56,147 nt of DNA from a virus (Duplodnaviria > Caudoviricetes): positions 1 through 56,147 of the IMG/VR virus record IMGVR_UViG_3300036760_000361. One strand, written 5' to 3'. Shown piece by piece: positions 1-56,147 of the stretch (within the stretch, counting starts at the first letter, position 1; each line of letters starts with the position of its first letter). The notes under the pieces were generated by a model. It made no database searches, had not been told where the DNA came from, and saw only the letters and a list, made by a program, of their open reading frames with translations. Made by a program: the position numbers and the translations under genes.

Positions 1-228
1 TCCACAGCTTTCCTTGTGTATACATTCAATACTTTCTCTCATCGAAATATTTATCACACTTTCCTAAGGGATTTACTTCATGTGGTAAATACGCCTCTCC
101 GAAACGATGAAGCCTATATAGTCTGCATCCTAGACCCGCATAGGTTTCGTGATAACTACAATTTAAACAACATTCTAAATCCTGAATAATATAATTTTCT
201 CTTTCATCAATCTCAAATTTTTCTTCTT
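1..228 (+). repeat. Terminal direct repeat, left copy (circular overlap)
   Basis: Identical to 55920-56147 except T128 versus C56047. Confidence 0.97.
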
Positions 229-247
229 TTAATTTTTTAATATCCAT
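26..247 (-). CDS. Small Cys-rich hypothetical protein
   Basis: CCxxC...C...C pattern; start overlaps the stop of 247..546. Confidence 0.7.
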   Translation of the reverse strand: MDIKKLKEEKFEIDERENYIIQDLECCLNCSYHETYAGLGCRLYRLHRFGEAYLPHEVNPLGKCDKYFDERKY

Positions 248-546
248 TAGTGTATCACCGTTACGTGAATTACTGCAATTAGAAATGCTATGATTGATGC
301 AAATATTATGGCAGATGATATTTGATTTCTCTTTGCTATATTAACTAATTCTTCGAGGTCTATATAGGGAAACATCCATTGGCGTGCTATATGAAAAAAA
401 ACCACAACAAAGGCAACCATAGATAATGCATATAGTTGTACATTGATTTGAGATGAATCTTGGAATACTATCATGGCTAATAGGATTGCTACTAAAAGGG
501 GAAATACTCTTTTAAGCTCATGCAATATATTTTTTATTTTTTGCAT
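247..546 (-). CDS. Putative holin / membrane protein with about 3 TM segments
   Basis: Three hydrophobic segments, FPYIDL motif, upstream of the lytic transglycosylase across the circular junction. Confidence 0.6.
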   Translation of the reverse strand: MQKIKNILHELKRVFPLLVAILLAMIVFQDSSQINVQLYALSMVAFVVVFFHIARQWMFPYIDLEELVNIAKRNQISSAIIFASIIAFLIAVIHVTVIH

Positions 547-827
547 ATCAATACCACATTATGTATCAATACCATGATATACATAATATTTAAAATTATT
601 AATACATATAGGAAAATAGATGGCAATTCTTTAGTAACCCATGCAACACCAATAGTTACAAGAATTTTATAAACAAAAAACCCTTCTATTCCACTGTGTT
701 TGATTATCAAGTTTGCTATTGGATTTTTTTCTACATAACCCAATCCCAATCCAATCGCAGTTGTTAAATAATCTGCAAATTGAAGGATAGCAAATAGACA
801 GAGCAATATGAAATTTAAATTACCCAT
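534..827 (-). CDS. DUF5658-like membrane protein
   Basis: D-x-L-T-T...G...E-x-N-P motif with hydrophobic helices. Confidence 0.7.
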   Translation of the reverse strand: MGNLNFILLCLFAILQFADYLTTAIGLGLGYVEKNPIANLIIKHSGIEGFFVYKILVTIGVAWVTKELPSIFLYVLIILNIMYIMVLIHNVVLICKK

Positions 828-834
828 TTTAAAA

Positions 835-1173
835 TTATTCGTAATATACTATAACTTCAAATGTATAATCAGAAGAACCACCAGCAGCCCCACTAAGAAC
901 AGCCCTTAATTTAAATCCAGAAAAAAGAGGTGCTTTTTCGTTAGTGGCACATATCTTTACACTATCTGTTTTTTCAGCAATTGCAGTCCCAGTTAGCAAC
1001 GTTCTACCACCTGGGCTAATTACAGATAAGGTAGTTGTTATTGAATCATTTGAGTAATCTGGGGTAGTAAATTCCCAACCGTGAAGACTATAACCTTGTT
1101 CCATTGGAATTGCTAAAGAATTAAAAGTTGTTCCTGTTGGATTAATTGTAATATAAACCTTTTTTATAAACAT
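835..1173 (-). CDS. Hypothetical beta-rich protein, possibly virion-associated
   Basis: ORF with RBS in the late operon; Thr/Ser/Gly-rich. Confidence 0.6.
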   Translation of the reverse strand: MFIKKVYITINPTGTTFNSLAIPMEQGYSLHGWEFTTPDYSNDSITTTLSVISPGGRTLLTGTAIAEKTDSVKICATNEKAPLFSGFKLRAVLSGAAGGSSDYTFEVIVYYE

Positions 1174-1175
1174 TC

Positions 1176-1418
1176 TTACCTCCCATAATCTCCATTTATT
1201 ATTTTTGTGTTATCACAGCAACAATGAAATTCACCCCTTCTGTAAAATTTTCCACAGTTCAAGCAATAAACCATTTCATCATCTGTAAAATCATCGTTGT
1301 CCTGATTAATATTACAGCTAATGTCTGGGAAATCCAGTGGATTGCATCTTGGACATTCTTCTACGAACGGGGCATAAACATTTCCACATTTGGGACATAT
1401 CCATCCCTTTATATTCAT
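1176..1418 (-). CDS. Zinc-ribbon protein
   Basis: GWICPKCGNVYAP...CPRC and a second CxxC; GGAGG-type RBS. Confidence 0.75.
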   Translation of the reverse strand: MNIKGWICPKCGNVYAPFVEECPRCNPLDFPDISCNINQDNDDFTDDEMVYCLNCGKFYRRGEFHCCCDNTKIINGDYGR

Positions 1419-1427
1419 GAAAACCTC

Positions 1428-1631
1428 CTATAAGGATAAATTTATTAGAACATCTACTGGCATGTACCTGGAATAGTCTTCGTCTTTGAGCAACTGCTTA
1501 ACCTTGGTCTTTGTTTTTACAGGATAGACCCTCTCACAATCGGGGCATACAAGAACTACTATAACATCCCCTTCCATGTTCTGGTACGATTCTATTTCCA
1601 GACCTGAGCCACAATGCTTACATTCTTGCAT
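1428..1631 (-). CDS. Zinc-ribbon protein, first gene of the leftward operon
   Basis: CKHCG...CPDC; likely start ATG 1631 after GGAAGGA. Confidence 0.7.
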   Translation of the reverse strand: MQECKHCGSGLEIESYQNMEGDVIVVLVCPDCERVYPVKTKTKVKQLLKDEDYSRYMPVDVLINLSL

Positions 1632-1669
1632 CTTAATCCTTCCAATATAAAATTTAATTTCATTATTAT

Positions 1670-1698
1670 ATAATAACATAAGGGTAATATTCAGTCAA
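1670..1698 (-). promoter_or_regulatory. Sigma70-type leftward (late-arm) promoter
   Basis: TTGACT-17 nt-TATTAT with extended -10 TG; spacer resembles the promoter at 49652-49681. Confidence 0.7.
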
Positions 1699-1824
1699 AT
1701 AACTATATAGCTAATTAAGTAAATATATATAGCATAAATAGATATGCTTCATAAGTTACTGAAATATCTTAAAAAATTTAAACTATCCCTCAGCAGGAAA
1801 AAATCAGGAGGTACCAAAATAGAC

Positions 1825-2265
1825 CCTTGCTTACACACTATAGTGCGTATACCCTAATCAACAACATATTGAAATTAAAAGATAAATTGGCATTTCCCTT
1901 TTGAGTAGCTTACACACAATAGTGCGTAAAGAACAATTCCCTTATATTAATAATATATATATACTTGTATTACCAAGTATATCTATATACTAAGTAATAT
2001 ATATATTATTAAAGAGTATATATATTATTAAAAAGAAAATACTTAGTGAAACTTCGTTTCAGCGGTAAACCGCTGATTTTATTCACTTTTTTAAACCCCT
2101 ATGCACTATAGTGCGTAAGTAGTTACCACCTCAGCGAAAGGAAAGTCATTGATATTTTTGAATAATTCGATTTTGCCCTACACACTATAGTGTGTAAGCG
2201 CAAATTTACCACACCAGTGTGTCAATTTTACCACAGTATAGGTGTGTCAAAAATACCACAGTATA
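1825..2265. repeat. Origin-like locus A: four 18-bp palindromes, AT-rich core, hairpins and direct repeats
   Basis: TAYRCAC(T/A)ATAGTGYGTA at 1832, 1911, 2100 and 2179; AT-rich 1945-2040; GTGTGTCAAWWWTACCACAGTATA at 2217 and 2242. Confidence 0.8.
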
Positions 2266-2604
2266 CCCTAATGGAAATTTTACAGAAAATTTTTTCAGGA
2301 AAAAGATATTTTGGAAATATGGATATATTGGGTATATGGGGGGTATATAGCCATAGAAATTTTTTTATAATCAATGGGTTATGATAATTGGTTAAAGTAA
2401 TGGATTATGTATGGGTTTAGATACAGTTTATAAATAGTAGCCTATGACACATGCAATGGGGATTATCGTAAGTAAGGGGGGTCTCATCAGCAATCGGGGC
2501 GATGCCACCTTTTCCAGTAAAAGTAATTCTTTTTTTCCATAAGCCTTTTCCCCTTAAGGTCTTTAAAAAAAATTTTCTTTTTCCATTAGAAGTTTAAATT
2601 CAAT

Positions 2605-3045
2605 TATTAAAATGTTTAACTATAGTTATAAAAATCCTTAATAATAGTTATTAACAATTTTAATAATAAATATTAAAATCTCTAATAATGGTTATTAGAA
2701 AGTTTAATAGATGATATTAATATTATCAATAGTACCTATAGGGATATTCAATAATATCTATTAAGATATGTAATAGTCTTATTAAAAGAATTAATGGATA
2801 GTATAGGAATTATCAATAATCCTTATAGGTAAAAGTGATAATATCTATTAAAGGAATTAATAACATTATAAGAATATTTAATAGATATTGAGTAAGGTTA
2901 TATCAAGTATATTGAGTAGTATCGTATCAATAGATATGATAAGGAGTGTATCAAGTGATATTGATATTATCTATGATAACTATAGGAATATTCAATAATG
3001 TTGATTAAGGTATTTAATGGTTATATTAAAAGATTTAATGTCAGG
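2605..3045. repeat. Degenerate 21-22-bp tandem array of TATTA-N7-TAATA-like palindromes
   Basis: Units start at 2605, 2627, 2649, 2671, 2693, 2715, 2737, 2759, 2780, 2802, 2824, 2846, 2867, then 2981, 3003, 3024. Confidence 0.8.
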
Positions 3046-3562
3046 AATATGATAAGGTATCAAGCATGAATGGTTTCTTCAATCCCCTCATTTAACAGAT
3101 TTAAGCTTTGATATAATCCTACTAAAGATGGTTTATATCACTCATATAAATAGACTTTATAATGACTTATATATAGCTATTAACTAATCTATAATTAATG
3201 TTACCTATTGTTACCTTTATAGATACTATATATAGTATTGTGTATCTAACCGCTATACCATATATAGATATTTGTATCCATTGGATACAGTTTTTTAAGA
3301 TAGTTTTTAGGATTTTCTGTATAGCTCTTAAACCTTACCTTGTCTTCCTACTGCTATGCTATGCTACATGCTATTACATGCTATTGTATATTAATGCTTT
3401 ATGGTATAATAAACCTTTATATACTATTTCATTAAAGGATTTTGACGTTTGCTTTCAATAACCTTATCAAAAGGATGGGCTTACAGGTAAAATTGACATG
3501 ATATGTTATTTTTTAACAAAAAATGTTACTTTGGCATGGCATAAAAAATTAAAATCATTTAT

Positions 3563-3575
3563 TATCAATAACTTA
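3563..3575 (+). promoter_or_regulatory. IHF-binding site consensus
   Basis: TATCAATAACTTA matches WATCAANNNNTTR, 14 bp upstream of a sigma54 motif. Confidence 0.6.
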
Positions 3576-3589
3576 TAGAGATATAAAGC

Positions 3590-3605
3590 TGGCATGGCAC
3601 TTGCT
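3590..3605 (+). promoter_or_regulatory. Sigma54 (-24/-12) promoter
   Basis: TGGCATGGCACTTGCT has exact GG-N10-GC spacing; about 30 nt upstream of the first + strand gene. Confidence 0.7.
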
Positions 3606-3636
3606 ATATTTTAAAAAATGAAAGGACGGTGAGAAA

Positions 3637-3870
3637 ATGGAGACAATTAAATGCGACAAATGCGGTAAAGACATGCAATCGGTAGCAGTTGCACCGCAAA
3701 CACCTAAGAAAAAATTTGTATGTGATTGCGGTCATGCAGTAACAATTATAAAGATGGTAAATGTGATAGGCTTTAATTTAACAGATAATGGATACAAATG
3801 GATACTTGACACAGGTCAAGTTGTATCAACAGATGAGTTGATTAAACTCACCCTAAAAAATAAACAATAG
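3637..3870 (+). CDS. Zinc-ribbon hypothetical protein
   Basis: CDKCG...CDCG; RBS present. Confidence 0.7.
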   Translation: METIKCDKCGKDMQSVAVAPQTPKKKFVCDCGHAVTIIKMVNVIGFNLTDNGYKWILDTGQVVSTDELIKLTLKNKQ

Positions 3871-3899
3871 TATAATTAACAAAATAAGGAGATAGTATA

Positions 3900-4211
3900 A
3901 TGAAAGGTAAAATAAGCATAGTAACAGACAAAGGTAAAAGCACAATTACTTATTATATGGGCAATCAAATGGGAACTTCACTTAGTATATTACTAAGCGA
4001 GGTAGGGTGTCCGAGATTCTGGAGTAAGTATCCTACTCGGTACAATCCTGTAGGATATGATAGTGACATTAGGCTTAGCCATATTGTAGCAAACGCTCAC
4101 AAGTTAGGTCTACCTCCTACTGATTTATTGTATCGCATGATAGACTATCATCATACTGCAATAAAGACACATCAATATGATGTATCCGAGTGTAGCATAG
4201 AATTGGCATGA
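3900..4211 (+). CDS. Hypothetical protein
   Basis: AGGAG RBS; ATGA overlap with the next gene. Confidence 0.65.
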   Translation: MKGKISIVTDKGKSTITYYMGNQMGTSLSILLSEVGCPRFWSKYPTRYNPVGYDSDIRLSHIVANAHKLGLPPTDLLYRMIDYHHTAIKTHQYDVSECSIELA

Positions 4212-4600
4212 AAAGCATTAATGACATAATGGAAGTAAAAAAGATAGCGGATACCCTGTTAGAGTATTATGGATATTCTAACAGGGTAAATGTTATATTA
4301 AGAAAAAGTTCTTGTTCATTCATTAAACCCCTTAAGAATGAGATTACTGTGAGCCTTGTTGATGCAAGTACTAATGAGCAGATAGCTATCCATGAGATAG
4401 CTCATCTGATTACATTCCTTAGACATGGATTTATTTATAAAAACAAGAAGCGAATATCTCACGGCAAAGAGTTTATGGCTACCTTACTCGAATTAATCAA
4501 TCTATGGTATAAGGATACTGATAGATATAACTGGTACTTAGAGTATCCTTGTTTGCAGGGGTGGTACAAGCAATACAAGCTACGAAAAGAAAAAATATGA
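4208..4600 (+). CDS. SprT-like zincin metalloprotease
   Basis: HEIAH zinc motif plus downstream HGKEF motif. Confidence 0.75.
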   Translation: MKSINDIMEVKKIADTLLEYYGYSNRVNVILRKSSCSFIKPLKNEITVSLVDASTNEQIAIHEIAHLITFLRHGFIYKNKKRISHGKEFMATLLELINLWYKDTDRYNWYLEYPCLQGWYKQYKLRKEKI

Positions 4601-4803
4601 AAAAGATAAAAACTATAAGATTAAAGGAAAAACATAATGAATAAAAGAAAAGACACAATAAATAAATTGTTTACCGCTATTCTTGCAAAAAAAGTAGTTT
4701 CATATTATGCAAGGATGCAATGTCCATCTTATAAAAACAAAACAATAGTAGACTGCATGTATTGTATAAACTATAGTATATGTAATCCCAAAAAATATCT
4801 ACC

Positions 4804-5985
4804 ATGAAAAAGTTTTTATTTTGTCAATTCAGTAACAAACTCCTTAATCCTAAAAATGACAGTTTGTCTGATAGGTATTATAATGCTCTTTATGAGCATA
4901 AGGAGCAGGATGGCTATTATAGAGATAATAACTTCTTTGAATTGCCATTGTGGATAGCCGAGACATGCGGTTGTCTAACTGGTAATTTCAGAAAAGAGTT
5001 ATATATCATTACAGACATCAAACAAGCCATTAAGGACATTAGAGAAAAGTATGCCGATTACGTGCTTTTCTCTGTGTTAGACGTTAACAAGGAATATGTA
5101 GCCGAGATAGCAAGGCATTATTTAGGCAAGGCTAAAGTCTGTGTCGGTGGTTACATAGATTTTAGCTACTTCCACAATAAGAATATTCATATCTTCAATG
5201 GCATTAAGGATTTTATTGAGTACTTAGGCTTGAAGTATGAATATAACCTCGATTATAGTCTATTCTCTGCATATAAGACAATTCCCCGCTTAACACTAAG
5301 TAAAGGTTGCCTCAACCGCTGTAAATTTTGCACCGTAGAAAAAACCGTGACAGCTGTTAGTGAACTTGACATCTTAAAACAAATAGAAAGCTTTAGAGTG
5401 TTGCGGTTTAGGCTCATTTACCTTAATGATAAAACCTTTGGGCAAGCTCAAAATTTTACTATGTTATATGACTTATATAATATAGTAAAAGAATATAATC
5501 CTGATTTTTTGGGCTTTATAATTCAAACAACTTGCATGAATATTCTTGATAATAGTATACAAGAATTGCTTGAAAAAGGTATAATCTATGCTGTGGAGAT
5601 AGGTATAGAAACATTCAATGATAATTTACTCTATGCATTGAGTAAACCTCAAACAGAGCAAACAATAATTGATGCAATAGAAACTTTGAAAAAATATCAA
5701 GTAAGAATTATACCAAATATAATTATAGGTATACTCAATGAAAATGAATATACTTATGATAAAACCTTGAATTTTTTAAGGCATTATCAAAAGGATATTT
5801 ATTTATTGAATATCTATAACCTTGCTGTGTATGAAAATACAGAGCTATCACAAGAGATTATTAAGAACAGTGATAGCGATATTAATGAGAATATCACAGA
5901 TAAAAGTTTCTATTCTAAGTCTCAAAAAATAGCTAATGAAAAATTCTATAATGAAATATTTAAATTAGCTATGGAGATATTATGA
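4804..5985 (+). CDS. Radical SAM protein, possibly with an N-terminal cobalamin-binding-like domain
   Basis: SKGCLNRCKFC (CxxxCxxC), LNDKTF, IGIET and IIIGI motifs; N-terminal alpha/beta region ending VCVGG. Confidence 0.85.
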   Translation: MKKFLFCQFSNKLLNPKNDSLSDRYYNALYEHKEQDGYYRDNNFFELPLWIAETCGCLTGNFRKELYIITDIKQAIKDIREKYADYVLFSVLDVNKEYVAEIARHYLGKAKVCVGGYIDFSYFHNKNIHIFNGIKDFIEYLGLKYEYNLDYSLFSAYKTIPRLTLSKGCLNRCKFCTVEKTVTAVSELDILKQIESFRVLRFRLIYLNDKTFGQAQNFTMLYDLYNIVKEYNPDFLGFIIQTTCMNILDNSIQELLEKGIIYAVEIGIETFNDNLLYALSKPQTEQTIIDAIETLKKYQVRIIPNIIIGILNENEYTYDKTLNFLRHYQKDIYLLNIYNLAVYENTELSQEIIKNSDSDINENITDKSFYSKSQKIANEKFYNEIFKLAMEIL

Positions 5986-6587
5986 AAAACATAGAAAAGT
6001 ATTTCTCCTTAGCTAATGACACAGAAGTAAAGAATGGATTAAGCTGGTATTCTAATAGCCATAACTGCATATCTGAAATTGCAGATAAATATGGCATAGA
6101 ACATGAGATAGCCTATGCTGTTACTTCTGCATTATCCCCTCGCTGTATATGGGAAACTAACCTGAAAGACTTAGAAAAAGTTTTAGAATGGCATACAAGT
6201 TTTAGTAAAAAATCATATTTACCTATAGTTACTACCTATGTACATAATTTGAAAAAGGCAATTAATACTTTACAGTCTAAGAACACTAACGTTTTTAAAA
6301 CCTGTAAAACTTTTAATTTTTTTAATAACTTGCTTAATCCTGAAAGCGGTGATTATGTTACCATTGATGGCCATTCTATAAATATTTATTATGGAAAAAC
6401 TGGCATGGTAAAACATAAACATTTTACAAAAAAATATTACAATAGAATAGCTATGGCTTATCGCAAGGTAGCCAAAAAATATAATATATTGCCGTGTCAA
6501 ATGCAAGCTATCACATGGCTTGCATTTAAACGTATCCACAATATAAGAGTTAACTGGAGATACTATCAAGGGGATTTACCGTTTTAG
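5982..6587 (+). CDS. DUF7178-like phage protein (HhH glycosylase-like fold suspected)
   Basis: G-x-x-WY, SALSP...W-x-x-N, KT-x-N-F, VTIDGH and QAITW motifs. Confidence 0.65.
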   Translation: MKNIEKYFSLANDTEVKNGLSWYSNSHNCISEIADKYGIEHEIAYAVTSALSPRCIWETNLKDLEKVLEWHTSFSKKSYLPIVTTYVHNLKKAINTLQSKNTNVFKTCKTFNFFNNLLNPESGDYVTIDGHSINIYYGKTGMVKHKHFTKKYYNRIAMAYRKVAKKYNILPCQMQAITWLAFKRIHNIRVNWRYYQGDLPF

Positions 6588-6589
6588 CT

Positions 6590-7081
6590 ATGAATAAAGA
6601 ATTATTTAAACACCTATCCGATAAACATAACTTGAATGAGTCAGGATATTTTTATTCTAATGGCATACGGTTTTTGCGTGTCAAAGGTAACAATACTCAA
6701 ATTGAAATACTCGCATCTGAAAAGGAATTAATACAAAAGAAAAGTAAAATTGTATTTATACATAATCATCCTGTGGAAGATTGGAGTTTATCAGGATTAG
6801 ACATAAACGCTATGTTACAATTAAATATCAAAAGAATTATAGCAGTTAGCAATAAAAAAACATATATTTTAGAGCTAAAGGATGATATTAACGAAAAGGA
6901 AAAACAAGGTTTTTATGCAGAGCTAAGTAAGATTATGAATACTGCATTGAAAGTAACTAATAATTATGACAATACAAGGAATGATTTTATTGTTAGAGAA
7001 TTTGTAAAACTTAGTAATAAATTTGAATATTCTATTATAGAGAATGAAAAAGTAAATCCTGAAAGTCTAATAATGTTATGA
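6590..7081 (+). CDS. JAB/MPN-like domain protein
   Basis: HNHP...SLSGLD (HxH...S-x-x-D) metal-binding motif. Confidence 0.65.
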   Translation: MNKELFKHLSDKHNLNESGYFYSNGIRFLRVKGNNTQIEILASEKELIQKKSKIVFIHNHPVEDWSLSGLDINAMLQLNIKRIIAVSNKKTYILELKDDINEKEKQGFYAELSKIMNTALKVTNNYDNTRNDFIVREFVKLSNKFEYSIIENEKVNPESLIML

Positions 7082-7556
7082 AAAGGTTATATGAAGTTGA
7101 AATATTATCTATTAGTTACTGTAGCTATGGATTAGCCTATAGCTACTATAACTATTGTTGTAATATTGATATTGTATTGTTATTAGCCTTAACGGCTATA
7201 GGAGCTTATGTTTATGACCATCATAGACTACTTAAGATATAATAATAAGGCCGGGGATTTACTCGGTTTTAAACCTCAAACTCAGATAACTATAGTTAAG
7301 AAAAGATACTTTTGTATAGCTAAGGTTAAGTATATCCCTATCGGTAAAGCCATAAACCATTGTCTTAAGATTGACTGCAAAGCCTTAAGGCATTTTAGTA
7401 AAAACCATAAATCAATGAAAGGAAAGTGAGAAAATGAAAAAGTGTAAAGTATGCAGTTGTAAAATTGAAGTAAGTGATAGTGAGATATGTAAGTCTTGTG
7501 AGGATTGGTATTTTATACTGTATTATAAGTATAAAATATATCCTTACATACTTGAT

Positions 7557-7572
7557 TGGCATGAAACTTGCT
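7557..7572 (+). promoter_or_regulatory. Second sigma54 (-24/-12) promoter
   Basis: TGGCATGAAACTTGCT (GG-N10-GC), about 35 nt before the ATG at 7607, which has a GGAGGT RBS. Confidence 0.6.
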
Positions 7573-7606
7573 AATAAAAAGTAGAAATATGAAGGGAGGT
7601 CGAAAA

Positions 7607-7870
7607 ATGACAAGATATACCTTATATACTGAATATAAATATGGCTTAGTAGAATTAGTGAGTAAGTATTTTAAAAGTGCTACTATTCATTATGGCATCG
7701 GATTATGGCATGGTAACATTGAACACTGTGCTATGATAGAGATTATTATAGATGAGACCGATAAGAATGCTGATATACCTTTAGATAGCTTAGTATATGA
7801 TATTAAGGTTATTAATGAGCAAGAAACCGTTATGGTTGTAAAAGATAATCCGATAATCTGGTATTTGTAA
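7607..7870 (+). CDS. Small PII/ferredoxin-like protein, possible SAM-lyase or DUF3574 relative
   Basis: G-x-W-x-G-x-x-E and C-terminal QE-x-V-hydrophobic pattern; strong RBS. Confidence 0.45.
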   Translation: MTRYTLYTEYKYGLVELVSKYFKSATIHYGIGLWHGNIEHCAMIEIIIDETDKNADIPLDSLVYDIKVINEQETVMVVKDNPIIWYL

Positions 7871-7878
7871 AAAAACTC

Positions 7879-7907
7879 TTGACAAAACTATCAATCTGTG
7901 ATAGTGT
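7879..7907 (+). promoter_or_regulatory. Sigma70-type promoter
   Basis: TTGACA-17 nt-TAGTGT with extended -10 TG, intergenic. Confidence 0.55.
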
Positions 7908-7919
7908 AAAAGGAAGATT

Positions 7920-8159
7920 ATGGAAAAAGAAACTAAAGAGACCGAAAAAGAGAACAGAATAAAGGGAAGGTTTGAGAAGGAAAATAATAAAATCTTCCTG
8001 TGGTGTTATAAGGATGTACATTGGCAATACATTGACGTATGCAAGGCAAAGTGCTCAGAAAGAAGACAGAATAAATGTTATTCTTATAGACTTCTCATAG
8101 GGAATCCTATGAGAAATAGAAAGACAAAAAGAGAAGTCCGAAAAAACAAGGAGGGTTAA
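7920..8159 (+). CDS. Basic hypothetical protein
   Basis: ORF directly after a promoter, packed against the next gene. Confidence 0.6.
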   Translation: MEKETKETEKENRIKGRFEKENNKIFLWCYKDVHWQYIDVCKAKCSERRQNKCYSYRLLIGNPMRNRKTKREVRKNKEG

Positions 8160-8160
8160 A

Positions 8161-8802
8161 ATGTCAAAAAAGTATAGAATCAACAAGGATAGTAGAGTTA
8201 TGGCATTGAAGGATTTTGGTGATGTCAAAAAAGGAGATATTGGAGGATTTATAAAGCATGAAAGAAACTTATCACAGGTAGGCAAGGCGTGGATATACAA
8301 TAATGCATGGGTTTATGATGATGCAATGGTATGCGGAAACGCAAAAGTATATGGTGATGCATGGATATATGGCTATGCAACGCTATATGATAACGCAACA
8401 GTGTTTGATAAAGCAAGAGTATGTGGTAGTGCAAAGGTATATGGTGATGCAGGGATATATGGTAATGTAGCTATATACGGTAATGCATGTATTTACGATA
8501 ATGCAGAGATATATGGTCATGCAAAGATATGCGGTAATGCTAAAATATGTGGTAATGCGTGGATAGATAGCCATGCAACAGTACTCGGCGATACGTGGAA
8601 TACATCTCCATTATATATTCAAGGCTCTGTGTATAGTCTTACAAATTCAAAATATGGATATATTACTATAGGTTGTATCACATTATCTTTTGAAGATTGG
8701 AAAAAAGAAGGATTGAAAATAGCAAAGGAATATAATTTTACGGAAGAACAGATAGAGGAATATAAAGCATACATTGAATTATTTACCAAAATAGGAAAGT
8801 AA
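8161..8802 (+). CDS. Hexapeptide-repeat (left-handed beta-helix) protein
   Basis: ALKDFGDVKKGDIGGFI N-terminus and [VI]YG[ND]A repeats. Confidence 0.85.
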   Translation: MSKKYRINKDSRVMALKDFGDVKKGDIGGFIKHERNLSQVGKAWIYNNAWVYDDAMVCGNAKVYGDAWIYGYATLYDNATVFDKARVCGSAKVYGDAGIYGNVAIYGNACIYDNAEIYGHAKICGNAKICGNAWIDSHATVLGDTWNTSPLYIQGSVYSLTNSKYGYITIGCITLSFEDWKKEGLKIAKEYNFTEEQIEEYKAYIELFTKIGK

Positions 8803-8814
8803 GGGAGGATTAGA

Positions 8815-9288
8815 ATGTCAAAAAAGTATGAAATAAACAAAGATGGTAGGGTTGTAGCAGTAAGAGACTTTGGTAATGTCAAGGAGGGGAATGTCGGAGG
8901 ATTTATTGAAAACGAAAAGAATTTATCTCACAATGGCGATTGTTGGGTATATGATAACGCAAGGGTATATGGTACTGCAAGGGTATCTGGTAATGCAAAA
9001 GTATACGGTAATGCATACGTATACGGTAATGCATACATTTATGATAATGCACTGGTCTATGGCGACACAAGGGTCTTTGGTACTGCAAGGGTATATGGTA
9101 ATGCAAGGGTGTCTGGTCATGCAGGGGTATATGGTGATGCAAAAGTATATGGTAGTGCGTGGATATATGATAAAGCACAACTAAGTGATAATGCAATAGC
9201 ACATGACCATGCACAGGTATACGGTCATGTAAGTCTGTCTGGTAATGTAACATTATGTGGAAAAGAAAGGATATTCGATTGTGATTAG
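8815..9288 (+). CDS. Hexapeptide-repeat protein, paralog of 8161..8802
   Basis: MSKKYEINKD...DFGNVKEG N-terminus; VYGNAx repeats. Confidence 0.85.
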   Translation: MSKKYEINKDGRVVAVRDFGNVKEGNVGGFIENEKNLSHNGDCWVYDNARVYGTARVSGNAKVYGNAYVYGNAYIYDNALVYGDTRVFGTARVYGNARVSGHAGVYGDAKVYGSAWIYDKAQLSDNAIAHDHAQVYGHVSLSGNVTLCGKERIFDCD

Positions 9289-9355
9289 GATAAATTTCTT
9301 TTTATAAAAAGAGACAAGTAGTATAAATAATTTAAAAAAGAAAGGAGAATATAAA

Positions 9356-9706
9356 ATGAATTACAAGAATCATATCGGGGATGGTAAGTTGCCCAACAGA
9401 TATTGGGTTTTTCAGTATGATGAGGAAGTTATATTAAACGAAGATGGTGAATGGTTTTCAAATAACGACACAGAGCTACAAAAGGATAGCTTTCTTGGAG
9501 AATTTAAGACTTACAAGGATGCCCTAAAATGCGTGGATACGGTAGCAACTTATCCGCATAGGGTTATTGAAGATAGAGTAAGCGGTCAAATATTTGAATC
9601 AATAGTTATAGTCTGTCCTTGTTGCGGAAAAAAAGAATATAAAGAGTCTCATGAGACAAAATATACGAAAGAATTTATGGAAAAGAATGGAGTTGAATTT
9701 GAATAA
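9356..9706 (+). CDS. Hypothetical protein
   Basis: AGGAG RBS; CPCCG motif. Confidence 0.7.
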   Translation: MNYKNHIGDGKLPNRYWVFQYDEEVILNEDGEWFSNNDTELQKDSFLGEFKTYKDALKCVDTVATYPHRVIEDRVSGQIFESIVIVCPCCGKKEYKESHETKYTKEFMEKNGVEFE

Positions 9707-9911
9707 ATTGTAAATAAAAATTAAGAACGAAAGGTGGTGAGAAAGATAATGAAACCAGGGAAGTTTTTAGAATTTTTGAAGAAAAATGACATAGCAATAG
9801 CATTGAGAATGTCAAGGGAAGAAAATATAACTTATGATAAGGCATTTTATAATTTGTATCATGAAGTTATTTTTCCTTTAATGGAAACTTTAGGAGAAAG
9901 GATAAATTAAG

Positions 9912-10349
9912 ATGATAAAAGAAGAAAATTTGAAAATAGCTCAAGGGTTGGTAGATGCACTATGCATTTGTCTTGTCAAAGATTCATGGACAGATTGGGA
10001 CAGGGAAGACAAAATTAATTGGGAAAAGGCCAACGAAATAAGACATAGTTTAGGAGGAAAAATAAATGGTGCAGATTTATTTCATTCCTTGAGGGCAATG
10101 GAAAGGCAGGAATGTAAAATGACAAAAACATTTTATAGGTTAACAATTAAAGGTTGTGAAACCATCGAGTTACAAGGAACACTTAATGAAATAATTAAAT
10201 ACTTTCTTGAAAGCGACAAGAATATATGGGAATTTAATGATTACTATGATATTTATAAAATAGAATATAAGGAGGAACTGTATTCAGAATTTGATTTTTT
10301 CGCTGATGTAAATAGTTATTCATTAAAGAAGAAAGCTATACTTAAATGA
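9912..10349 (+). CDS. Hypothetical protein
   Basis: ATGA overlap with the primase gene. Confidence 0.6.
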   Translation: MIKEENLKIAQGLVDALCICLVKDSWTDWDREDKINWEKANEIRHSLGGKINGADLFHSLRAMERQECKMTKTFYRLTIKGCETIELQGTLNEIIKYFLESDKNIWEFNDYYDIYKIEYKEELYSEFDFFADVNSYSLKKKAILK

Positions 10350-11185
10350 AATATTTACTTACAGATGTAGCTAAAAAATTAAATATAGAAGTCCATCATG
10401 GCAATATGATTTTTTGTCCATTTCATAATGACACAAAACCTTCCTGCTGGCTCAAGGGAACTATTTATTATTGCTTTGGTTGCCATAAGCATGGTGATGC
10501 AATTAATTTTGTGCAAAATATATTGCATTATACTTATCAAGAGGCAAAAGTATTTTTAGAAAACGGATTTACGGAAGTAGCAGAAATTTCGCCATCACGT
10601 GGCGAAATACGCAAACACAAAATATGGTGGACAAGGCATGTTTATGCCTATCTTTATTCTATCCGAGACGAAAAAACAATAAGAGATTATTTTGAAAAAC
10701 GTCATGTTTTATATCATCCTGAAATGGGATGTATTATTTATACTGATAAGGATAACATACTGTATGTTGGTATTCCAATGCCAACCCCTGAGCATTTGAT
10801 AGGCGTAGAGTGCAGGTCAGTTGATGGTCATTTAAGAAAATCCTTTGGTGCTAAAACCTTATGGATATTGCCGAAAAATATAGAAAGATTCCTGATAACG
10901 GAAAGTGTCCTTGATTCCCTTGCAGGTGAACGCTTATTGCAAGATAAAGAAATGTCATTATGTTCCTTAAACGGAACTGGCAATGCAGGTAAGGTTAAGT
11001 ATTTGATTGAGCAATATAAACCAAAGCATATTCATCTTGCGTTAGATTATGATAGGGCTGGCATAGGGGCATTAGATATTTGTATAGATTTATGTGAAGA
11101 ATATAAGGTTCATTGGACAGTATGTAAGTTTACTGGAAAAGATTTACATAAAAATTTAACCGAAAGGATGGTAAATATAAAATGA
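10346..11185 (+). CDS. DNA primase (CHC2 zinc finger + TOPRIM)
   Basis: CPFHNDTKPS...YCFGC; TOPRIM ITESVLD and ALDYDRAG motifs. Confidence 0.88.
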   Translation: MKYLLTDVAKKLNIEVHHGNMIFCPFHNDTKPSCWLKGTIYYCFGCHKHGDAINFVQNILHYTYQEAKVFLENGFTEVAEISPSRGEIRKHKIWWTRHVYAYLYSIRDEKTIRDYFEKRHVLYHPEMGCIIYTDKDNILYVGIPMPTPEHLIGVECRSVDGHLRKSFGAKTLWILPKNIERFLITESVLDSLAGERLLQDKEMSLCSLNGTGNAGKVKYLIEQYKPKHIHLALDYDRAGIGALDICIDLCEEYKVHWTVCKFTGKDLHKNLTERMVNIK

Positions 11186-11385
11186 AAGATTTTTTTGATA
11201 AGGTAGAGGAATTGGGAAAAGGAATATGGATAGACGAAGAGGAAGAAATGGACATTGACATTTCTGACGAAATATGTTATGATAAGGGAAAAACTATTAA
11301 GCTCAAAACTGGATATGTATGTTTTGAGTGTGATAGAAATGTTCTTGCATTTTCTCAACCCTTTACGTGTGAGGAGCATGAATAA
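11182..11385 (+). CDS. Small acidic hypothetical protein
   Basis: Coupled start/stop with both neighbours. Confidence 0.6.
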   Translation: MKDFFDKVEELGKGIWIDEEEEMDIDISDEICYDKGKTIKLKTGYVCFECDRNVLAFSQPFTCEEHE

Positions 11386-11570
11386 TGACAATAAAATATC
11401 CGTGCAATAGATGTCCAAGTTGTGCGTGGGAAGAATGTTCTCACGAGAATCCGTATAACTCAAAGACTGGTTATGACTGTGTTCACTTTGCTACATACGT
11501 AGAACAAGATTATATATTAAGAAAAAATTCTTATTGCAAAGAAACAAAAAGGAAAGCAGACAATGATTAG
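11385..11570 (+). CDS. Small Cys-rich hypothetical protein
   Basis: CxxCxxC...C; GAGGAG RBS. Confidence 0.6.
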   Translation: MTIKYPCNRCPSCAWEECSHENPYNSKTGYDCVHFATYVEQDYILRKNSYCKETKRKADND

Positions 11571-11964
11571 CGAAATATTACAATGGGAAAATGCTATGTT
11601 TATTTTTATAATTCTATTTATAGCATGTTACTTATTGGATAATTATACAAGGGAAAATATTGGATGGTATGATGATGACGAGGAGGAATAATGTCTACAA
11701 ATTATATTGCTATGGTATTCTTAATGTTATTGATATTTAGTTTACTTGTAGACAACTTTAAAATAAGAAAGTAAAAAGGAATAATATGTCTGATAAACTA
11801 AAAATATTACATGATGATTTAGTAATATATATCCCCGGAAAGAAACCAGTTGTTTTTTCCTTGTCAAAGGAAGAAAGAGACTTCTTGTTAGAATTGAAAC
11901 GTATATTCTGTTTGAATGATATTCTTGTAGTGGAAGAAGATGCAAAAGACTAAATATCTCTTGT

Positions 11965-12219
11965 TAGTTATAATATATATTTATTTAATGTTAGATATAA
12001 TATATCTCTATTTAATGTTAGTTAGAATATATATTTATTTAATATTAATTAGAATATATATATTCTTAAAGAATATATATATATTAGCGGAATTAGATTT
12101 TAATTTTATACACACTATTGTGGGTATACGCACTATAGTGTGTAAGCAAGGTTTTTATAAGTCATTGATTATAAACAATAAAGTGGACTTTTTATACGCA
12201 CTATAGTGTGTAAGCAAGG
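11965..12219. repeat. Origin-like locus B: AT-rich ~27-bp repeats, three 18-bp palindromes and an IHF site
   Basis: ATATATnTnTATTTAATRTTAR repeats; palindromes at 12109, 12127 and 12195; TAAGTCATTGATT (IHF, - strand) at 12158-12170. Confidence 0.8.
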
Positions 12220-12237
12220 ACATAGTAAATATCTGGT

Positions 12238-12266
12238 TTGACATTTATGCTAAATTATGTTATGCT
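12238..12266 (+). promoter_or_regulatory. Sigma70-type promoter
   Basis: TTGACA-17 nt-TATGCT with extended TG, before an AGGAGG RBS. Confidence 0.75.
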
Positions 12267-12293
12267 AAAGATGTGTTTAGAAAGGAGGAGTAA

Positions 12294-12515
12294 ATGGAAT
12301 ATTTATTAACGTTGGAAGTAAGAGAAACAGGTGAGACCGAAAACAAGAATGAGGCGTTCGCTGATGTCGTTCTTGTTTATGGAACTAATGATTTTTCGTC
12401 TGGGACATTAGTATCTCAGGCACTCCAGGCATTGATTCCTGGCTTGCTTGGTGAGGTTTATGTAAAACTTGACCAAATGCAGAGACCAGCATCTTATACG
12501 GAGAATATGGAATGA
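12294..12515 (+). CDS. Hypothetical protein
   Basis: Strong AAGGAGG RBS after the promoter. Confidence 0.75.
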   Translation: MEYLLTLEVRETGETENKNEAFADVVLVYGTNDFSSGTLVSQALQALIPGLLGEVYVKLDQMQRPASYTENME

Positions 12516-12644
12516 GATACTTAGTTGTATTTTTATTTCTTATTACGTGTATTACTACAGAAATAGATAATCAAATATGTATCCAATGTTGCGACTTTAA
12601 TGGATGTCAAATATGGTGCAAGGTAAAATAGGGAGGGCTAATTT

Positions 12645-12872
12645 ATGATACCAATAATACGAGAACAACCGAAGGAAGAGAAAGGGGTTGTTAAATTTTT
12701 CTTAGAAAAAGGAGAGCGTGAAGGCTTGATATATTTAATGGCTGAGGAAGGCCACATTGAGTGGGTTATTTTAAAAATTGATAGTAATGGAATATATCCT
12801 TGCACAGATATAGGGTCAAATGTTATTCCAACCGATGAGGAAGGAAGAATAAAAATAAAGAGGTGGAAATAA
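12645..12872 (+). CDS. Hypothetical protein
   Basis: GGAGG RBS; adjacent to ssb. Confidence 0.7.
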   Translation: MIPIIREQPKEEKGVVKFFLEKGEREGLIYLMAEEGHIEWVILKIDSNGIYPCTDIGSNVIPTDEEGRIKIKRWK

Positions 12873-12873
12873 T

Positions 12874-13275
12874 ATGTATTATAACAAAACTATTTTAGCA
12901 GGATTTTTGGTTCGAGACCCTGAATTGAGATATTTACCAAGCGGAACTGCCGTTGGAACATTCACGCTTGCTGTTCAGGACAGGTATGGTGAGAAGAAAG
13001 ATACATGCTTTATAGATGTAACTACCTTTGGTAAACTTGCAGAAAACGTTTGTAAGTTTACAAAGAAAGGTAGTAATGTTCTTGTAGATGGCAGATTACA
13101 ATTACAGATGTGGGAAAGCAAAGGTCAAAAAAGACAAAAGCATCAGGTTATAGCAATGTCAGTTATATTTATTACAAGAACTACAGAAGAAGTAAATGTT
13201 CCAAATGCTACCGTTCCAAATACTACCGTTCCACCTGTGCTTACAGATGATGACGTTGATTTAGAGCCATTCTAA
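12874..13275 (+). CDS. ssb: Single-stranded DNA-binding protein
   Basis: NKxxLxG...DPELRY OB-fold motif, KGxxVxVxGRL, acidic DDDVDLEPF tail. Confidence 0.96.
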   Translation: MYYNKTILAGFLVRDPELRYLPSGTAVGTFTLAVQDRYGEKKDTCFIDVTTFGKLAENVCKFTKKGSNVLVDGRLQLQMWESKGQKRQKHQVIAMSVIFITRTTEEVNVPNATVPNTTVPPVLTDDDVDLEPF

Positions 13276-13285
13276 GGAGACATAT

Positions 13286-13774
13286 ATGATAGTAAAATGC
13301 AATAAAAGATTTGATTGCCCAAATACAAAATGTGTGTGTAGTAAGGGCATAAATTCATATCCATTTTCTTTTACTTGTTTTTACACGGATGAAGAAGTAA
13401 GCGTAGAGGAAGAGGATGAAAGTGATAATGTATATATAGATGATTTTTCTTATAAACCTAAAAGCAATGAAGGAACTAAGTTTGATGACGGAAAATTGCG
13501 GTGGGATTTATTGCCATTTGATGCTCTTGAAGAAATAGTAAAAGTATATACTTATGGTTCTAAGAAATATGGAGACTATAATTATCTCGGTGGAATCAAG
13601 TATAGTAGAATAATAGGTGCTATGTTTAGGCACTTTAAGGCATGGTGGAGCGGAGAGAATATTGATGAGGAATCTGGATTACCACACTTATCCCACATGG
13701 CGTGGAATGTTATTACCCTGCTTGTTTTTTCTATAAGAAATAGAAAGGAATTAGATGATAGAAAAAATAAATAA
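13286..13774 (+). CDS. dATP/dGTP diphosphohydrolase domain protein (DUF5664-like)
   Basis: KFDDGKLRWDLLP...GSKKYG...N...RH...GE-x-x-D-x-ESGLPHL-x-H-x-x-WN. Confidence 0.85.
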   Translation: MIVKCNKRFDCPNTKCVCSKGINSYPFSFTCFYTDEEVSVEEEDESDNVYIDDFSYKPKSNEGTKFDDGKLRWDLLPFDALEEIVKVYTYGSKKYGDYNYLGGIKYSRIIGAMFRHFKAWWSGENIDEESGLPHLSHMAWNVITLLVFSIRNRKELDDRKNK

Positions 13775-13804
13775 TCAATTAATAAACTTAGAAAGGAGGA
13801 GCGA

Positions 13805-14650
13805 ATGAGATTAGCAGGTGATGTTGATAAAGTATATAAAGAACTTTCTGAACTTCTGCCTAAAGAAGCGATTCAAAAAGCAGATAAGTCTGAGACGAAA
13901 AAGGGATACTCTACTGCTGGTTATGGATACCAGTATATCATAAACAGACTTAATGAGGTCTGTCATGTAGACGGATGGGGTTATGATTACAAGATTGTTG
14001 AAACATCCTCTGGAACATTCCAGAGTGGTAAGCCATACATAGACATAACAGTTGAGGTAACCATTAATATCTATCTTGCTGGAATGGATAACATCATAAC
14101 TATTTCAAGGAAATGCATTGGAAGTCATATATCTTCTGTTTATGGGGATGCACTCAAGGGTGCATTAACCAATGGAATTAAAAAAACCGCTGCTCTTTTT
14201 GGCGTGGGAAACCAAGCGTATCTTGGAATATTGGATGATGATGTTACCTATGAAGATGAGATAGGTGGCACTAAATTGCCCCCAGAGCCCAAGCCACAAC
14301 CACAAAAGCCCGAACTACAGCCACAGGCCAATATCCAACCAGAGAGGCCAAAGAAGCTATCTGACGAAGCCAAGAAGCTATTTGGTATTATTGTTAAAAT
14401 TGTAGGAAAAGATAAACATAAGATTACTGAATTGTTGCAATATGTAACAGGCAAGACGAGTCTTTACGATATTCCAGAGAGCGACATTCCAGCAATAACA
14501 ATTCAGATAAGTAAAGTTTTCAAGGAATGTCCAAGAGGAAAGAATCCCTGTGATTATTCTGAATGGGATAATTTAGGGGTTATTTGGTGTAAAAAAACTG
14601 GCAAGAAATGTCTTTTTCCAGAAGGTGAAAAGACGACGGAGGCTAAGTAA
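13805..14650 (+). CDS. Rad52/Sak-family single-strand annealing protein
   Basis: IINRLNEV...W...KGALTNGIKKTAALFGVG-x-x-x-Y; Pro-rich linker. Confidence 0.85.
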   Translation: MRLAGDVDKVYKELSELLPKEAIQKADKSETKKGYSTAGYGYQYIINRLNEVCHVDGWGYDYKIVETSSGTFQSGKPYIDITVEVTINIYLAGMDNIITISRKCIGSHISSVYGDALKGALTNGIKKTAALFGVGNQAYLGILDDDVTYEDEIGGTKLPPEPKPQPQKPELQPQANIQPERPKKLSDEAKKLFGIIVKIVGKDKHKITELLQYVTGKTSLYDIPESDIPAITIQISKVFKECPRGKNPCDYSEWDNLGVIWCKKTGKKCLFPEGEKTTEAK

Positions 14651-14997
14651 TGATATATTTTTTGAGAAGTGAATATGTTATATTTAGATATGTTCGTTTT
14701 GGTGATAATTCCTATCCTATAATTAATCTTGATTCTATTGATAATATTTCTTTTAATGATACTATGATAGAGATTAAACTTAAGGGTGGAACTTGTATAA
14801 GATACAATGGTGAATATACAATAGAATATGAATGGAAAAATACCCCTAAAGAGGTATAAGAAAATGGTAATGACTAATTTACATAAGGATATTTTATTAA
14901 GTTATATTGAAGATATTGAGTGGGAACTAGTAAGGGAAGGGGATATTGTCAAGGCACTTGAAATATTAGATGTCTTGAAAATCTACATAAAGGAGGG

Positions 14998-15225
14998 ATG
15001 ATGAAAAGTTTATTTACATTATTGCTTTTGGTTTATTTGGGATGTATGCCATACCAAGTGTGGAATGTGCTGTCAGGTGCTATAAAGGCAGAGATAGGTA
15101 AGGATTATGCTTTATTTTATCTAACAGAAAAAGATTATTGTGATACGGCAACGGTTAGCGTGCAAACAAATGTAAAAAACAATACGGTTGAATTTTACGC
15201 TAATTGTGATAAGGTGAAGATATGA
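14998..15225 (+). CDS. Putative lipoprotein or secreted small protein
   Basis: N-terminal hydrophobic segment ending LGC. Confidence 0.5.
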   Translation: MMKSLFTLLLLVYLGCMPYQVWNVLSGAIKAEIGKDYALFYLTEKDYCDTATVSVQTNVKNNTVEFYANCDKVKI

Positions 15226-15416
15226 AAATACTTGAAACTATAACAAGACATAATATTACCTGTCCTTATTGTTACTCAAAATTCTCATTTTTAAAGGGAG
15301 ATATTTATAGAGTAACCATAGGTTGCATACGTGGAACTGTAGATGTAAATGGAATACCGTCTGATTTATATTGTCCTGTTTGTAGGGAACAAATTCCCAT
15401 TAGGGAAGAAAGGTGA
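15222..15416 (+). CDS. Zinc-ribbon protein (paralog 1)
   Basis: CPYC...SKFSFLKGDI...NGIPS-x-L-x-CPVC. Confidence 0.75.
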   Translation: MKILETITRHNITCPYCYSKFSFLKGDIYRVTIGCIRGTVDVNGIPSDLYCPVCREQIPIREER

Positions 15417-15429
15417 AGGGAGATAGGAT

Positions 15430-15618
15430 ATGGAAAACATTGAAGTAATAACAAGGTATAATGTTATTTGTCCTTCCTGTGAATCAAAGTTTTCGTTTTT
15501 AAAGGGAGACATTAACGCAATCATTGTAGACAGAGACATAAAAGAAAATGGGATACCGTCCAATCTAATTTGTCCTGTTTGTGGGCAGGTAATTCCGATA
15601 TGGGTGGAATATGAGTAA
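15430..15618 (+). CDS. Zinc-ribbon protein (paralog 2)
   Basis: CPSC...SKFSFLKGDI...NGIPS-x-L-x-CPVC. Confidence 0.75.
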   Translation: MENIEVITRYNVICPSCESKFSFLKGDINAIIVDRDIKENGIPSNLICPVCGQVIPIWVEYE

Positions 15619-15901
15619 AGAAAAATTTTTAAGTGAATCAGAGTATAATATGATATGGGATTTAATGGTTAGTAAGGGATTTCCAATGTTTCATCTTATT
15701 GCGTTTACGGTTGATGAGACAGGCAGGCCAAAGTTTAATATGGTAAGTGGTTTAACCCATGAAACAGATTGCTTACATTTACTTGAAATAGTAGAATTAT
15801 TCCACGAGCAATTAAAGAAAATGTGTAGCTCTATAGCTGATGGATACAGATACCCAGACCCCGATAAGGATGATTTTGGAAACCCAAGAGGGTCATGCTA
15901 A
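15611..15901 (+). CDS. Hypothetical protein
   Basis: Overlap-coupled ORF in the operon. Confidence 0.65.
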   Translation: MSKEKFLSESEYNMIWDLMVSKGFPMFHLIAFTVDETGRPKFNMVSGLTHETDCLHLLEIVELFHEQLKKMCSSIADGYRYPDPDKDDFGNPRGSC

Positions 15902-16131
15902 TGAGCGGAAAATATTTATCTAAGGAACAAAGAATGGACTCTAATTTCATTTTTGCTGTAATTGATGCCACAATAGCTGAATGGGGTAGGGCAAGATTAG
16001 ATTGTGGACACGAAACAGATGGAACAGAAATAGTGCTCATACCACAAAAAGATAAAACTTATCTTGCGGTATGTCCTCCATGCGAAAAAGAATATATGTT
16101 GAAAAAGGAAGAGGATAAGGTTGGAGATTAA
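15895..16131 (+). CDS. Hypothetical protein with CGH...CPPC
   Basis: Overlap-coupled ORF in the operon. Confidence 0.6.
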   Translation: MLMSGKYLSKEQRMDSNFIFAVIDATIAEWGRARLDCGHETDGTEIVLIPQKDKTYLAVCPPCEKEYMLKKEEDKVGD

Positions 16132-16951
16132 AGAAGATACTTCTATTAAGCAATTTATATTTGAAGAAATTCAAAGAAATTTAGGGAAAGAAGTCAGAGA
16201 AGGGATACATCTGAGCGACCTGTTATCTCCGAGAAAAGCATACTGGCAAAAAACAGTTCCCATGCTTCCAGAAACAAAAGAAATAATCTATTGGTTGAGT
16301 GGAAGGGGACATGAATCTGCATTTCTAAGAATATCAAATTTTGAGCATGGTGAGGCAAGGCAATGGGAAGGAATCTGGTATACCCCTGATATTCTATTTA
16401 ACTTTCCAGTTGAGATAAAAACCACCAGACGTGGATATTTGCCAAAAGAAGGAAATGAAGCCGAAAAATATGCTCATTATCTTAAACAGGTTAAGGGATA
16501 TTGTGCAATTACAAACAAGAAACAGGCATGGTTAATTGTGTGGTATCTGTCGTTATTTGATGCTGAGGGAAATAAAACAACTCCAGACTTTTTTACTTAT
16601 CGGGTAGAATTTACAGATGAAGAACTTGAGGAAGAAAGAAAGAGAATGTTATGGCAAAGAGACTTACTTTTAAAGGTATTGGAAACCCATGAATTTAATT
16701 TATTAGAGCCTTGCGAGGAATGGATGTGCTTCCGAAAAGAACGTGAAATGATTACTAAACCATTCTGTAAAACTTGCGATAAAGAATTTAATACATCGTG
16801 GGGAATAAACAAACACATAAATTCTAAAACTGGTGCTGGGCATGAGACAATAGATGCAACATATATAGAGAAAAGGGTTATCCAATGCAAATATTATGAA
16901 AGATGTATTGGTGGGGAAACAGAATTTTATGACTTTGGAGAGGAGGTATGA
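16121..16951 (+). CDS. PD-(D/E)XK / Cas4-like exonuclease with a C2H2 zinc-finger insert
   Basis: HLSDL..PR, G-x-x-HE, TPD, VEIKT, QxxxY; C-terminal Cys cluster. Confidence 0.8.
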   Translation: MEIKEDTSIKQFIFEEIQRNLGKEVREGIHLSDLLSPRKAYWQKTVPMLPETKEIIYWLSGRGHESAFLRISNFEHGEARQWEGIWYTPDILFNFPVEIKTTRRGYLPKEGNEAEKYAHYLKQVKGYCAITNKKQAWLIVWYLSLFDAEGNKTTPDFFTYRVEFTDEELEEERKRMLWQRDLLLKVLETHEFNLLEPCEEWMCFRKEREMITKPFCKTCDKEFNTSWGINKHINSKTGAGHETIDATYIEKRVIQCKYYERCIGGETEFYDFGEEV

Positions 16952-17569
16952 TGGTAACTGGTTTACATGATGGGTTTAGAACATTAGAATGTGGTGAAGT
17001 TAAAATCACCATAGTAGTCCCAAAGGAAAATGCTCAGGAAGCATTAAAAATGTGGCATAATAAAGTAGCAGTTATGACGTTAGATGAGGCTCAGGAATTA
17101 GCAAATAATATATGTAAGTGTGGTGGTGAATGTGAGAAAGAAACAGAAGAAACTGGAATATAAGTTACTCAAAGAACTTCCGTTCATGAAGAAAGGTTCT
17201 ATATTTATTTTTAACAAAATCGAGAATAAGGAAGGAGGATTTAGTTATTACTTTTCTTATGTTAAGGGTGGAGATAAAAATAAGGTTATCATTTTTTCTC
17301 AGGATATAGTAGAGAACTGTCCCAACTGGTTCAAGCCAGTCATAAAATCTGATACTAAGGGGGCATGGTATGAATAAATTAGATGGAAATTCAACATGTT
17401 TTGTTTGTAATAAAAAAGCAGATGGTTATATTGTGATTGAGGGCAGGGATGAAAATAGGAAGACAAGAAGAAAGGTAGAAATATTTTTATGTTCTAATCA
17501 CATGAGAGAGTGGACAGATAATGAACTCGATGATTTAATAATACAAATAATAAAAAAAGGAAGAAATGA

Positions 17570-17794
17570 ATGGTTCATAAAATAAAAAAACAAGTCCAGC
17601 ATGTATGTCAAGTAATGCCAGTAACGAACATTGTGGTTGGAATTGATTATAATAATCTTGCTATTAATGAAGCAGATAAGGTTCAGTTGAAATGGTCTAC
17701 CCTGTGCCAATGTGTAAAGTGTGGTAGAATTGTAGTAACGGATTCCCTTATTAAGCGGAAGGAAGAGGAGCTTATAACTACAGAGGGAGCATAA
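17570..17794 (+). CDS. Hypothetical protein
   Basis: Coupled ORF with a CxxCG motif. Confidence 0.6.
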   Translation: MVHKIKKQVQHVCQVMPVTNIVVGIDYNNLAINEADKVQLKWSTLCQCVKCGRIVVTDSLIKRKEEELITTEGA

Positions 17795-18004
17795 TGACAA
17801 AGAAGGCACAGAAAACTAAACTTGAGCGTCCCTTATATGATTATCTGAATGGTAATAAGGAAGTATTGTCTCGTGATGGTAAAACATATAATGTTGTTTT
17901 GTTGCCTAATTTCAGTGAGAGGTCTTTCATTACTATGGGAGACCTTGGCTTTTTAACTGGACAAGCACTTCTGGATTATTTAGAAATAAAGGAAAGGGAG
18001 TTTA

Positions 18005-18580
18005 ATGGTAAGAATAGAGGATGACTTGCTTGATGCACTTAGTAAAGCAAGGATAAGAGGTAAGGATTGGCAACTTATATGCTGTATATTAAAACTTCAT
18101 AATCGCAAGGAATATATAACAATATCTCAGTTTTCGCATAGAACTGGTATATCAATGAGGCATGTGAGCAATGGACTGGGAAGGCTAATTTCAAGAAATA
18201 TAATTCTGAAATATGTGGAAGACACAGAAATATATTATACAATTAATGAAAACACTGCTATGTGGATTGATGAGATAAAAGAAATAGAGCCAGGAGACGA
18301 TATAATAGTTAAACCAGATGAAATCAAGGTATCGAAATTCTTTTTTGAATTTTATAATATGTATCCTAATAAGGTTAATTTCCTACTGACAAAAAAGAAA
18401 TGGGCTGAACTAAACCCAGACGATGAACTGGCTCAATACATAATCAAAAGATTAAAGTTATTTATAAGGTCTGAGGATTGGAATAGGGATGGTGGGAAAT
18501 GGATACCTGCTGCTCATACTTTCATTATGTATAGAAGATGGGAAGATGAACCAAAAATAAAGAAAGGATGGAAAGAATAA
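18005..18580 (+). CDS. Phage replication initiator (lambda O-like N-terminal wHTH)
   Basis: RIEDDLLDAL...ISQFSHRTGI...V..GL..L...NII...YTIN; C-terminal F..FY..YP.K...W...FI..RRWED; directly upstream of the helicase. Confidence 0.75.
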   Translation: MVRIEDDLLDALSKARIRGKDWQLICCILKLHNRKEYITISQFSHRTGISMRHVSNGLGRLISRNIILKYVEDTEIYYTINENTAMWIDEIKEIEPGDDIIVKPDEIKVSKFFFEFYNMYPNKVNFLLTKKKWAELNPDDELAQYIIKRLKLFIRSEDWNRDGGKWIPAAHTFIMYRRWEDEPKIKKGWKE

Positions 18581-18743
18581 TGTTTCCTTGCACAGATATA
18601 GAATATATTAAAAAAACAATTCTCAAGAAAGCAAGGGGTGTTAAAGATGAGAATATTAAACTTGGTTTGACGATGGCAATAATAATCATAGAAGAACATC
18701 AAGGCATAAAGAGACCAAAACCTGCGGAGGTAAGTAAAAGAAA

Positions 18744-19604
18744 GTGAATAAAAACCTTGAAAATTACGCTGGTGATGACAGGATTATTAGTTCATTTGAA
18801 GCATTTGAAGAGTTAAGTAAAAATAACATAGACCTTAATCTTCTTAAGACTAATATGCCACGCTTGGATGAATTAACTGGTGGTGGATTTTACAAAGGTT
18901 CTATAATTGTAGTTAGCGGTGTAACAGGGGAAGGTAAAACACTTTGGTGCCAGACCTTAACAAAAAATTTTGTAGACCAAGGAATTAAGCCATTATGGTT
19001 CGAGTATGAAGTTATGGCAATACAATTCCTGAAGCAATTTGAGCAACCATTGCCATATTTTCACATGCCACGGATGTTAAAGAACGGAAGTATATCTTGG
19101 TTATTTGATAGAATTTATGAAGCCATAGCAAAATATAAAATAGATGTTGTATTCATTGACCATCTTCACTTTCTTGCTGATGTATTGCAATCAAAAAATA
19201 CAAGTTTAGATATAGGAAGAATAATGAGAATGTTAAAGAATTTAGCTACCGAGACTGCAACTGTTGTGTTTCTTGTAGCCCATACGCATAAGACAGAAGT
19301 AGATACTGAGCTTGGCATAGGATGCACCAGAGATTCTTCGTTCATTGAACAGGATGCAGATGGGGTATTTTATATCTGGAGAAGGGTTAATACCGATAAT
19401 CGTGCCGTGCTTAAAATAGCTAAGTATAGGGGAAATGATGGGCTGGCTTGGAATAAAAAAATTCAACTAATGAAGTTAGGTAAGTATCTGGTAGAGGTTA
19501 AAGATGAGCCAGAAGAAGTCAAGAAAGCAAGGAAGCCTAAAAAAGTTTATACACCAGGGGAAGATGATGATGACGAATCAGGGTTATTCAAACTCTTGTC
19601 TTGA
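18744..19604 (+). CDS. DnaB-like replicative helicase (SF4 C-terminal domain)
   Basis: Walker A GVTGEGKT, YE, FIDHL, VAH, RDSSFIEQDAD, IAKYR. Confidence 0.9.
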   Translation: MNKNLENYAGDDRIISSFEAFEELSKNNIDLNLLKTNMPRLDELTGGGFYKGSIIVVSGVTGEGKTLWCQTLTKNFVDQGIKPLWFEYEVMAIQFLKQFEQPLPYFHMPRMLKNGSISWLFDRIYEAIAKYKIDVVFIDHLHFLADVLQSKNTSLDIGRIMRMLKNLATETATVVFLVAHTHKTEVDTELGIGCTRDSSFIEQDADGVFYIWRRVNTDNRAVLKIAKYRGNDGLAWNKKIQLMKLGKYLVEVKDEPEEVKKARKPKKVYTPGEDDDDESGLFKLLS

Positions 19605-19629
19605 CAAATTTATAAATTTATGCTATTAT
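19601..19629 (+). promoter_or_regulatory. Sigma70-type promoter
   Basis: TTGACA-17 nt-TATTAT with extended TG; AGGAGG RBS follows. Confidence 0.75.
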
Positions 19630-19649
19630 AATTAAAATAGGAGGAAAAG

Positions 19650-19826
19650 ATGGAAGAGAGTAGAGATTTTAAAGAAGGATATAGAATTGGATTTGAGGAA
19701 GGTTCAAGGGAACGATATGATGAAGGCTTTGATGATGGGGAAAAGGCTGGCTATAAAGATGGATTTAAAAATGGATATGAAAGGGCAATAGAGGATGTTC
19801 AAGAACAAATTAGTCAATTATCTTAA
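19650..19826 (+). CDS. 58-aa GxxxG-repeat protein (not in the ORF track)
   Basis: MEESRDFKEGYRIGFEEG...GYKDGFKNGYERA; AGGAGG RBS. Confidence 0.7.
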   Translation: MEESRDFKEGYRIGFEEGSRERYDEGFDDGEKAGYKDGFKNGYERAIEDVQEQISQLS

Positions 19827-20043
19827 GAAAAATATCTTACTTAAGGTAGGTGCTTTTGGTGGCGTAACAGGTTGTGTATTTGTAGCATTTGGACTTCCAC
19901 TGGAAGCAAATACAATATGGGTTCTTACAAATCCATTTATTGCAATTCATAATTATAGGATAAAAGAATATGGTCAGATGATACTGTGGTCTGTTTATAT
20001 TTGTATAGCCGTATTCGGATTAATATATAATTGGGGGAATTAA
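19795..20043 (+). CDS. Small membrane protein, PnuC-like; start uncertain
   Basis: Three hydrophobic segments; W-x-x-x-N pattern. Confidence 0.5.
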   Translation: MFKNKLVNYLKKNILLKVGAFGGVTGCVFVAFGLPLEANTIWVLTNPFIAIHNYRIKEYGQMILWSVYICIAVFGLIYNWGN

Positions 20044-20497
20044 AATGCCAGTAAGTTTAGATGATAGTTTATTTTCCATAAAACATTTAGTATACTGTGA
20101 ATTGCCAGGAATTACGTGTAAGGTATGCAATGAGGAAGTTAGCAATAAACTTGGTTATTTTATCTTACATGGACATAATTCTTATTGGTGCTGTGTAAAA
20201 CATGGTATCAAAGAAAAGGCTATTGATATAAAGGGAATAGATGCATGGACTTTAGCTATAATGGTAAAAAGTTTACAGGAAAAAGAGAGAAGAAATCATG
20301 AATAGAAAAATTAAAACAAAACCAGACGAAGATACCTACGAAGGTCTAATAATTAGTGGATACTTTTCTGGAAAACGAACATATTTGTGGTTCGGAGAAA
20401 AGGTAGATATAGGTATAACAAAATTTTTAGGAACTTTATCTGGACAAAAACTTTATAGACTTGCAAAAGCTATCGTTAGACAGTTTTAGGATAAATA

Positions 20498-21589
20498 ATG
20501 ATGAAACCTTGGACTAAGGAAGAAGAAGTAAAATTAAATCAACTTCTTGAAAGTGGAGATTTTAATATTTCTGCTATAGCATATATGTTAGACAGAAGTT
20601 ATGGTTCTGTTCAGAAAAAAGTTATGCGATGTAGGGTTGATAAGGTGAATTTACCTACAAAAAAAGATATTAAGCCAAGACCTATAGACTTAATAAGGGA
20701 ACTTAAAATAAAATTATCTGAATTACCAAGGGAAGATATTAAAGTTTCTACATATAAAGAAAAAGAGGGGGATACATTAATAGTTCATTTTACTGATTGG
20801 CATATAGGTCGTATAGTAAAAAATGAAGACGGTGATGAAATCTATAATGTTAAGATTTTCAAGGAAAGGGTAAATAAGTTATTATCGGAAATTTTAACAT
20901 TATTAGATTTATATATTGTAAAAGGAACACCCATAAGAGACGTTGTGATTCTTTCAACTGGAGACATTCTTGACGGAATGGGCATCTTTGCTTCTCAGGA
21001 ATCGGTATCTGAAACATCACCACCCTTTCAGGTTATGCTGGCTGTAGAAGTGATACAGAATTTTATCCTATCATTGATTAGAAGAAAATTACACATATCT
21101 TTCTATGGGGTCAAGGGAAATCATGGAGAAATAAGAGAAGGTGGTAAATCCAGAGACCCTAATGCTAATTGGGATTTAATGTTGTATCTCATTCTAAAAT
21201 TCTGGGCTGATACTGTAGTCAAGGGAAGTGATATTACAATTCATTATTCTGAGTTAGATTACCTTAATCTTAATGTGCAAGGATGGAAATATCACATAAG
21301 GCATATTGCTCCCCAACAAGGAGAAACTCCAGCTGGCAAGGCTAAATTCCTTGGGTGGGCAAGAAAACACAAATTCGATGTTATTGTGTCTGGACATTAT
21401 CATCATTATTCCATTAGCGACAAGTTGGGAATAACACTCATGAAGGGTGGTTCGCTGGTAGGTTCAGATGAATTAACAGAACAAATGGCAGAGGAAAGTG
21501 AACCCATCCAACTGCTATTTGGTTGTAGTAAAAAAAGACCAGTTACGTTTGTATATGCGATTGACCTTGGTCAAAGAAAACAGAAGTAA
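20498..21589 (+). CDS. Calcineurin-like metallophosphoesterase with an N-terminal HTH
   Basis: DWH, GDILDG, GNHG and GHYH motifs; WTKEEE...IAYMLDRS N-terminus. Confidence 0.85.
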   Translation: MMKPWTKEEEVKLNQLLESGDFNISAIAYMLDRSYGSVQKKVMRCRVDKVNLPTKKDIKPRPIDLIRELKIKLSELPREDIKVSTYKEKEGDTLIVHFTDWHIGRIVKNEDGDEIYNVKIFKERVNKLLSEILTLLDLYIVKGTPIRDVVILSTGDILDGMGIFASQESVSETSPPFQVMLAVEVIQNFILSLIRRKLHISFYGVKGNHGEIREGGKSRDPNANWDLMLYLILKFWADTVVKGSDITIHYSELDYLNLNVQGWKYHIRHIAPQQGETPAGKAKFLGWARKHKFDVIVSGHYHHYSISDKLGITLMKGGSLVGSDELTEQMAEESEPIQLLFGCSKKRPVTFVYAIDLGQRKQK

Positions 21590-21599
21590 GGAGGAAATA

Positions 21600-21785
21600 A
21601 TGACAGAATATGAAAGGGGTTATGAGGATGGCAAGGCACAGGGAATAAAAGATGGATATGAAATGGCATGTGATGATATTAAAAGAAGAATTGTAGCATA
21701 CCAAGCCCAGTGTAGGATTAAGGCATGGCATATCGGATTTTTTATTGCTATTATAGCTTTAATATTTTATATCTTTGGGAGATAA
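21600..21785 (+). CDS. GxxxG-repeat protein with a C-terminal TM segment
   Basis: MTEYERGYEDGKAQGIKDGYE; GGAGG RBS. Confidence 0.65.
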   Translation: MTEYERGYEDGKAQGIKDGYEMACDDIKRRIVAYQAQCRIKAWHIGFFIAIIALIFYIFGR

Positions 21786-22179
21786 TGATGTTATACCAAA
21801 TATTATACTGGATGATGTTAATAAGTTTCTTTGGGCTATCAATGCAGGGAACTCCCAAGATGATATTTATTGGTATTTTATTAACAATGGTAAACGCAAT
21901 TTTATTTTGGAGGTAATGTGGTAGGATTTAAAGGATATATGGTAGAACTTTTAGTGGAATTTTTGAATTACATAGAGGAAAATGTTGGGCTTGCAAACTG
22001 GCAACCTGACGTTACATCTGAAATGTTTGTTAAAAAATTCTTAGAACAAAGGGGGAAGAAGTGATTTACTATTGCCCTAAGTGCAAAGAAGAGTATTATG
22101 GAATAAGACGAAAAGGCAATAAATGTTTTAGGTGTGGTGCTAAATTATACAAATCAAGTAAAATAAGAAAAAAGCGAGG

Positions 22180-22437
22180 TTGAATATGCCTTACATAAAA
22201 CCAAAAGATAGGGTTCGTTATTCTTATATCTTTGAAAATGGCAATCCAATGTTTTATACTGCTGGTGATTTAAATTATCTTATTACTATTTTATGTAAGA
22301 AGTATTTGGGGAATAAGCCTAATTATCAAAGATATAATGAAGTAATAGGGGTGCTGGAATGTGCAAAGCTAGAGATTTATAGAAGATGTATTTTACCTTA
22401 CGAAAACCTTAAAATAAAAGAAAATGGTGATGTATAA
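22180..22437 (+). CDS. Conserved phage protein (DUF6899-like)
   Basis: MPYIK...GDLNYLIT...Y..YNEVIGVLECAKLE.YRR...PYE..KI.ENGDV. Confidence 0.75.
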   Translation: MNMPYIKPKDRVRYSYIFENGNPMFYTAGDLNYLITILCKKYLGNKPNYQRYNEVIGVLECAKLEIYRRCILPYENLKIKENGDV

Positions 22438-22769
22438 TGGATGAAGAAGATAAAAAAGAAATTGAAATATGTAAATTAGAGAGTGTTTCTTCTACCTGTA
22501 CGGATACCGAAAGAAGACGCAATAGGGAAATATCCCATGACTTTGGTTTATGTAATAAATGTAGTTATTTTATGTTTACTGAATATGAATTGGGTGATTT
22601 CGCAGCATACTGTAGACCAGTATATGGCTATATACTTTTCAAGAGAGATGCTAAGCAAAAAGTAATTAAATGTAATTCATTTTCAGATAGAGGTACTGCG
22701 TCTGTAAGGGAATTATATGATATGGCTACCTTAATAGATACACGAGAGAAAGTAGGTTTTAGGAGTTAA
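22437..22769 (+). CDS. Cys-containing hypothetical protein
   Basis: Coupled ORF; GLCNKC; C-terminal KVGF. Confidence 0.65.
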   Translation: MDEEDKKEIEICKLESVSSTCTDTERRRNREISHDFGLCNKCSYFMFTEYELGDFAAYCRPVYGYILFKRDAKQKVIKCNSFSDRGTASVRELYDMATLIDTREKVGFRS

Positions 22770-22770
22770 A

Positions 22771-23271
22771 ATGAGAAATAATGAATGTAGATTAGAAAAT
22801 TGTGAGAAATGTCCAAGTTTAGGAAAAACACATCTTTATTTATCCCATCCAGTTTCCATACGACACATGATAAGGGAATTTGAGCTTTATATAGAAAAAC
22901 ATAGTAATATAGAATTATTCAATCCATTCTATGATGCTGATAGAAAGGAAATAAAAGCCATAGATGCAGGTGAAGATATTAATAAAATATATAAAAACCT
23001 CAACCCAACAAAAATAGTGGAAGATGATATTAGTTATATTAACAAATGTGATGGCATAATATCTTTTCTTGGTGATGGAGACGCAAAGTCATTCGGAACT
23101 ATTTGTGAGGTATGGTATGCATTTGAAAGGAAAAAACAAATTTTTATAATCACCCATTTCCTTCAAGAACACCCTTGGGTTAAATATATTACCAAAGGAA
23201 CTAATGGTAAAATATTTTCTTGCTGGGTTGATTTTATGAAATATGCAGTAAGTGGGAAAATAGACGAATGA
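22771..23271 (+). CDS. Nucleoside 2-deoxyribosyltransferase-like protein
   Basis: YLSHP, FNP, IVEDDI..I..CD.II, SFGTICE..YA. Confidence 0.75.
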   Translation: MRNNECRLENCEKCPSLGKTHLYLSHPVSIRHMIREFELYIEKHSNIELFNPFYDADRKEIKAIDAGEDINKIYKNLNPTKIVEDDISYINKCDGIISFLGDGDAKSFGTICEVWYAFERKKQIFIITHFLQEHPWVKYITKGTNGKIFSCWVDFMKYAVSGKIDE

Positions 23272-23690
23272 TTAATCAACTTGACATTAAATATCATTTA
23301 CTTGAACTTGTAAAATTCGAAAGGTCGCTCGGAAATAATGACATTGAGTACAGGGAATGTAAGAAATGTGGTTTCCCATTTGTAACAGAAGATGATTCAG
23401 AAGAGTGTATAATATGTTCAGGTAAGATGAAACCATTACATACCGCAATGACAGCTTTATGTCCTATATGCGGATGTGAATTTGATTGTGGTGGTAAAAC
23501 AGCTTGCAGTATAAAATGCGTAAAAAAATCAAATAAACTTGGTATTAAAAGAAAAGAAAGAAGGGACATGATAGAAAAAGGATTGGTATTATCCAATAAA
23601 CCAAAAAGAAATCGTGGTGGAAGCCCAGGGTGGTCAGGCAAAGAACATCCCTGGAAATCAGTACAAAGAGGAAGTTATGAGAACATATAA
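23268..23690 (+). CDS. Multi-zinc-finger hypothetical protein
   Basis: Several CxxC pairs and CSxxC. Confidence 0.65.
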   Translation: MINQLDIKYHLLELVKFERSLGNNDIEYRECKKCGFPFVTEDDSEECIICSGKMKPLHTAMTALCPICGCEFDCGGKTACSIKCVKKSNKLGIKRKERRDMIEKGLVLSNKPKRNRGGSPGWSGKEHPWKSVQRGSYENI

Positions 23691-23941
23691 ATGCCCAAGA
23701 TGTGGAAATAAGTTCTTTAAGCCAATACTTATAGGTTATGGTAGTTATCAAGATATTTGTGTTTTGTGCGGATGGATAAATCAAGATTATATTTGGTATT
23801 GGGAATAAAAGTTATATTATAGTTCCGTGGAACAGATAGAGCTTTTTCCGAATAGTAAACTAGAAAAATGTAAGAAATGTATATGGTGGGATAGAAATTT
23901 TAAAATATGTAATAGGGAGTCTAAAGAGTGTATAAAGAAAA

Positions 23942-24385
23942 ATGAAAACAAGAAAAGTTAAAACATTAAGACAGATTTCCATAAAATGGTTAGATTTATT
24001 GTGGGGGAGAATAATACACAATCGAGACAAGGACACGTGTCAATGGTGCGGAAGGTCTTATGGTAAGGTGGATGCCCATCATATTCATGGTAGAGGGTTA
24101 TTTGTAAGATGGGATACCAGAAATGGAATTTTATTATGTTATCGTTGCCATCAGCATAGAATCCACACTGACCACGAAGGTCTTAGGAAGGTCTGTATTG
24201 AAAAAATAGGACAGAGGGTTTATGACCAATTATATTTTTTATCGCATAGGCCATATAGTAATGTAGATTTTGAACATTGGGAAAAACTATTGTTGGGTGA
24301 GATAAAAGATTTACATATTATCCCACCACCTAAACCAAAAAGACTAACCGAGCAACCTAAGTTACCACTAAGGAGTAAAAAATGA
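23942..24385 (+). CDS. HNH / NinG-like endonuclease
   Basis: RD..TCQWCG...DAHHI...RWD.RNG.LLC..CH. Confidence 0.85.
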   Translation: MKTRKVKTLRQISIKWLDLLWGRIIHNRDKDTCQWCGRSYGKVDAHHIHGRGLFVRWDTRNGILLCYRCHQHRIHTDHEGLRKVCIEKIGQRVYDQLYFLSHRPYSNVDFEHWEKLLLGEIKDLHIIPPPKPKRLTEQPKLPLRSKK

Positions 24386-24645
24386 AAGTAGTACATTGCA
24401 AAAAAGAACCATACGATATTTACATAGGAAGACCCAGTAAATGGGGAAATCCATTTTTAATAGGAAAGGACGGAAGTAGAGATGAAGTTATAGAAAAATA
24501 TAGAAAATATATTTTAAATAAACCAGAACTGATGGCGTCCTTACATGAACTAAGTGGAAAAACATTGGGTTGATGGTGCAAACCTCGTGCGTGTCATGGG
24601 GATATATTGATAGAATTAGTGGAAAATAAATCAGACAAAAAATAA
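24382..24645 (+). CDS. DUF4326 protein with an in-frame UGA (candidate selenoprotein; alternatively a pseudogene)
   Basis: VVHCKK..YDIYIGRPSKWGNPF...ELSGKTLG-[TGA 24571]-WCKPRACHGDIL...TAA; the family motif is LGCWCxPxxCHGD. Confidence 0.8.
24583..24601 (+). other. Putative bacterial SECIS hairpin
   Basis: CCUCGUG-CGUGU-CAUGGGG: 7-bp stem with two G-U pairs; loop starts 16 nt after the UGA with G at loop position 2. Confidence 0.5.
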
Positions 24646-24726
24646 AAAGAAAAAGGTAAGTAGTAAATAATAGGAGCATTACGGTATTCTGGCATCTATG
24701 AAAATCAGATATGCCCCAAAATTATA

Positions 24727-24768
24727 GGGTGAGGGGAAGCCTAAAGTCAATCCTCTCACCCATTTTAT
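24727..24768. terminator. Hairpin at the convergence of the two transcription arms (likely terminator)
   Basis: GGGTGAGGGGA...TCCTCTCACCC followed by ATTTTATT. Confidence 0.7.
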
Positions 24769-24776
24769 TATGGTTG

Positions 24777-25103
24777 TTATGGTTCTTCTGGTACTTTTTC
24801 TACTTTCAATACTTTATATTTATAGACACCTATTCCGATTTTACCTCCAGAATACGTAAAACTAACATTTACAATATGTTCTTCTTCATCATTATTTGTA
24901 TCAAGTAAGATATTTTGCTCTGGTTCTATTTCAATTGTATAAGTGGAAATTATAGGAGTAAATTTTGTGTCCTCTAAAATCACAGTTCCAGATTCAGCAT
25001 CTACAATATTATATACTCCACTTGTAGGTACAACCAATTTGCCAAGGTCATCCTTAAACTGCACATCTAAAAATGAGTTAGAACCCTGATATGCTTCTTC
25101 CAT
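24777..25103 (-). CDS. Hypothetical virion-associated protein
   Basis: GGAGG RBS; last gene of the structural arm. Confidence 0.7.
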   Translation of the reverse strand: MEEAYQGSNSFLDVQFKDDLGKLVVPTSGVYNIVDAESGTVILEDTKFTPIISTYTIEIEPEQNILLDTNNDEEEHIVNVSFTYSGGKIGIGVYKYKVLKVEKVPEEP

Positions 25104-25118
25104 AATTGCCTCCCTTGT

Positions 25119-25610
25119 TTATCCACCAGCGGTGCAAGTTAAAGCATAAGTAAATTGAATTGAATCTCCATTAGCTACATTAATTGCTGCAAACTTAGAC
25201 CTATCCCATAGCGTTCCACTTGAAGAAGCTGAGAATAAACCATGTTCTGTAACTGCATGAGCACCTGTCATTGGGATAATTGCTACTGTTGTATATACAT
25301 TATCAGTTGAGTCTTGACTGCCAGATACCCTTGATTCAATTTCAGAACCAAGAGTTGTATCACTTGTTGATTCATCTGCGGTTCCAACACCACAAGCATG
25401 ATACTTAAATGCACTGATATGGTTTGAACCACCAGCAAAATCAGCAGCCAGATAATTAACCCCAGCAGTAGTAACCACCCTTGTGCAGATAAGTCCCAGG
25501 TCTTTTACTTTGCCATCTGCCCGAATAATTTTCGCAAAAAGTTTTGACTTAAAAACCAACACATCTTCGGGATTATATCCACAAATCAGTTTCTTTAGAA
25601 ATTTAAGCAT
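25119..25610 (-). CDS. Tail-fibre-associated / virion protein
   Basis: VVTTAG...G.GT......DT.L..E...TEHGLF....G.L..R pattern seen in phage tail proteins; start probably ATG 25610. Confidence 0.65.
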   Translation of the reverse strand: MLKFLKKLICGYNPEDVLVFKSKLFAKIIRADGKVKDLGLICTRVVTTAGVNYLAADFAGGSNHISAFKYHACGVGTADESTSDTTLGSEIESRVSGSQDSTDNVYTTVAIIPMTGAHAVTEHGLFSASSSGTLWDRSKFAAINVANGDSIQFTYALTCTAGG

Positions 25611-25638
25611 TTTTACCTCCATTTTTGCCCCTATGGGG

Positions 25639-26466
25639 CTATTTCATTTTAAAATTAGCAGAAGATTCCCTTTTACTAAAATCTATTCCTGCTTTTCTTA
25701 ATAGGAATTTTACCATTGGATTTTGTAATCCAATCCATCTTCCTATTAAATATAAGAAATCTACAACCCCAGATAAGGACAATATACTATGCAATACCTT
25801 ATTTGGCATTTTCCTAATCAGTCCACTAAACTGTACAGTTCCGTAAAGAATCTTGTGATATAATATATATAATATATTTGTTACATTGCCAGTAAATGAT
25901 ATTGCAGATTGTAGTATTATATATGATTTTTTATGCACATTTCCTGTGGATTCAAGTGTTCCAAGTATATATTTTTGTATAAATCTTAGATATGAACCCG
26001 AAAACGATACCATGCTGCTGAGTTTCTTGCCAGCACCCTTAAATATGTTTCCTGAGAATGATAAGGCTGCAACCAATTCTTTAAATGTAATTCTGGTATA
26101 GGATATAATTCCAGATGTATTAAGATTACCACCTACGTTAAAATCAATAGCCTTTACTATCAACCCTAAAAATGTTAATGTTTTATTCAAAACCACATTG
26201 GTTATTCTACTTATTTCACCAGAGGATGTAAGGCTACCATATATATTCTTTAATGTTTTCTTAGTTATATCTCCAGCAAAACCAAGAGATGCTGTTAGTG
26301 TACAAAAGAATGCCTTTAGAATATCAAGTATCCCAGAAAAGGTTAACCCACCAGATATTGATTTATCTGTTTGTTTTACAATAGCACCAGATGTATCTAC
26401 ATTTCCAGATGTATTTTGCTGATATACCCCAACAAGCGTAAAAACAGTTGAGTTGTGATTAGCCAC
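25639..26466 (-). CDS. Virion protein with degenerate ~20-aa repeats
   Basis: Recurrent L-x-F-S/T-G units. Confidence 0.6.
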   Translation of the reverse strand: MANHNSTVFTLVGVYQQNTSGNVDTSGAIVKQTDKSISGGLTFSGILDILKAFFCTLTASLGFAGDITKKTLKNIYGSLTSSGEISRITNVVLNKTLTFLGLIVKAIDFNVGGNLNTSGIISYTRITFKELVAALSFSGNIFKGAGKKLSSMVSFSGSYLRFIQKYILGTLESTGNVHKKSYIILQSAISFTGNVTNILYILYHKILYGTVQFSGLIRKMPNKVLHSILSLSGVVDFLYLIGRWIGLQNPMVKFLLRKAGIDFSKRESSANFKMK

Positions 26467-26614
26467 TCCACCCTCTCTTATATAATCCTTTTTTAAATTT
26501 AGAAGCTATCCATGTCATTTTTGGCATGGGATTTCCACCAAATTCATATATTGCATTTTTAAAAGCATTAAAGAAAGTTGTAATAGAAAATTTAGTTGCT
26601 ATGTGATTTGCCAA
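26459..26614 (-). CDS. 51-aa ORF (not in the track) starting MANHIATKF
   Basis: TTG start right after the upstream stop; fills the gap; N-terminus resembles the downstream MANHNSTVF. Confidence 0.5.
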   Translation of the reverse strand: MANHIATKFSITTFFNAFKNAIYEFGGNPMPKMTWIASKFKKGLYKRGWSG

Positions 26615-27814
26615 TTATACACCTTCCCTACATGCCACACCAGTGGTGCTACTTGTAATATCAAAGACCCTGTATGCTTCATCACATATTATATACTGAG
26701 AATCTGAACTCGGATTGGTTGTCCATGTACCTGTAATGGTTATTTCTGTTGCGGTATTAGATGCTATCTTTCTAATTTGACCTATTCCAGTACCAAATGT
26801 AATTACTATAACCTTATTAGTCCATGCATTAGTACTCCAAGACTTATCAGTATCAGTCAGGGTACTATTTCCACCACTTTCGGCAGTACCAGTATCTTGT
26901 TTACCAACTGCAAAAGTATCTTCTGGATTATATGCACTATTATATGCAGTAAGCAAGTAAGAATCACAATATCCTATTAATCCATAATTACCTGAGTATG
27001 TTTGTTGATAAATCATAGGTTGAAGCATATCCATGTTACTTCTTACATCTGGTGTCTCGTATGATAAGGAAACTGGAGTTGTCCTTGCGCAAGACGCCGA
27101 ACTTACAGCAGCGGTTCCAACAGCTAACCACGCACATGTATTGTAAAACGCAGTAACATTACTAACACCAAAAGCTGAAGGACAAGAGCCTATAAGTGAA
27201 CCTACCCCATAATTTCTTGGTAAACTTGCTATTACCATATCTGTTGAATTTGTTATGGAAGATACTTGAACCTTATCTCTACCTTCTCCAGTTGCACCAA
27301 ATATTTGATAATAATTTCCAGCTACAAATCCAGAGGTACTTGTAACGTGTATGGTTACATTTGTACCCGAAGATGCTGCTTGAGTTAAGTCGCTTATTGG
27401 TGTATTCCAATATATGGTTGGAAGATGACCAAATAATGCCTTATAATAAGTAGAAGAAACTTTAGTACAGATATAAACTAAATTTTTATTACCATAAATC
27501 CATAAATAAAATCCACTTTCCGATGTAGTTACAGAGTAACCAGCCGAAAGAGCTGAAGCACAAGAACCAGTATGGGTTGTTGCGTTCCAGTATCCATACG
27601 AAATACAAGCAATAGTATTTGCTGTAGAATAATCTATTTTAATATACTCATAAATCCTATCTGAATTTTCACCATTGCTTTTCCATACCTGATAATTTGA
27701 ACCAGATTGGTCATCATGTAGAGTCCAACCCATTGCAGACATACGAGTCCATAGCTCCGTTAAGCCCGCTGCTCTATTGGCACAGGAAAGACTAACTGTA
27801 TAAGAATATGCCAT
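26615..27814 (-). CDS. Tail / receptor-binding-like protein
   Basis: Thr/Ser/Gly-rich beta protein; C-terminal DTGTA...TLTDTDKSW..NAW...GTG.GQIR.I.SNT domain. Confidence 0.65.
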   Translation of the reverse strand: MAYSYTVSLSCANRAAGLTELWTRMSAMGWTLHDDQSGSNYQVWKSNGENSDRIYEYIKIDYSTANTIACISYGYWNATTHTGSCASALSAGYSVTTSESGFYLWIYGNKNLVYICTKVSSTYYKALFGHLPTIYWNTPISDLTQAASSGTNVTIHVTSTSGFVAGNYYQIFGATGEGRDKVQVSSITNSTDMVIASLPRNYGVGSLIGSCPSAFGVSNVTAFYNTCAWLAVGTAAVSSASCARTTPVSLSYETPDVRSNMDMLQPMIYQQTYSGNYGLIGYCDSYLLTAYNSAYNPEDTFAVGKQDTGTAESGGNSTLTDTDKSWSTNAWTNKVIVITFGTGIGQIRKIASNTATEITITGTWTTNPSSDSQYIICDEAYRVFDITSSTTGVACREGV

Positions 27815-27816
27815 TA

Positions 27817-28026
27817 CTACCTCCTATCGTTAAAGATTACCATTGCTTTCTTAAAAATAAATCTACAAAATGCATTTTTAAAATTATAAAGTATGGTAGA
27901 ATTTTTAAAATTATATGCTATTGCTGGGTTTCTAAGGGAAAATATTGCTTTTATAAAACTGGTTAATATTTCCTTTATAGATGTTGAACCATAAGGTTCA
28001 CTTCCAAAACAATTACTACCATACAT
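27817..28026 (-). CDS. Small virion-associated protein
   Basis: MYG...FG..PYG N-terminus; packed in the operon. Confidence 0.55.
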   Translation of the reverse strand: MYGSNCFGSEPYGSTSIKEILTSFIKAIFSLRNPAIAYNFKNSTILYNFKNAFCRFIFKKAMVIFNDRR

Positions 28027-28040
28027 TTTCTTTTTCCTTT

Positions 28041-29144
28041 TTATCTAACCAATACTCGGTCAATTATCAAATCCATATAATCAACTGTTAATATTGATAT
28101 AGAGGTAACTCCATTATGCCAAGCAATAATACCATGCCCAGTATAACCTGTGGGTATATTTGTAGTAAGATAATCTGACCACAATAAGCTACTATCAGAA
28201 CACTTATATAAATAAAAATCTACCCTTGTAGCATTTGAATTAACAATTATCGTACAACGATAATATATATTTGTTGAAAGTGTATATGAGGTACTTGTAT
28301 TTGTATATGAACTATCAGCAATACATCTTCCCTCAAAGCTCGAACTTCCCGCATAAAAACAAATTATACCATTTTTTATGCTTCCATTGTCAGTTGTAAC
28401 ATCAAACCATCCCATTCTGGCATACGTATTAGTACTAAAGGTTGGGGCTTTAAATATAAAAGTTGTCTTCTCTGAACCATATATTTTTTGTGATGTAAAA
28501 TCAGTTGTAAAATAATAACCATCACCAGCGGTTGTTCCACTCTTTAAGGTTGCTATGCCAGGGTTGTTTTCCTCAGCATTCCCAGTCGAAACAGTACCTC
28601 CCCCCCTTGCACCACCTACCCATGGAGGATTAGCATTAGCATTTTTACTTAAAAAATCAGTCTGGTAAAAACATTTTTGAAACGATTGGTAAATATTAAG
28701 TTCATTTACATAACCATTGGAATTTATACCAGCATACCCACTTGCTTGGTCTTTTGCAGAAATAACCTCATGACCAGAATGTGGAGCGGATGCTGCTAAA
28801 TGACTATCAATTTGTGAATGAGTATTTGTTCCTTTGTTTGCAATATTTGTATGGTCTATTCTGGAATCAATAGTAACCCACGTGCCAGCCGTAGTCCACC
28901 CTACATAAACCTTATTTTCATCCAATACATAACATGCCATACCAACTTTTTTAACAGTAAATTCCCATGAGGTAGTGTAAGTAGCTATATCACCTTCATG
29001 CCCTGCCCAAGCACCTGTAGCCCCTATACCAACAATATACCTATCACCCTTGGTTGGATTGGCAGGAGGGGCAGTCAGGTCTTTGTCTAAGACGGATGAC
29101 TGCCACTCAAATTTACTTAATGTTGGAATTTTATATTCTGCCAT
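28041..29144 (-). CDS. Tail fibre-like protein with an N-terminal DUF2793-like domain
   Basis: TAPPANP.KGDRYIVG.GATGAWAGH. Confidence 0.75.
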   Translation of the reverse strand: MAEYKIPTLSKFEWQSSVLDKDLTAPPANPTKGDRYIVGIGATGAWAGHEGDIATYTTSWEFTVKKVGMACYVLDENKVYVGWTTAGTWVTIDSRIDHTNIANKGTNTHSQIDSHLAASAPHSGHEVISAKDQASGYAGINSNGYVNELNIYQSFQKCFYQTDFLSKNANANPPWVGGARGGGTVSTGNAEENNPGIATLKSGTTAGDGYYFTTDFTSQKIYGSEKTTFIFKAPTFSTNTYARMGWFDVTTDNGSIKNGIICFYAGSSSFEGRCIADSSYTNTSTSYTLSTNIYYRCTIIVNSNATRVDFYLYKCSDSSLLWSDYLTTNIPTGYTGHGIIAWHNGVTSISILTVDYMDLIIDRVLVR

Positions 29145-29154
29145 TTTTTACTTA

Positions 29155-29814
29155 TTATATTGTGGTTAATAAGCAACCCAAATCTGTATCATAAGAAAGT
29201 CTTCTACTGTAGGCTTCATCGTACTGTCCCTTTAGGGCTGTTGTTAGTGCCTCCTCAATTGCATCTAATGTAGTTTTGTTTGAGTGTGTATGTGTCTGGC
29301 TATATGCAGTATCATAATTAGACTTTAATGCTGTTGTAAATGCTTCTGTGATATTGTCTAATGTGGTCTTATTAGAATGAGTATGGTCATCTGTAACTGC
29401 CTGTTTTATCTGTTCTGCTGTTGCACTATTTCCAGCTCCATCATCAACAGATTCTGCTTTGTCTACTATACCATCATTATCGGTATCGTAAGTAGACTTA
29501 AGCATATCGCCACCAACTCCAGATAAGTCAATAAAGTTTACTAAATTACTCCATGCACTACCATTATAAGCAAAAAAGTAATTTGTATCAGCATCATAAA
29601 CTATCCAGCCTTCCGCTGGTGCATCAAAACTCCACGCACTACCAGTGTACCATGCTATTGACTTATCATGTCCTGACCAAGCACCAGTACCAGTGGGAGT
29701 AACAACATACCTATCCCCTTTTGCGGGAGATGCTGGTGGAGCAGACTGTTGCTTTATAACTGGTCTCTGAAAACTAAATTTTTCTTCAATCGGAATCCTA
29801 TACTGTGTTGACAT
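29155..29814 (-). CDS. Fibre-like protein with a DUF2793-like domain and HTHSNK repeats
   Basis: APPASP.KGDRYVV...TGAWSGH; GDMLKSTYDTD.DG.VD.A; HTHSNKTTLD twice. Confidence 0.75.
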   Translation of the reverse strand: MSTQYRIPIEEKFSFQRPVIKQQSAPPASPAKGDRYVVTPTGTGAWSGHDKSIAWYTGSAWSFDAPAEGWIVYDADTNYFFAYNGSAWSNLVNFIDLSGVGGDMLKSTYDTDNDGIVDKAESVDDGAGNSATAEQIKQAVTDDHTHSNKTTLDNITEAFTTALKSNYDTAYSQTHTHSNKTTLDAIEEALTTALKGQYDEAYSRRLSYDTDLGCLLTTI

Positions 29815-29815
29815 T

Positions 29816-30202
29816 TTATATTACCTCCATTAAATAGCATCCTAATATATTATCATATATAGGAATTGCTTTGTTAATATCATTAATTGTTTTAGCTGTC
29901 ATAGCTAAAATTATCCTATAAACCTTTCCATCTATATTGTGATTCACATCGTTAGTACCCTCCTGACCACGTATAATTGTAAGCACATCCCCTTCTCTGT
30001 TTATACATCTTACTATTTCTACATACGGGTCTAATGTTGGATTGGCATAATCCGATGAGTTCCACCAGACTAAATTATATTCACCCTCTGACGTTGGTGG
30101 AAACTTAGAGCCATTTCCTGCACTTAGGGTTATAGTTGTAACTCCAGCAGTATATCCAGTAGAAACTATTGCTATTGCAAAGTTGCGAACTGGGTCTAAC
30201 AT
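29816..30202 (-). CDS. Virion protein (fibre N-terminal-like domain)
   Basis: EIV.C..R.GD.LTI.RGQEGT motif. Confidence 0.7.
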   Translation of the reverse strand: MLDPVRNFAIAIVSTGYTAGVTTITLSAGNGSKFPPTSEGEYNLVWWNSSDYANPTLDPYVEIVRCINREGDVLTIIRGQEGTNDVNHNIDGKVYRIILAMTAKTINDINKAIPIYDNILGCYLMEVI

Positions 30203-30338
30203 TTATTTTACCCTTGGCAAACCCTTTTTCCCTGGTCTCCATCCGTGCTTATATGCCTGAGCCACCCTTTCAAAATTATTCCTTTTTGTTTCGGATGCAA
30301 AATGTCTTATCTCACCAGAACTCATCCTTAGTCCAGTT

Positions 30339-30563
30339 TTACCTATTTTCATTTTTATTTACCGTTCCTTTATTGTTTATTGTTACTTTATTATCTACCA
30401 TTCCCTTCCTAATTTTATATATATATTTATCAAGTAAATCAGCAGAAGGCAATCCTTTTCTTAGAATACCCATAAATGGAGATTTCTCGTCTTCTGGAGG
30501 TGGGGTATCGCCCCTTAGATTTGCTTCTTTTATTTTCTTTGCTATTTCATCTACATTAGGCAT
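30339..30563 (-). CDS. Hypothetical protein
   Basis: Coupled ORF. Confidence 0.55.
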   Translation of the reverse strand: MPNVDEIAKKIKEANLRGDTPPPEDEKSPFMGILRKGLPSADLLDKYIYKIRKGMVDNKVTINNKGTVNKNENR

Positions 30564-30960
30564 CTTCCTTTGCCCTCTTTTTATTATTTTTCTTTTCAGT
30601 ATATACTACCATTTCATTCCATAGGGTTTTAAAAAGATAATTGTGATAATATGCTAATGCTTCATTATCTTCTGGGGTAATTGGAATATCCCTATCGCTC
30701 AATATATCGAAAGCTAAATGTATACATTCATGTACCAGTATCGCTATATCTTCACAATGTCTAATCCACAAGAAATACATTAGACTCGAACCTTCTGTGT
30801 CTGGCTTCACCTTGCATTGTGCACCAGCATCTTCTGGTTCGCAATCCATAACAACATGGTATTTCTTTTTCATGTGATTATTTACCTGTTTACTGGTAGC
30901 ATCAGTATAAAAGACTATACTTGCAGAATAAGGCTCACAACGAAAATTGACATGCAACAT
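30556..30960 (-). CDS. Zincin-like (HExxH) protein
   Basis: LVHECIH...EALAY. Confidence 0.7.
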   Translation of the reverse strand: MLHVNFRCEPYSASIVFYTDATSKQVNNHMKKKYHVVMDCEPEDAGAQCKVKPDTEGSSLMYFLWIRHCEDIAILVHECIHLAFDILSDRDIPITPEDNEALAYYHNYLFKTLWNEMVVYTEKKNNKKRAKEDA

Positions 30961-30974
30961 ATCACACCTCTTTG

Positions 30975-31190
30975 TTATTTACCTTTTGCTTGTCTACGTT
31001 CCCTAAATTTAGCCAATACTGTGTTCCAATAAGCCGAACCTGCTACTTTCTTGGCTCTTTCTTCGCTAAGACCACCCTTTTCTGCCCCAGATTCTATTTT
31101 ATTGAATGTGTTTGTTTTCATAATAGACTGAGGTTTTTGTTTCTTTCTCCATGCCAATACATCCTTTGCTACTTTTAATCCCTTTGCCAT
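30975..31190 (-). CDS. Small basic protein
   Basis: Lys-rich ORF packed in the operon. Confidence 0.6.
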   Translation of the reverse strand: MAKGLKVAKDVLAWRKKQKPQSIMKTNTFNKIESGAEKGGLSEERAKKVAGSAYWNTVLAKFRERRQAKGK

Positions 31191-31191
31191 T

Positions 31192-31440
31192 TTATTTTAT
31201 CCATCCTTTCTTTTTAAAATCTTCTATTATTTTTTGTGAATCTGATAGTTCAGAAAACGTACCCTTACCCTTCTTTAATGCACTTGCTTGTTCTCCAGTT
31301 AGCAATCCAGTCCCAGGTTTTTTAGCTGGTGCTGTTGATGCTGGAGCTGGAGCGATTGGCTTCTTATATACATTGTCTGCATCTTGGGCTGCCTTAGCAA
31401 GTGCATCATTTTGTTTTTTAATAAAATCTAATATACCCAT
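31192..31440 (-). CDS. Hypothetical protein
   Basis: GGAGG RBS. Confidence 0.65.
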   Translation of the reverse strand: MGILDFIKKQNDALAKAAQDADNVYKKPIAPAPASTAPAKKPGTGLLTGEQASALKKGKGTFSELSDSQKIIEDFKKKGWIK

Positions 31441-31444
31441 TATT

Positions 31445-34400
31445 TTACCTCCCTTGATATTTTTTCATAAAGTCCTCATACTTCTTCCTTAATTCTGCCT
31501 GCCTTACTGGGGGTGCATGTTTTAATGCGTTCATGAATTTCTTCGGCATATATGGCAATAACATCTTTTGTTCTTCTGGAGTTCCGTCATCAAACATGTC
31601 AACAGCATCGTCAAATGGAATCTTAGAGAATCCAAGAATAGTAGGATTCTTTCTGGCATCCCTTAATATCTTAGCCTTATCCCATTGGGATATTTCTCCA
31701 GCAGCAATAGCATCTTCCAGCATTTGCATAGCTTCTGGTTTCTTTAATTCCAATGCTGTCTTTATATTTTTCTTGTTAGCAAGTCTTCCTAACTCAGTCA
31801 ATGTTCTTGCATCTTTGGGTGCATGTTCAGCAATAAATTTAGTAATATCCCTCTGAAGTTCAGTTTTATATTGATATGTAGTAAGACCCATTGAGGTAAA
31901 TGCTGAATCAAGTATATCCTTTTGAACATCTCCCTTTATAAACTGTAATGGAATTGGAATATGTGTTGTAAAGAAATCCTTAAATTGTTCATTAACATAT
32001 CTTTGCTGACCGAGTTCATTTCTTCCAGTTAGTGCTTCAATCATTGTTCTTGTAACTGTAGGGTTAAGCCTATGATATATAAAACTTCTTGGATTTTTAA
32101 CTAAATGAAATAAATCACCAGGGACAGACCTCAGCATATATTCTTTATCGCCCACAACAACAGATAATGGTCTTTCCCAATGAGGATTACTATCTTTATC
32201 TAAAATTGCAGTCATAATCTTAGCTATCAATATCATGCCCAAGGTTGCACGAAGTAAGGCTGCCCTTTGCTCATGACCGTATGGTGTGGCTGCCTGACCT
32301 ATGAATTTTGCTCTGGCTTCTAAAAAGTCAGGTGCTAATGCCATTAATCTCATAACATCCTGAAAGGTAGGGTTCCTACCTAACCATTTATAATTTATTT
32401 CACCAAATGCTGCTTGGGTTTGTTTTGCTGTAAACTCTGCTATTTGGTCTGGGGTATAATCTTTTTTATATCTTTCGAGATTTTCAGGGTATGCTCTTCT
32501 AAACATTGCTACTTTCATTTTTGGAATAAAATCACCAAATACATATTCATTATATTTACGCATATATTCACCAAGAATAGGAATCTTTGTTAAAACACCT
32601 GTGCTTACACAACCTTCTTCAAAGTATTCAAGATAATCACTTGCATTTGGATTAAGTCCATGTTCTATGCCCATTCTAACTATAGGGTCATTGGGGTCAA
32701 TTTCTGGAAGATTAAGTGGATTAACCTTATGGTATATTGCATGACTACCAGTATGAACCTGATGGAATGGTGATGCAGCTAAAAGTACACCCTTAAATTC
32801 CCTTACTGCTTTTAATGCTATCCTTCCAAATGGATTTTGTTTAATCTTAGAATATCCTGTCATATTTTTAAAATGCTTTGCTATGCTCTTATGAAGTAAT
32901 AAATCACCTTGCATAATCACTGGTCTGCCTTCTGGGTCAGATGTAAGCCAGAACCATTTTCTCATTGCTGGATGGTCATAACTTTCATATTCACCATAAT
33001 ATTCTTCTGGTAATGAATGGGGTTTAATTATAATAGCTTCTGGGTCTACCGAATCCCTTGGCACTAATTGACCTATTCCAGAAACAATAGCCAATGGCTT
33101 ACCATCTTCCGTTCTGGCTTCAATTAATTTTCTGAGTAACGTTCTGTTAGCTATGGTCTCAGCAAAAGACCTTTTATATTCTGTCATAGCCAAGATAGCA
33201 TCATCTTTATATCTTACCCCAGCCAATTCACCTTCCAATGTGGTATCAAACATTCTTCTTTTCAAGAAACCTGGATTGGTTCTGAATAATCCAGACCTCA
33301 ACATGGCATAAATCTTCTCAGCACCAGTATATCCTTTTTCTACCAATCTTCTTACGTAGTTTTCCTGCAAGGAATCTAACCAACCTAATTTCAATAAATA
33401 TTTCCCATCTTCTTCATAAGATTTTGCTAATGTTTCTTTTGCAAATTTAATAACATCAGCAGGTAATTTCTGAGCTAATTCATATTTCCATTTAACATCC
33501 TTCGGTGCAATTTTAGCAGCATCTCTAAGCAATGCCATATCACCATCAACTTCTATATATTTATTCATTGCTTCCCTGATTCTCTTGTCTGGTATTTTCC
33601 TTACAGCAGCCTCAGCAAATTTATTTACTTGGCTATCTGCTAAAAACTTTTCATAAGCGGTCTCACCAACTGCTTTTTTATATGAAGTCCACGGTTCTGG
33701 GTTCTTAATTCTATTAAGTAATGCAGAAAATGCTCCCTTAACACCAGCCACAGCTTGGCTTAACGCATCCTTTGACCTTTCTACTGTTTTAGCCATGTCA
33801 ATTCCTAAATCAACAAAATCCTTTGTTTTGATGTCTAATGTAGAAATACCTTCCAGTTTTTTAGTAAGGTCATCTATTTTTAAATCTCCAACTTTAGGCA
33901 TACTTAGAAACCCAGCCTCATTCCCTATGATTGGTATCTTACTATAAAATTCCTTTACCGCTTCAAAAACAGAAACCATGTGGTTTTTGATATTTTTATA
34001 AAAATCACCAAAGGCTTCTTTCATTCCTCTTACAAATTCAACAAACTTCTGTCCTACTTCATATATATCTTTTCCAAATTCTATTAATTTATTTTTTATC
34101 TCTGGTGTAACTTCTTTAACCTTATTATATGCTTCCTTAATGCCATCAACTGCCATCTCATACGAAGATTGCAATCCAAGAAAATCTACCACTACCTTCT
34201 TTGGCTTTTTTATGTGTCTTGTTAATACCTGTAATTCTTTTGCTCTATTTATTACTTCTTCATATCCCTCAAGACCCTTGTGTGCTTTAATTGAATTTCC
34301 ATATATAGTATATGCTTGTCCTTTGCTTATTATTCCATCTTTTACATTCTTATAGGTTTGATTTAATAATTGCAATGCATTAGAAACACCTTCTGGTGTT

Positions 34401-36754
34401 GGTGTCTTTGGGAAAATTCCACCTTCATAATCAGACAAGAACTTTCCTATATCTTTCATTACCATGTCTGAGTTTTTTATTGCATTAGGTTGTTCATCAA
34501 TTGGTATATTCAACTTAATCCAATCGGGTTGTCCAACATATATTTCCCTTATTAGTGTTCTAATTCCATCGGGACTACCACCAGCCATTAGGTCATCTTT
34601 TATTTTATTTACAAGGTTAGTATTTCCTTTTGTCAGTTCATTTCTAATATCTTCAGTTGTAAGATTTCCTATTTTTTCTGGAACCTTTGGTTTAGTTGAA
34701 GTTGCTGCTACTTCACCAAGAACATCCATATCTTGAAGATTTTGCTTGTCTATTTCATCTAATGCATAACGAACCAGTTTCTTCATAGCATCTGTATGCT
34801 CTGGGGTTCCAGGCTTAAATGTATTATTTATTCTTTCTGTTTCACTTTTAACCTTATCTCTTAATACAGCAGCCTCGTAATCTCTCCTTGTTTCTTCTGC
34901 CATATTTTCAGATGGAGCAACTGGAACACCAGCTTCAATTCTCTTAGCAGGTACTTCAGCTTCTTCTACGGTTGCGGGAGGTGGAGCTTTTTCATACCAT
35001 TTATTTCCAACATTTCTTTTAATACCAATTACCCTTGCTGCTGTGAGGTCTTCCCAATGCTGTGGTTGTTCTGGGATATTACTTGGAGCGTTTTCCTTGG
35101 GTGCATTTTCACCATACCATGCGCCACCTTCAGTCTCTGGTGGTGGAACATTCCCATACCACTCAGTCTTTGGTAAAACATATTCTGTGGGAGTAGCAGG
35201 AACTCCAGCTTCGGGTCTTACAGCAGGAACACCAGCCTTCCCTGTTACAGTAGGTGCTAAATCTTGCCATTCCCACGCTTTTCCAGGCTCTGGTGGGATA
35301 TTCTTTAAATATAAATCCTTATGCCATGTAGCACCCATTTCTTCGGCAGCTTGATTCCTCATAACCTCTGCATTATGCATAGCCTCAGATAATACGGTAT
35401 CAAACTCTTCCCAAGGAACAGGTTCTCCATTTTCAATAAAAGACCTTCCTACGTTATATACCAAATCTGCTATATATTTATTATCACCACCATAGGTTCT
35501 AATTTCATTTGTTACATTTAATAATTGTGCTAACCTTACTTCTTTTGCCACTGGACTTCCATCTGGAGTTGTTCCTTGTAGGGCTTCTATTGCTTTAGGA
35601 TTTTCTTTTATAGCATTGCGTAATGGAAATGGAAGTACGCCAGCCAATCCAAATGAAGCCATACCTATAATAGAGTTTTGTACCCTTTCTTGCCATGTAT
35701 TTGCTGGCTCTGTAGCACCAGCGCCACCACCCATAGCACTTAATTGTGCTATTTTAACAACCTTGGCAATAGTCTGTTCCTTTGGGGATAGTTCCTTACC
35801 ATCTTCAATCTTTTTAAAAATCTCACCAATAGGTCGTATCTTTGTGGCTAATCCTTCAAGCATACCTTCGGCAGTACCAAATACGCCAAATGCTGCTGCC
35901 ATCTTTCCTATATGCAACAATTTGCTTTGGTCTTCTGGTAGAAACGGTACACCTATACCACCATATAAACCACCAACTTCTGCTGCACCCAACCCCCTCG
36001 CAGCTATTGAGGCTATGGCTGGAGATAATCCAAATTTAGTGAACGTAGCAGGCGTAGCCATAAGTCCAACCTTGGTCAATCCCATTCCCAACGCCTTTCC
36101 TGTTAAACCTGCACCTAAAAGCCAAGCAATAGATGTTGATATACGTCTTATTGGAGTTGGTGCTGGAATTGCTTCACCTACAGGTGCAATGCCAGTAAGT
36201 GCATGTGTTAGTTCTGGAGATATTTCTATGATTAACTTAGAAACATCTGCTACTGGATTATAAATTTGCTGTGGTTCCGTTGCAGCCTTATTGACTGCAC
36301 CCAAGCCTTCTTGTTTTATTATAGCAGTACCTTGTTCTACATCTCTACCATATTGAGAAAGAGCATCGCTCCCAATATAATCCCCTATCCTTCTAAATGC
36401 ACTACCAGCCATATCTCCTATCTTGGTAACTAAGGATGGTGCTGGAACAATAGGTTCTTGCGGTACTGTAGTAGTTGGAGCCTTACCACTAAGCAATAAA
36501 TTTAATTCATCTGGGGTTGCTTTTCTCCAGTTAACTCCACCCTCTGGTAATGGTTGCTCTGTTGGCAATGTTGTTTGAGTAGCTTTTTGGGTATTAGGTA
36601 TACCCATAATACTATTTAGGTCTTCCTGTGTAGCCTTAACAAAAGTAGGAGCTTGTTCATTTTGTGTAGGATTTTGCTCCTGTGTCAATCCAGAAGTATC
36701 TTGTCCTTGTACCAATCCAGATAATTCGTCTTCTGTGGCTTTTCTATATTCCAT
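31445..36754 (-). CDS. Large internal virion (DNA ejection-like) protein
   Basis: 1769 aa; Gly/Ala hydrophobic region, Pro-rich linker, helical C-terminus; position typical of podovirus ejection proteins. Confidence 0.75.
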   Translation of the reverse strand: MEYRKATEDELSGLVQGQDTSGLTQEQNPTQNEQAPTFVKATQEDLNSIMGIPNTQKATQTTLPTEQPLPEGGVNWRKATPDELNLLLSGKAPTTTVPQEPIVPAPSLVTKIGDMAGSAFRRIGDYIGSDALSQYGRDVEQGTAIIKQEGLGAVNKAATEPQQIYNPVADVSKLIIEISPELTHALTGIAPVGEAIPAPTPIRRISTSIAWLLGAGLTGKALGMGLTKVGLMATPATFTKFGLSPAIASIAARGLGAAEVGGLYGGIGVPFLPEDQSKLLHIGKMAAAFGVFGTAEGMLEGLATKIRPIGEIFKKIEDGKELSPKEQTIAKVVKIAQLSAMGGGAGATEPANTWQERVQNSIIGMASFGLAGVLPFPLRNAIKENPKAIEALQGTTPDGSPVAKEVRLAQLLNVTNEIRTYGGDNKYIADLVYNVGRSFIENGEPVPWEEFDTVLSEAMHNAEVMRNQAAEEMGATWHKDLYLKNIPPEPGKAWEWQDLAPTVTGKAGVPAVRPEAGVPATPTEYVLPKTEWYGNVPPPETEGGAWYGENAPKENAPSNIPEQPQHWEDLTAARVIGIKRNVGNKWYEKAPPPATVEEAEVPAKRIEAGVPVAPSENMAEETRRDYEAAVLRDKVKSETERINNTFKPGTPEHTDAMKKLVRYALDEIDKQNLQDMDVLGEVAATSTKPKVPEKIGNLTTEDIRNELTKGNTNLVNKIKDDLMAGGSPDGIRTLIREIYVGQPDWIKLNIPIDEQPNAIKNSDMVMKDIGKFLSDYEGGIFPKTPTPEGVSNALQLLNQTYKNVKDGIISKGQAYTIYGNSIKAHKGLEGYEEVINRAKELQVLTRHIKKPKKVVVDFLGLQSSYEMAVDGIKEAYNKVKEVTPEIKNKLIEFGKDIYEVGQKFVEFVRGMKEAFGDFYKNIKNHMVSVFEAVKEFYSKIPIIGNEAGFLSMPKVGDLKIDDLTKKLEGISTLDIKTKDFVDLGIDMAKTVERSKDALSQAVAGVKGAFSALLNRIKNPEPWTSYKKAVGETAYEKFLADSQVNKFAEAAVRKIPDKRIREAMNKYIEVDGDMALLRDAAKIAPKDVKWKYELAQKLPADVIKFAKETLAKSYEEDGKYLLKLGWLDSLQENYVRRLVEKGYTGAEKIYAMLRSGLFRTNPGFLKRRMFDTTLEGELAGVRYKDDAILAMTEYKRSFAETIANRTLLRKLIEARTEDGKPLAIVSGIGQLVPRDSVDPEAIIIKPHSLPEEYYGEYESYDHPAMRKWFWLTSDPEGRPVIMQGDLLLHKSIAKHFKNMTGYSKIKQNPFGRIALKAVREFKGVLLAASPFHQVHTGSHAIYHKVNPLNLPEIDPNDPIVRMGIEHGLNPNASDYLEYFEEGCVSTGVLTKIPILGEYMRKYNEYVFGDFIPKMKVAMFRRAYPENLERYKKDYTPDQIAEFTAKQTQAAFGEINYKWLGRNPTFQDVMRLMALAPDFLEARAKFIGQAATPYGHEQRAALLRATLGMILIAKIMTAILDKDSNPHWERPLSVVVGDKEYMLRSVPGDLFHLVKNPRSFIYHRLNPTVTRTMIEALTGRNELGQQRYVNEQFKDFFTTHIPIPLQFIKGDVQKDILDSAFTSMGLTTYQYKTELQRDITKFIAEHAPKDARTLTELGRLANKKNIKTALELKKPEAMQMLEDAIAAGEISQWDKAKILRDARKNPTILGFSKIPFDDAVDMFDDGTPEEQKMLLPYMPKKFMNALKHAPPVRQAELRKKYEDFMKKYQGR

Positions 36755-36761
36755 ATCTTAC

Positions 36762-37925
36762 CTACTTTTTAGGAAATACTACATTCCCATCTTTATCAAA
36801 ATAAACAGTTCTACCATTTACGGTACCACGGGATATTGGATTTCCTTGGGTTGAAAGTTTCTCATCCAATACAATTCCTTCTGGTGATTTAGCTGCTAAT
36901 TCATAAACATCATTATGTGTAACTGCTTTCTGTCCAGTGGTAGAACCACCAGATAATTGATAATTCTTAACCCAATCGTAGTTAGTTCCATAATCAGTTT
37001 GTAGTTTAGCTTCTATATCTTCATCACTCATTCCTTCATTTCTAAGGTTTTGCCTCTCACGTTCCATTTGGCTCATTAGTGCGGTATATCTTTTATCATC
37101 CTCTGTTGTACCTTTGCCAGCAATTTTCTGCATTTCTTCGGCAAACTGTTGAGCATGTGTCTCTGGTAATAATTTTGTGATAGCTGCAAATTGTGCTGCT
37201 TGTGCTGCTTCCAATGGATTAGTTACCATCTTTGATGCAAGAGCCAAATTGCTTTCTATTTCTACTTGTGCTGACTTTGCTGCCCTACCAGTTAACCAGC
37301 CCAAGGATATTCTATCTTGTAAATCCTTAACCCTATCCATAAGTTTTTCGTAATCACTTGCAGGAGCTAATCCCTTACCATAATACTTTGTAAGGTCTTC
37401 ATTTGTAAATGTATATCCAGGTATCTTTTCTCCAGCAGGTGGGATATATGTTTTACCAAGTCCAGTTAATGTTTCTGCTGGTATAGTTCCTGGTGTATTT
37501 GCTAATTTTTGTATTTCAGTCTGTCTTTGCTCGGCAGTTGTTGGTAATTGTTCTGCTGATACCCCTGGAACTATCTGCGGTGCTGGTGTCTGTGGTGCTG
37601 ATTCCTTTAATGTTTTTTCAACTGCATCTTTTATTGCTAATTCAGATTTATTTTGAGGCTGAGACCATGAGGTTATGAAGTTTGAAAGGTCATACGGTAA
37701 CCCCTTGGTTGTGGTAGGTTGTGTTGTAGCTGGTTGTGTTGTTGTAGAAGCTACTGGAGCATTTGGTGTATTTACATATTCAGCCCTTAATTTATCATAA
37801 ATATCCTTACTAACCCCTGACAACATCTCCATTCCAGCGTTAAGTGGTGTAGCGGGATTTATTTGATACTTACTTGCATCCCTTAAAAGTTTAACTAAAT
37901 TATCTCCAGTTGGTAATCCAGCCAT
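36762..37925 (-). CDS. Putative ejection / internal virion protein
   Basis: Gln/Ala/Thr-rich, next to the large internal protein. Confidence 0.6.
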   Translation of the reverse strand: MAGLPTGDNLVKLLRDASKYQINPATPLNAGMEMLSGVSKDIYDKLRAEYVNTPNAPVASTTTQPATTQPTTTKGLPYDLSNFITSWSQPQNKSELAIKDAVEKTLKESAPQTPAPQIVPGVSAEQLPTTAEQRQTEIQKLANTPGTIPAETLTGLGKTYIPPAGEKIPGYTFTNEDLTKYYGKGLAPASDYEKLMDRVKDLQDRISLGWLTGRAAKSAQVEIESNLALASKMVTNPLEAAQAAQFAAITKLLPETHAQQFAEEMQKIAGKGTTEDDKRYTALMSQMERERQNLRNEGMSDEDIEAKLQTDYGTNYDWVKNYQLSGGSTTGQKAVTHNDVYELAAKSPEGIVLDEKLSTQGNPISRGTVNGRTVYFDKDGNVVFPKK

Positions 37926-37939
37926 ATCTATACCTCCAT

Positions 37940-39079
37940 TTATTCATTTGCTATTTGGCTTATTACTGCATTAAGTGCAGATAACGCACCAGCTATTTCA
38001 GCCATTAATACGTGTGCTTTAGATTCCAATGCTGCTGTATATATATTAACCTTTGCCTGAAATGCCTCTATATTGACTTTCGCTTTGGCAACATTGGATT
38101 CATACCCAAGTCTATCTGCATTTAATTGGTCTGCACTTCCCTGCTGAATAATAGCATAGGTTTTTGTTAATGCATTAAGCCTTGCGTCCCATGAATTTAT
38201 ATCTGAACCATATATTTTTTCTAATATTTCTTGCTTTCCAAAAATCTTTTTCAAATTAAAATCATTTACTGCAAGTAATTCCTTATGGGCTTCTATATCA
38301 ACCCTTATATTCTCCATTATGGCAGATGCGGTTTCCTTCATCATTTCTATTTTCTTTGTTGTAATACCTAATTGTGCATTTGCTAATTCTAAAGAAAACT
38401 TCATAGTCTTCTCTCTTGTTGTCCTATATAGGTCTGCTCTCTTTATTGATATATCCCTATTTGCATCTGACATTATATCCTGCGATTTATTTAATGCACT
38501 TTCAAGTACTGCAACATAAGCACCTTGTGGAATAGGAATACCATAAGCAGAGAATTTATTCCTAAGCTCATCCAATGCAATATTGGCTGCTATTGATTCC
38601 CTATCCCTGGTTCTTTGCCATAATGCTTCTTCGTCAGCGGGGTCTATACCATATCCACCATTTATTAGGTCACTCAATACTTTATTATTTACCGTATCAA
38701 ACATAATAATTGCCTGAGTTAATCTTTCTGGTATTAAAGATATTGCGTTATATAATGTATGTAAAGCAGTACGAGTATTAGCTAATATTGTTGGCTTAGT
38801 ATATGTATCTGCATTCGGTAAACCACTAAAATCTCCAAGCGTATTGGGTTTTGATGCTGAAGTTGTGGTTTTAGTTATATTTAAAGCCTCAAGCAAATCG
38901 TAGGCTTTAGTACTTACCTTTTCATAACTCCAACTTGATAAACCAGAATCCCAGACCAGTTCATCGGCTATTCCCGTAACACTACTAACTGCACTGTCTA
39001 TACTACCAAGTGCATTATCCTTTGCTTCGTCTGCATACGTTTTCATATTATTTATTAAGGTTTCTACATCTGCTGCCAT
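37940..39079 (-). CDS. Putative internal virion protein (helical)
   Basis: GGYGIDPADEEALWQR.RDR motif; coiled-coil composition. Confidence 0.6.
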   Translation of the reverse strand: MAADVETLINNMKTYADEAKDNALGSIDSAVSSVTGIADELVWDSGLSSWSYEKVSTKAYDLLEALNITKTTTSASKPNTLGDFSGLPNADTYTKPTILANTRTALHTLYNAISLIPERLTQAIIMFDTVNNKVLSDLINGGYGIDPADEEALWQRTRDRESIAANIALDELRNKFSAYGIPIPQGAYVAVLESALNKSQDIMSDANRDISIKRADLYRTTREKTMKFSLELANAQLGITTKKIEMMKETASAIMENIRVDIEAHKELLAVNDFNLKKIFGKQEILEKIYGSDINSWDARLNALTKTYAIIQQGSADQLNADRLGYESNVAKAKVNIEAFQAKVNIYTAALESKAHVLMAEIAGALSALNAVISQIANE

Positions 39080-39081
39080 AA

Positions 39082-41043
39082 TTATCCTCCGATATTAGTT
39101 TTATTTTTACTTGAATAAATACCTATAGCAGATAATCCATCATTTAAATTCTCCAATACTGGAAGTGTCCAATTTGGATGTAATATACCTTCCGTTCCAT
39201 CATCTGTCCAGTTAGTTAATGAAGTTACCTTTAGTGCCATTTTAGGTTCACTACGACCATATATAACATAATGAGTAGCACCTATTACTGCATCCCATGT
39301 TAATTTTACACTTTTATTTTCATCATCAGTTGCTACATCTACTGGAGATGTAGGTAATGTTTGATTAATACAATTAATGGCAGAAACAGAATAGTGATAT
39401 GTTCCAGGTTCCAATTTTCCACCGATTACTGGAATACCAATAAAATTGCTTGGTGGTATTTCTTTATCAAGAGCATATTGGACTATCTCTGTAGTTGTAG
39501 TCTCCTTTTTTGAAATATCTATAATATTTATCGTAAAACTATAGTTTTTCCAGACTTCTTCCTCATCTTGTTTCTGTATATAATAAGAATAAACTATATA
39601 TTTCTCTTTTACATTAAATTGAGTGGAAACACCATACATTCTTATAAATTCATAAGGTTCCGTAGGTGGTGCTACTAAATTATTTTCAAGCCTTCCCGTT
39701 AATAATAATATATCCACTATATCTGCATCTTTGTTTGCTTTATATGAAACATGATAATAGACCTTTCTGTCCGTAGTAAACGATATATCATTTATTGAAT
39801 AAATACAAATAAATTTATCCTCACCAACGTTGTCATAATCAAGTACATTTATACCTTTATCGTTTTCTAAAAAAAACCAGACAACACTTCCATCTCCAGG
39901 GATATGTTGTGTATATTCTGAAAAAAGTTCAGATTCGGGTCTTCCTGGAATATTAAAATATCCTTGACAAGAACCACTTACATACCAACCGTCTACAGGA
40001 GACCATATAACTTTGCGTGTAAATGTATCTGACCAAATTAAATAATCACCAAAGTAAAGTTCTTGTGTTCCAGAGCCTTCCCATCGCATTTTATATAAAT
40101 AGGCTCCTCCTTCATCAGAACAATACCATACAGCACCAGAACTCACCTGACTATACGAGGTATTCATTTTTACATAAATTAAATTATCATTGGTAACGGC
40201 TATAGCATTATATTTGATTCCGTTTCCATCTGTATAACCAGGAGGTGTTTCGTAACCTGGTGGCGTTCCAGCAGTGTCAGTAAGTACAATTTTATTCATG
40301 GAATATTCATATTTATCTGTTCCAACACTATATCTATAGCATCTATTTTGAGTTCTTCTTCCAGTACACCAAGGTGTAGAAGAACTATATAAAAGTGCAC
40401 GTCTATATGGTGATAAATTATGTCCTGTAGGTGGAATCCAATAAGAATCATTAGATGTAGGTTGTCTTATAAGTCCATAATTAGATAAAGCACCATCTTT
40501 ATATCTGCTATCATTTGTGTAACTTCGTGGATTCCATAATATATTAAAATCAACATCATTGGAAACAAAGAAAACATAATCTGATGTTGACGTTGTAACT
40601 CTATTTAATATAATCAAAGAAGAAGTATAAAATGAATCAAATAATGGTATATGGGAATATGCAATAGTGTCTATTGGTATAATATTTACTCCGATTTCAG
40701 GTTCTATTTTTTTGGATATATTAAACATAAATATATTTACAAGTGTATATCTTTCATTATCTACTATTGAATATGGATAACAACTATATAAAATTAATAT
40801 TGGATATGACTTACCAGCTATACTTATCAAATCATATCCCATAATAGATTGTAACATTATCACAACGTCGTTTATATTTATTTTTTTTCTAAAAATTTCT
40901 ACACCAGAAAGTTTCATTATGCGTTTCATTATCGCTAATTGTTTTTTTGCAAACCCCAGATATTCTTCTCCACCATTAATTTGTACCCTTAATTGGGGAT
41001 TTGCAAAATTTTCATATCCAAATAAATCGCTATAATTGTTCAC
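39082..41043 (-). CDS. Tail-associated protein with a C-terminal FN3-like domain
   Basis: Y.YSVSAIN...T.P......V.LTWDAV.GA..Y.IYGR. Confidence 0.6.
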   Translation of the reverse strand: MNNYSDLFGYENFANPQLRVQINGGEEYLGFAKKQLAIMKRIMKLSGVEIFRKKININDVVIMLQSIMGYDLISIAGKSYPILILYSCYPYSIVDNERYTLVNIFMFNISKKIEPEIGVNIIPIDTIAYSHIPLFDSFYTSSLIILNRVTTSTSDYVFFVSNDVDFNILWNPRSYTNDSRYKDGALSNYGLIRQPTSNDSYWIPPTGHNLSPYRRALLYSSSTPWCTGRRTQNRCYRYSVGTDKYEYSMNKIVLTDTAGTPPGYETPPGYTDGNGIKYNAIAVTNDNLIYVKMNTSYSQVSSGAVWYCSDEGGAYLYKMRWEGSGTQELYFGDYLIWSDTFTRKVIWSPVDGWYVSGSCQGYFNIPGRPESELFSEYTQHIPGDGSVVWFFLENDKGINVLDYDNVGEDKFICIYSINDISFTTDRKVYYHVSYKANKDADIVDILLLTGRLENNLVAPPTEPYEFIRMYGVSTQFNVKEKYIVYSYYIQKQDEEEVWKNYSFTINIIDISKKETTTTEIVQYALDKEIPPSNFIGIPVIGGKLEPGTYHYSVSAINCINQTLPTSPVDVATDDENKSVKLTWDAVIGATHYVIYGRSEPKMALKVTSLTNWTDDGTEGILHPNWTLPVLENLNDGLSAIGIYSSKNKTNIGG

Positions 41044-41777
41044 TATACCATCCTGGAAAGTGTTTCTATTATGGCATCTAATGTATCTATTTCTATCTTA
41101 GAGCCAGATTTATTAATTAATTTTATTTTAACATTTCTTCCGATAGCCTTACCTACTTTTCTCCTATATGGATGAAGTTTCCATATATCATCCCTGAATT
41201 GATAACCATATTCCTCATCCTCATTCATAGCAACAAATACTTCATATATACCATCTGATTTCATATTAATTACAATAGAATCTACCCTTTTAAGTTTATC
41301 TACACCTATATCTCCAACATCTATGAACAATACAAATTCTATACTACCAGAATCATCAAGCATACCACCTAACTGGTAAATCTTAGAATTAGTAGCAGCC
41401 AAATACATATCACCAAATTTACACATGCTATTGAAATTATATCCCTCATAGGAACTTATAGCACTATTTTTTACATTCATAACGAATGTATTGAATATCT
41501 TGGTTATTATAAAACTTGCATTAGACCTTACGAGTATAGGAGATAATTCAAATGATACATTAGAATAATTTGTCGTAGAATCATAACTTTTTATTTCAAC
41601 AGTAATCGGTGATAGTGTTATATCTGTACCACAAAGCATACCAGATATTTCAGTTGCTTCAACTGTGACAGGTGATAGTTCTATTTCAGCAGATGCGGAA
41701 TTACCACTGATATTTGTGGAAGTAGAATAAACTACTATTTCATCCAGTGTAAAACTGGCATTTGCAGTAGTACCCAT
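41043..41777 (-). CDS. Tail structural protein
   Basis: VMN.KN.AIS.Y..YNFNS...G.Y.A C-terminal domain. Confidence 0.6.
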   Translation of the reverse strand: MGTTANASFTLDEIVVYSTSTNISGNSASAEIELSPVTVEATEISGMLCGTDITLSPITVEIKSYDSTTNYSNVSFELSPILVRSNASFIITKIFNTFVMNVKNSAISSYEGYNFNSMCKFGDMYLAATNSKIYQLGGMLDDSGSIEFVLFIDVGDIGVDKLKRVDSIVINMKSDGIYEVFVAMNEDEEYGYQFRDDIWKLHPYRRKVGKAIGRNVKIKLINKSGSKIEIDTLDAIIETLSRMV

Positions 41778-41788
41778 TTTTTATAATC

Positions 41789-42664
41789 CTACGAACCTAT
41801 CGGAACCGTTATCGTAAATGTATTACATACCTGAACTGTTCCCTGCGTAATTGAGGTAGATGGTGTCATTACCATGTCTGCCCCAGACATTCCTATGGAA
41901 CCATCTATCCTTTCATCTGTATAACTCAATGCTCCACTATCTCCAGCAGTTCTTAGTCTCCAATATTTTGCTGTACCAGTAGCAATAGCGGTACCAGCCC
42001 ATGTTTCTCCTGTTGACTTTGATAAAACTCCATTTACTGCTTCCCCGAAAGTCAAACCAAGAGTATCAGTTGGATTATTTGAATAATAAGTACAAAGTAA
42101 AGTTCCAGCAGGTTCTAAGTCTGGAGAAGATGGTTGTGTTCCGTCATATATATCCAAGAAACATTTCAACATTACATCCTGTATAGATTTCATCATTGAT
42201 GTACATGACACGCTATCAAATAATGCAGTATAACCATTGTTTGTTGTGTCATTATTTTGTAATGTAATTCTATGTGTGGTATCTGTGGCTATAAAAAATA
42301 CCGCACCACCTTGTCCAAATGCTGTCCATGTTTCATCAGTAACATCACCAGAATCATATACAGAACCCTCATCTGTGGTAATTCCTATCATTAATTTACC
42401 ACTTGCTCCAGTGCCTTTTTTATGATAAGTAACTACCCTATAGATATGACCAACCTTACATGTTATGTTCTGATATGCCTTAGATACAGAAGCACTTGTG
42501 GCAGTTATTTGTAAGCAATTACCACTTTGTCCATTTGCTACTGATGCCAAGGTACCATCAACTGCTGTCCATCCAGTAGTTGAAGAATCAAATCCACCAT
42601 TGGTTACTTTTTCCGTATATATACCAGCTAACCTATTTCTTAATCCCGTAGAAAGTTTTGCCAT
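41789..42664 (-). CDS. Virion protein with an inserted carbohydrate-binding-like domain
   Basis: LSTGLRN...IY.GTQP..P....GTLL...RIDGS.G core interrupted by NGGFD....GW...LFDSVS. Confidence 0.65.
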   Translation of the reverse strand: MAKLSTGLRNRLAGIYTEKVTNGGFDSSTTGWTAVDGTLASVANGQSGNCLQITATSASVSKAYQNITCKVGHIYRVVTYHKKGTGASGKLMIGITTDEGSVYDSGDVTDETWTAFGQGGAVFFIATDTTHRITLQNNDTTNNGYTALFDSVSCTSMMKSIQDVMLKCFLDIYDGTQPSSPDLEPAGTLLCTYYSNNPTDTLGLTFGEAVNGVLSKSTGETWAGTAIATGTAKYWRLRTAGDSGALSYTDERIDGSIGMSGADMVMTPSTSITQGTVQVCNTFTITVPIGS

Positions 42665-42674
42665 TTCATTCCTC

Positions 42675-43925
42675 CTAATTGTATAAAGATACTATATATT
42701 GATTAAATCCCTTATCGCTTCTGAATAAACTTACTCCGCTTGATGAAGCAGGGAATATTATATTCTCCTCTGTTAAATTCCTTAATGTTCCATCATTATA
42801 TCCAATACATATACCTTTCTCTGTTGCAAACATTATAGCATAATCCTGATATTCCTTAAGATAAAGTATTCCCTTTCTATCGCTAATTGATGAACTTGGA
42901 ATTTTTTGAGCAGTACCAAATTTACCACCATATTTCTCTTTTTCAGTAAACATAAATGGTGGATTATCTCCAGATAAGAAATAAATATTTTTATCTGTGG
43001 CTACCCATATACCATCTCGTACTGCTGCGAAAACATTTATTTGTGATTCAAACATCAAATAATTATTTTTAGCTTTAAATAATTCATACGCAAATGGTTC
43101 AGAATACCACACTACATTTCCATCTACCACATATATTCTTCCATTGTAATAATCAATTATATTTCCTACTGGTGGTTTATTCATACCTATGGTAGATAGG
43201 GAAAGTCCAGAACTTAATGTTTTATTTAAAATTGAATATGTAGAATTTATATTTGATATTCTGCCATATTTATATAACGCTTCACCATTTACAGATGAAG
43301 CATATATATCAATATATGAAACACTGTCATCCTCGGATGCTTTAATTCCAGATACAAAAATCCCTTTATTTTTTTCTATGGTTAAAGATACTGGATTGCT
43401 TGCTCCAGACATCTGACCATCATTTCTTATATATACCAATGATACTTGATATGTACCTTCTGGCAATAAACCATTGATTTGTGTAAGATTTGGTTTAGGT
43501 GGAACATCTAATCCCCAAGACCTTGATACCCCATTTTCTATTACACCAGAATCTATTTTATCTGAATAAAATATCTTACCAATCAATGTCAAATATGACA
43601 TGGGAACTGGCCTATTAGTAAGGTCAGTTCTTAATGGGATAACCTCAAAATCGCTGGTTAATTTATTTAGGTTAATTCCTTCACGGAAAAGACAGGTCTT
43701 ACCATCACTCCACAAGGAATGTATGCCATCATGTGCATATTTCTCAACAAAGCCATCTCTCATTACCAATTTATAATTATCAGTAATGTCTAAATTAATA
43801 GCATCAGTGAGAAATGCTTCAGCAATAGCAGTCCTACCTACAAATTGAACATCTACATGGTTATATGTAGGTAGGACATTATTAATACCCTTAAATTTTC
43901 TAATAGATAAGGTCATATATTGCAT
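42675..43925 (-). CDS. Putative tail nozzle / DNA stabilisation protein
   Basis: FKGINN N-terminus, beta-propeller-like YNGRIYV..GNVVWYSEP. Confidence 0.6.
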   Translation of the reverse strand: MQYMTLSIRKFKGINNVLPTYNHVDVQFVGRTAIAEAFLTDAINLDITDNYKLVMRDGFVEKYAHDGIHSLWSDGKTCLFREGINLNKLTSDFEVIPLRTDLTNRPVPMSYLTLIGKIFYSDKIDSGVIENGVSRSWGLDVPPKPNLTQINGLLPEGTYQVSLVYIRNDGQMSGASNPVSLTIEKNKGIFVSGIKASEDDSVSYIDIYASSVNGEALYKYGRISNINSTYSILNKTLSSGLSLSTIGMNKPPVGNIIDYYNGRIYVVDGNVVWYSEPFAYELFKAKNNYLMFESQINVFAAVRDGIWVATDKNIYFLSGDNPPFMFTEKEKYGGKFGTAQKIPSSSISDRKGILYLKEYQDYAIMFATEKGICIGYNDGTLRNLTEENIIFPASSSGVSLFRSDKGFNQYIVSLYN

Positions 43926-43937
43926 GTCTTATCCTTA

Positions 43938-44171
43938 CTATTTTTTTGCTGATTTTTTAGAGGCTTCTTTAAAGGCTATTCCATATTCATCTTCTTGTGA
44001 TTTTATTTCCTTAAGTGCTTCACCAATAATCTTTAGTGCCTCATCTTCTGTTTTAGCTGTATATTTCAAATCCTCTTGACATATAAAATCCCCTTTTGGA
44101 TTTTTCTTTTCTTTTGCTGGAACTATAACTATAAAACTACCATCTGCTGCTTTTTCTATACTTATTCTCAT
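43938..44171 (-). CDS. Hypothetical protein
   Basis: AGGAG RBS. Confidence 0.65.
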   Translation of the reverse strand: MRISIEKAADGSFIVIVPAKEKKNPKGDFICQEDLKYTAKTEDEALKIIGEALKEIKSQEDEYGIAFKEASKKSAKK

Positions 44172-44183
44172 TTATATCTCCTA

Positions 44184-44681
44184 TTATACATTCCTTAATA
44201 CAACTACCTTAAATGTATTATCTGCTGTTGCAGCAGCACCTAATGTAACTGTTATAGCACCATTTCCATCTATTGCAACACTATCTACAAGTTGGTCTTG
44301 ATTGGATGTTGGATAAATTCCAAGAATTTCTCCACCAACCAAGTCTGCATCGTCAGAACTTGAACCAGAAGTTGCATCAGCAAGAACAGTAACGGCAACG
44401 GATTTATACGCTACCTTTGTTTTTTTAACCTTACCTGCACCAATGGTTGTTGTACCAGAATGGTCTATTATTACATCACCGCCCATATCTTGAGCAGCAG
44501 CTACACCAGAAGCGTTTCCTATTAATACTTTTCCATCTGCCAATGTAATATCGGAAGCAGAAGTCTGAACATCAACCGCACCATCTGGTGTTATACTTGA
44601 TATATCTCCAGAGAGAGGAATAGGTTCGCCCTTTGCGTTTAATCTTATATTCCAAAATTTCTTTAATGCATTAAGAGCCAT
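44184..44681 (-). CDS. Virion (decoration or fibre-like) protein
   Basis: Ala/Gly/Asp-rich beta protein; GGAGG RBS. Confidence 0.6.
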   Translation of the reverse strand: MALNALKKFWNIRLNAKGEPIPLSGDISSITPDGAVDVQTSASDITLADGKVLIGNASGVAAAQDMGGDVIIDHSGTTTIGAGKVKKTKVAYKSVAVTVLADATSGSSSDDADLVGGEILGIYPTSNQDQLVDSVAIDGNGAITVTLGAAATADNTFKVVVLRNV

Positions 44682-44683
44682 GT

Positions 44684-45337
44684 CTACCTCCCTCTAAACT
44701 TTAACATCACAGCTATAAGTTTCTTTGTGCCATTGGCAACAGCAGGCAATGGAATAGTACATCCACTTACCTCATCACTATAGGTAAAAGTTGGAAGTGC
44801 TGGTGAGGTTGTTGCGGTAAGAATAGCCTGATTCCATACAAACAAAAGAATCTCGCCTTTCTTTACTGGTTCCGAAAAACCTACAACATCTCCAAATCCC
44901 ACAACTATAGTATCGTAATCAGTGCCAGAATCAACAGCCCATCCAGAACCAACAACTGATGTAACTGATTTAAATGCTTTTTTGCCATTTACGAGAACTC
45001 CAGTTGCTCCTGGAACCAAAACTTCGGTTATTGTTTTGCCGTTATAATCTGTACCTGTTACTGTCAATATACCAGGGGTATCTGCACCACCCACAACTGT
45101 CCTTGTGCATGTAACATTTCTACAAAGACCATCTCCAGGAAGTCCATCATTTGCTACTGTATATGAACCATTCTTCATAGCAGTAGATGTTACATACCTA
45201 TTTGCAACTGCTGTTGCTGGTGCTGCTGGTGCAAATGCACTAAGATAATTTTTAAGTGGTACGTTTTTGATGAACGCTTCACCAGATACCGCATCGAAAG
45301 TTATGAATCTAACTATGTCCCTAAGTTTATTATTCAT
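44684..45337 (-). CDS. Virion structural protein
   Basis: RNVT...TVTGTD.NG.TITE...GKKAFKSVTS motif. Confidence 0.65.
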   Translation of the reverse strand: MNNKLRDIVRFITFDAVSGEAFIKNVPLKNYLSAFAPAAPATAVANRYVTSTAMKNGSYTVANDGLPGDGLCRNVTCTRTVVGGADTPGILTVTGTDYNGKTITEVLVPGATGVLVNGKKAFKSVTSVVGSGWAVDSGTDYDTIVVGFGDVVGFSEPVKKGEILLFVWNQAILTATTSPALPTFTYSDEVSGCTIPLPAVANGTKKLIAVMLKFRGR

Positions 45338-45498
45338 CTTTTTCTCCTATTTATTTATATCTTTCTTAATGTCTTTTACTATTTTTGCAGCGACTTCAAC
45401 TTTCTTTTTATTGCTTCTACCTAACACAATGCCCACAATTATTAAGATAACAACAATACACAAAACAACTATCAATTTAAACATTTATTCTCCTTTAA

Positions 45499-46482
45499 TC
45501 AAAAACCAAATTCCTGTGGTCTCATTATTGAATTTCTTGGATAAAGTCTTCTGTTCATTTCTTGTTTTGCAGAAGTTCTTTTTCCAAATCTTAATTCAAA
45601 TGATGCTTCAAAATCCTTTGCTTTTGTAGAATCTGAAGTTACTACATCTGCCTTTGAGTATGCCAGATGTAAAATCCAATCCACAAGACCCATGTGATAT
45701 TGTTCTGGAATCTCTGGGCTTTTATTTAAATCCTTAATTGTTATATTATGCTTTGGTAAGCGTGAAACATACATCCAAAGAATATCATCTTCCGTGGGTG
45801 TAGTAACTAATCTCAGTCTTCCAGTGTCTTCCAGGTAAGCTACTGGGGTTCCAGTTGCAGATTCCCAATCTACTACATAACCCAATCCTAATTGACTAAT
45901 TATATCATCATCCATAACTATTCCAGTAAGCACTCCAGAATCTAAATCTGGAAGAGATTTTTTAAATAACGGATAATCACAACTATCCAGACGAGACCTT
46001 ATTATGTAAATTAATTTTGGATGTGTTCTGTATGTATGAATTCCAGCAGTAATTGGTATTCTTGTAACGGTTCTTGTAGCTTCAATGGTAGCACTTGTGT
46101 TGTTTTCATCTACTAATGACTCAACAACAGTAATACTTGTATCTGTAACACTGGATATAGTTTTAATTCCATTATTAGATGTAGTGTTGCTTATGGTTAT
46201 TTGGTCATCTGCTTCAAACGTTTCAAGTTCAGATGTACTACCAGCGGATAAAAACCCACCATCAGTTTTACTTATGGTTTTGGTAGTAGCATTAAATGAT
46301 ATATTGTTAATACCAGTTATAGATACAACAGAAGGATAGGCACGTAAAAGATGAGACCTTCTACATGCCTCTGCCTCAGCATCATTGAAGTATAAACATA
46401 ATTCTTGATTAGACCATTTATAGGGTTCTTCAGAATCATCAAGTTGAAATCTTGCGAAATCTAAAATATCTCCTATTGTCAT
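45499..46482 (-). CDS. Putative head-tail adaptor with an inserted beta-domain
   Basis: R..LDD...PY.WS..EL..YFNDA..EACRR...PEIPEQYH.GLVDW....AY.K.D. Confidence 0.7.
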   Translation of the reverse strand: MTIGDILDFARFQLDDSEEPYKWSNQELCLYFNDAEAEACRRSHLLRAYPSVVSITGINNISFNATTKTISKTDGGFLSAGSTSELETFEADDQITISNTTSNNGIKTISSVTDTSITVVESLVDENNTSATIEATRTVTRIPITAGIHTYRTHPKLIYIIRSRLDSCDYPLFKKSLPDLDSGVLTGIVMDDDIISQLGLGYVVDWESATGTPVAYLEDTGRLRLVTTPTEDDILWMYVSRLPKHNITIKDLNKSPEIPEQYHMGLVDWILHLAYSKADVVTSDSTKAKDFEASFELRFGKRTSAKQEMNRRLYPRNSIMRPQEFGF

Positions 46483-46874
46483 TATTTTATTATTCTAAAG
46501 TTGAACCTTGGCACGTCTTTGTATTTAATCTCATCAGTTAATTTATCCTGAATCATTTTTGTTATAATGGCATTTTTTAAAACATGCACTACACTTTCTG
46601 GGATTTCGACTTCAAACCCTCTCCTGATTTGCCATGCATGTCCATTAACTGAAACAAAAACATCTCCAGTATTTTCATCACCTTCCTGCTCTTCAATTAT
46701 AATGGTTACTTTCTTTTCATCTGCTGGATTATATACATCTGCTTCAGGAACAACCTTAGCTACTCCTTCTTTTTCGGACTTTAAGACTTCTCTTACCGCA
46801 CTAACAAAATCCTTTGTTTCTTTTACTTCCTTGTCTTTTACTTCTTCGTCTTTTGTTTCATTTACTTCAAACAT
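46482..46874 (-). CDS. Conserved capsid-adjacent protein
   Basis: VFVSVNG..WQIRRG.EV.IP..V..VL.NA...PRF. Confidence 0.7.
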   Translation of the reverse strand: MFEVNETKDEEVKDKEVKETKDFVSAVREVLKSEKEGVAKVVPEADVYNPADEKKVTIIIEEQEGDENTGDVFVSVNGHAWQIRRGFEVEIPESVVHVLKNAIITKMIQDKLTDEIKYKDVPRFNFRIIK

Positions 46875-46904
46875 TTTTCCTCCGATTTTTTCTGTGAGTT
46901 TTAA

Positions 46905-46924
46905 GGGAGGGAATTAACCCTCCC
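46905..46924 (-). terminator. Intergenic GC hairpin
   Basis: GGGAGGG-AATTAA-CCCTCCC; weak U-tract. Confidence 0.5.
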
Positions 46925-46939
46925 CATATTTTAAATTAA

Positions 46940-47176
46940 TTAGTCCCTTGCTTCACAAGTAGCCGTAGCTGCTGTCATCCTTGTAGCTCTATCAGTACCC
47001 ATAACTGCTATTGCATCATCTACGTGTCCACATATAACCTTCATTAATCCCCATGTAGTTGTACCAACTGGAAGAATATTTCCAAGGTCTTCATTAGCAG
47101 CAATCTGCTCTACGTTAGTGCAAAGAGTATCAACATACTGATTAAACTCTTCCAATATTAAATCGTAATTAACCAT
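46940..47176 (-). CDS. Hypothetical protein downstream of the capsid gene
   Basis: AGGAGG RBS. Confidence 0.7.
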   Translation of the reverse strand: MVNYDLILEEFNQYVDTLCTNVEQIAANEDLGNILPVGTTTWGLMKVICGHVDDAIAVMGTDRATRMTAATATCEARD

Positions 47177-47190
47177 TATTTCCTCCTATG

Positions 47191-47218
47191 AAAAATTAGG
47201 GGTAGTATTACCTACCCC
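47191..47218 (-). terminator. Terminator after the major capsid gene
   Basis: GGGGTAG..CTACCCC hairpin followed by TAATTTTT on the - strand. Confidence 0.7.
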
Positions 47219-47231
47219 GTATTTTTTAATT

Positions 47232-48239
47232 CTACAGAGCTGTTACAGCACACTCCAATCTTGCAAGCCAAGCATCATTCAATATAACTGCTGTCTGCAT
47301 TGTTTTCCAACCGATACCGCCCTTCTGACCAAGAATATCACCAGCAACGGGCTTTGGGTTTACCACTGAGGGGGTAATTGCATACTGACCCTTTAACGCA
47401 ATGGTTCCAAATGCATCTCTTGCAAGATATATAACTGGATAAATGTCAGCATGTGAAGCATCGTCTGACAACATTGCTACACCACTGCCATTATAAGAAG
47501 CACCAGCAACATCCGAACCAAGCCAGTAAGGAGCTAACTGGGTAAGTAGATACCTACAGTCCTCAACTGCACCAATTTCGGCTTCATAAGGAGTTTGCTG
47601 TCCATAGTCCTTAACATCTATAAAACCAGGCATTGACCGAATATCAGATTCCATATTGGTATGTGCAACTGCTATAAAAGAAGGAAGCACACTTTCTGTA
47701 TTAAACGCTGGGGTTGATTTTAGTACCGTGGTAATTTTCACAGCGTTCTGAGCCTTCAATGCACGAGTAACTGCTCTCTGTTTTGCAAGAGAAACGGGTG
47801 TATTAACGGCTGTTCTTGCTGCACCATTAGCATAGAACACGTTGGTTCCTGCCTTTAGTACATTAAACCTAATTGTTTCGACTGTCATTGCAGCCTGTTC
47901 ACCCATAAGACCCACAGATTCTTGGATTATTGGGTCTTCATGTGTATCTGCAACAACATCAGTAACTTCAATTACCGAACCATACTGTTTCAGTGTTGCT
48001 ATAATATCCGTAAAATTCAGTTTAAGACTTGAAGGAGAAACACCCTCTACCAGGGGTGTGGTTGCCAATGGGAGATGTTCATATCTCCTAAACTTCATAC
48101 TCATGGTCTTATTGGCTGGAAGGGCTTTAGCCTGAGCAAACCTTTCAAGAACCATGTATGGCATACCCCTTTTAAGCAAATCTACTACTACAAAAGCTGC
48201 TGTTCTGGGGGTGATGTCTCCGTATGTGTTAATAGTCAT
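47232..48239 (-). CDS. Major capsid protein, N4-gp56 family
   Basis: YGDITPRTAA...KFRRY...PL.EGV.P...L.QYG...EIG.VE..R...D.LGQ.G..GWK...ILNDAW.ARLE.A. Confidence 0.92.
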   Translation of the reverse strand: MTINTYGDITPRTAAFVVVDLLKRGMPYMVLERFAQAKALPANKTMSMKFRRYEHLPLATTPLVEGVSPSSLKLNFTDIIATLKQYGSVIEVTDVVADTHEDPIIQESVGLMGEQAAMTVETIRFNVLKAGTNVFYANGAARTAVNTPVSLAKQRAVTRALKAQNAVKITTVLKSTPAFNTESVLPSFIAVAHTNMESDIRSMPGFIDVKDYGQQTPYEAEIGAVEDCRYLLTQLAPYWLGSDVAGASYNGSGVAMLSDDASHADIYPVIYLARDAFGTIALKGQYAITPSVVNPKPVAGDILGQKGGIGWKTMQTAVILNDAWLARLECAVTAL

Positions 48240-48254
48240 TTTATATTTCCTCCA

Positions 48255-49229
48255 TTATTTTTTCTTAGCTGTCTCCTTTTCATAGACTTCCATAGCTTCA
48301 TTAAAAGCACCTTCAAAATCTTCTGCTTTCTTAGTACCGCTACCACCGATTGGTCTCTTTTTTGGATTAACAGCTTCCATTGATTCTAATTTTCTTTGTT
48401 TTTCTTCATCTGCCCTTATTTCCTCTTCTGTTTTTGCAGGAGCATTTTCGGGCATAAGTTCTTCTTTCTTTTTCAGGGGAATATTGTTGGCTTCTTTGTA
48501 TTTTGTTATCAAATCAATAACTTCCCCTGTGTTACCATCTTCCAATATTGCCTTATATTCTCTATGTTTTATTCCAGAGAGAGAATCTACCCATGCTTCA
48601 ATTTCAGGTCTATCGAAGTCAACCCCGTAATCTTCATGTGCATCAAGAATAGAAACTGCATGTTCCATTTCTTCGTTTGTTTCTTTTTCTTTTAAAAACC
48701 TTTGAACCTGCTCTTGGGTTGCTCCAAATTCTTCCCTAATTTTAGTAATAATAGATTCTATTAAAACATTTTGTTCTTTTTTCCTGAGTTTTGCTTCGTT
48801 CTTGGCAACAATATCATATTCTTCTAAGTATTTTATTAACTCAGGGTCTTCTTCGTCAAGTGGTTCGGGTTTAGGTTCTATCTTTAAATCAGGCTTAGGC
48901 TCTTTGAGTTTATTAATTTCTTCCTCTAAGGCCATCCTTCTTTTGGCTTCGCTTTCAAACATACCCTGTAGGGTTTTGTATTTCTGCTCAAAATCCCCTA
49001 CTTTGGGTGGTGTTTTTGGGCTTGGCTCTGGTTTAACCTCACCTTCCTTACCCTTAACATCTTCTTCCTTTTTAGCTTCACCTTCCTTATCTTCTGATTT
49101 AGATTCTCCTTCTGCTTTAGGTTCAGTAACTTCGGCTGCTTCTTCCTTGCCTTTTACTTCCCCTCCAACAGCTTCGGCAAATGCACCATCAAAAGTTTCT
49201 TCTGGTTTTAATTCTTTTTCTTCGGACAT
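48255..49229 (-). CDS. Putative capsid scaffolding protein
   Basis: Glu/Lys-rich, FDGAF at both ends, EQKYKTLQGM; directly upstream of the capsid gene. Confidence 0.8.
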   Translation of the reverse strand: MSEEKELKPEETFDGAFAEAVGGEVKGKEEAAEVTEPKAEGESKSEDKEGEAKKEEDVKGKEGEVKPEPSPKTPPKVGDFEQKYKTLQGMFESEAKRRMALEEEINKLKEPKPDLKIEPKPEPLDEEDPELIKYLEEYDIVAKNEAKLRKKEQNVLIESIITKIREEFGATQEQVQRFLKEKETNEEMEHAVSILDAHEDYGVDFDRPEIEAWVDSLSGIKHREYKAILEDGNTGEVIDLITKYKEANNIPLKKKEELMPENAPAKTEEEIRADEEKQRKLESMEAVNPKKRPIGGSGTKKAEDFEGAFNEAMEVYEKETAKKK

Positions 49230-49246
49230 TTTTTGTCTCCTTAATT

Positions 49247-49452
49247 AAAAAGGCTACGGAATCTCGGCTTTACCAAGCCCTTTCCATAGCCCGATTTTTT
49301 CGATACTATTTATATAAAAAACTAACTTAATTTCTGAGGGGGGTCAAGCCCCCCTTCTTATTTGAGTTTGCGAGACGCCTCCCGCTTTCCTCCCCCACTG
49401 AGGCTTGCGATTTGTCAGGGTAATTGTAGGATTCCCCTTGTTTGTCGCAACC
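49247..49452 (-). ncRNA. Candidate structured RNA leader ending in a terminator-like hairpin
   Basis: Four GC-rich stems in an AT-rich genome; the last is followed by UUUUU just before the scaffold RBS. Confidence 0.55.
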
Positions 49453-49461
49453 TTTATCCTA

Positions 49462-49629
49462 TTATTCAAGAGCCTTTAGAACCTTCTCAAGAATTTTTCT
49501 CATTTGAGCCTTATCTTTAATCGTTTCCTCTTTCTTTAGATAAATTGATTTTCCATCTTCGAGACCAATAATTATCTTACCATAATAGCCATCCTCAAAA
49601 ACTACTTCTTTTTTAGCTAATTTTTGCAT
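49462..49629 (-). CDS. 55-aa YezD/DUF2292-like protein (not in the track)
   Basis: MQKLAKKEVVFEDGYYGKIIIGLEDGKSIYLKKEETIK...; YG.I.I...DGK......ETIK pattern; GAGG RBS. Confidence 0.6.
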   Translation of the reverse strand: MQKLAKKEVVFEDGYYGKIIIGLEDGKSIYLKKEETIKDKAQMRKILEKVLKALE

Positions 49630-49651
49630 AATTATCCCTCACGCTATATAT

Positions 49652-49681
49652 ATTATAACATATAAGGTAATTTTAAGTCAA
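49652..49681 (-). promoter_or_regulatory. Sigma70-type promoter for the head genes
   Basis: TTGACT-18 nt-TATAAT with extended TG. Confidence 0.7.
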
Positions 49682-49683
49682 AA

Positions 49684-49899
49684 CTAATCCTTCTCAATGT
49701 ATTCAATTTTCCTTATAAGCTCATTAAGTTCTCTTATACCACCCTGATTTAGATATATTTCATCTATATGGGCAGTATCATTATGTTCCCTGAGACATGA
49801 AATCCTATATTTTAACAAATCTATGAACGCAAGCTTAGATTCGTAGCCCAATCCTCTTATTTTCTCAATAATTTTCTCTTTTTCAAGCTTGCTTTGCAT
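49684..49899 (-). CDS. Small protein downstream of the portal gene
   Basis: Overlaps the portal stop; QG.I.EL..L motif. Confidence 0.7.
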   Translation of the reverse strand: MQSKLEKEKIIEKIRGLGYESKLAFIDLLKYRISCLREHNDTAHIDEIYLNQGGIRELNELIRKIEYIEKD

Positions 49900-51823
49900 T
49901 TTGACCCCCCTTAAGTGTATTTATTACTTCCAAATCGGACTTAATTCCAGTTCCAGCAGCTTTCGAATCCATGTGTGTAGCCTTAGCCCTGTCATAAAGT
50001 ATCTCAGAAGATAACTTTTCTTTTACCAGCCTGTCTAATTCTTCATCTCTTTGTGATGCCTGCTCTTTTGCTACTTCTTCGTCTGTTTTTATCCAGTCTG
50101 TTGGGTCTAAATCAAGTATTTTAGCCTTTTGTAGTAAAAATTTGCCAGGTTTTATATACATTCTCTCCTCTGGGGTCAACGTTTGTGTAAAATAAGCCAC
50201 ACGTTGGGTTAAAATTTCCTTGGAAAGAAGAGTTGTTACGCCCTTTGCCTCTGTCTGAAAGTCTCCTTTTATGTAATCTTTGTCATTATACATCATATTC
50301 CATTGATATAACGAATTTATTACGCTATTACTACAATCATCCCACTGTTTTACTATCTCCTTAACGGTGATTATCCTTGATGATGCCCTCATAGAAGCCT
50401 CACCTAAGCTCTGACGTGTTGGTTGCTCTATTTCTTCCTGTGGATAGAGTGCAAAAGAAATCTCCATTTCTCCCATTTCCTTAGATTTATCAACAATTTT
50501 TAGCAACTCAGAAACATGGGAATCAAATTGCAAAGACCTAACTGCTGGAATTTGAGCATCAATGCTTCTACCTGTCCTTTTCCATACCCTTCTGGCTCTA
50601 AAATCATCTGGGTCTTCGCCCTCTTCCAGTAAATCAGTGTTAACTTCTACTTGTGGTGCAGCACAAATCGCACCATTATCCAGTGTCATTCTCATTGCAG
50701 AACACATAGTTTGCTGGGTATCTCTTAAGATAGTAGGCAATCCAGTACCAAAAATGCTTGTTTCGTCCTTCTCAAAATAGAACAAATGATACAATGGTTC
50801 TATGTATTCACTTTTTTCTATTTTTATCACACGATTACCAAGGAGCCAAATATCGCACATAACTTCATCAACTTCAGTTTCTTCACTGATTAATCCAGCT
50901 TCCCTTAAATCATCAACATCAACATATCCATGTCTGGTATAAACTTCATACCTATTAGACCTCGTCGTATCCTTAAACTCATTAGTGTCCATCTGGTTGA
51001 GGTCTAATTCCCACTGCTCATACTTTGCATCACCTTTTGGGTTATCTCTTAGGTATGCAGTTATTACATCGCCATAGAATCTATCTTTTTTGGCAAGTTT
51101 CTTTAGTTGATGCTTTGTTAATATCATCCTTTCCCATTCAAATTCAAGGTTATCTTTTTCAGTAGTGTCCATATCGGGATAATAATCCCAAATTCTTGTA
51201 TTCTCAAAGTATGGAACATATACGTCTTTTGAAACTTGCTTATATTGTCCGTTTTCAATAACTATTTCATTTGATTTTGATTTTCTTGTTTGTATTCCCT
51301 TGATAATTCCAGTTCCATATTTTAAAGCAGAATTGATAGTCTCCTTCACAATATAATCATACTTAATATCTGCAAGCTGGTCTTCCATTTCCAATTCCAT
51401 TTCCTTGCATTTTTTTTCTGCAAGGTTCTTAATTGAAGAATCAACCAATTCCATTGAAGGTTCAAGACCAGACTTTTTTAGTTCTGCAATTATTCCAGTC
51501 AAATCCTCATTACTTACTGTAGGTTTTGGTGTTGGTTTTATTCCCCAGTTCTTATCATTATCTGGAATAATAATATTCTGCAATCCAGCCTTCCATTGAT
51601 GAATTTTAAATCTTGTATATTTAACAAATACCTTTGATGCATTTGGATGAATCTTTGCAAGAATTTCTGGGTCATATTGTCCCCTGGTCTGTCTTAATGA
51701 CCTTACCCATTCATCTTCCTTGGGACGTCTTAATAATTTAGTGTAATCAAGTTCCTTTTTATAATAAATACCAAGGTTATCTATTCTATCGTGCTGCTCT
51801 TTTATTAGACCATATAAATCCAT
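49883..51823 (-). CDS. Portal protein
   Basis: About 646 aa after terL; YGTGIIK, IWDYYPD, SIFGTGLP...DN......PQ.EVN; start probably ATG 51823. Confidence 0.88.
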   Translation of the reverse strand: MDLYGLIKEQHDRIDNLGIYYKKELDYTKLLRRPKEDEWVRSLRQTRGQYDPEILAKIHPNASKVFVKYTRFKIHQWKAGLQNIIIPDNDKNWGIKPTPKPTVSNEDLTGIIAELKKSGLEPSMELVDSSIKNLAEKKCKEMELEMEDQLADIKYDYIVKETINSALKYGTGIIKGIQTRKSKSNEIVIENGQYKQVSKDVYVPYFENTRIWDYYPDMDTTEKDNLEFEWERMILTKHQLKKLAKKDRFYGDVITAYLRDNPKGDAKYEQWELDLNQMDTNEFKDTTRSNRYEVYTRHGYVDVDDLREAGLISEETEVDEVMCDIWLLGNRVIKIEKSEYIEPLYHLFYFEKDETSIFGTGLPTILRDTQQTMCSAMRMTLDNGAICAAPQVEVNTDLLEEGEDPDDFRARRVWKRTGRSIDAQIPAVRSLQFDSHVSELLKIVDKSKEMGEMEISFALYPQEEIEQPTRQSLGEASMRASSRIITVKEIVKQWDDCSNSVINSLYQWNMMYNDKDYIKGDFQTEAKGVTTLLSKEILTQRVAYFTQTLTPEERMYIKPGKFLLQKAKILDLDPTDWIKTDEEVAKEQASQRDEELDRLVKEKLSSEILYDRAKATHMDSKAAGTGIKSDLEVINTLKGGQNAKQA

Positions 51824-52004
51824 TTTACCTTTCCTCCATACAGCCATCACATTCTTCTTTTTTATCACACGCTTTTAATTCACAAGTATTACAGAATGTT
51901 TTTCTAAATATTTTATCATAATTTTTATCATATAATTTTGTCTTTGGGGTTATTTTCCAGTCTCTTTTGTTAAACCCAAATTTCCCAAGGTCTTCTTTCA
52001 TAAC

Positions 52005-53417
52005 CTAATATCCTCCTATGCTTGGAACAATATATGTACTCTTCTTTTTATTTAAACTTTGTCTTCTGCTCATTTTTTCCATTAAATTTCTGTAATATAA
52101 TGCTGCATACGATAATGCTTCCATTATATGCGAATATCTATTTTTCTTAGGGATGCCCCTCTTGTCCTTAACATATCCAGCATTAAATGCACGCCTTATA
52201 GTTTTACACGTTGGTGAACATTGTAATGCTGGTTTTCCATATTCCTTTAGGTCTTGCAAGAAGAAATTAATTGCATCTATTCTTGCAGTAGGTGAATTAC
52301 TGGAGGCAAGTTGAACATACCATCCTTCCTTGGACAAGACCTGAAAGCATGTTCTTTCATCTACTTGACTTCTAACCTTAACAGCATTTGGGTCTCCAAT
52401 AATGATGACTTTTGCATCTCTATATTTCTGTATCAATAATGGTTTTAATTTATTTTTTATAAATCTCTCTACTCCCATTTCTTCACTTACTAATTCATCT
52501 AATATATTAAAATTACCTAATGGATTAAATTGAGTAATAGCACAAGCTGGAGTTAATCCAAAGTCAAATCCTATTACTAAATCAAATCCCCTTAGAAAAC
52601 CTATCTCTTCCTTTGCCATGTGCAGATGGTCAACCCATGTTGCACCAAATACAGGTTCACCTTCCCTTACAAATCCATATTGATTCTCAAGATAAACCTT
52701 AACAAAATCCGCATCCTTACCATGCAGCATATTTTCATAATATCCAGGTTGAAGATTTTTTACATTCTCCGATTCTGGAGACAATGCCGATGGCTGAATA
52801 AACTGTTCCCATCCCTCTGGTGGTGGTTTTTCTCCATCAAAAATCTCATGCCACCAAGAATCTTCATCTGGTGCATTTGTGTCCATTATAATTCCATATC
52901 TCGTAGCACCACCATCTCTCATGGATGGATACCTTGGTATACGGGAATCTATTAAATCTATAATTCCTTTCGGAACTTCCCTGGCTTCATTTATCCACGC
53001 ACCAGTCATTTCAACAGAAAGAAGATTCCCAATATCGTCTTCGTCATCTAATGCTCTGAAGCAAAATTCTATTTCTGTATCTTTAAATTTAGTTATAAGA
53101 TAATTTTTATCTGTTCTATTATAATGACCAAATAATTTTTCTGGTAACCAATGGAATACAGTCCTTATAGTTGAATCTTTGAGCTGGCGGTAGGAATTTC
53201 TTACTATAAACCATCTTGTCCTTCTTACTCCATCCACTGGCGATGGTTGCTGTTGAAGTCCTAATCTTACGAGTTCCCAGACCATGGCTGATGATTTTCC
53301 AGAACCAATAACTCCCCTAACCCCACGAACCCTTGCCTTTGATTCAGCAAATCGCTTTAGTGTTGGAACATCATCATAGGAGTATACTATTATATTTTTA
53401 TTTTCAGTTTCTTCCAT
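52005..53417 (-). CDS. terL: Terminase large subunit
   Basis: Walker A GVIGSGKS, Walker B TGAWINEARE, MDTN coupling motif, GFDFGLTPA nuclease motif, SH..EAL.Y. Confidence 0.95.
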   Translation of the reverse strand: MEETENKNIIVYSYDDVPTLKRFAESKARVRGVRGVIGSGKSSAMVWELVRLGLQQQPSPVDGVRRTRWFIVRNSYRQLKDSTIRTVFHWLPEKLFGHYNRTDKNYLITKFKDTEIEFCFRALDDEDDIGNLLSVEMTGAWINEAREVPKGIIDLIDSRIPRYPSMRDGGATRYGIIMDTNAPDEDSWWHEIFDGEKPPPEGWEQFIQPSALSPESENVKNLQPGYYENMLHGKDADFVKVYLENQYGFVREGEPVFGATWVDHLHMAKEEIGFLRGFDLVIGFDFGLTPACAITQFNPLGNFNILDELVSEEMGVERFIKNKLKPLLIQKYRDAKVIIIGDPNAVKVRSQVDERTCFQVLSKEGWYVQLASSNSPTARIDAINFFLQDLKEYGKPALQCSPTCKTIRRAFNAGYVKDKRGIPKKNRYSHIMEALSYAALYYRNLMEKMSRRQSLNKKKSTYIVPSIGGY

Positions 53418-53914
53418 TATTCTACTTTCTCTCCATCAACCTCAACTTTAACATTCTGTTCTTTATTTAAACCTATTATATTTACAATAACCCCCTGCTT
53501 TTGTTCTTGCTCTGGTCTGGACATCTCAGCCTTCAATAAACTAATTAAGAGTTTATAATATTCCTTTCTGTTGTTATTCACTAACTTACCTTCTTCATTT
53601 ACATATCCAGTTACCCACGAAACCAATTCATCTACACCACCACTTTTTTCAAAAGCATCAATAAATGCTTGCTTGACAAGATTTGATGCTGACCTTATAT
53701 CTGTCATTAATGCATCAACTTTTTCCTTGACTGTTTTATCAATGCTTTCATCAATACGCTTATCCACTTCCTTGGAAAGACCATCTACTTTTTCCTCAAT
53801 CTGTCTGGTCTTTTCATCAAGGAGTTTCTTACGTCTTGCTTCTCTTGCTTTCTCTATATTTTTTATTCTCCAGCTTGGTATAATCGGTTTAACTGGAACT
53901 ACATCGTTTGACAT
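53417..53914 (-). CDS. Putative terminase small subunit
   Basis: Coupled upstream of terL; AF...GGVD.LV.W...YYKL motif. Confidence 0.65.
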   Translation of the reverse strand: MSNDVVPVKPIIPSWRIKNIEKAREARRKKLLDEKTRQIEEKVDGLSKEVDKRIDESIDKTVKEKVDALMTDIRSASNLVKQAFIDAFEKSGGVDELVSWVTGYVNEEGKLVNNNRKEYYKLLISLLKAEMSRPEQEQKQGVIVNIIGLNKEQNVKVEVDGEKVE

Positions 53915-53926
53915 TAACTATAACCC

Positions 53927-54349
53927 CTACAATAAAATTGCACCAATTATTGCACCTAACCCCATAAAACTCAATGCATCTGTAACCTTACTAAAAAATG
54001 ATGGCTTTGAATTTTTTATCATTTCGCCATATAAATCCTTCTGTGTTTTGAGAAGATTATCATATTCTTTATTAGTTTTTTCAAGGACATTAATTTGCTT
54101 ATCCTTGAGTTCGATAACCTGTTTAAGCAAATCAATCTGTTTTTCGAGTTCATTGTTTCCTTCCTTAAGCAATGCATTTTCTTTTTCCATTATTTTTGCT
54201 TTTTCCAATTCAACAACAATATTTCCTGCTGTTTGCTGGTCAAAACAAATATCGTCTGACGCAGCACATTTACCAATACATAACAATAGAAAAAGTATAA
54301 CAGCCATTAATATATATGCACCTATATAATTATTTGGTCGCATATCCAA
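53927..54349 (-). CDS. Membrane-anchored coiled-coil lysis accessory (spanin-like)
   Basis: N-terminal signal with Cys, coiled coil, C-terminal TM segment. Confidence 0.55.
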   Translation of the reverse strand: MDMRPNNYIGAYILMAVILFLLLCIGKCAASDDICFDQQTAGNIVVELEKAKIMEKENALLKEGNNELEKQIDLLKQVIELKDKQINVLEKTNKEYDNLLKTQKDLYGEMIKNSKPSFFSKVTDALSFMGLGAIIGAILL

Positions 54350-54656
54350 GCCTCCCGAACCTTTCCTTTATTTCATTTACGCTACTCGGCGGTTTAATGT
54401 TATGTTCCTGTTGTTCCAATGCACTAAGTTTTTTCTTGAGATTATTATACTTTTTTTGACTTTCAGATAATTGGGCTTTAATTAATTCAACCTTTCCATT
54501 CAACTCAATTATCTTATCATTCTTTTCTTTTAAAATTTCCTTTTCTCTATTTTCAACAATATAATCTATGAGCTTTAGGTCTGGTCTATATTTCATATAG
54601 GAACCAACTATAAGAAATAATGCTATGAAAGCAATTAATATATATATTATCTTCAT
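54330..54656 (-). CDS. Inner-membrane spanin-like protein
   Basis: N-terminal TM plus coiled coil, in the lysis cluster. Confidence 0.55.
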   Translation of the reverse strand: MKIIYILIAFIALFLIVGSYMKYRPDLKLIDYIVENREKEILKEKNDKIIELNGKVELIKAQLSESQKKYNNLKKKLSALEQQEHNIKPPSSVNEIKERFGRLGYATK

Positions 54657-54769
54657 CTTAATAAAACCCATCCTTTTATTTTTTTATTTTTATTGATTCT
54701 AATATACTTAATTTTGAATGTATCTTATTAATCTCAGATTTAACCTCTACCTGTTCCTTACTTCTTTTG

Positions 54770-55156
54770 CTATTCTTTTTCATATCTCAATTTTGAAAGA
54801 TTATCAATTCTCGTGGTAATACTTTCAAGTCCTCCTTTCACGGTTCTATAAAGTTCTGCCATATCATTTCTATGTATATTTTCAAGCCTATCTGTCTGCC
54901 TTCTAAGTTCCGCACACGTTGCATATTTTTCTGGAAACATTTTATGACATTCATAACATTCAACTTTAAATTTGTCAAATTCTGCCTTTACTACAAAATG
55001 CTCATCATGTAATTCTCTATTCTTAACTTGAAAATCCCTAAAGGTTTTTTCAGTAACAAATTTTAAATCCGAAACCTTTTTAAGAAACAAGCCAACTATA
55101 ACCGCAAGCACACTTCCCATTATAGGATAAATCATGGGACTTAACCAAGTAGGCAT
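54770..55156 (-). CDS. Membrane protein in the lysis cluster
   Basis: N-terminal TM, C-terminal RID.L coiled coil. Confidence 0.55.
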   Translation of the reverse strand: MPTWLSPMIYPIMGSVLAVIVGLFLKKVSDLKFVTEKTFRDFQVKNRELHDEHFVVKAEFDKFKVECYECHKMFPEKYATCAELRRQTDRLENIHRNDMAELYRTVKGGLESITTRIDNLSKLRYEKE

Positions 55157-55815
55157 TTATACTTCCCTGCTTTTTTGATTACTAATTCAGGATATTCATT
55201 TCTCATCTTACCGAGTTCCCTGCCATATAGTAATTTTTTTTCATAATTCATTTCCACAGAATCAAGACCATCAAACCACTTATCGGGCTGGCAACCTAAA
55301 GTCTGTTTGCATAATGCTCTTCTTTGTATCACTGTACCAGTTCCAGCATTATAGCAAACCAAAGCACCAGCCCATTTGTCTATGGTGGTTTTCATAAATT
55401 TCATTTTAGTGAAATTACTTTTATCTGTCAGAACTAAATAAATAAATTGATACCTTGCCTCAAAACGATTTTCCCAACTCCACGCAGATAATGCCTTGAT
55501 ATTCTTTTTTGCTTCAAGAAAATTATTGAATCTATCTGTTACTGTAATCTGAGCAAAACCAAATCCATATTCCCTTGATGTTTTTAGTTCTGCCCTGATA
55601 ATCCATCGGCTTTCTTGCTCTGTTTGTCCAAGCATATAATGTTCACTCTTTACGTCTGTCCAGTATTTATGAACAACTTCCTGGAATATATGTGTATATG
55701 GCTTTGCTTTTTCCAGCATAGTTGCAGAAAATGATTGCTCAACCCATACTATAAGCCATAGAAATATCACTATCCCAGTAACAATAACCCATACTTTTAA
55801 TGACTCTTTATTCAT
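55141..55815 (-). CDS. Endolysin, lytic transglycosylase (SLT) with an N-terminal membrane anchor
   Basis: QTEQES catalytic Glu, GFAQI and YNAG motifs. Confidence 0.88.
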   Translation of the reverse strand: MNKESLKVWVIVTGIVIFLWLIVWVEQSFSATMLEKAKPYTHIFQEVVHKYWTDVKSEHYMLGQTEQESRWIIRAELKTSREYGFGFAQITVTDRFNNFLEAKKNIKALSAWSWENRFEARYQFIYLVLTDKSNFTKMKFMKTTIDKWAGALVCYNAGTGTVIQRRALCKQTLGCQPDKWFDGLDSVEMNYEKKLLYGRELGKMRNEYPELVIKKAGKYKCLLG

Positions 55816-55919
55816 TTCTTATCCTTGATTTCCCATCTATGCTCTATGACTTTAAATACCCAATGATTTCCTGTGATATGTACCCAGCCATATTTACAGT
55901 AATGTATCTTCCAAAACTT

Positions 55920-56147
55920 TCCACAGCTTTCCTTGTGTATACATTCAATACTTTCTCTCATCGAAATATTTATCACACTTTCCTAAGGGATTTACTTCAT
56001 GTGGTAAATACGCCTCTCCGAAACGATGAAGCCTATATAGTCTGCACCCTAGACCCGCATAGGTTTCGTGATAACTACAATTTAAACAACATTCTAAATC
56101 CTGAATAATATAATTTTCTCTTTCATCAATCTCAAATTTTTCTTCTT
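55920..56147 (+). repeat. Terminal direct repeat, right copy
   Basis: Matches 1-228 with one mismatch. Confidence 0.97.

Follow-up and report, generated by a model that had tools for sequence, protein, structure and literature searches.

The DNA analysed here, the window, is a record of 56,147 nucleotides from an uncultivated phage with an SU10-like podovirus-type genome of 34% GC, and its direct terminal repeat makes the record look complete. The relatives of its large terminase (TerL) among cultured phages infect mostly Proteobacteria, which is a mere hint at the host, and searches of genome collections gave distant MAG matches only. Two sigma-54-type sites lie in its left part, the first of them at the head of what reads, from its sequence, as a rightward early/replication operon. 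The features referred to below are as follows; L001 is the only close relative that was found.

1–228 and 55920–56147: direct terminal repeat, copies 99.6% identical.
1829–2198, no strand assigned: four palindromes of 18–20 bp, of the type TTACACAC-TATA-GTGCGTAA.
2723–2741 and 2810–2828, + strand: two further TTATCAAT-N-TATAG copies, inside AT-rich repeats of ~87 nt.
3352–3392, + strand: direct ATGCTAT / ACATGCTATT repeats, the second conserved block in the alignment of the window with L001.
3402–3410, + strand: TGGTATAAT, a sigma-70-like candidate of the extended -10 type that precedes site 1 and is not kept in L001; a genome-wide scan for the sigma-70 consensus showed no enrichment (50 sites, 45 expected).
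3533–3543, + strand: TGGCATGGCAT, an additional half-site that resembles a -24 element but has no -12 partner, 57 nt before site 1 and absent from L001.
3563–3575, + strand: IHF-consensus element TATCAATAACTTA, at about -53 to -41 from the predicted start, with AT-rich DNA on its 5' side.
3590–3605, + strand: site 1, TGGCATGGCACTTGCT, predicted sigma-54-type -24/-12 promoter, exact consensus match.
3637–3870, + strand: first gene after site 1, a 77-residue Cys-rich (zinc-ribbon-like) protein without a family match.
3900–7574, + strand: remaining block between the sites, nine open reading frames (ORFs) including a weak SprT-like match, absent from L001.
4804–5985, + strand: radical SAM protein, within this block.
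5982–6587, + strand: DUF7178 protein, within this block.
7557–7572, + strand: site 2, TGGCATGAAACTTGCT, sigma-54-type -24/-12 motif, exact consensus match.
7607–7870, + strand: first gene after site 2, an 87-residue protein without a family match.

Both 16-mers were found where the sequence-only reading had placed them, on the + strand and with the exact GG-N10-GC spacing, and both stand upstream of start codons as it had stated: ATG 3637 lies 47 nt past the start of site 1 and ATG 7607 lies 50 nt past the start of site 2, each with a Shine-Dalgarno-like sequence. The strict pattern TGGCAY-N5-TTGCW occurs exactly at these two sites and nowhere else on either strand of the 56-kb genome. In the scan against shuffled sequence that had been proposed as a check, 0.18 exact matches were expected and only 2 of 100 shuffles reached two; a first-order Markov model gave an expectation of 0.14 (Poisson P(≥2) = 0.009). 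With up to one mismatch there were 8 matches against 3.89 expected, a number reached in 5 of 100 shuffles, and none of the six additional one-mismatch matches of this genome-wide scan fell in a gap between ORF calls. The bare GG-N10-GC core was uninformative (176 matches genome-wide, 134 expected). Since about 5.8% of all position–strand pairs lie 30–100 nt upstream of a called gene start, the joint chance of the count and placement of sites 1 and 2 is ~3e-5. As to quality, the strict pattern fits 10 of 29 intergenic, ChIP-chip-supported sigma-54 sites of Salmonella and TGGCAT is found in 11 of the 29 (our own count from Table 3, the part of PMC3844500 concerned); judged by sequence, the window sites equal the top-scoring Salmonella sites and match the best third of these experimentally supported ones.

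Conservation in relatives, another proposed check, could be followed in L001, whose TerL is 70% identical. Site 1 is kept there as TGGCATGGGACTTGCTATATTT, the sole exact match in the 54,244-base record, and is thus conserved at the orthologous position in the one close relative (1/1). In front of its early operon L001 retains TGGCATGG-N-ACTTGCTATATTT, between flanks that have diverged by substitutions and indels. Because window genes 3637–8700, with the region of site 2, are absent from L001, the comparison covers site 1 alone.

The consensus used for integration host factor (IHF) was WATCAANNNNTTR. The sequence-only reading had reported a perfect IHF consensus just upstream of site 1; the element at 3563–3575 does match, and L001 carries TATCAATGGGTTA at the identical 27-nt offset upstream of its sigma-54 motif, but the frequency of the consensus over the genome (10 matches, 9.53 expected) is at the level of chance in this AT-rich DNA. 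The element is also one copy of a TTATCAAT-N4-6-TATAG family, which has 3 copies against 0.03 expected. Farther upstream, at ~225–265 nt from the predicted start, the ATGCTAT repeat block may represent an enhancer or the site of another regulator. The search for enhancer dyads upstream of site 1, which had likewise been proposed, gave no clear dyad within 300 nt. The palindromes at 1829–2198, and similar TTACRCA dyads found 50–300 nt upstream of the sigma-54 motif in two distant relatives (L087 and L103), may be operators or enhancers.

The more distant comparison covered 79 TerL-related viral loci (910,095 bases; TerL 39–52% identical), of which 39 extend more than 3 kb upstream of TerL. Exact TGGCAY-N5-TTGCW occurred six times, with 1.96 expected. 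Four of the six (in L108, L149, L103, and L087) are non-coding and lie on the opposite strand to TerL, 2–5 kb upstream of it and 55–100 nt before the Shine-Dalgarno sequence and ATG of a gene that opens a divergent operon, although the L149 motif overlaps an opposite-strand ORF of 103 codons; at such operon-head positions ~0.11 exact matches (1.96 × 0.058) were expected in the clade. The divergent operons carry early-type genes (amidoligase and GATase; DUF932 and GP88; MoxR-like ATPase and DUF3150). The spacers of the four sites vary (GCCGA, ACAGA, GCAAC, and CGTCA) with TGGCAY and TTGCW constant, a pattern predicted by selection for sigma-54 recognition and not by a sequence-specific operator. 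When up to one mismatch was allowed under a conservative filter, 4 of 26 matches to the real pattern were operon-head-like, against 1 of 113 in total for control patterns (reversed, halves swapped, spacer +1, and spacer -1). The trait is patchy: exact analogous sites occur in 4 of the 79 distant loci, and in 6 with up to one mismatch, and an intergenic exact site was found in none of the five cultured distant TerL relatives. No IHF consensus stood at the 27-nt offset in the four exact and two one-mismatch distant sites; one of the latter, in L146, has an IHF-consensus match at -50 in reverse orientation and reads as a sigma-70 promoter too (TTGACT-17-TAGAAT). Among distinct viral-contig contexts, the extended motif lies outside any ORF of ≥70 codons in at least 17 of 47. 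Viral contigs unrelated to this clade also carry the 16-mer type in clustered inverted pairs, unlike simple promoters.

The defining elements given in passages of PMC3844500, GG at -24 and (T)GC at -12, are present, with exactly 10 bases separating GG from GC, at both sites of the window, in L001, and at the four exact sites of the clade, and the extended consensus TGGCA(C/T)(G/A)-N4-TTGC(A/T) (PMC11704786), with its G-R extension, is fitted by both window sites and the L001 site. The sequence-only reading had recognised no activator in the genome, and neither did we: no AAA+ enhancer-binding protein was found in the phage with Pfam and PHROGs on 95 ORFs or in six-frame scans with PF00158 and PF04552, neither a sigma-54 nor an AAA+ enhancer-binding protein gene was recognised in the phage or L001, and no enhancer-binding activator was found in the phage and four relatives. 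Nor was any RNA polymerase or sigma family found among the phage ORFs. The single PF00158 match in G005 was rejected as an activator, being a MoxR/AAA_5-like ATPase.

Sigma-54 holoenzyme on the -24 GG and -12 TGC elements forms a closed complex that is unable to open unaided; an AAA+ enhancer-binding protein hydrolyses ATP to open it, and transcription starts ~12 nt past the GC. From the sequence features we infer that site 1 is a genuine host RpoN-dependent promoter needing a host activator, with a probability of about 0.7, whereas for site 2 the odds of the same role are even. Sites 1 and probably 2 would be bound and read by host RNA polymerase with sigma-54 (RpoN), from starts predicted near 3616 and 7583, giving leaders of ~20 nt before the Shine-Dalgarno sequence and ATG. 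Because no activator is encoded by the phage, one of the host would have to serve, and such a protein is probably required by these related phages for early-gene expression to begin. The activator could bind a site in phage DNA, for which the ATGCTAT block at 3352–3392 and the TTACRCA dyads are candidates, or it could work from solution, and the TATCAAT element at about -47 may assist by DNA bending. Counted against the proposal, a lytic phage would take a risk by placing its first genes under a strictly activator-dependent promoter.

Normally it is the housekeeping holoenzyme that transcribes the early genes of phages, and site 1 might be an ordinary sigma-70 promoter with the extended -10 TGCTATATT, in which case the conserved TGGCATGG would be an operator and the likeness to sigma-54 promoters coincidental. 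The window and L001 both contain TGnTATATT, and in both the -12 element does overlap TGCTATATT, which would make a good extended -10; in the window TGGCATGGCA also occurs twice, 57 nt apart, as operators often do. The upstream TGGCATGGCA copy, however, is absent from L001. Such a reading also does not carry over to the other sites: TGnTAnnnT, present at site 1 and in L001, is absent at site 2, L108, and L087; site 2 has no usable -10 (TGCTAATAA; TAATAA lacks the final T); and inspection showed no -10 or -35 match in L108 and L087 and only a weak one in L149. A sigma-70 promoter is therefore not the common denominator, and what the clade does have in common, with variable spacers, is exactly the sigma-54 consensus. 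We consider this explanation improbable. Quite improbable, too, is recognition of the motif not by host sigma-54 but by a factor invisible to our searches, such as an unrecognised sigma-like or DNA-binding protein of the phage, even though many early ORFs have no family match, small Cys-rich proteins come after the motif in the window and L001 alike, and the inverted 16-mer pairs of unrelated contigs would suit such a factor. A promoter at the head of the early operon must act before any phage protein exists, the motif has only two copies in the window with none before late genes, conservation falls on exactly the positions that make up the sigma-54 consensus, and the family searches of the phage ORFs gave neither a polymerase nor a sigma factor.

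A role other than that of promoter can be imagined even if sigma-54 holoenzyme does bind, with the closed complex acting as a roadblock, insulator, or sink, for example against transcripts from upstream sigma-70-like sites, of which each phage has a non-conserved candidate. According to passages of PMC3844500, 41 of 70 in vivo sigma-54 sites of Salmonella are intragenic, many of them without a known role. All the sites considered here nevertheless lie on the coding strand at promoter distance before a Shine-Dalgarno sequence and ATG, in several phages, which makes this explanation very improbable. For site 2 alone, coding coincidence is a substantial, if lesser, possibility that would leave site 1 as the sole functional one. 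The sequence-only reading had cautioned that the second motif lies in the 3' end of a small ORF, which is borne out: site 2 comprises the last five codons and stop (W-H-E-T-C-stop) of a 46-codon Cys-rich ORF, 7434–7574. Its region occurs in no relative, and a single chance exact match is not rare (0.14–0.18 expected per genome). On the other hand, site 2 shares with site 1 its strand and the 47–50-nt distance to the ATG, conforms, like site 1 and the L001 site, to the extended form TGGCATG-R-N-ACTTGCTA, and is under weak coding constraint, because the ORF stops inside the motif.

Phage use of sigma-54 has a precedent. The sigma-54-dependent development of Pseudomonas aeruginosa phage YuA was reportedly described by Ceyssens et al. 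in 2008. Dependence of YuA on host sigma-54 is stated in passages of PMC5053324 and PMC10914365, and the relevant passages of these two papers cite no other phage that uses it; the remark of the sequence-only reading that such use is unusual for phages is thus fair, with YuA as the qualification. The YuA record (NC_010116) annotates three promoters with a '-24/-12 consensus sequence', all in the structural (late) region, and -35/-10 promoters in the early region; none of the three annotated fragments contained TGGCAY-N5-TTGCW on the + strand with up to two mismatches. Like YuA, the window phage has no activator or sigma-54 of its own, and host sigma-54 with -24/-12 promoters serves, or in the window is predicted to serve, part of the programme. 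Unlike the late, structural promoters of YuA, the window sites are of perfect consensus and head an early/replication operon, and YuA is of the siphovirus type and infects a GC-rich host, whereas the window phage is of the SU10-like podovirus type. The classical enhancer-dependent sigma-54 promoters in which an IHF site separates the enhancer from the promoter (Pu, nifH, glnHp2, and pspA) resemble the window in TGGCAY-N5-TTGCW with the G-R extension, in an AT-rich IHF-consensus element near -47, and in a conserved repeat block, here ~200–260 nt upstream; the window differs from them in that its sites lie in a lytic phage genome with no cognate activator gene nearby, and in that the upstream block consists of direct repeats and not of the usual dyads. 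Promoter classes specified by phages with a sigma factor or RNA polymerase of their own (T4 late, phiEco32 gp36, T7-like, and N4) likewise place a short conserved non-sigma-70 motif before phage genes, but their motifs are many per genome, stand before middle or late genes, and are read by a phage-encoded factor, in contrast to the two copies at the start of the early region here.

Without an ATP-driven activator a sigma-54 promoter stays silent, and a lytic early operon so driven would make development conditional on a host signalling protein, a logic unlike that of phages that rely, as is usual, on strong sigma-70 early promoters or on injected polymerases. In a bolder, tentative form that we regard as rather unlikely, this SU10-like lytic podophage clade would place its whole early programme behind host sigma-54, so that the first genes could fire only in the presence of an active host enhancer-binding ATPase; at its boldest, that ATPase would be one switched on by phage entry itself, such as an activator of the phage-shock (PspF) type or another that responds to stress, or one that lacks a DNA-binding domain and acts from solution. 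Infection itself would thereby act as the trigger, its progress would be decided by host physiology, and the TTACRCA dyads and ATGCTAT repeats would serve as borrowed enhancers. What sets the present case apart is the perfect consensus, the position at the head of an early operon, and the recurrence in several related uncultivated phages. If confirmed, it would predict a host with rpoN and probably IHF, provide tightly off phage promoters of potential use in engineering, suggest that sigma-54 promoters are under-annotated in viral metagenomes, and offer a testable case of lytic infection gated by the state of the host.

The record carries a 228-bp direct terminal repeat (positions 1–228 and 55920–56147, 99.6% identical) and so appears to be a complete genome of about 55.9 kb, even though it is classed in the collection as linear and only 74% complete. 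The GC content ranges over 28–39% in 2-kb windows. The gene blocks and the two sites with a sigma-54-type −24/−12 motif are arranged as follows.

1679 down to 26, then via the terminal repeat about 55815 down to 24777, minus strand: leftward genes (ORF calls)
52005–53417, minus strand: large terminase, TerL
1680–3636: non-coding region of 1.96 kb between the leftward and rightward blocks (ORF calls)
3637–24573, plus strand: rightward block (primase, SSB, Rad52-like, O-like initiator, DnaB-like helicase, nucleases)
3590–3605, plus strand: site 1, TGGCATGGCACTTGCT
7557–7572, plus strand: site 2, TGGCATGAAACTTGCT

The minus-strand genes include a lysis-like cassette without a clear spanin, TerL, an SU10-type portal and adaptor, capsid, and tail; no tRNA was found in the window. 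Family searches of the window found no RNA polymerase, sigma factor, DNA polymerase, integrase, or repressor, and, from this absence and its gene content, the rightward block resembles an early/replication operon, in a lytic phage that relies on host polymerases. Within this block, positions 4804–6587 encode a radical SAM protein with a B12-binding-like fold (atlas model) followed by DUF7178, both absent from the close relative described below; the pair could constitute an accessory or anti-defence module. An ORF at 13286–13774 has a dATP/dGTP diphosphohydrolase N-terminal domain (PF18909). The genes at 3637 and 7434 have nearly identical translation-initiation regions (3616–3640 and 7413–7437; ATGAAAGGA-NN-GTGAGAAAATG), and their products, like that of the first early gene in the relative, are small Cys-rich proteins. 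The segment 2600–3060 of the non-coding region is very AT-rich, with three 87–96-nt repeats and numerous nested inverted ones, and may be a replication origin or serve packaging or regulation.

Both sigma-54-type motifs of the sequence-only reading are confirmed, and TGGCAY-N5-TTGCW has no exact match in the window, whichever strand is read, other than sites 1 and 2. Two matches compare with 0.18 expected from shuffled sequence (2 of 100 shuffles reached two) and with an analytic expectation of 0.14 (P(≥2) = 0.009); these consensus scans, shuffles, and pattern controls were used in place of a published sigma-54 weight matrix. A graded scan of the window gave no further site of equal score. On the coding strand, an ATG with an SD-like sequence lies 47 nt (3637) and 50 nt (7607) downstream of sites 1 and 2, respectively, a geometry shared by ~5.8% of positions in the window; taken with the motif count, the joint chance is therefore about 3e-5. 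Site 2 also forms, as previously remarked, the last codons and stop of a 46-codon Cys-rich ORF. Among the 29 intergenic, ChIP-chip-supported Salmonella sigma-54 sites in Table 3 of PMC3844500, 10 fit the strict pattern and 11 contain TGGCAT by our own count, and sites 1 and 2 rank among the best when set against these 29.

The close relative is an IMG/VR contig of 54,244 bases (L001), with a 70% identical TerL and the gene order of the window. Its early operon is headed by TGGCATGGGACTTGCTATATTT, the sole exact consensus match in the contig. In the window, TATCAATAACTTA at 3563–3575 fits WATCAANNNNTTR, which we take to be the IHF consensus; in L001, TATCAATGGGTTA begins 27 nt upstream of the motif, at an offset identical to that in the window. 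The claim of an IHF consensus upstream of site 1 holds as to the match itself, but matches to this consensus are at chance level in the AT-rich window (10 versus 9.53 expected). The TTATCAAT-N4-6-TATAG family, to which the 3563–3575 element belongs, has three copies against 0.03 expected, all in the non-coding region; the copy at 3563–3575 is not random, and a putative IHF role at site 1 is plausible. When the upstream regions of the two phages are aligned, the conserved islands are the motif, the IHF-like element, and the ATGCTAT/ACATGCTATT direct repeats (window 3352–3392), separated by substitutions and indels; site 1 and its IHF-like element are thus kept at the head of the early operon in this one close relative. 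L001 is without the window genes 3637–8700, the stretch with site 2. A degenerate second copy of the motif (TGACATGAACATTTCA, two mismatches) lies at 2840–2855 on the minus strand of L001, 24 nt downstream of the exact one.

In viral contigs, TerL scans with a single protein and with two sequences gave L001 as the sole close relative, and the radical SAM protein as a query found no viral locus. The composite IHF-plus-−24 pattern retrieved nothing but L001 and two chance matches. Scanning viral contigs for the exact 16-mer and 19-mer gave 28 and 27 loci, about the chance level by a rough estimate, without a further relative. A metagenome scan returned nine loci, of which seven are below 3.5 kb; the other two measure 5.1 kb and 20 kb, the latter with a TerL only 29% identical. 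A TerL homologue with 84% identity (P0002) is on a 12-kb contig. Two DNA sequencing runs compared with the window yielded nothing beyond its source contigs and short fragments at low depth, uninformative at sites 1 and 2.

For a wider view, TerL homologues were aligned, and 79 further viral loci (TerL 39–52% identical; 910,095 bases), drawn from 80 kept of 479 TerL relatives found, were scanned. They contain six exact consensus matches versus 1.96 expected, two of which (L090 and L121) are intragenic; the other four are as follows.

L108, strand opposite TerL: exact match, TGGCACGCCGATTGCT
L149, strand opposite TerL: exact match, TGGCATACAGATTGCT
L103, strand opposite TerL: exact match, TGGCATGCAACTTGCA
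L087, strand opposite TerL: exact match, TGGCACCGTCATTGCA

These four lie 2–5 kb upstream of TerL in non-coding stretches, each 55–100 nt ahead of the SD and ATG of the gene that opens a divergent operon, and the operons start with early-type genes (amidoligase and glutamine amidotransferase; DUF932 and GP88; MoxR/AAA_5-like ATPase and DUF3150). With the positional fraction of the window applied to the clade, ~0.11 exact matches are expected at operon-head positions. Allowing one mismatch adds two sites, in L095 and L146, at the same position, and under a conservative filter head-like matches amount to 4/26 for the real pattern versus 1/113 for four control patterns pooled. In L149, the opposite strand carries a 103-codon ORF that overlaps the motif. 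The trait is patchy: only 39 of the 79 loci include over 3 kb of sequence upstream of TerL, and the site is absent in most of these 39. None of five cultured distant TerL relatives has an intergenic exact site, their sole match being inside a DNA polymerase gene. Between phages the spacer bases vary and the consensus positions are kept, a pattern that marks selection for recognition by sigma-54 and not a sequence-specific operator.

A sigma-54 promoter is the best-supported reading at both sites, with a probability of about 0.7 at site 1 and roughly even odds at site 2, which taken alone could be a coincidence. At site 1 and its L001 counterpart, the −12 element overlaps a sequence, TGCTATATT, that makes a good extended sigma-70 −10, and the L146 site likewise doubles as a good sigma-70 promoter; a sigma-70 promoter with a coincidental likeness to sigma-54 sites would, however, leave the conserved TGGCATG unexplained and fails at site 2 (TGCTAATAA), L108, and L087, and we regard it as improbable at site 1. 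Reading of the motif by a phage-specific factor rather than host sigma-54 is unlikely, because the motif heads the very first genes, occurs only twice in the window, and has no recognisable factor there. Very improbable is a bound sigma-54 holoenzyme with a non-promoter role.

[quoted passage not shown] The initial remark that no activator was recognisable in the genome was borne out by six-frame scans, in which the sigma-54 activator domain had no match in the window or L001; the sigma-54 DNA-binding domain had none in the window. A host activator would thus have to serve and open the phage promoter, and control of the early operon by host signalling, as first proposed, is plausible. According to PMC3844500, DctD250, an activator without a DNA-binding domain, drives diverse sigma-54 promoters from solution, and therefore an enhancer on the phage DNA may not be strictly required. 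A search of the 300 nt before site 1 gave no convincing enhancer dyad. One candidate enhancer is the conserved ATGCTAT repeat block, about 225–265 nt upstream. TTACRCA dyads, of which 5 of the 20 genome matches cluster at 1831–2197 in the window, and which precede the sigma-54 motif by 113–305 nt in L087 and by 52–92 nt in L103, are also candidate enhancer DNA. Four palindromes, TTACACAC-TATA-GTGCGTAA, 79 or 189 nt apart, occupy window positions 1829–2198, with the leftward (late and lysis) operon on one side and the AT-rich repeats on the other; they are related to the TTACRCA dyads that L087 and L103 have in their regulatory regions, and probably bind a regulator common to the clade.

As to the host, the phage-collection DNA comparison gave nothing informative, the genome-contig search turned up a Pseudobdellovibrionaceae MAG whose TerL is 33% identical and two MAGs with tail-fibre matches of 48 residues, and the radical SAM clusters of the protein atlas, its only yield, were viral and mixed bacterial.

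Such usage had been called unusual for phages; it is described as rare but is not unprecedented, since Pseudomonas phage YuA is reported to depend strictly on host sigma-54 for its development (PMC5053324; see also PMC10914365). No other natural phage use of sigma-54 turned up in the open-access literature searched. The annotation of YuA places three active promoters of −24/−12 consensus in the structural region and −35/−10 promoters near early genes. The window sites differ in heading an early operon, in recurring across a group of uncultivated phages, and in matching the consensus perfectly, whereas the three annotated YuA fragments have no plus-strand strict-consensus match at up to two mismatches.

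Sigma-54-type 16-mers also form clusters, up to 9–10 within 200–600 bases, in several unrelated viral contigs.

L032, about 1870–2080, minus strand: clustered 16-mers (viral contig)
L026, 950–1560, plus strand: clustered 16-mers (same as L002)
L012, 1500–1690: clustered 16-mers
L037, L039, L042, L047, and L038, around the matched motif: clustered 16-mers

Here the 16-mers pair with an inverted copy 0–25 nt off (...CTTGCT-loop-AGCAAG...CRTGCCA) into 36–40-bp imperfect palindromes or hairpins, sometimes 3–5 in tandem in divergent intergenic regions; unlike them, sites 1 and 2 are without an inverted partner. The clusters are far beyond chance and have no activator gene nearby, and no Rfam family was found in the window or the arrays; convergent promoters, sigma-54 holoenzyme decoys, or hairpin elements are possible. 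TGGCATG-NN-ACTTGCT occurs in 47 distinct viral-contig contexts (loci L002–L056), at least 17 of them outside ORFs of 70 or more codons, and several precede an SD and ATG beside phage genes (terminase, DnaB/primase, PhoH, SpoVR, GP88). Sigma-54-type promoters may be under-annotated in viral metagenomes.

What the first reader, a model, noticed from the sequence alone, without database searches (positions are those of the whole stretch)
24382..24645. Candidate phage-encoded selenoprotein: UGA at a conserved Cys of DUF4326 with a SECIS-shaped hairpin
Seen: the ORF track stops at TGA 24571, but the frame continues as W-C-K-P-R-A-C-H-G-D-I-L to TAA 24645, giving an 87-aa protein. Known: the DUF4326 C-terminal motif is LGCWCxPxxCHGD, so the UGA sits exactly on the first Cys and would give a U-x-C motif. 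Seen: nine nt after the UGA a 7-bp stem (CCUCGUG/CAUGGGG) closes the loop CGUGU. The loop begins 16 nt after the UGA with G at position 2, which fits the general bacterial SECIS model. The rest of the gene shows no decay, and other genes use TGA as a normal stop. Inference: the phage borrows host SelB/tRNA-Sec to make a Sec-containing protein, or uses selenium-dependent readthrough as a switch. I know of few if any phage selenoproteins.
Basis: partly seen in the sequence, partly recalled or inferred. Interest (0 to 1): 0.92.

Follow-up and report, generated by a model that had tools for sequence, protein, structure and literature searches.

The report
Probable phage selenoprotein gene (DUF4326)
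A phage gene of the DUF4326 family carries a UGA stop codon exactly where its relatives have a conserved cysteine, followed by an RNA hairpin; comparison with other phages suggests the codon is read as selenocysteine, which would make this one of the first selenoproteins seen in a bacterial virus.

Summary
ORF 24382-24573 stops at TGA 24571-24573. Reading through gives an 87-aa protein that matches Pfam DUF4326 end to end (E 9e-30). The TGA sits on the first Cys of L-G-C-W-C-x-P-x-x-C-H-G-D. A 7-bp hairpin starts 9 nt downstream. TGA is an ordinary stop elsewhere in this phage.

Within its own lineage the case is weak. All 119 nearest proteins have Cys, and the hairpin is no more stable than shuffles.

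Family-wide evidence changes the picture:
- Pattern scans found 7 more DUF4326 copies with TGA at this Cys.
- 5 of the 8 copies, window included, have a downstream hairpin that synonymous recoding reaches in 1.3% of trials or fewer. Only 2 of 160 Cys-codon controls reach 1%.
- Three copies share one hairpin with compensatory changes.
- The relatives of one copy (L209) form a clade of four diverged proteins that all end at this codon.
- The one bacterial genome holding such a copy has selA, selB and tRNA-Sec.
- The window's stem is built from rare codons (CGT, GCG, GGG).

I read the window's TGA as a probable selenocysteine codon (about 0.6). A nonsense mutation is the main rival (about 0.27). 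Host, read support and selenium incorporation are untested.

The parts
24382..24645 (+). DUF4326 gene: 87 sense positions including the in-frame TGA, then stop TAA 24643-24645. It is the last gene of the + strand block.
   Evidence: Pfam PF14216, E 9.1e-30, profile positions 2-82 of 82 when TGA is read through.
24370..24375 (+). Shine-Dalgarno-like AAGGAG, 6 nt before the ATG at 24382. The ATG overlaps the TGA stop of the upstream gene (ATGA).
   Evidence: Read directly from the sequence.
24571..24573 (+). In-frame TGA at codon 64, on the first Cys of the L-G-C-W-C motif. This is the proposed selenocysteine codon.
   Evidence: Relatives have TGT/TGC here: 78 of 80 viral loci and 119 of 119 nearest proteins.
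24583..24601 (+). Hairpin: stem 24583-24589 (CCUCGUG) pairs with 24595-24601 (CAUGGGG); loop CGUGU at 24590-24594. The loop starts 16 nt after the UGA. This is the proposed SECIS-like element.
   Evidence: for the structure; the stem codons are rare in this phage (CGT 8% of Arg, GCG 5% of Ala, GGG 8% of Gly); synonymous recoding p = 0.006 and 0.013.
24382..24570 (+). 63-aa product made if the TGA terminates. It lacks the C-W-C-x-P-x-x-C-H-G-D loop and the last helix.
   Evidence: in the model the strand at 61-63 is followed by the Cys-rich loop and a helix at 72-85; this exact 63-aa protein is on record from two assemblies.
24727..24761 (.). 11-nt inverted repeat (GGGTGAGGGGA / TCCTCTCACCC, 13 nt apart) between the convergent gene blocks. 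It is possibly a two-way terminator, which would mean the DUF4326 gene has no downstream gene to be polar on.
   Evidence: The consensus terminator scan did not call it.

Best explanation
The window is a tailed-phage genome fragment. Its last early-block gene encodes a DUF4326 protein in which codon 64, the first Cys of the conserved C-W-C-x-P-x-x-C-H-G-D loop, is UGA.

Most likely the UGA is decoded as selenocysteine by the host's SelB and Sec-tRNA(Sec). The phage carries neither. The 7-bp hairpin that begins 9 nt after the UGA would recruit them, presenting a G-U in its loop from the region of the invariant Cys71 codon. The product would be an 87-aa enzyme with a U-W-C motif. Without selenium or SelB, translation would stop and give an inactive 63-aa fragment.

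Shown:
- The UGA aligns with Cys.
- The frame downstream is intact.
- The hairpin exists and depends on rare codons.
- Elsewhere in the family, UGA at this site goes together with such hairpins and is kept over long divergence.

Inferred:
- That this particular UGA is read as Sec.
- That the host has Sec machinery.
- That Cys64 is the catalytic nucleophile of a rhodanese/phosphatase-like active site. This rests on a proposal in PMC9503650, of which I read passages only.
For: 1. UGA/Cys pairing at an almost invariant Cys, with the downstream frame intact and conserved.

2. The site is used recurrently. Scans for TGA at this Cys found true DUF4326 copies L082 (viral contigs); L204, L205, L209, L211 and L213 (5 of 10 metagenome hits); and L217 (1 of 2 genome hits).

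3. Hairpin association.
- A perfect stem of at least 7 bp with its loop starting 14-22 nt after the codon occurs in 5 of 6 TGA copies against 7 of 160 TGY copies.
- With a well-calibrated local-energy test against synonymous recodings, p = 0.013 (window), 0.003 (L082), 0.009 (L209), 0.010 (L211) and 0.006 (L217).
- The other three copies give 0.16, 0.26 and 0.49.
- Among 160 TGY controls, 2 reach p <= 0.01 and 8 reach p <= 0.05.
- A TGA at the second Cys (L083) has no such hairpin (p 0.28-0.49).

4. L082, L209 and L211 are 32-48% identical, with GC of 31-66%. They share one 8-bp hairpin that starts 11 nt after the UGA.
- All 24 of 24 cells pair, and 2 pairs are compensatory at synonymous third positions.
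- They also share 'PxPCHGDT'. Thr after Asp/Glu occurs in 1 of 160 TGY copies.

5. The stop is kept over time.
- L209's nearest relatives P0121-P0124 (73-99% identical) and P0128 (63%) all end exactly before this Cys. P0123 is seen on 13 contigs.
- In a tree, P0121-P0124 form one clade (aLRT 92) next to Cys forms.

6. In the window the stem uses CGT, GCG and GGG (8%, 5% and 8% usage). The gene's other Arg codons are AGA (3 of 3), and its other Gly codons are GGA or GGT (6 of 6, read).

7. The only bacterial genome with a TGA copy, a Clostridiales MAG (L217, in a region with phage-like genes), has selB (325 bits, cut-off 242), selA (555, cut-off 268) and tRNA-Sec (72, cut-off 47).

8. The same 63-aa product is on record from both JGI and Logan assemblies, which argues against an assembler artefact.
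Against: - No close relative shares the TGA. All 119 nearest proteins (at least 71% identical over the 63 N-terminal residues) have Cys. So do 78 of 80 viral loci; the other 2 have Gly. In the tree the window is a lone stop form among Cys forms.
- The hairpin is short (7 bp, 2 of them G-U) and no more stable than dinucleotide shuffles (z 0.09).
- 62% of TGY homologues fold at least as well over 48 nt, and 17% do so in the 33-nt local window.
- The whole-region MFE recoding test gives p = 0.34 for the window.
- The window's hairpin sits in a different register from the shared hairpin of L082, L209 and L211.
- Broken copies of this family are common.
  - 2 of 114 random motif-bearing copies have a single in-frame TAG, and 4 more are grossly disrupted.
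  - About 12 of the 150 best representatives have frameshifted or odd C-termini.
  - Control scans found TGA at the second Cys once (L083). So a plain nonsense mutation at Cys1 is expected now and then.
- Three TGA copies (L204, L205, L213) show no significant hairpin.
- L204 and L217 are only 3' remnants.
- I chose the hairpin window after seeing the data.
- The host is unknown. The nearest cultured phages are only about 40% identical in capsid and terminase.
- The phage has no tRNA, tRNA-Sec or SelB.
- Read support for A24573 could not be checked.
Confidence: 0.6

Rival explanations
1. Plain nonsense mutation. A TGT or TGC at codon 64 mutated to TGA recently in this lineage. The gene is a young pseudogene producing an inactive 63-aa fragment, and the hairpin is a coincidence of the conserved P-x-x-C-H-G codons.
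For: - All 119 nearest proteins and 78 of 80 viral relatives have Cys, and the window is a singleton in the tree.
- Disrupted copies are common in this family.
- A TGA at the second Cys exists without a hairpin.
- Hairpin stability is at shuffle level.
- 12 of 160 TGY copies also have a stem of at least 7 bp in this region.
- A recent nonsense mutation would also leave the downstream frame intact.
Against: - It needs a coincidence of about 1% (2 of 160 controls at p <= 0.01) to 7.5% (12 of 160) for the hairpin.
- That hairpin is built from three rare codons and an Arg that 0 of the 80 closest viral relatives and only 6 of 160 TGY copies have at this position.
- It does not explain why 4 of the 7 other TGA copies show the same kind of hairpin, or why a clade keeps the stop.
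- The window's N-terminal branch is not long: 0.12 against a median of 0.14.
Confidence: 0.27
2. The UGA is read through without selenocysteine. Near-cognate Trp, Cys or Arg would be inserted, possibly helped by the hairpin, giving a low level of full-length protein.
For: - UGA is the leakiest stop codon (general knowledge, recalled).
- A hairpin follows the UGA.
- Gly is tolerated at this position in 2 of 80 relatives.
Against: - The UGA replaces a Cys specifically, which is the hallmark of Sec/Cys pairs.
- The fourth base is U, which I recall as a strong termination context in E. coli (not tested here).
- The one genome with such a copy has full Sec machinery.
Confidence: 0.06
3. Sequencing or assembly error at 24573.
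For: The contig comes from a metagenome. Laying the runs did not cover the site with the source contig, so read support is unknown.
Against: - The identical 63-aa product is on record from two assemblies, JGI and Logan.
- A consensus-level substitution error is rare with short reads (general knowledge).
- An error would not explain the hairpin.
Confidence: 0.03
4. The phage or its host uses a genetic code in which TGA is a sense codon (table 4 Trp, table 25 Gly).
For: - The phage has low GC (34%).
- Gly (GGT) stands at this position in 2 of 80 relatives.
Against: - 18 of 68 ORFs of at least 100 aa end in TGA, and long genes such as the 1769-aa ORF have none inside.
- Only this gene is split.
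- The other TGA-bearing loci also read well under table 11.
Confidence: 0.01

Closest known systems
Bacterial selenoprotein genes with a SECIS hairpin inside the ORF, such as E. coli fdhF (details recalled, not from a call)
   Same: An in-frame UGA stands where homologues have Cys. A hairpin lies directly downstream, with its loop 16-23 nt after the UGA and G-U in the loop. In L082, L209 and L211 the stem starts 11 nt after the UGA, the spacing I recall for the minimal fdhF element.
   Different: The gene is on a phage, so the element must fit whichever SelB the host has. The window's stem is short (7 bp). Nothing has been shown by experiment. Rfam holds no matching family.
Cys-containing DUF4326 / NrdA.1-like phage proteins (PF14216)
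   Same: The domain matches over its full length and the motif is the same. The family is very common in cultured phages: 1787 of 50,697 records. Some records name it NrdA.1.
   Different: Codon 64 is UGA instead of UGY.
Rhodanese / Cys-phosphatase superfamily, including rhodanese-type selenoproteins (the selenoprotein precedent is recalled)
   Same: [quoted passage not shown] The model has the strand-loop-helix layout, with Cys64 as the first residue after the strand. This is the position of the catalytic Cys in that superfamily (recalled).
   Different: Structural support here is weak. The best VIA-align Z is 4.8 (RapZ C-terminal domain), NADAR/YbiA scores 4.0-4.2, and dual-specificity phosphatases score 2.4-3.3. 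Foldseek found nothing at E <= 0.001.
Poxvirus glutathione peroxidase selenoproteins (molluscum contagiosum, fowlpox)
   Same: The selenoprotein is virus-encoded and relies on host Sec machinery. In fowlpox the SECIS lies in the coding region (PMC8310308, passages read).
   Different: Those are eukaryotic viruses carrying captured host genes with a eukaryotic SECIS. This case is a phage, a phage-typical family, and a bacterial-type hairpin next to the UGA.
Phages with genome-wide stop-codon reassignment (recalled)
   Same: A stop codon is read as sense in a phage gene.
   Different: Here a single codon in a single gene is affected, and TGA is otherwise a normal stop.

Membership tests
DUF4326 (Pfam PF14216) | Profile match above the gathering score over the whole domain | tested here: met
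   103.6 bits against a cut-off of 25, profile positions 2-82 of 82, with the TGA read through.
DUF4326 (Pfam PF14216) | Motif L-G-C-W-C-x-P-x-x-C-H-G-D | tested here: met
   All motif residues are present, except that the first Cys is encoded by TGA.
Bacterial selenoprotein gene | In-frame UGA aligned with Cys in homologues, with conserved sequence on both sides | tested here: met
Bacterial selenoprotein gene | Stem-loop directly downstream of the UGA that fits the general bacterial SECIS model (loop 16-37 nt after the UGA, G in the first two loop positions; model recalled) | tested here: inconclusive
   The geometry fits and codon choice favours the stem (p 0.006 and 0.013). Its stability equals that of shuffles. 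bSECISearch was not available.
Bacterial selenoprotein gene | UGA kept in orthologues | tested here: not met
   For the window's own lineage, 0 of 119 nearest proteins end at this codon. The feature is met only in another branch of the family: P0121-P0124 and P0128.
Bacterial selenoprotein gene | Sec machinery (selA, selB, selC, selD) in the expressing cell | not testable with these tools
   The host is unknown. The phage record has no tRNA, tRNA-Sec or SelB wing domain. The one bacterial genome with a TGA copy does have selA, selB and tRNA-Sec.
Bacterial selenoprotein gene | Selenium in the protein | not testable with these tools
   This needs 75Se labelling or mass spectrometry.
Genome-wide TGA reassignment (tables 4 and 25) | TGA frequent inside genes and not used as a stop | tested here: not met
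   18 of 68 long ORFs end in TGA, and only this gene is split.
Rhodanese-phosphatase superfamily | Shared fold with the catalytic Cys at the start of the loop after a central strand | tested here: inconclusive
   (strand 61-63, loop, helix 72-85). (Z 2.4-3.3 to Cys-phosphatases, 4.8 at best to RapZ). (Foldseek found nothing). The assignment comes from PMC9503650.

The most novel reading that the evidence does not exclude
DUF4326 would be a phage-borne selenoprotein family.

- In several lineages the catalytic Cys of this small rhodanese/phosphatase-like enzyme has been replaced by selenocysteine. The enzyme is proposed to strip phosphates from ADP-ribose-derived molecules in virus-host conflicts.
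- The replacement happened repeatedly, because the codons of the invariant P-x-x-C-H-G stretch fold easily into a SelB-binding hairpin that presents the G-U of the Cys codon.
- The window would be one such recent conversion.
- Phages would thus tap the host's selenium machinery, and the activity of this gene would depend on the host's selenium supply.
Probability: 0.45. Interest if true: 0.9.

Novelty: new variant of a known kind. Interest (0 to 1): 0.78.

Why it matters
Selenocysteine insertion is known in cellular genes and in two poxvirus genes. My searches of the held library found no phage case.
- The phrases 'phage selenoprotein', 'phage-encoded selenoprotein', 'bacteriophage selenoprotein' and 'selenoproteins in phage' occur in 0 papers.
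- The 9 papers that mention DUF4326 do not link it to selenium, judging from their titles and abstract openings.
- The BSepDB and deep-Sep papers mention neither phage nor DUF4326 in their main text.
- NCBIfam has no model for the protein.
- Supplements were closed, so lists held there were not seen.

If the reading is right, three things follow.
- Phages can carry selenoproteins and depend on the host's SelB and selenium.
- Gene callers systematically truncate these genes. The window's product is on record as 63 aa.
- A very common phage family of unknown function gains a strong hint that its first Cys is a catalytic nucleophile.

The reading can be tested directly with a small gene and standard labelling.

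Tried and rejected
- Read support:
  - One run holds all sampled words of 23000-26000 and may be the source.
  - Laying four runs as contigs did not place that contig on the site, so nothing can be said about A24573.
  - No RNA holder was listed.
  - A related phage about 91% identical over 23458-24217 is in run X3, but its contigs do not cover the DUF4326 gene at 85% likeness or more.
- Close relatives by DNA: an exact scan around the TGA with the third base free gave 0 hits in viral contigs. A degenerate scan for a homologue seen as loose ends in runs X2 and X3 also gave 0 hits.
- Control scans in viral contigs:
  - TGA at Cys2 gave 1 hit (L083).
  - TGA at Cys3 gave 0 hits.
  - TGA at Trp gave 2 hits (L214, L215). 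These are one remnant sequence without the N-terminal domain, so not a clean control.
- Representatives search: cluster representatives are mostly the longest members, so it could not count truncated forms. It gave the family size (4422 clusters at E <= 0.001) and showed many frameshifted forms.
- L205 N-terminal search: it found only L205's own product and one Cys relative at 50% identity.
- Rfam: nothing meaningful at E <= 10.
- Solved structures by sequence: none. Foldseek against PDB: nothing at E <= 0.001.
- Host inference: capsid and terminase are only about 40% identical to phages of various Proteobacteria, which is too far to name a host.
- 'hypothetical protein (x2)' under DUF4326 matches in cultured phages looked like split genes. 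It is only the 4-nt overlap with the upstream gene.
- blastn of the TGA-hairpin stretch against cultured phages gave no informative hits.
- L082's viral record has no tRNA-Sec or selD. The metagenome records of L205, L209, L211 and L213 are not held and were not searched.
- Other in-frame TGAs in the window (14828-15461) are ordinary stops of small genes.
- The careful tree did not finish, so the quick tree was used.
Full report
**What is there**

The window is a 56,147-base IMG/VR virus record. It is linear, estimated 74% complete, and has 34% GC. It encodes a large terminase, a portal/adaptor, a major head protein, a head-closure protein and tail proteins on the minus strand. Helicase, exonuclease and small early genes lie on the plus strand.

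ORF 24382..24573 (63 aa) is the last plus-strand gene. It has an AAGGAG 6 nt before its ATG, and that ATG overlaps the TGA stop of the upstream gene. The ORF ends at TGA 24571-24573. The frame then continues W-C-K-P-R-A-C-H-G-D-I-L-I-E-L-V-E-N-K-S-D-K-K to TAA 24643-24645.

Read through, the 87-aa protein matches Pfam DUF4326 over the whole profile: 103.6 bits, E 9.1e-30. In 80 viral relatives the column under the TGA is Cys in 78 and Gly in 2 (TGT 54, TGC 24, GGT 2; none TGA). The following W, C, P, C, H, G and D are nearly or fully invariant.

**Not a recoded genome**

- TGA ends 18 of 68 ORFs of at least 100 aa (TAA 36, TAG 14).
- Long genes, up to 1769 aa, have no TGA inside.
- No other gene is split by TGA.
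- The window has no tRNA gene, no tRNA-Sec and no SelB wing domain.

**The case against, taken on the window's own lineage**

- A search of 5.8 billion proteins with the 63-aa piece listed the best 120 of 2457 hits. One is the window's own product. The other 119, at least 71% identical, all carry Cys at this position.
- No viral contig matches the DNA around the TGA.
- The hairpin is no more stable than dinucleotide shuffles: -8.3 against -8.5 +/- 2.3 kcal/mol, with 102 of 200 shuffles folding as well.
- 62% of 160 homologues with a Cys codon fold at least as well over the same 48 nt.
- Broken copies of this family are common.
  - Among 114 distinct motif-bearing copies taken without regard to integrity, 2 have one in-frame TAG in an otherwise intact domain (L121, L147). 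Four more are grossly disrupted.
  - About 12 of the 150 best cluster representatives have frameshifted or odd C-termini.
  - A copy with TGA at the second Cys exists (L083).
- Read support could not be checked, because the laid contigs did not cover the site.

**The family-wide evidence**

I scanned for the motif with TGA at the first Cys.

- Viral contigs gave 1 hit, L082, a true DUF4326.
- Metagenome contigs gave 10 hits.
  - Five are true: L205, L209 and L211 are intact, L213 is cut by the contig end, and L204 has no recognisable N-terminal part.
  - Five are chance matches without upstream homology: L206, L207, L208, L210 and L212.
- Genome contigs gave 2 hits.
  - L216 is a chance match.
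  - L217 is a 3' remnant in a Clostridiales MAG.

These copies are only 30-53% identical to each other, and their loci range from 26 to 66% GC. The loci read well under the standard code.

**TGA and hairpin go together**

I compared the TGA copies with 160 distinct copies that have TGT or TGC in the same motif. These came from the 80 relatives and the 120 pattern matches. Four copies with stops just upstream were dropped.

- A perfect stem of at least 7 bp, with the loop starting 14-22 nt after the codon, is present in 5 of 6 TGA copies and 7 of 160 controls. With a wider window (14-24 nt), 12 of 160 controls have one.
- To remove the effect of the shared peptide, I recoded the 16 codons after the site synonymously, using each locus's own codon usage.
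  - By local folding energy (33 nt), the share of recodings that fold as well is 0.013 (window), 0.003 (L082), 0.009 (L209), 0.010 (L211), 0.16 (L205), 0.26 (L204) and 0.49 (L213).
  - L217 gives 0.006.
  - The controls behave as a calibrated test should: 2 of 160 at 0.01 or below, 8 at 0.05 or below, 19 at 0.1 or below, median 0.48.
  - The Mann-Whitney p for TGA against TGY is 0.0008.
  - Leaving the window out, 4 of 7 copies are at 0.01 or below where about 1% is expected. By my own binomial arithmetic that is below 1e-5.
- The stem-length version gives 0.006 for the window and a Mann-Whitney p of 0.001.
- The whole-region MFE version gives 0.34 for the window, so its signal rests on the local hairpin only.
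- The TGA at the second Cys (L083) has no such hairpin: 0.28-0.49.

I chose the hairpin window after looking at the data, which weakens these numbers somewhat.

**A shared, covarying hairpin**

L082, L209 and L211 have the same 8-bp stem, starting 11 nt after the UGA, with the loop GUC taken from the invariant Cys-His codons.

- All 24 cells pair.
- Pairs 15-33 and 21-27 switch between G-C and A-U through paired changes at synonymous third positions.
- With three sequences the shuffle control is weak: 58 of 500 reach the observed score.
- The three copies also share P-x-P-C-H-G-D-T. Thr after Asp/Glu occurs in 1 of 160 controls.
- The residues after the TGA are much better conserved between them than the rest of the protein, which argues that this part is translated. 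This is read.

**The stop is kept over time**

A protein search with the 72 residues before L209's TGA listed the best 120 of 555 hits. Six of them end exactly before the Cys:
- P0121 (99% identical)
- P0122 (76%)
- P0123 (76%, seen on 13 contigs)
- P0124 (73%)
- P0128 (63%, on a 13-kb contig)
- P0187 (57%)

No listed hit is truncated elsewhere. Full-length Cys forms follow at 66-69% identity.

In a quick maximum-likelihood tree of 167 N-terminal parts, P0121-P0124 form one clade (aLRT 92) inside a starred clade with the Cys forms P0125-P0127. P0128, P0187 and the window each stand alone. The stop label needs 4 changes, and 1 of 500 shuffles is as low. The DNA of these proteins, other than L209, was not available. 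So that their stop is TGA is inferred.

**Host link**

The only bacterial genome with a TGA copy has selB (324.8 bits, cut-off 242), selA (555, cut-off 268) and tRNA-Sec (71.7, cut-off 47). The copy lies among small genes, next to an AAA_24 gene and a DprA-like gene, which looks like a prophage early region. That copy is only a remnant, so this is modest support.

**Back to the window**

- Its hairpin is in another register (loop 16 nt after the UGA) and is its own.
- The stem is made by CCT-CGT-G and CAT-GGG-G. In this phage CGT is 8% of Arg codons, GCG 5% of Ala and GGG 8% of Gly.
- Elsewhere in the same gene Arg is AGA three times and Gly is GGA five times and GGT once (read).
- Arg at position 69 is itself rare in the family: 0 of the 80 closest viral relatives and 6 of 160 TGY controls.
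- The N-terminal branch of the window's protein is of ordinary length: 0.12 against a median of 0.14.
- The same 63-aa product is recorded from two assemblies.

So two rare, derived features, the TGA and a hairpin built from rare codons, coincide in this lineage. They do so at a site where other phages show the same pairing.

**What the protein may do**

[quoted passage not shown] The paper proposes that it processes terminal phosphates on ribose in ADP-ribose derivatives.

The AlphaFold model (pLDDT 93) puts Cys64 right after strand 61-63, at the start of the loop that leads to helix 72-85. Structural matches are weak: Z 4.8 to the RapZ C-terminal domain, 4.0-4.2 to NADAR/YbiA, and 2.4-3.3 to many Cys-phosphatases. 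Foldseek found nothing. A nucleophilic Cys is the kind of residue that Sec replaces, but this role is inferred.

**Verdict**

I put selenocysteine at about 0.6 for the window and clearly higher for the L209 clade. The rivals are a recent nonsense mutation (0.27), non-Sec read-through (0.06), sequencing or assembly error (0.03) and another genetic code (0.01).

In the held library I found no report of a phage selenoprotein or of Sec in DUF4326. Supplements were closed, and PMC12013261 was not held.

Noticed in passing
L209 with proteins P0121-P0124 and P0128; L082; L211: A branch of DUF4326 has 'LIDRTTKWGNPF' in place of 'YIGRPSKWGNPF', and its members end exactly before the first Cys. L082, L209 and L211 share an 8-bp hairpin 11 nt after the UGA. 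This branch is a stronger selenoprotein candidate than the window itself.
   Followed up: partly
L083 3742-3773 (- strand): This DUF4326 copy has TGA at the second Cys (L-G-C-W-TGA-K-P-L-P-C-H-G-D). It shows no unusual downstream hairpin (p 0.28-0.49), so it looks like a plain nonsense mutation.
   Followed up: partly
L217 5248-5279 (Clostridiales MAG contig): This is a 3' remnant of DUF4326 (about 38 codons) with TGA at the first Cys and a strong 11-bp hairpin (p 0.006). It lies beside AAA_24 and DprA-like genes. The genome has selA, selB and tRNA-Sec.
   Followed up: partly
L012, L013 (viral contigs): Two relatives, 69% identical to the window's protein, have GGT (Gly) at the first Cys. So this Cys is not strictly required in every member.
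   Followed up: no
window 24571-24607, runs X2 and X3: Contigs of 4.8 and 3.6 kb from two studies match only this 37-nt stretch (3 differences), and the match starts exactly at the TGA. Their flanks read as another DUF4326 homologue. Whether it has TGA could not be seen, and a scan for it in viral contigs found nothing.
   Followed up: partly
window 24389-24420 and about 24568-24585, run X5: A 13,063-nt contig matches the start of the gene. A loose end after 24585 reads on as a P-L-P-C-H-G-D stretch that could form the same 8-bp hairpin as L209. Its length equals the longest contig listed for the truncated protein P0128. This is a weak hint only.
   Followed up: no
window 24727-24761: An 11-nt inverted repeat (91% complementary, 13 nt apart) lies between the convergent plus- and minus-strand gene blocks. 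It may be a two-way terminator, although the consensus scan did not call it.
   Followed up: partly
window 22771-24385: The genes upstream give only weak matches: nucleoside 2-deoxyribosyltransferase (E 3e-4, below the cut-off), a zinc-finger-like protein, and an HNH-like protein (E 2e-3).
   Followed up: no
L098 (viral contig): A Cys-codon DUF4326 copy has a 13-bp stem in the same place (recoding p 0.007). It could be a former Sec form, or it could show that strong hairpins here are not exclusive to TGA copies.
   Followed up: no
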